Source: an uncultured Gemmatimonadota bacterium (lineage in GTDB: Bacteria; GCA-2686955). Taken from it: a stretch of 20,000 bases of DNA. The number at the start of each line of letters is the position of its first letter. Position 1 is the stretch's first letter. Below, piece after piece: positions 1-20,000 of this stretch. The translations under genes were made by a program, and so were the position numbers. The notes beneath the pieces are model-generated. The model was given only the letters and a program-made list of their open reading frames with translations, did not search any database and had not been told where the DNA came from. The DNA lies in contig CAZBBK010000023.1 in assembly GCA_964490075.1 (NCBI GenBank), positions 51,490 through 71,489 of the forward strand, in the 5' to 3' direction.

Positions 1-333
1 CTCGAGATCGAAGCCGTGTCCCGGCTCGAAGGCGAACACCAGGTCGGCGCGGGCGTAGGCATCGATGGCGCTGGTCATGCGGATCTCGGCTTCCTGGAGG
101 CTCAGGCCGCGCGCCGGGGGGCCATGGTCGTGGGCGTCGTCTTCGTGCTCCTCCGCGCCCTCCTCTTCGTGCTCGCCCTCCTCGCCGCTCAGGTTGGAGG
201 CCCGGCCCAGGAAGAGCGCGTTGACGCTGATGGCGGGGTTGAAGGCGCGGGAGATACCGGTGGCGGTGGCTGGTTGGGCGGCGGCCGACGAGGCGCCTGC
301 CGCGAGCAACAGCATTATCGATAGATACATCAT
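1..333 (-). CDS. 5' part of an outer-membrane beta-barrel of the 'zinc-regulated TonB-dependent receptor-like' type; runs off the window edge
   Basis: Not in the ORF track; translated by hand: MMYLSIMLLLAAGASSAAAQPATATGISRAFNPAISVNALFLG...GEEGEHEEEGAEEHEDDAHDHG...GLSLQEAEIRMTSAIDAYARADLVFAF. It has a signal peptide, the FNPxIS and G-x-x-L-x-E-x-E...D-x-Y motifs I associate with this family, and a His/Glu-rich loop. GGAG lies 6 nt upstream of the ATG at 333 (alternative ATG at 330). Confidence 0.7.
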   Translation of the reverse strand, partial: MMYLSIMLLLAAGASSAAAQPATATGISRAFNPAISVNALFLGRASNLSGEEGEHEEEGAEEHEDDAHDHGPPARGLSLQEAEIRMTSAIDAYARADLVFAFEPGHGFDLE

Positions 334-345
334 CTCAGGCTCCGA

Positions 346-486
346 ATCCCATGCCGCGCGGGCGCACGGCGCCGGTCGCGGCATGGTGGATCGATCTCGA
401 ATCGGGGCAGGCGTCGAGCGGCGCGAGCAATGGTCGGCGCCACGCTCGGCTCGCCTGCACTTGAGGGGCGAGGGAAAGCCCGCCCT
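346..486 (-). promoter_or_regulatory. Structured intergenic leader with three tandem hairpins directly 5' of the receptor RBS
   Basis: Perfect 10-bp inverted repeat ccatgccgcg (349-358) / cgcggcatgg (377-386). Interrupted stem gcaggcg (407-413) / cgcctgc (452-458) plus cgagcg (415-420) / cgctcg (443-448). Short stem gggcg (466-470) / cgccc (481-485). Confidence 0.45.
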
Positions 487-498
487 AGTCGATCGGCA

Positions 499-912
499 TC
501 AGGCCGGGGGCGATTGCTTCGGGGCGAGACGGAAGAGCGCGATGGTCGCGTGCGTGCGCCGGCATGCGTCGGGCGCGGCATCGGGCGCGGGATGAGCCGA
601 TCGACTCGACTGGTTGGCGGCGGCGACCAGCATCTGGGCGCGCGGCACCGGCGCGAAAGGGCAATGATCGTGGCCGTGATCGTCTTCGGCCGGCTCGGTC
701 CCGGCGATCCACGGGCCGGCGCCCGATTCGGCGAATGGCGAATCCTCGTGCGCCGCGCCGCCGTGGACGATCTCGCCGTGCTCGGCGCAGTGGGTGTGCG
801 AGATGGCGATGTAGTGGAGTGTGGGCCCGACGCTGGCCCAGACCATGAGCAGAGCCAGCAGCGTGGAGGCTGCCCGCGTTCGACTCGATCTGCGGCTGAT
901 TGATGAGGACAT
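499..912 (-). CDS. Small secreted His-rich protein, DUF2946-like (137 aa), with Pro-rich C-terminus
   Basis: Trimmed from ORF 499..1041 to the ATG at 912 (MSSSISRR). Basic N-terminus, hydrophobic stretch LLALLMVWASVG, motifs HxHCAEHGE and HGHDHC, and C-terminal LAPKQSPPA. Sits upstream of a metal-uptake barrel on the same strand. Confidence 0.7.
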   Translation of the reverse strand: MSSSISRRSSRTRAASTLLALLMVWASVGPTLHYIAISHTHCAEHGEIVHGGAAHEDSPFAESGAGPWIAGTEPAEDDHGHDHCPFAPVPRAQMLVAAANQSSRSAHPAPDAAPDACRRTHATIALFRLAPKQSPPA

Positions 913-989
913 GGGATCGGCTACCGGCTCATCCACGGAACATCCTACGTCCTTGCCTCGTTGCCTTCCAGTGCCCTTACTCTTGTTCC

Positions 990-3900
990 ATGATCTGGCC
1001 ACTCTCCCCGACCTTTCGCCCCCGCCGCCACGGACCCTCACTCCGGGCTCCTCTCGTCAACCTCCGCCGCGCCGCCCTGGCCGCCGCGTTGGCGCTCGCC
1101 GCGACCCGAACGCACGCCGACTTCCCGGACGATCCCCCCAACGACCCGGACTGGGCTCGGGCGGAAGAGGCGTTTCCGGAAGGAGATTTCTGGGACCAGA
1201 GCTGGAAACACTACAGCCAGAAGACTCTCTATGCTCCCCATCTTCCCCATCCGGGTGCGCGCACCGATCTGGCCTGGAAGCGCACCACCGGGCGCTGGGA
1301 CGTGCCGATCGCCATCGTCGACTCGGGCGCCTACTGGGATCGGCCCGATGTCGTGGAGAAGTTGTGGCTGAACCCCGGCGAGCTGCCGGTGCCCGAGGTC
1401 GGCGCGGCCCGCACCGTCGCGGGAGTTGGACGCTCGCGCGAGATCGCTCGTCCGCTGCCCGCCGATCGTCCGCCGTCGACCGCCGAGCTGGCCGAGCGGC
1501 TGGAAGAGATGGGAATCGAGCTGGAAGGCGTCGCCGCCGCCGCGCTCGATCCCGAAGGCGACTTCAGCGGCGGCTGGCCGCCGCTTCCCTATGCCGCCGA
1601 GCAGGCCTACCTGGCTCGGCCCCTGGGCCGGCGGTCCCGCCAGCGCGCGCCTGCCGCGGCGCGTCCCCTTCCCCCCGGTCTGTCGCTCGGCGCCCACGAC
1701 GTGAACGGAGACGGTCGCTTCAACGTGCGTGACTACGACGGCGACCCACGGGTCGGCGACGTCAACGACAACGGCATCATCGATCCGCAGGATCTGATCC
1801 TGCTCTTCTCGGACGGCGTCGACGACGACGGCAACGGCTACCAAGACGATATCTCCGGGTGGGATTTCTGGGAGCGCGACAACGACGCTTACGACGACAC
1901 CCGCTTCGGTCACGGCAACGGCGGGGCGCACGACTCCGCGGCCGAAGGAAACAACGCCATCGGCGGCATCGGCTCTTGCCCAGACTGCTCGGTGATTCAG
2001 CTGCGGGTGGCCGACAGTTTCATCGCCGACGGCAACGACGTGGCGCTTGCTTTCGCCTACGCCGCCGACATCGGCGCCCGGGTGATCGGTTCGTCATTGG
2101 GCGCTCTGTCGAATCCGCGGGCGGCGCGCGATGCGCTGGTCTACGCGACCGAGCAAGGAATCGTCACGGTCGCCAGCTTCGCCGACGAGAACAGCATCCA
2201 CCACAATCTGCCCACCCTCTACGACCAGACCATCGCCACCAGCGCGATCGGTGCCGACAACGTCAACGTGGGTGAGGTACTGCCTTTCACCAGCTTCGAG
2301 GCCAAGAACAACTGCACCAACTATGGCGCGCGGCTGGACCTGCTGATCCCGGCGCAGTACTGCTCTTCGGAAGCGACGGCCACCGCCGCCGGTCATCTCG
2401 GTCTCTTGATCAGCTACGCCGAGGACCTGGTCGCGCGCGGTCGGCTCGATCGCTCGCTCAGCGTCAACGAGGCGAAGCAGGTGGTGCTGCAGACGGCGAA
2501 CGACGTCAATCCACTGCCCTTGCCCTGGCGCTGGCCGGGCGGCCCGAGATGGGACCAAGTGCACGGCTACGGCCGGATCGACATGGAGGCCGCCCTGGCG
2601 TGTGTGGCGAACGAGACGATTCCGCCGGAGGTCGACATCGGTGCGCCCGGCTGGTTCGTGACGATCGATCCGGGCAGCGACGCCCCGCTCGAGATCGTCG
2701 GGCGGATCGCCGCCGAACGATCGTCCGGCTACCAGTACGATCTGCGCTGGGGATGGGGGGTCTGCCCGAGACGCTGGCACACCATCACCGAGTCGCCCTG
2801 GTTGGGGGCTCCGACCGAGGGCGTGCTCGGCACCTGGCGCATGCACGATCTGCGTCGCAAACGCTCGCGCGGAGTCGCCGATCGACCGAACCGTTTCGCG
2901 CTCACTCTGTGGGCGCGGGCCTGGGACGCCGGTGGAATTCTGGGCGAGGATCGGGTACAGATTTTCCTCCACGAGGACCCCGATCTGCACGTCGCGTTTC
3001 CGGTCGAGCTCGGCGCTTCCGGCGAGTCGCCGCCGCTCTTCGCCGATCTCGACGGCGACGGCGCGGATGAAATCGTGGTGGCCACGGCCGACGGCTGGGT
3101 GCACGCCCTGAACGCGGGCGGCGATGAGCTGCCCGGCTTTCCGCTGCGCACCCGCCTGCAGCCCGAGTCCGATCCCGCCGATCCCGGCAACCACCTCGAC
3201 GCCGCCGCTTTCGCGTCGGGCGCCGTGCCGCCGATCCACGGCGGCGTGGAAGGCGCTGTGTCGTGCGCCGATCTCGATGCCGACGGAACGCTAGAGCTGG
3301 TGGCGGCCACGCTCGATGGCTGGGTCGAGGTGTGGGGGAGAGACGGCGCACCGCGACCCGGCTTTCCGGTGCGCACCGATCCCGAACTGTCGCGGATCCG
3401 CTCACCGTCGCGGATCATCGACGACGGGATCGGCGGGGCGCCGGTGCTTGCCGATCTGGACGGCGACGGCACGCGCGAGATTCTGGTCGGGGCCTTCGAT
3501 GGACATCTCTACGCCTGGCACCACGACGGCGCCGCGATGTCGGGCTTCCCCTTGCCGGTTCTCGACGAATCCGAAGACGAGCCCACGCCATCGCGCATCA
3601 TTTCGACACCGGCCGTGGGCGACCTCGACGGCGACGGCCAGGTCGAGATCGTGGTCGGCAGCAACGAGGTCTATCGCAACATCGGGCGCCTGCACGCGCT
3701 CGAGATCGATGGACAGGCGCTTCCCGGCTGGCCGGTGGAGCCGCTGGGGTTCTACGCCGATCTGCTGCGCTGGATCGGACGCGGCATTCCCAGCTCGCCG
3801 GTGCTGGCCGATGTGACCGCCGACGGCACGCTCGAAGTCGTCGTGAGCTCGATTCTGGGTCGGACCTACGTCTATGAGACCGATGGTCGCGAGATCGCCG

Positions 3901-4508
3901 AGACCGACGTGGCGCGCATCGGACCGTTCAGCGAGAGCCTCGATATTCCGACGCTTTCACACTTGAACAGTGTCGCGGTCGGCGACATGGACGGCGACGG
4001 GACGCTCGATGTGGCCGGTGCGGGGGCCGGATTCCGCTGGGCATTGTCGCAGCTCTTCGCCGGTTACTACGTTCCCCACGACTACCACGCCACGCTGCAC
4101 GATTTGTCCACCGGGGAGTTTCATCCGCATTTTCCACGCGCCATCGACGGACACACTTTTCTGGGGAACCCGGCGCTCGCCGATCTAGACGGCGACGATC
4201 AACCCGAGATGGTGCTGGGCAGCGGCGCCTACCTGCTGCACGCCTTCGACCACCGCGGGCGGGAGCCCCAAGGCTGGCCGAAGGGGACCGGCGGCTGGGT
4301 GATCGCGGCGCCGGCGATCGGCGATCTGGATGGCGACGGCCGCTTCGACGTGGCGGCGGTGACGCGCGAGGGATGGCTCTGGGCCTGGCGCGCGAGCGGA
4401 CCGGCCGGCGCCGAGAGCGCGCCCTGGCCGACCTTCCACCACGACCCGGCGCGCACCGGGAACCTGCGGGAGGCGACGCGGGTCGAGGGGCGGCGATTGT
4501 TACGTTAG
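990..4508 (+). CDS. Secreted S8 (subtilisin-like) serine peptidase with a C-terminal FG-GAP/VCBS-repeat beta-propeller
   Basis: Signal-like RRAALAAALALAATRTHA. Triad motifs IAIVDSG (Asp 1320), FGHGNG (His 1911) and CSSEAT (Ser 2367), plus GYGRID. Eight (A/G)D-x-x-x-D-(G/D) repeats. Start uncertain: ATG 990 chosen over 900. Confidence 0.85.
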   Translation: MIWPLSPTFRPRRHGPSLRAPLVNLRRAALAAALALAATRTHADFPDDPPNDPDWARAEEAFPEGDFWDQSWKHYSQKTLYAPHLPHPGARTDLAWKRTTGRWDVPIAIVDSGAYWDRPDVVEKLWLNPGELPVPEVGAARTVAGVGRSREIARPLPADRPPSTAELAERLEEMGIELEGVAAAALDPEGDFSGGWPPLPYAAEQAYLARPLGRRSRQRAPAAARPLPPGLSLGAHDVNGDGRFNVRDYDGDPRVGDVNDNGIIDPQDLILLFSDGVDDDGNGYQDDISGWDFWERDNDAYDDTRFGHGNGGAHDSAAEGNNAIGGIGSCPDCSVIQLRVADSFIADGNDVALAFAYAADIGARVIGSSLGALSNPRAARDALVYATEQGIVTVASFADENSIHHNLPTLYDQTIATSAIGADNVNVGEVLPFTSFEAKNNCTNYGARLDLLIPAQYCSSEATATAAGHLGLLISYAEDLVARGRLDRSLSVNEAKQVVLQTANDVNPLPLPWRWPGGPRWDQVHGYGRIDMEAALACVANETIPPEVDIGAPGWFVTIDPGSDAPLEIVGRIAAERSSGYQYDLRWGWGVCPRRWHTITESPWLGAPTEGVLGTWRMHDLRRKRSRGVADRPNRFALTLWARAWDAGGILGEDRVQIFLHEDPDLHVAFPVELGASGESPPLFADLDGDGADEIVVATADGWVHALNAGGDELPGFPLRTRLQPESDPADPGNHLDAAAFASGAVPPIHGGVEGAVSCADLDADGTLELVAATLDGWVEVWGRDGAPRPGFPVRTDPELSRIRSPSRIIDDGIGGAPVLADLDGDGTREILVGAFDGHLYAWHHDGAAMSGFPLPVLDESEDEPTPSRIISTPAVGDLDGDGQVEIVVGSNEVYRNIGRLHALEIDGQALPGWPVEPLGFYADLLRWIGRGIPSSPVLADVTADGTLEVVVSSILGRTYVYETDGREIAETDVARIGPFSESLDIPTLSHLNSVAVGDMDGDGTLDVAGAGAGFRWALSQLFAGYYVPHDYHATLHDLSTGEFHPHFPRAIDGHTFLGNPALADLDGDDQPEMVLGSGAYLLHAFDHRGREPQGWPKGTGGWVIAAPAIGDLDGDGRFDVAAVTREGWLWAWRASGPAGAESAPWPTFHHDPARTGNLREATRVEGRRLLR
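3040..4370 (+). repeat. Eight FG-GAP-type Ca-binding protein repeats within the S8 gene
   Basis: ADLDGDGADEIVV, ADLDADGTLELVA, ADLDGDGTREILV, GDLDGDGQVEIVV, ADVTADGTLEVVV, GDMDGDGTLDVA, ADLDGDDQPEMVL and GDLDGDGRFDVAA, often followed by PG(F/W)P. Confidence 0.85.
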
Positions 4509-4569
4509 GGTCCACGCAGGAGGGACTTCCTGGTTCCCGATCTCTACCGCATCCGCGCACTCCGCCTCG

Positions 4570-5433
4570 ATGTTCTCCACCGCCCGCTCCCTGCTCTTCC
4601 GCCCCCGCGCCACCGTCGAGATTCTGGCGCCGGGCGTGCAACGGCTGCGCCTGAGCAACCGCTTTCTGCGGCCGATGGGATTCGATGTCGAGCTCTTCCT
4701 GGTCGACGAGCTCCTGGTCGACTCCGGCCACCGGCACCAGTCGTCCGAGGTTCTGGCGCTGCTCGCGGAGCGCCCGCTGCGCGCGCTCGCCCTGACCCAC
4801 CACCACGAGGATCACAGCGGCAACGCCGGCTTGATCGCCGCCCGTCACGGGTGCCCGATCTACCTGGCGAGGCCGGAGCTGCGCGCCACCGAAGGCGTCG
4901 GAGGACTGCCGCTCTACCGCCGCTTCTGGTGGGGCTGGCCGGCTCCCTACCGGCCCGAGCCGATGCCTGCCGAGCTCGACACCGGCGCCCGCGCCCTGCT
5001 CGCTCTGCCGACTCCGGGGCATTCGGCGACCCACAGCGTGTTCTTCGACCCCGATTCCCGTCTCGCCCTGGTCGGCGACCTCTTTCTGTCGGAACGCCTG
5101 ACGCCGGTGATGCGCCAGGAGCGGCCGGCACTGCTCGCGGCGTCGCTGCGGCGCCTGGCGAAGCTGCGGCCGCGGCGCATCGCCAACGCCCACGGCAAGG
5201 TGATCGACGATCCCGAGCCGCTTCTGCACCTCAAGGCCGATCGACTCGACGCCGCCGCCGAGCGGGTGCGCTCTCTGCACCGGGCCGGCGTGGGCGAGGC
5301 CGAGATCGTCGCCCGGGTGATCCCGGCGCCCTCGCGGCACGACCGTTTCAGCGAGTGGATGAGCCAGGGAGATTACAGCTACCGCTGCTTCGTGCGAGGC
5401 TGTCTTCACCACGACTCGACGCCAGATTCGTGA
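4570..5433 (+). CDS. MBL-fold metallo-hydrolase
   Basis: LVDSG, THHHEDHSG (HxHxDH), TPGHS, VGDL and AHG metal-ligand motifs. Confidence 0.9.
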   Translation: MFSTARSLLFRPRATVEILAPGVQRLRLSNRFLRPMGFDVELFLVDELLVDSGHRHQSSEVLALLAERPLRALALTHHHEDHSGNAGLIAARHGCPIYLARPELRATEGVGGLPLYRRFWWGWPAPYRPEPMPAELDTGARALLALPTPGHSATHSVFFDPDSRLALVGDLFLSERLTPVMRQERPALLAASLRRLAKLRPRRIANAHGKVIDDPEPLLHLKADRLDAAAERVRSLHRAGVGEAEIVARVIPAPSRHDRFSEWMSQGDYSYRCFVRGCLHHDSTPDS

Positions 5434-5873
5434 CCGAGCCGTGCTTGGCTCCACGGTTCGATGCGATCCGGCTCGGCTCGGCGGCGTACGACCTGAGTCG
5501 GTCGTACGCGAGCGCCGGCGAAGTCTCCAAGCAGTCCGCTGCTCTCGAAGTACGTCGACATATCGTGACGAGAGCGCTCGGGCACTGTCCCGATCGAGTC
5601 GGTGCCGCCATGCTCGACTCTGCCCGCTGCGGCCTTGAGCTCGGCGAGGCAGAGAAGTCAGGTTCGCTTTGTGAGGCTGTGATAGAGGACTTCTCCACAT
5701 TCCTCGACGACTGGGAGTGCGAAGACGATCTCCTGCTCGAGGAGGAGGAGATCGCACTTCAGCACCTGATCGACGCAATCGATCTGTTGCTGGAGATCCG
5801 TGGTGGTGAAGCCGACGAGATCGGCGAGCTGAGAAGGAGGTGTTTGAAATTGAAATCGCTTTGTGACGAGTAG
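5430..5873 (+). CDS. Hypothetical helical (TPR-like) protein with an acidic C-terminal half, 147 aa
   Basis: The GTG at 5430 overlaps the TGA of the MBL gene (GTGA), suggesting translational coupling. It is the C-terminal part of ORF 4851..5873 and has protein-like composition, unlike the R/P/G-rich shadow sequence upstream. Confidence 0.65.
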   Translation: MTEPCLAPRFDAIRLGSAAYDLSRSYASAGEVSKQSAALEVRRHIVTRALGHCPDRVGAAMLDSARCGLELGEAEKSGSLCEAVIEDFSTFLDDWECEDDLLLEEEEIALQHLIDAIDLLLEIRGGEADEIGELRRRCLKLKSLCDE

Positions 5874-5920
5874 GATGGCCAGTAGAACGTCGGACCGAAG
5901 GGCCTTGTGCGCGGCTGTCT

Positions 5921-7387
5921 TCAGCAGCCCCGACCCTCCCCCGCGCCCAGGCCATCCTCCACCCCCATCCGCCACTGAAAGAGCACCGCGGTGACCGCCG
6001 CCGCGACGTTGAGGCTGTCGATCGCTCCGAACTGGGGGATGTCGACCAGTAGATCGGCCTCCGCGCGCAGCAGGGCCGGCAGACCCTCCGCCTCGGCGCC
6101 GGCGACGAAGAGCGGTCGTGGGGGATAGGGGGCGCGGTGGTAGGGGATGCTGGCGGGGGTTTGCTGGATGGCGACGATTTGATGGTCGCCCTCGCGGGCG
6201 GCGCGCAGCAAAGCTCGGGAATCGGCGAGGGCGGTGATCGGCAGCACCTGTTCGACGCCGCGTGACGCGGCGCGCTGCAGATCTCCTCTGCCGACCAGGA
6301 AGAGCCGGCTCAGGCCTGCCGCGTCGGCGCTGCGGGCCGCCACGCCGAGGTTGACGTCGAGGCGCGGCTGGCAGAGCGCGAGGGCGGCGTGGAGGCGGCG
6401 CGGGGGCAGTGCGGGAGCGGAGGGCGGGCCTTCGCGCAGGCCGTAGGGCGGCGTGGCGGAGCGGTCGGCGGCGCGGGGATGGGACCCGTGGCGCTGCGCC
6501 ATTCTGGCGGCGTCGAGCTCGCCGCCGCGAGCGCGGGCCGCCAGCCAGGCGACCCCGGGGTCGGGGTCGGCCAGCAAGGTGGGGAGGAGATCGTCGGCCG
6601 GGGCCAGGGCGCGGGCGAGGGCCGCACGCACCCGCGGATCGGCGTCCGCCGCCAGCTCCCGGCCGAGGTCGCCGTCGATGCCCTGCGCCCGAGCCAGCCC
6701 CCAGACCGCCGCGATCCGGTGATCGGTGGCCAGCAGCGTGCACAGCGCGCCGCGATCGGCCAGGTGGTCGAGGGCGGTCGGGTCGCCTGCGAGGGCGCGC
6801 TCGGCGAGCTCGGGCGAGGTCGGATCGAGCGCCGCCAGGAGCCGCAGCAGCGGTTCCGGGGGCGGCCGGTGCGCCGGTAGCGCTCGCCGGACCAGATCGG
6901 GATCGAGGGCGGCCAGACTTCCGGCGTCGCAGATCAACTCCGCCGCCCGCTCGGCGACTGCTCGATCGGGGTCGAGCAGGGCGCGCGCCAGCACCGCGGC
7001 CGGCGTCGCCGGGCCGAGGATCGCCCGCCGGACGCGGGGCGAGGGATCGTCGAGGACGCTCAGAGCCAGCTCCTCGTCGCCCGGCGACTGGGCCGCCAGC
7101 AGGCGGGCCGCGACGGCGCGCGCGCGTGAGGAATGAGCACCCGAGCGGTTGTGGGTGGTGCGCACCAGGGCGGCGCGGGTGCGCCCGACCGGCAGCTCCC
7201 AGAGGATCCGCTCGGCACGGCGCCGCGCCACGCGGCGGGGGGCCTCGAGCAGTCCGATCAACTGCTTCACCAGCGCCGCGTCGGCATGTGCCAGGAGAAA
7301 GGCGAGCGCCGCCTCGCGCCGCGCCGGATCTTCGCCGTGCAGCGCTTCGTCGAGGGCTTCGGATGGGGTGAGGTCGGACAAGGGCAT
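5921..7387 (-). CDS. HEAT-repeat protein fused to a C-terminal SpoU/TrmH-family (SPOUT) RNA 2'-O-methyltransferase
   Basis: HEAT-like repeats (EDPARREAAL, DDPSPRVRRAI, DPDRAVAERAA, DADPRVRAALARAL, DPDPGVAWLAA). All three SpoU motifs are present: NLGVAARSADAAG, FVAGAEAEGL and IPQFGAIDSLNVAAA. Confidence 0.88.
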   Translation of the reverse strand: MPLSDLTPSEALDEALHGEDPARREAALAFLLAHADAALVKQLIGLLEAPRRVARRRAERILWELPVGRTRAALVRTTHNRSGAHSSRARAVAARLLAAQSPGDEELALSVLDDPSPRVRRAILGPATPAAVLARALLDPDRAVAERAAELICDAGSLAALDPDLVRRALPAHRPPPEPLLRLLAALDPTSPELAERALAGDPTALDHLADRGALCTLLATDHRIAAVWGLARAQGIDGDLGRELAADADPRVRAALARALAPADDLLPTLLADPDPGVAWLAARARGGELDAARMAQRHGSHPRAADRSATPPYGLREGPPSAPALPPRRLHAALALCQPRLDVNLGVAARSADAAGLSRLFLVGRGDLQRAASRGVEQVLPITALADSRALLRAAREGDHQIVAIQQTPASIPYHRAPYPPRPLFVAGAEAEGLPALLRAEADLLVDIPQFGAIDSLNVAAAVTAVLFQWRMGVEDGLGAGEGRGC

Positions 7388-7446
7388 GAGCGGACCCTTC
7401 GGATGTGCCGGGTGTGCCGCGCGCCGGCCCTGCGGAGAATGCTACC

Positions 7447-7510
7447 TGCTATGCTCCGCCCTCGCGGCCGCTCGCCCGTCGAGAGCAGCCCTCGTCGCCA
7501 ATCATGGGAG
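7447..7510 (+). promoter_or_regulatory. Candidate extended -10 promoter (TGcTATGCT) and RBS for the sulfatase-like operon
   Basis: TG-n-TATGCT at 7447-7455 in the divergent intergenic region. GGGAG at 7506-7510 is 7 nt before the ATG at 7518. Confidence 0.4.
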
Positions 7511-7517
7511 TGCCTCG

Positions 7518-9389
7518 ATGATGGAGAAACCGGCAGACCGGCGCAGCCCACGTTCCGGTGGAGTGGCGCGGCGCGCGCTCGCCGGTCTCGGCCCCACACT
7601 GCTCCTGGGCCTGGTCGGGGGCCTGTGCGCCGGTGGTCTGTTGCTGCAGAAGGAACACTACTGGGCGCTGGGGCTCGATCATCTCGCGCGGGCTCATTTT
7701 GTCGACGAGCTGAATCGCGTCGTCTTGCTGGCGGCCCTGGCCGAGCTCGCCGCCCGCGCGGCGACCCTCGTCGTGCGCTGGCTGGTCGCCGATCCCCTTC
7801 GCATCGCCGCGGTGCGCGCGGGGCTGCGCCTGTGGTTCTTCGGATCCGCGGCGCTGCTGTTGTGGATCAACCACGCCCCGTGGTTCCCGGCCTCGCGCAG
7901 CGGCCCGGGGCTCAAGTGGAACGGGATCATCCTCCTGGTCCTGGGACTGGGGGCCCTGGCCTGCGCACTGCTCTCCAGCCGTCCGCTCTGGACGCGTGTT
8001 TGCGGCGCCGTTCGCGACACGGTTCGTATGTCGCGGGTCGCCGCCGCCAGCGCGATCTCGATCGGAGCCCTCAACCTCGCCGCGCTTGGCGCTCCGGCCG
8101 CCCAGGGACCGCCGGTGATCCTGGTGTCGATGGACACCCTGCGTTGGGACTACGTGAGCGCGCTAGGAGGGCCGGAGGGCACCACGCCGAATATCGACGC
8201 TCTGGCGCGCGACGGCGTCGCTTTCCAAAACGCCATTTCGCAGGCCGCCTGGACCTTGCCCTCTCATATGTCGCTCTTCACCGGCCAGCACCCGTCGCGC
8301 CACGCGGTGGTTCACAAGTTCGCCCGACTCGACAGAACGCGCTCGGTGATGCTGGCCGAGCTGCTCGCCAACGCCGGATACCGCAGCGCTGCCTTCACCA
8401 GCGGCGGCTATGTCGGCGATGAGTTCGGATTCGCGCGCGGCTTCGACTCCTACCGGCTGATTCCGATCGGCTGGTTCCCGGTGACGATTCGCGATTGGCT
8501 GTCGAAGCGTTCGCGCGATCCCTTTTTGCTCTTTCTGCACAACTACTCGATTCACAATTACTGGGCGCCGGATGAGCTCTTCGCGAGCGAAGGAGTCGAA
8601 CAGCGGCCGGGGTTGAGTGATTTCGATACAGAGATTCGCGAACTGGTCATCCGCTATCAACAGGAGCCGGTGACCGGCGATGTGCTGGGCGACGAGATCG
8701 CGCACCTGAAGGAGCGCTATCGTCTGGCGACCCGCCACCTGGATGCGCAGCTGGGCCAGGTGTTGGGCTGGCTGCGAGAGCTGGATCTCTACGATCAGAG
8801 CTTGATCGTGGTGTTCTCCGATCACGGTGAGGAGTTCGGAGAGCACGGCCACACTTTTCACCGGCAGAGCCTCTACGAGGAGATGGTGCACGTGCCCCTG
8901 GTCGTGAAGTTCCCCGCGGGGCACCACGCCGGCCGACGGGTCGAGCGCGCCGTGCAGCTTGTCGATCTCTTTCCCACCGTGCTGGCGGAGGCCGGAGTGG
9001 AAGCGCCGGATGGGGTGCAGATCGATGGGGCGGGGTTGCAGCAGCTGCTAGACCAGCCGGGTGACTGGGATCCGGACCGCGGCGCCTTCTCCGAGCTCTA
9101 CTACCAGGGCTCGGCGGTGGCCCTTCGGAACGGATCGTCCAAGCTGCTCTACAAGTCGCCAGCGGACGGCGGCGCAGCGCAGCTGGAGCTCTTCGATCTC
9201 GGCAACGACCCGGGCGAGCAACAGAATCTCGCGGCGGACGACCCGGCGCTCGAATCTCGGCTCGTCGAAGAGCTGCTGCGGAGATTCCACGGCGCACGCG
9301 CGGCCAGGCTCACACGTTCGACCGGCCGCTCACCCGCCATCGATCCGGCCACCCAGCGTCGCCTGGAAGCTCTGGGCTACATGGACTGA
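7518..9389 (+). CDS. Membrane-anchored sulfatase-like hydrolase/transferase (alkaline phosphatase superfamily)
   Basis: Several N-terminal hydrophobic helices; ILVSMDTLRWD, WTLPSHMSLFTG, FSDHGEEF, LFDLGNDPGEQQNL and C-terminal LEALGY. Start trimmed to the RBS-supported ATG at 7518. Confidence 0.88.
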   Translation: MMEKPADRRSPRSGGVARRALAGLGPTLLLGLVGGLCAGGLLLQKEHYWALGLDHLARAHFVDELNRVVLLAALAELAARAATLVVRWLVADPLRIAAVRAGLRLWFFGSAALLLWINHAPWFPASRSGPGLKWNGIILLVLGLGALACALLSSRPLWTRVCGAVRDTVRMSRVAAASAISIGALNLAALGAPAAQGPPVILVSMDTLRWDYVSALGGPEGTTPNIDALARDGVAFQNAISQAAWTLPSHMSLFTGQHPSRHAVVHKFARLDRTRSVMLAELLANAGYRSAAFTSGGYVGDEFGFARGFDSYRLIPIGWFPVTIRDWLSKRSRDPFLLFLHNYSIHNYWAPDELFASEGVEQRPGLSDFDTEIRELVIRYQQEPVTGDVLGDEIAHLKERYRLATRHLDAQLGQVLGWLRELDLYDQSLIVVFSDHGEEFGEHGHTFHRQSLYEEMVHVPLVVKFPAGHHAGRRVERAVQLVDLFPTVLAEAGVEAPDGVQIDGAGLQQLLDQPGDWDPDRGAFSELYYQGSAVALRNGSSKLLYKSPADGGAAQLELFDLGNDPGEQQNLAADDPALESRLVEELLRRFHGARAARLTRSTGRSPAIDPATQRRLEALGYMD

Positions 9390-9395
9390 GTCGGC

Positions 9396-11327
9396 ATGAG
9401 CACGCAGTCGACCCCTATGCTCTGGATTGCCCTGGCCGCATGCGCCCTGGCCGGCGTGCTGTACTTCGATCTGCAGGTGTTGGCACACTGGATCGCCTCA
9501 GCGTCGGGGCATGTGCTCGATCCGGAGGTCGACGGACGATTCGGATCGTACGCGATCTCGGCGGGGTTGCACGCGCTTGCCGCATTGTTGCTGGCTCCGC
9601 TGGTCTTTGTCGGCGGACGGCGATTCGGACCCGGATCTTCGCCCAGGCCGCGCCAGGTGGTGCGCGGCACGGCGCTCGCTCTCTTTCCGCTGACCGCCGT
9701 CGGCCTGGTGACGACCATCAATGCGCGACTCCTGATCGATCGAGTCGGCATGGACCTGGCGTCGATCAGCATCAGTGTTCTCGTCATGACCCTGATCGCC
9801 ATGGCGACACTTCCCCTGGCGCGCGCCGACTGGGGCAGGGCGGGGCGTGGCTTGCTGATCTTGTGGGGAATGCTGGCGCTCGCCGTACCCGTGCGCATCG
9901 CCTGCGGTCTGAATGGAGCCCCCGGCGGCTTCCACGGAACGAAGGACGAGGCACCGCCGCCCGATCTGTTGCTGGTGACCATCGACACCTTGAGCGCCGA
10001 TCACCTGGGTTGCTACGGCGCCGCCCACGGTGCCACTCCCACCCTGGACAGTCTGGCGACCGCCGGAGTGGTATTCGAGAACGCCTACGCGCAGATTCCG
10101 ATCACCCTGCCGGCGCATACCACGCTTCTCACCGGCACCCGGCCCCTCACTCATGGCATCGACTACAACGGTTTCCGCCGCCTGGGCGAGCGACTCGACA
10201 CACTGGCCGAGATGCTGCGCAACGAGGGCCTGGCCTGCGCCGCCTTCGTCAGCGCCGCGCCGCTCGAATCACGCTACGGTCTCGATCGCGGCTTCGAGCT
10301 CTACCACGATCGCTTCCGCGGAGAACGACGCGCTTCGTGGCGACGAGCTCTGCTGACCGGGGTTTGCGCGCGGATGCTCACGGTCCAGGTGTTGCTGGAC
10401 CGCATCGGGCTGGCGCCCAAGGCGCTCTTGGAGCGCTCGGCGCGGACCACGATCCACGAGGTGGGTGCATGGCTGGAGGGAGGCGGCGGAGCGCGCTTCG
10501 CGTGGGTGCACCTCTTCGATCCTCACGCGCCGCATACGCCGCCGGCCGATCTGGCGCCCCGATTCCGGTCGGAGATCGCGGGGAATGCGATCGAGGAGGC
10601 GGCAGAGGGCGGCGATTCGCCTCCGCTGCGGAGGTCGAGCGAGGACCCCTCGGGCTTCGACGCCGATCTCTACGTGGCGGAGGTCGCCGCCGTCGATCGC
10701 GCGCTCGGCGCACTCTTCGCGAGCTGGCGACAGACCGCCGGTGGACGTTCGAGCATCGTCACGGTGGTCGCCGACCACGGCGAGCACCTGGGCGAGCACG
10801 GCTACTACGGCCACTCGCAGTCGCTCTTCGAACCGGCGCTGCGCATCCCCTGGATCGTCTCGGCGCCGGGGACGGTGCCCGCCGGGCGGCGCGTCGCGCA
10901 ACCGGTGCAGCAACTCGATTTCCTGCCCACCCTGCTCGAGCTGCTGGGGCTGCCCGCCCATCCCTCCGCGGAGGGACGCTCGCTGGCGCCGCTGATGGAC
11001 GGCGGGGCGATCGCCGATCTGCCGATCCTGTTGCAGGCGCAGGGTCCCGATGGCCGGCGCCTGGGTGTTCGGCACGGGCGTTGGAAGCTGATCGCCGATT
11101 GGCCGAAGGAGCACGACGAGCCGGTCGCCCTCTGGCTCTACGATCTCGTGAACGATCCCAGCGAGCTGAGGAATCAGGGCCGCGCACGGCCGGAGCGGAC
11201 CGAGGAGATGTTGGCCGGGCTGCGCCTGATGCTCGGGAATGCCGCGCCTGTGGTCGCTGCCTCGGAGGAGCTGGCGGTCGATCCCGAAGAGCTCAGGAAG
11301 CTCGAGGCGCTCGGCTATGTGCAGTAG
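9396..11327 (+). CDS. Second membrane-anchored sulfatase-like hydrolase/transferase
   Basis: About 5 N-terminal TM segments; LVTIDTLSADH, ITLPAHTTLLTG, WVHLFDPHAP, ADHGEHLGEHG, LYDLVNDPSE and LEALGY. Starts 6 nt after the previous stop. Confidence 0.9.
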   Translation: MSTQSTPMLWIALAACALAGVLYFDLQVLAHWIASASGHVLDPEVDGRFGSYAISAGLHALAALLLAPLVFVGGRRFGPGSSPRPRQVVRGTALALFPLTAVGLVTTINARLLIDRVGMDLASISISVLVMTLIAMATLPLARADWGRAGRGLLILWGMLALAVPVRIACGLNGAPGGFHGTKDEAPPPDLLLVTIDTLSADHLGCYGAAHGATPTLDSLATAGVVFENAYAQIPITLPAHTTLLTGTRPLTHGIDYNGFRRLGERLDTLAEMLRNEGLACAAFVSAAPLESRYGLDRGFELYHDRFRGERRASWRRALLTGVCARMLTVQVLLDRIGLAPKALLERSARTTIHEVGAWLEGGGGARFAWVHLFDPHAPHTPPADLAPRFRSEIAGNAIEEAAEGGDSPPLRRSSEDPSGFDADLYVAEVAAVDRALGALFASWRQTAGGRSSIVTVVADHGEHLGEHGYYGHSQSLFEPALRIPWIVSAPGTVPAGRRVAQPVQQLDFLPTLLELLGLPAHPSAEGRSLAPLMDGGAIADLPILLQAQGPDGRRLGVRHGRWKLIADWPKEHDEPVALWLYDLVNDPSELRNQGRARPERTEEMLAGLRLMLGNAAPVVAASEELAVDPEELRKLEALGYVQ

Positions 11328-11333
11328 CGATCG

Positions 11334-11975
11334 GTGTCCGCGATGAGGGCATTGCGCTCCTTCTTCATGCGTCGCTGGCTCGGAATGCTGTTGCGAGCGC
11401 CGCTGGGGCCGGCCGAGGCCCCTTCGGTGGCCCGTGCGGTGGCTCAAGCATGGGCTCCCTGGCGCCGCCACGCCGCGCTCAGCGACGATCCCTCCGATCT
11501 GTCGCGCGTGAGTCGCCTGCTCTGGTCCTCGGCGGTGCTACTGGTGCTGCTCTACCGGGAGATCGAGCGCCGCCACGACTCCCAACGTGCCGGCGCGGCG
11601 GTCACCACCATCGTGCACTCTTTCTCACGCCGCGCCGCCGCGCTCCTGTTGCCCGGCCCGCCGGTGCCATCGGGTGATCCCTGGCGGCTCTTCAAGCGTC
11701 GCCTGATGGCGCTCAACAACCGTCTCGCCCCGGCGATCCGCGGCGACGTGGTGCGCGACGATGCGGCCGGATTTCGCTGGGACGTCCACACCTGCCGCCT
11801 GGCCCGGGTCTGCCGCGCTCTCGATGCACCCGAGGTGGGCGCGATCTACTGCGCCTTCGACGACATTTTCTTCGCTTCGTACGATCCGCGCATTGGTCTG
11901 CACCGGGCCGGGACCATCGCCCGCGGTGATCGCATTTGTGACTTTGCGTACTCGTGGCGTGCGGACGGGCGATGA
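11334..11975 (+). CDS. L-2-amino-thiazoline-4-carboxylic acid hydrolase (ATC_hydrolase)-family protein
   Basis: Family pattern DVHTC...YCAFD...LHRAGTIARGDRICDF. Start is GTG 11334 or ATG 11343. Confidence 0.8.
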   Translation: MSAMRALRSFFMRRWLGMLLRAPLGPAEAPSVARAVAQAWAPWRRHAALSDDPSDLSRVSRLLWSSAVLLVLLYREIERRHDSQRAGAAVTTIVHSFSRRAAALLLPGPPVPSGDPWRLFKRRLMALNNRLAPAIRGDVVRDDAAGFRWDVHTCRLARVCRALDAPEVGAIYCAFDDIFFASYDPRIGLHRAGTIARGDRICDFAYSWRADGR

Positions 11976-11990
11976 CGGGGGGCTTGCCGT

Positions 11991-12920
11991 CTACTGACTC
12001 AAAGTATGTTGCTGGAAAAAGGCCCAGGCCTCGTCCACGTAGACGATGTCCTGGTTTTTCCAGCCGTTGAGCAGGCGCCAGAGCCAGCTGAACTGGGTCG
12101 GCCCGGGCCAGGCGTGGCCGCCGCCGGCGACATCGTAGAAGGCGATCTCGGTGCCTTCGGCGCCGCCGCCGAAGAGGTAGCGGATCACGGTGCTGTGGTC
12201 GCCCGGGACCAGGTTCGGCAGCGGCTCGACCGTGGGGCCCGGATCGACGCCGAGGAACTCGGCCCAGAGCCGGACGGTGTCGTGGGCCGAGAGCACGGTC
12301 CCGCGGCTGAAGGCGATCTCGCCTCCCTCGTAGGGCACGATCGGATCGTCATCGCCGGCGCAGAGCATGATCGAGATCGGCTGCTGCGGCGCGCCGCAGT
12401 CGTTGACCGCCGCCGCGTAGCCCGCCGCTCCCGCCACCGCGGCGATCCGGTCCGAGAGCTCGGTGGCCAGGCGCAGGCTCATCATCGATCCGTTCGACAT
12501 GCCGGCGGCGTAGATCCGCTCGGGGTCGATGTCGAAGTAGAGCGAGGCCCGGTCGATGATCGCGGAGACGAAGCCGACATCGTCGGAGTCGGGCAGATCG
12601 GACAGGTCGCCGCGACAGTCGTGCCAGTGGTCGTCGACGCCCTCGGGATAGACGACGATGAACTTGTCGCGATCGGCGAGCTCGTTCCAGCGCAGCTCGC
12701 ATGTGAACTCCATGGCGCTATCGCTGTCTCCGCCGCCGCCATGGAGCTGGATCACCAGCGGCACGGGAGCCGCCGGCAACCCATCGGGCACATAGTACTG
12801 ACCGGTGCGCAGCACGCCGTCGAACCAGAACGATGCCTGCTTGGGAGCCGCCGCCGCGGCGCGGGAGCAGGCGAGGGCCCCGCAAAGCAGGGCAATGATG
12901 GCGAGGCGCTTGGATGTCAT
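11991..12920 (-). CDS. Secreted alpha/beta-hydrolase esterase, LpqC/PHB-depolymerase family
   Basis: Signal peptide MTSKRLAIIALLCGALA; LHGGGG, IVVYPEG, DDVGF, GMSNG (nucleophile), GDDDP and GGHAWPG. AGGAG lies 8 nt upstream of the ATG at 12920. Confidence 0.9.
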   Translation of the reverse strand: MTSKRLAIIALLCGALACSRAAAAAPKQASFWFDGVLRTGQYYVPDGLPAAPVPLVIQLHGGGGDSDSAMEFTCELRWNELADRDKFIVVYPEGVDDHWHDCRGDLSDLPDSDDVGFVSAIIDRASLYFDIDPERIYAAGMSNGSMMSLRLATELSDRIAAVAGAAGYAAAVNDCGAPQQPISIMLCAGDDDPIVPYEGGEIAFSRGTVLSAHDTVRLWAEFLGVDPGPTVEPLPNLVPGDHSTVIRYLFGGGAEGTEIAFYDVAGGGHAWPGPTQFSWLWRLLNGWKNQDIVYVDEAWAFFQQHTLSQ

Positions 12921-13085
12921 GCCGAGATCTCCTGGGCGGGTGTCGATTCGAAGGTCCCCCTCTATCGATAACATGCCCCGGTAGCTCGGTTCTTCAGCTC
13001 GTTCTATCATGCCCGATAAGTCAACAGACATCGAGGATGCGCCGATTGCCGGCCCAACCGCCTCAGCAGAAAGGACGACACCGAG

Positions 13086-14360
13086 ATGGCAAACGATTTC
13101 CAGCGAGCGCTCGAGGTAGGACGTCCCCCGAATATCGTCCGCCTTTTTCCCAATTCACAGGCACTGGTCGTGAGCGGCAAGGCGATCGACCGCGCCATGT
13201 TGGCCAAGGGCAAGGCGTTGACCATCGCCGCCAACGCCCGCAGCTATTTCGCGGTGCGCGGCGCGCTGCTGGCCGCCCAGAAGGCCAATGCCGGCATCAT
13301 CGTCGAGATCGCCAAGTCGGAAGGCGGGGCCAACGCCTACTGCGCGATCAACTACTGGAACATGGCGCGCACCGTCGACGCGCTCTGCAACGAGCTCGGC
13401 ATCACCGTGCCGGTCGCGATCCACGCCGACCACTACGGCATCAAGGGTCCCGGCGACATCCGCATCGCCAAGACCGAGATTCCGTCGATGTTCGACGCCG
13501 GGATCACCTCGATCGCGATCGACGCCAGCCACATGCCCGACGACGAGAATCTGCTGGCCAGCCTGGCGCTGGCGCCGCTGGTGCCCTCCTGGGCATCGCT
13601 CGAGACCGAGGTCGGCGAGATCAAGGGCGAGGCCGGTCTGTCGACGGTCGAGGAGGCGATGTTCCTGATCCAGGGGCTCAACGCCCACGGTGTTTCGCCC
13701 GACTGGATCGCCCTCAACAACGGCTCGGCCCACGGCATCCAGGCCAGCGCCCAGGGGATCCAGGTCGACCTGACGGCGGCCATTCACGAGACGCTGACTC
13801 CCTACGCGGTGTCGGGTGCCCAGCACGGGACTTCGGGCAACTCTTCGGAGCGGCTGCGCACGGTGGCGGCCAGCACGCGGACCACCAAGGCCAACGTGGC
13901 GACCGCCCTGCAGATGGTGTCGTGGGGGGTGAAGGTGAACGACTACGGCAACGCCGATCTCGACGAGGAGGGCGCCTTCATCAAGGTGGCCGGGCAGGGA
14001 ATGAGCGAGGAGATGTGGGCGGAGATCGTCGCCTACGCCGAGGCCCAGGGCATCAAGGCCGGCAACTACAAGAAGCTGAATCTGCCCTTCGAGAACAAGC
14101 TGCTCGGGCAGAGCGCCGAGGTCCGGGAGCGCATGACCGGCGCCGTCGCCGACTTCGTTTACAACCTGCTCGCCAACGTCTTCAACGCCTGCGACACCGC
14201 GCCGCTGGCGATCGACGCAATTCTCCAGGCCGGCTCCCACGACCTGGGGGCGAAGGCGGCGGCGATCGAGGATCCGGCGGAGTGGACCGAGGCGAGGATT
14301 CACGAGAAGGCGGCGCTGATCTGCTCCGACAAGGGTCCCGAAGGGGACTGGGACGACTGA
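13086..14360 (+). CDS. fba: Class II (metal-dependent) fructose-bisphosphate aldolase
   Basis: IHADHY, IDASH, ETEVGEI, NNGSAHG, QHGTSG and KANVAT motifs; strong GC3 codon bias; AAGGA upstream. Confidence 0.88.
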   Translation: MANDFQRALEVGRPPNIVRLFPNSQALVVSGKAIDRAMLAKGKALTIAANARSYFAVRGALLAAQKANAGIIVEIAKSEGGANAYCAINYWNMARTVDALCNELGITVPVAIHADHYGIKGPGDIRIAKTEIPSMFDAGITSIAIDASHMPDDENLLASLALAPLVPSWASLETEVGEIKGEAGLSTVEEAMFLIQGLNAHGVSPDWIALNNGSAHGIQASAQGIQVDLTAAIHETLTPYAVSGAQHGTSGNSSERLRTVAASTRTTKANVATALQMVSWGVKVNDYGNADLDEEGAFIKVAGQGMSEEMWAEIVAYAEAQGIKAGNYKKLNLPFENKLLGQSAEVRERMTGAVADFVYNLLANVFNACDTAPLAIDAILQAGSHDLGAKAAAIEDPAEWTEARIHEKAALICSDKGPEGDWDD

Positions 14361-14366
14361 CGGGGG

Positions 14367-15152
14367 CTAGCTCCGGCGGTTGGGCTCGGCCGGCTCCAGC
14401 TCGACTTCGTCGCCGCGCTCGAGGCCGAAGGCGGCGCGCGCACAGCCGTCGCGGAGCGCCAGCTCCAGGCGCTGGTCGCTGTCGATCAGCGCCAGCGGTT
14501 GGTCGGCGGCGGCCGCGGCGTAGTGGTCGCGAAGCGGAAACTCGATGCCCCGGCAGCGGGCGACGATGCCGGGATCGACCAGCTCGGCCGGGATCGTGGT
14601 GATCGCGTTGCCGAAGCGGTCGAAGAGCTCGATCCGGCCCAGCACGCGGCCCCCTTCGCGCAGCGCCGGCGCGCTTCTCAGGCGCGGCTCGATCGAGGTC
14701 GCCCGGCCGATGCTGGAAGGCGCGAGGCCGCGCGCCAGGTGGGCCGCCACCGGCGCGAAGACCGCCAGGCCGTCGAAGCTCGTGTGGGCGTGCCACCACC
14801 GGGTGCGGCGGTGGATGCGCAGCGCGCGCTCCAGCGGCAGCCGCTCGAGGATCCGATCGAAGACCCCGTTGTCGGGGCCCACGAACCACTGCCCCGCCGC
14901 CCCCACCAGGAGGGCGTGGCGCCGCGATCCGACCCCGGGATCGACCACGGTCACGTGAATCGTTCCGGCCGGGAACTCGGCGGCGGCGCGGGCCAGGCAC
15001 CAGGCCGCGGCACGGATGTCCTGGGGTGGGATCTCGTGGCTCAGATCGACCAGCGCCGCATCGTTGCAGATCGACAAGATGCGGCCTTTCATGGCCCCCA
15101 CATAACCGTCCTGGGTTCCGAAATCGGTGGTCAGAGTGATGATCGGGGGCAT
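14367..15152 (-). CDS. SAM hydrolase / SAM-dependent chlorinase-fluorinase family protein (DUF62)
   Basis: [48 protein letters not shown] and DRFGN. Start trimmed to MPPIITL at 15152. Confidence 0.9.
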
Positions 15153-15567
15153 CGTGGCCGCCAGCGCGGGAGATTCGAGTCGATGATCGAGAAAGTGGCG
15201 AAGAGCGACGCCGAGTGGCGCGCCGAGCTGACGCCCGAGCAGTATCACGTCATGCGCGAAAAGGGAACCGAGCGGCCCTTCAGCGGTGCCTACTGGCGAA
15301 CCAATATGTGCGGGACCTACCGCTGCGCCGGCTGCGGTCTCGAGCTCTTTCGATCCGAGGCGAAGTTTGACGCCGGCTGTGGCTGGCCGAGCTTTTTCGA
15401 GGCGCTGAACGGGGCCCACCTGGTCGAGACGGTCGACCGCACGCACGGAATGGTGCGCACCGAGGTCTGCTGCGCCGGATGCGGCGCACACCTCGGTCAT
15501 CTCTTTCACGACGGGCCGGCCCCGACCGGTCTGCGCTACTGCATCAACTCGGTCTGTCTCGACCTGG

Positions 15568-17610
<2,043 letters not shown>

Positions 17611-17633
17611 GACCCCTCAGCCTAGCATGAGAG

Positions 17634-17672
17634 AGCCCCCGCCGAGCGCGGGTCGCGGGCGCGGCGGGGGCT
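17634..17672. terminator. GC-rich hairpin between the ArcE-like gene and fusA (possible terminator or mRNA-stabilising stem)
   Basis: Perfect 11-bp inverted repeat agcccccgccg / cggcgggggct. It is followed by ggtttt on + but only ctctcat on -, so there is no strong U-tract in the direction of the flanking genes. Confidence 0.5.
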
Positions 17673-17696
17673 GGTTTTGAACGGACTCTTCTGCAG

Positions 17697-19004
17697 CTAC
17701 AACACGCCCCTGACCATCTCCTCGATCACGCCTTCCTCGAGCTCCTCGAGCTCGTAGCTGACGTTGACGATCGGCTTGTTGGCCTTGAGGATTCGCTGCA
17801 GCGCGATCGGCGTACCCTCGACCACCACATCGGCTGGAGTGTCGTTGATGGTCTTCTCCAGGTCGCGGATCTGGGCGTCGCCGTAGCCCATCGCGGGCAG
17901 GATCGCGGCGGCGTTCGGATAGGCGTCGTAGGTCGCCTTGATGGTGCCGGCGGCGTAGGGGCGGGCGTCGACGATCTCGGCCGCGCCGGCGTCCTTGGCG
18001 GCGAACCAACCGGCGCCGTAGGTCATGCCGCCGTGCGTGAGGGTCGGGCCGTCCTCGACCACCAGCGCGCGCTTGCCCTCGATCAGCTCGGGCTTCTCGG
18101 CGGTGATGACCGACGCGCAACGCAGCACGCGGGCCTTCGGGTTGTAGCGTTCGCAGTTGGCGACGACTTCTTCGACCTTTTCCGGATCGGCGCGGCGCAC
18201 CTTGTTGACGATCAACAGATCGGCCATCAGGAAGTTGACCATGCCCGGGAAGTAGCTGAGCTCGTGCCCGGCGCGGTGGGGATCGACCAAGGTGATGTGC
18301 AGGTCGGGCTTGATGAAGGGTGTATCGTTGTTGCCGCCGTCCCACAAGATGACGTCGGCCTCCTTCTCCGCCTCGCGCAGGATGCGCTCGTAGTCGACGC
18401 CCGCGTAGACCACGAAACCGTTGTTGATGTGCGGCTCGTACTCCTCGCGCTCTTCGATGGTGCACTTGTGCGTCACCAGGTCGTCGTAGCTGGCGAAGCG
18501 CTGGCAGGCTTGCTGCACCAGGTCGCCGTAGGGCATCGGGTGGCGGATCGCCACCACGCGCTTGCCCAGCTTCTTGAACAGGCGGCTGAGGTAGCGCGAG
18601 GTCTGGGATTTGCCCACGCCGGTGCGCACCGCGGTCACCGCGACCACTGGCTTGGTCGAAGGCACCATGGTCTTGCGCGCCGAGAAGAGCACGAAATGGG
18701 CGCCGGCCGCCGCCACCTTGCTGGCCTGCTCCATCACGTGTGCATGCGACACATCCGAGTAGGAGAACCATACGCCTTGGGCGCCGGTCTCTTGAATCAA
18801 TGTCTCCAGCTCGTCTTCGGCGTGGATCGGGATCCCGTCGGGGTAGCCCGGGCCGGCCAGCTCAGCGGGATAGACCCGCCCGTGGATGTTGGGGATCTGG
18901 GTGGCGGTGAAGGCCACGACCCGATAATCGTCGTTGCCGCGGAACAGCGTGTTGAAGTTGTGGAAGTCGCGACCCGCGGCTCCCATGATGATGATCTTTT
19001 TCAT
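17697..19004 (-). CDS. COG2403 P-loop protein (often annotated GTPase or cyclic 2,3-diphosphoglycerate synthase-like); probable arginine synthetase ArcE homolog
   Basis: IIMGAAGRDFHNFN, VAFTATQIP, P-loop AVRTGVGKSQ, RHPMPYG, TIEEREEYE, WDGGNND and EDGPTLTHGGM. GGAG lies 8 nt upstream of the ATG at 19004. Confidence 0.85.
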   Translation of the reverse strand: MKKIIIMGAAGRDFHNFNTLFRGNDDYRVVAFTATQIPNIHGRVYPAELAGPGYPDGIPIHAEDELETLIQETGAQGVWFSYSDVSHAHVMEQASKVAAAGAHFVLFSARKTMVPSTKPVVAVTAVRTGVGKSQTSRYLSRLFKKLGKRVVAIRHPMPYGDLVQQACQRFASYDDLVTHKCTIEEREEYEPHINNGFVVYAGVDYERILREAEKEADVILWDGGNNDTPFIKPDLHITLVDPHRAGHELSYFPGMVNFLMADLLIVNKVRRADPEKVEEVVANCERYNPKARVLRCASVITAEKPELIEGKRALVVEDGPTLTHGGMTYGAGWFAAKDAGAAEIVDARPYAAGTIKATYDAYPNAAAILPAMGYGDAQIRDLEKTINDTPADVVVEGTPIALQRILKANKPIVNVSYELEELEEGVIEEMVRGVL

Positions 19005-19099
19005 GCAAAGGACTCCGAGTGAGGACACGACCCTCAACGGGGGCATGCGGGGTGTGAGCAGATGCCTCGCCCGGTGGATCGGTGGTTCAGCAAACCTCA

Positions 19100-19128
19100 A
19101 GGATTACCGAAATGGGCGCGGGGGTCAA
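19100..19128 (-). promoter_or_regulatory. Possible sigma70-type promoter for the ArcE-like gene
   Basis: TTGACC (19128-19123), then 16 nt, then TAATCCT; the -10 match is imperfect. Confidence 0.3.
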
Positions 19129-19180
19129 TCTTGGGGGGCGGGCCTGACGTTTCGGCGCACCGGCGTTCCCGGGTCCAGGT

Positions 19181-19212
19181 CCGACCCCGACCCCGACCCC
19201 GCGCCCGATTCC
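19181..19212. repeat. Intergenic hexamer tandem repeat (CCGACC)x3 with degenerate copies
   Basis: ccgacc ccgacc ccgacc ccgcgc ccgatt read directly from the sequence. Confidence 0.75.
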
Positions 19213-19358
19213 GGGTGGCGGCGATGGGCGGACCGAATGGCTGATGGTTTTACGCTACCGGCATGGAATCCGACCGCGGCGGCACGGGATGTGCGTGGCG
19301 GCTCGTCTTGCATCGGCCGATTCTCTGGTCGGGAGCAGATCCCTGAAGGGAGAGCGGT

Positions 19359-20000
19359 ATGAATGGCCATGGGAAACAGTGCCTGCCGGCGCTGCTGTTG
19401 AGCTCGGCGGCGGCGGCCGGGGTGGTGCGCGTTCCGCTCGACTTCGCCAGGATCCAGAACGCGATCGACGCCGCCTCGACCGGAGATACCGTGCTGGTCG
19501 CGCCCGGTCGCTACCCCGAGATCCTCACCTTTCGCGGCAAGGCGATCACTGTTACCGGGCGCGATCCGCTCGATCCCGACGTGGTCGCCTCCACCATCGT
19601 CGATGCCTCCGGCGCCTACTGCGCGGACACCTGTAGTGTGGTCCGTTTCAGCGCGGGGGAGGGGCCCGGCTCCGTGTTGGCGGGGCTCACGCTGACCGGC
19701 GGCCGCGGCGTGACCACCGAGATCGGCTTCCACGGGCAAAGGAGCACGGTCGGAGGCGGGATCTACTGCCGCGGGAGCTCGCCCACGCTCGTCGCTTGCG
19801 AGCTGCGAGAGAACCGGGCCACGGGTCTTGACGGAGAGGGCGGCGGTGTCTACGCCGACGACGCTTCCCCGCGATTGCTGCGCTGCGTGATCGAGGACAA
19901 CTGGGCCCAGCGCCAGGGTGGGGGGCTGGTGTTCTATGGGGGGAAGACATCGCTTCGTGGCTGCACGATACGCGGGAATCGGGCCGACGATCTGGGCGGT
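19359..20000 (+). CDS. Secreted right-handed parallel beta-helix repeat protein; runs off the window edge
   Basis: Not in the ORF track; translated by hand: MNGHGKQCLPALLLSSAAAAGVVRVPLDFARIQNAIDAASTGDTVLVAPGRYPE...GGGIYC...GGGVY...GGGL. GAAGGGGAG upstream; frame open to the window end. Confidence 0.85.
   Translation, partial: MNGHGKQCLPALLLSSAAAAGVVRVPLDFARIQNAIDAASTGDTVLVAPGRYPEILTFRGKAITVTGRDPLDPDVVASTIVDASGAYCADTCSVVRFSAGEGPGSVLAGLTLTGGRGVTTEIGFHGQRSTVGGGIYCRGSSPTLVACELRENRATGLDGEGGGVYADDASPRLLRCVIEDNWAQRQGGGLVFYGGKTSLRGCTIRGNRADDLGG

What the first reader, a model, noticed from the sequence alone, without database searches (positions are those of the whole stretch)
5921..7387. Bacterial HEAT-repeat + SpoU methyltransferase with a eukaryote-like (Trm3/TARBP1) architecture
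Seen: about 290 aa of HEAT-like repeats, a Pro-rich linker, then an intact SpoU domain (about 6395-5960) in one continuous frame, with the motif-1 Asn/Arg, motif-2 Glu and SLNV retained. Known: bacterial SpoU enzymes are usually bare (TrmH/TrmL) or carry a small L30-like or PUA domain, while eukaryotic Gm18 enzymes Trm3/TARBP1 have a long helical-repeat N-terminus and a C-terminal SPOUT domain. The segment IVAIQQTPAS...YP...GAEAEGLPA.L...D..VDIPQFG.I.SLNV also resembles the Trm3/TARBP1 C-terminus as I recall it (EQT-x-x-S, IPQxG rather than IPMxG); this is unverified. Inference: a solenoid-guided RNA 2'-O-methyltransferase with a new target or partner, either convergent with or related to Trm3.
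Basis: partly seen in the sequence, partly recalled or inferred. Interest (0 to 1): 0.72.

Follow-up and report, generated by a model that had tools for sequence, protein, structure and literature searches.

The report
Bacterial HEAT-repeat SpoU RNA methyltransferase
This is a real, conserved bacterial gene that joins a 300-residue helical-repeat arm to an intact TrmH-type RNA ribose methyltransferase, an arrangement otherwise known from the much larger eukaryotic enzymes Trm3/TARBP1 and most likely invented independently.

Summary
Window 5921-7387 (-) encodes a 488-aa protein: a HEAT-type alpha-solenoid (residues 8-299), a conserved Pro-rich linker (300-331) and a SpoU/SPOUT domain (332-485) with all three catalytic motifs invariant across the family. 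It is neither a chimera nor a one-off. One search found 55 protein clusters. Full-length copies sit in about 33 species-level MAGs, mostly labelled Myxococcota or Bradymonadia, plus a Dehalococcoidia branch. In a bootstrapped tree the HEAT-SpoU proteins form one clade (100/99). That clade nests among bare, roughly 180-aa TrmH-like enzymes (98/89). The combined group is sister to the clade holding eukaryotic TARBP1 (97/89). RlmB-type proteins and E. coli TrmH fall outside. So the catalytic domain does belong to the TrmH/Trm3 subfamily, and it shares the IPQxG and (E/Q)QT signatures. The solenoid shows no similarity to the TARBP1 N-terminus (hhalign 0.6%) and looks like ordinary bacterial HEAT_2 repeats, so the shared architecture is most likely convergent. 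The RNA target is untested. tRNA G18 is the best guess, but other TrmH-like paralogs co-occur. It is an uncharacterised new variant of a known kind, of moderate interest.

The parts
5921..7387 (-). Whole coding sequence of the HEAT-SpoU protein (488 aa plus stop)
   Evidence: ORF list and translation. Full-length homologs at 39-61% identity. GC3 0.87 against GC2 0.57. One 14.5-kb contig of run X1 covers 5800-7500 with 0 differences.
6491..7366 (-). HEAT-type alpha-solenoid, residues 8-299 (21 helices in antiparallel pairs, about 10 repeats)
   Evidence: AlphaFold2 pLDDT mostly 95-98 over this part. HEAT_2 matched in 41 of 43 family members. Internal repeat: residues 121-269 against 2-140, hhalign probability 85%. 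Fold matches are YibA (Z 14.1), designed armadillo and alphaRep proteins, and karyopherins.
6395..6490 (-). Pro-rich linker, residues 300-331, with a family-wide motif (H303, S310, A311, P314, G316)
   Evidence: Translation. S310, P314 and G316 are invariant, and H303 and A311 are conserved in at least 90% of 43 sequences. pLDDT 67-80.
5933..6394 (-). SpoU/SPOUT methyltransferase domain, residues 332-485 (Pfam envelope 335-469 = nt 5981-6385)
   Evidence: Pfam 72.2 bits. Foldseek matches to SpoU structures, with 2ha8_A at TM 0.75 normalised by target length. hhalign against the TARBP1 C-domain: 99.3%, E 1e-20.
6314..6352 (-). SpoU motif 1, NLGVAARSADAAG (N346, G348, R352, S353 invariant)
6083..6100 (-). 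SpoU motif 2, GAEAEG (G430, E432, G435 invariant)
6005..6040 (-). SpoU motif 3, IPQFGAIDSLNV (P451, G454, I456, D457, S458, L459, N460, V461 invariant)
   Evidence: IPQ is shared with the bare sister clade and TARBP1, where E. coli TrmH, RlmB and TrmL have IPM.

Best explanation
The gene encodes an active S-adenosylmethionine-dependent RNA ribose 2'-O-methyltransferase of the TrmH/Trm3 branch of the SpoU (SPOUT) family. A bacterial HEAT_2-type solenoid of about 300 residues plus a conserved linker was fused once, in bacteria, to the N-terminus of a bare TrmH-like enzyme. The fusion has since been kept in Myxococcota-like lineages, in the window's own small phylum and in some Dehalococcoidia.

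Shown here: the domain order, the invariant catalytic motifs, the single origin of the fusion, and its placement among bare TrmH-like enzymes next to the TARBP1 clade.

Inferred: the enzyme acts as a SPOUT homodimer. The solenoid and linker take over the substrate-docking role that the short N- and C-terminal helices play in bare TrmH. The HEAT-SpoU proteins, like TARBP1, have almost no C-terminal extension.

The substrate is tRNA, most likely G18 in the D-loop, possibly for a subset of tRNAs. I put tRNA at about 55% and G18 specifically at about 35%. The likeness to Trm3/TARBP1 is shared subfamily descent of the catalytic domain plus convergent recruitment of a helical-repeat arm.
For: - Domain and motifs: Pfam SpoU at 72.2 bits. 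N346, G348, R352, S353, G430, E432, G435 and P451...S458-L-N460-V461 are invariant in 43 of 43 sequences.
- Structure: confident two-domain model, pLDDT 91.1, pTM 0.80.
- Spread of the family: 55 clusters; 31 representative clusters at E < 1e-30; 3 of the 5 species genomes of the window's phylum; about 33 species-level loci plus 6 Dehalococcoidia loci.
- Careful tree of 87 rows: the 22 HEAT-SpoU rows form one clade (100/99); with 20 bare proteins the support is 98/89; joined to the TARBP1-holding clade it is 97/89; the RlmB/YfiF-type clade stands apart (99/97).
- The bare sisters P0100 and P0111 have Gm18 enzymes among their best PDB hits. For P0100 these are Aquifex TrmH (3.9e-17), Thermus TrmH (1.3e-16) and TARBP1 (1.5e-15). 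For P0111 they are TARBP1 (1.5e-13) and E. coli TrmH (2e-11).
- Median C-terminal extension is 7 residues in HEAT-SpoU and 8 in TARBP1, against 15.5 in the bare sisters and 66 in E. coli TrmH. The IPQ and (E/Q)Q signatures are shared.
- Solenoid against the TARBP1 N-terminus: hhalign 0.6%.
- The solenoid's best fold match is E. coli YibA, Z 14.1.
Against: - No activity or substrate has been tested.
- NCBIfam's TrmH equivalog scores only 27.4 bits against a cut-off of 227, and RlmB scores higher at 42.8 bits.
- The best PDB sequence hit is an RlmB-like Sinorhizobium protein, 5kzk, at 9e-13.
- E. coli TrmH itself falls outside the 62-row clade, in an unresolved position.
- The genome has a second TrmH-like candidate, L002, whose best PDB hit is Thermus TrmH at 2.4e-16. 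In addition, 4 of the 5 other carrier genomes examined hold a P0185-like paralog whose best NCBIfam match is TrmH. The fusion is therefore not needed to explain Gm18.
- The solenoid is not basic (median net charge -3, range -10 to +4), and many of its conserved Arg sit at HEAT-consensus positions, so RNA binding by the solenoid is not shown.
- The clade base is a long branch (0.52), and the tree rows were chosen as best hits to the query, which enriches for near relatives.
Confidence: 0.55

Rival explanations
1. Neofunctionalised paralog. The catalytic domain descends from TrmH-like enzymes, but the solenoid has redirected it to another site or another RNA, such as an rRNA position or a different tRNA position. 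A separate TrmH-like paralog makes Gm18.
For: - TrmH-like paralogs co-occur: L002 in this genome and a P0185-like paralog in 4 of the 5 other carrier genomes examined.
- A long branch of 0.52 sits at the base of the HEAT-SpoU clade.
- The family-specific invariant linker motif and the loss of the C-terminal extension point to a changed mode of substrate binding.
- RlmB is the top NCBIfam match and 5kzk the top PDB match.
Against: - The tree puts the clade inside TrmH-like proteins and away from the RlmB type (99/97).
- Trm3/TARBP1 shows that a long solenoid and the absence of a C-terminal extension are compatible with Gm18 (passages of PMC9508554).
- No positive evidence points to any particular alternative target.
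Confidence: 0.3
2. Shared ancestry of the whole architecture with Trm3/TARBP1. A single solenoid-SPOUT fusion gave rise to both, passing either from a bacterial lineage into early eukaryotes or by later transfer, and the N-terminal arms have since diverged beyond recognition.
For: - The two lie in the same 62-row clade (97/89).
- They share the IPQxG and (E/Q)QT signatures and the lack of a C-terminal extension.
- The tree constrained to hold HEAT-SpoU and TARBP1 together is worse by 31.6 lnL, but at p-AU 0.065 it is not rejected at 5%.
- TARBP1's methyltransferase domain is the top Foldseek match.
Against: - 20 bare bacterial proteins sit between the two groups in the best tree (98/89).
- The TARBP1-side clade also has bare prokaryote-sized relatives.
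- The N-terminal profiles show no similarity (0.6%).
- 0 of 43 members match PF25050.
- The arm is about 300 residues here, against 1100-1800 in TARBP1.
- The AU grouping was named after the tree had been seen.
Confidence: 0.07
3. The solenoid is a protein-docking or regulatory module (tethering the enzyme to a partner protein or the ribosome, or autoinhibiting it) and not an RNA-binding arm. This can hold together with either target hypothesis.
For: - The solenoid's net charge is about neutral to acidic (median -3).
- The closest fold matches are protein-binding HEAT or ARM scaffolds such as karyopherins, the PP2A-A type and adaptins.
- The conserved Arg residues mostly sit in HEAT-consensus positions.
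Against: - No conserved partner gene lies next to it. The neighbours conserved in many Myxococcota are nucleoside-salvage genes.
- pTM 0.80 for the full-length model suggests the arm packs in a fixed way against the catalytic domain.
- From recall, HEAT-like repeats can bind nucleic acid (AlkD, exportins). A 'predicted DNA alkylation repair enzyme' (2b6c) and the exportin-5:pre-miRNA complex (3a6p) do appear among the fold matches at Z 8.0 and 9.4, values the tool rates as possibly only a common arrangement.
Confidence: 0.25
4. Assembly chimera or one-off gene fusion.
For: None found.
Against: - Full-length homologs with the same domain order occur on many independent contigs and assemblies.
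- The linker is conserved across the family.
- A single contig covers the gene with no differences in run X1. Identical overlapping pieces across the linker occur in X2 (6243-6487) and X3 (6308-6458 and 6467-6874). All four runs belong to one study, and X1 may be the source of this DNA.
Confidence: 0.01

Closest known systems
Bare bacterial TrmH (tRNA Gm18 2'-O-methyltransferase; Thermus thermophilus 1v2x and Aquifex aeolicus 1zjr type)
   Same: It has the SPOUT/SpoU catalytic domain with the same three motifs. The nearest relatives of the HEAT-SpoU clade are roughly 160-200-aa proteins, and TrmH enzymes are among their best solved matches.
   Different: TrmH has only short N- and C-terminal helices, about 20 residues each (passages of PMC9508554 and PMC1829167). 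Here about 330 residues of solenoid and linker precede the domain, and only about 7 residues follow it. The NCBIfam TrmH model is far below cut-off.
Eukaryotic Trm3 / TARBP1 (tRNA Gm18 methyltransferase with a long helical N-terminus)
   Same: Both have an N-terminal helical-repeat arm, a C-terminal SpoU domain and no C-terminal extension. Their catalytic domains lie in the same supported clade (97/89) and share the IPQxG and (E/Q)QT signatures. Identity to the Gefionella protein is 33% over 138 residues.
   Different: The arm is about 300 residues here, against 1100-1800. The arms show no detectable sequence similarity, and there is no Pfam TARBP1 domain. Bare bacterial enzymes are closer relatives than TARBP1. 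This protein is bacterial.
RlmB / TsnR / YfiF-type SpoU enzymes (L30e-like substrate-binding N-domain)
   Same: They are SpoU enzymes with an N-terminal RNA-recognition domain. RlmB is the top NCBIfam match and 5kzk the top PDB sequence match.
   Different: This protein has no SpoU_sub_bind/L30e domain. It lies outside the RlmB-type clade (99/97) and has IPQ where that clade has IPM.
Bacterial HEAT_2 / PBS-lyase-type repeat proteins (E. coli YibA 1oyz, CpcE/F)
   Same: The solenoid's best structural match is YibA (Z 14.1, rmsd 7.6, 233 aligned), and CpcE/F gives Z 11.4 at rmsd 3.4 over 145 residues. HEAT_2 matches 41 of 43 members.
   Different: Those proteins stand alone or act as lyase subunits, and none is fused to a SPOUT domain. 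For helical repeats, Z values of this size may reflect only a common arrangement (note).

Membership tests
SpoU/TrmH-class SPOUT methyltransferases (Pfam PF00588) | Profile match above the curated cut-off | tested here: met
   72.2 bits against 29.7, residues 335-469. 43 of 43 family members match.
SpoU/TrmH-class SPOUT methyltransferases (Pfam PF00588) | Three conserved motifs with the catalytic Arg and Asn (motif 1), Glu (motif 2) and S-L-N (motif 3) | tested here: met
   N346, R352, E432, S458 and N460 are invariant in 43 of 43 sequences. Which residue does what is recalled from the TrmH literature, not tested here.
SpoU/TrmH-class SPOUT methyltransferases (Pfam PF00588) | Alpha/beta SPOUT fold | tested here: met
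   Foldseek matches to 2ha8, 7edc, 1v2x, 1gz0 and others at E about 1e-6, with TM up to 0.75-0.77 normalised by target length. The trefoil knot itself was not checked.
SpoU/TrmH-class SPOUT methyltransferases (Pfam PF00588) | Homodimer with the active site at the interface | not tested
   The complex-prediction job (two copies) could not be run.
SpoU/TrmH-class SPOUT methyltransferases (Pfam PF00588) | SAM-dependent 2'-O-methyl transfer to RNA | not testable with these tools
   Needs an enzyme assay.
TrmH (tRNA Gm18 methyltransferase, NCBIfam NF008295) | Equivalog profile above cut-off | tested here: not met
   27.4 bits against 227. The model is built on the E. coli type; the bare sister proteins also fail it.
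TrmH (tRNA Gm18 methyltransferase, NCBIfam NF008295) | Phylogenetic placement with characterised TrmH enzymes | tested here: inconclusive
   The clade nests among bare proteins whose best PDB hits include Aquifex, Thermus and E. coli TrmH. E. coli TrmH, the only characterised TrmH in the tree, falls outside the clade in an unresolved position.
TrmH (tRNA Gm18 methyltransferase, NCBIfam NF008295) | Catalytic domain flanked only by short N- and C-terminal helices | tested here: not met
   Median N-extension is 319 residues and median C-extension 7 in the 22 HEAT-SpoU rows.
Trm3/TARBP1 | SpoU domain inside the Trm3/TARBP1 clade | tested here: not met
   In the best tree it lies in the sister group, with 20 bare bacterial proteins closer. 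The constrained sister grouping is 31.6 lnL worse, p-AU 0.065, so it is not formally excluded.
Trm3/TARBP1 | TARBP1 N-terminal domain (Pfam PF25050), or homology of the long N-terminal arm | tested here: not met
   0 of 43 members match PF25050 at E <= 0.001. hhalign of the N-terminal profiles gives probability 0.6%, E 0.09, over 19 columns.
RlmB (NCBIfam TIGR00186) | Equivalog profile above cut-off, and an L30e-like SpoU_sub_bind N-domain | tested here: not met
   42.8 bits against 160.15. No PF08032 match. It lies outside the RlmB-type clade, 99/97.
HEAT repeat proteins (Pfam PF13646 / PF02985) | Repeat profile match and an antiparallel two-helix repeat solenoid | tested here: met
   This protein alone is below cut-off, but 41 of 43 relatives match HEAT_2. 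The model has 21 paired helices. An internal repeat is detected. Fold matches are to HEAT and ARM proteins.

The most novel reading that the evidence does not exclude
The solenoid-plus-SPOUT design of eukaryotic Trm3/TARBP1 was not a eukaryotic invention. On this reading it goes back to a bacterial HEAT-SpoU fusion of the kind kept in Myxococcota-like lineages. The eukaryotic arm later expanded and diverged beyond recognition, which would make this 488-aa protein a living miniature of the ancestor. The borderline AU result (p 0.065), the shared clade, the shared motif signatures and the shared loss of the C-terminal extension leave this open.
Probability: 0.07. Interest if true: 0.8.

Novelty: new variant of a known kind. 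Interest (0 to 1): 0.45.

Why it matters
Reviews describe bacterial TrmH-subfamily enzymes as bare catalytic domains and treat the long helical arm of Trm3/TARBP1 as a eukaryotic peculiarity of unknown role (passages of PMC1829167, PMC5372735 and PMC9508554).

A compact, confidently modelled 488-aa bacterial enzyme with the same layout offers a tractable system. It can be used to ask what a helical-repeat arm adds to a SPOUT methyltransferase: substrate choice, docking or regulation. It is also a clear case for studying convergent domain recruitment.

The family is uncharacterised. No curated NCBIfam model names it. Source names range from 'hypothetical protein' to 'TrmL/HEAT repeat protein'. 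Four full-text searches found no paper on it.

Tried and rejected
- **Chimera or one-off:** rejected.
- **RlmB identity:** suggested by the top NCBIfam and PDB sequence hits, rejected by the tree and by the absence of the L30e-like domain.
- **Foldseek on the full model:** cannot discriminate between SpoU subfamilies. All SpoU structures score about E 1e-6, with TARBP1 only nominally first.
- **ESM Atlas search:** no usable hit.
- **Earlier notes of this scan:** nothing on this sequence, and one unrelated phage SPOUT note.
- **Expression:** no RNA holder listed among the sequencing runs.
- **Promoter and terminator scan of 5700-7700:** no promoter-like site, and one terminator-like hairpin inside the coding sequence, no more than chance.
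- **Homodimer prediction (two copies, alignment A1):** never ran. The queue was full, then the tool was declared unavailable.
- **Careful tree script:** the first run returned no answer and was rerun.
- **Basic RNA-binding stripe on the solenoid:** considered and not adopted as evidence. Net charge is about -3, and the conserved Arg lie in HEAT-consensus positions. Model coordinates could not be inspected.
- **Gene-neighbourhood inference:** gave only nucleoside-salvage neighbours in Myxococcota, with no conserved context for the window's copy.
- **Paper supplements:** none were opened.
Full report
**1. The observation**

Window 5921-7387 holds, on the minus strand, an ATG-started ORF of 488 codons. 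Its third-position GC is 0.87 against 0.57 at second positions. That matches the neighbouring genes (GC3 0.81-0.88), so the frame is coding and the codon usage looks native. The high overall GC of 0.76 comes from an Ala/Arg/Gly/Pro-rich composition.

Pfam finds SpoU_methylase at residues 335-469 (E 6.1e-20, 72.2 bits, cut-off 29.7). In this protein alone, HEAT and HEAT_2 are only sub-threshold. An alignment of 43 family members (A1) shows the three SpoU motifs to be invariant:
- motif 1: N346, G348, R352, S353
- motif 2: G430, E432, G435
- motif 3: P451, G454, I456-D-S-L-N-V461 (coordinates checked)

AlphaFold2 on that alignment gives a confident model (mean pLDDT 91.1, pTM 0.80). It has 21 helices in antiparallel pairs over residues 8-299, a less ordered linker at 300-331, and an alpha/beta domain at 332-485. 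The linker holds 8 prolines in residues 301-334.

**2. A family, not an accident**

The word-indexed search found 55 protein clusters (E <= 1e-3 among the 8000 candidates scored). Most are full length at 39-61% identity, and many already carry precomputed HEAT_2 + SpoU Pfam calls. Source names range from 'hypothetical protein' and 'TrmH family RNA methyltransferase' to 'TrmL/HEAT repeat protein'. The exhaustive HMMER search of 1.84 billion representatives found 1717 proteins at E <= 1e-3, 71 at <= 1e-10 and 31 at <= 1e-30.

Of the 43 aligned members, 43 match SpoU_methylase, 41 match HEAT_2 and 24 match HEAT at E <= 0.001. More distant 400-600-aa forms also carry HEAT_2 + SpoU. These include a branch that maps to Dehalococcoidia genomes.

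In the species-genome collection, 33 loci (L018-L050) encode close relatives, some only in part. They are labelled Myxococcota, Myxococcales, Nannocystaceae, Bradymonadia or 'bacterium', and two are labelled Gemmatimonadetes. Six further loci (L051-L056) are Dehalococcoidia. The window's own phylum holds only 5 species genomes, and 3 of them have the gene. The two without it are 83% and 95% complete.

At read level, one 14.5-kb contig of run X1 (possibly the source of this DNA) covers 5800-7500 with no difference. Runs X2 and X3, from other samples of the same study, hold identical pieces across the linker. A chimera or one-off is excluded.

**3. Where the catalytic domain belongs**

No NCBIfam equivalog passes its cut-off: RlmB scores 42.8 of 160 bits and TrmH 27.4 of 227. 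By plain sequence, the best solved relatives are:
- an RlmB-like Sinorhizobium protein (5kzk, 9e-13)
- the human TARBP1 methyltransferase domain (2ha8, 3.4e-9)
- RlmB (1gz0, 4.7e-8)

Foldseek cannot separate the subfamilies.

I therefore built trees of the SpoU domain from these sources:
- the best 193 proteins
- 16 non-human eukaryotic TARBP1 proteins
- E. coli TrmH, RlmB, TrmL, TrmJ and YfiF, taken from the annotated K-12 record
- the four other SpoU paralogs of this genome

Of the 217 sequences, 214 had the domain and 196 covered at least 85% of it. The 18 partial and 3 domain-less fragments were dropped. The core family was thinned to every third row for the 160-row quick tree and thinned further to 87 rows for a careful tree.

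The careful tree (ultrafast bootstrap / SH-aLRT) gives:
- HEAT-SpoU, 22 rows, is one clade at 100/99.
- With 20 bare proteins of about 160-250 aa, it forms a clade at 98/89.
- This clade is sister to a 19-row clade (95/84) that holds the eukaryotic TARBP1 proteins. The two join at 97/89.
- The RlmB/YfiF/L30e-type clade, which includes the genome's own L001 and L003, is separate (99/97).
- E. coli TrmH and the clade of the genome's own short paralog L002 lie outside, unresolved.

The bare sisters P0100 and P0111 have Gm18 enzymes as best solved matches. For P0100 these are Aquifex TrmH (3.9e-17), Thermus TrmH (1.3e-16) and TARBP1 (1.5e-15). For P0111 they are TARBP1 (1.5e-13) and E. coli TrmH (2e-11).

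Motif comparison agrees with the tree. IPQxG and (E/Q)Q-T are shared by HEAT-SpoU, the bare sisters and TARBP1. E. coli TrmH, RlmB, TrmL and the genome's own L001 and L002 have IPM.

The catalytic domain thus belongs to the TrmH/Trm3 subfamily, which Tkaczuk et al. call COG0566A (passages read). One caveat applies: the rows were chosen as best hits to the query, and E. coli TrmH is the only characterised TrmH in the tree.

**4. Related to Trm3/TARBP1, or convergent?**

The best tree puts bare bacterial enzymes between HEAT-SpoU and TARBP1. Forcing HEAT-SpoU and the TARBP1 clade together costs 31.6 log-likelihood units, with p-AU 0.065. That is disfavoured but not rejected, and the group was named after the tree had been seen.

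The arms themselves give no sign of common origin:
- BLASTP against the 1284-aa Gefionella TARBP1-like protein aligns only the SpoU domain (33% over 138 residues).
- Profile-profile comparison of the two N-terminal alignments gives probability 0.6% (E 0.09, 19 columns). The C-domains give 99.3% (E 1e-20).
- 0 of 43 members match Pfam's TARBP1 domain.

Folded alone, the arm (pLDDT 92.1, pTM 0.81) best matches E. coli YibA (Z 14.1). Next come designed armadillo and alphaRep proteins, PP2A-A-like scaffolds, karyopherins and the CpcE/F lyase. That is the ordinary bacterial HEAT_2/PBS-lyase kind of solenoid, and Z values of this size are common for helical repeats.

The arm also contains an internal duplication, residues 121-269 against 2-140, at probability 85%.

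One further parallel with TARBP1 stands out. HEAT-SpoU proteins have almost no C-terminal extension (median 7 residues, against 8 in TARBP1). The bare sisters have 15.5 and E. coli TrmH has 66. The C-terminal region is needed for tRNA binding in Thermus TrmH (passage of PMC9508554).

I read this as convergent replacement of the short flanking helices by an N-terminal arm, within one enzyme subfamily.

**5. How it most likely works**

Shown:
- an intact SpoU active-site motif set
- a rigid-looking two-domain model
- a family-wide conserved linker motif (H303, S310, A311, P314, G316)
- a single origin of the fusion

Inferred from the family:
- tRNA as substrate, with G18 as the default site by descent

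Evidence against a simple 'Gm18 enzyme' reading:
- The genome also encodes L002, a short SpoU whose best solved match is Thermus TrmH (2.4e-16).
- In 4 of the 5 other carrier genomes examined, a P0185-like paralog is present whose best NCBIfam match is TrmH (113 bits, below cut-off).
- So the fusion may serve a subset of tRNAs or a new site.

Evidence against a simple 'RNA-binding arm' reading:
- The arm's net charge is about neutral (median -3, range -10 to +4).
- 14 of its 50 columns conserved at 90% or more are Arg, but they sit mostly in HEAT-consensus 'VRxxA'-type positions of the second helix of each repeat.
- I could not inspect model coordinates.

**6. Context**

In the window the gene stands alone. 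A 157-codon ORF with no Pfam match converges on its 3' end, and a sulfatase gene diverges from its 5' end. An MBL-fold gene and a 1202-aa S8 protease/FG-GAP gene lie beyond.

In 14-17 of the 26 other loci compared, the gene follows three genes on the same strand: a receiver-domain protein, a pyrimidine-nucleoside phosphorylase and a NupC-type nucleoside transporter. I have no explanation for this. It is absent from the window and from its family relative L018.

**7. Known or new**

Passages of three reviews describe prokaryotic TrmH-subfamily enzymes as catalytic domain only, and describe the long helical N-terminus as the eukaryotic Trm3/TARBP1 exception, with its role unknown (PMC1829167, PMC9508554, PMC5372735).

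Full-text searches for HEAT repeat + SpoU + methyltransferase + Myxococc*, Trm3/TARBP1 + N-terminal domain + HEAT, SPOUT + HEAT repeat + bacteria, and TrmH + solenoid found no paper on a bacterial HEAT-SpoU enzyme. One candidate hit was read and proved unrelated. The library lacks most subscription journals, so this is not proof of absence.

The domain pair is visible in precomputed Pfam calls and in one source's gene names, but the family has no curated model or assigned function.

**Verdict:** a new variant of a known kind, of moderate interest.

Noticed in passing
L021, L024, L025, L028, L029, L032, L033, L035, L038, L041, L043, L044 and others (upstream of the match at about 6001): In 14-17 of the 26 non-window HEAT-SpoU loci, the gene lies directly downstream, on the same strand, of three genes: a pyrimidine-nucleoside phosphorylase, a NupC-type nucleoside transporter, and before those a 650-1050-aa protein with a response-regulator receiver domain. 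The link to an RNA methyltransferase is unexplained.
   Followed up: partly
window 5400-5873 (+): A small ORF converges on the 3' end of the HEAT-SpoU gene, 48 nt from it. It has an acidic C-terminus, lower GC (0.60; GC3 0.70) than its neighbours, and no Pfam match.
   Followed up: partly
window 900-4508 (+): A 1202-aa protein combines a subtilase (Peptidase_S8) domain with several FG-GAP/beta-propeller repeats. An MBL-fold gene follows at 4570-5433.
   Followed up: partly
window about 7500-9389 (+): A sulfatase-family gene (Sulfatase, SGSH_C) with a predicted N-terminal membrane region is transcribed divergently from the HEAT-SpoU gene.
   Followed up: partly
P0153 (456 aa) and P0092 (351 aa), proteins: Other SpoU proteins outside the HEAT-SpoU clade carry long N-terminal extensions (298 and 196 residues) with no Pfam match. 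N-terminal add-ons to bare TrmH-like domains seem to have arisen more than once.
   Followed up: no
G000 (whole genome): The genome sits in a phylum with only 5 species genomes in the collection. Its two closest carriers are labelled 'Gemmatimonadetes' in their records. Its HEAT-SpoU nests within mostly Myxococcota-labelled sequences without shared gene context, which could mean horizontal transfer.
   Followed up: no
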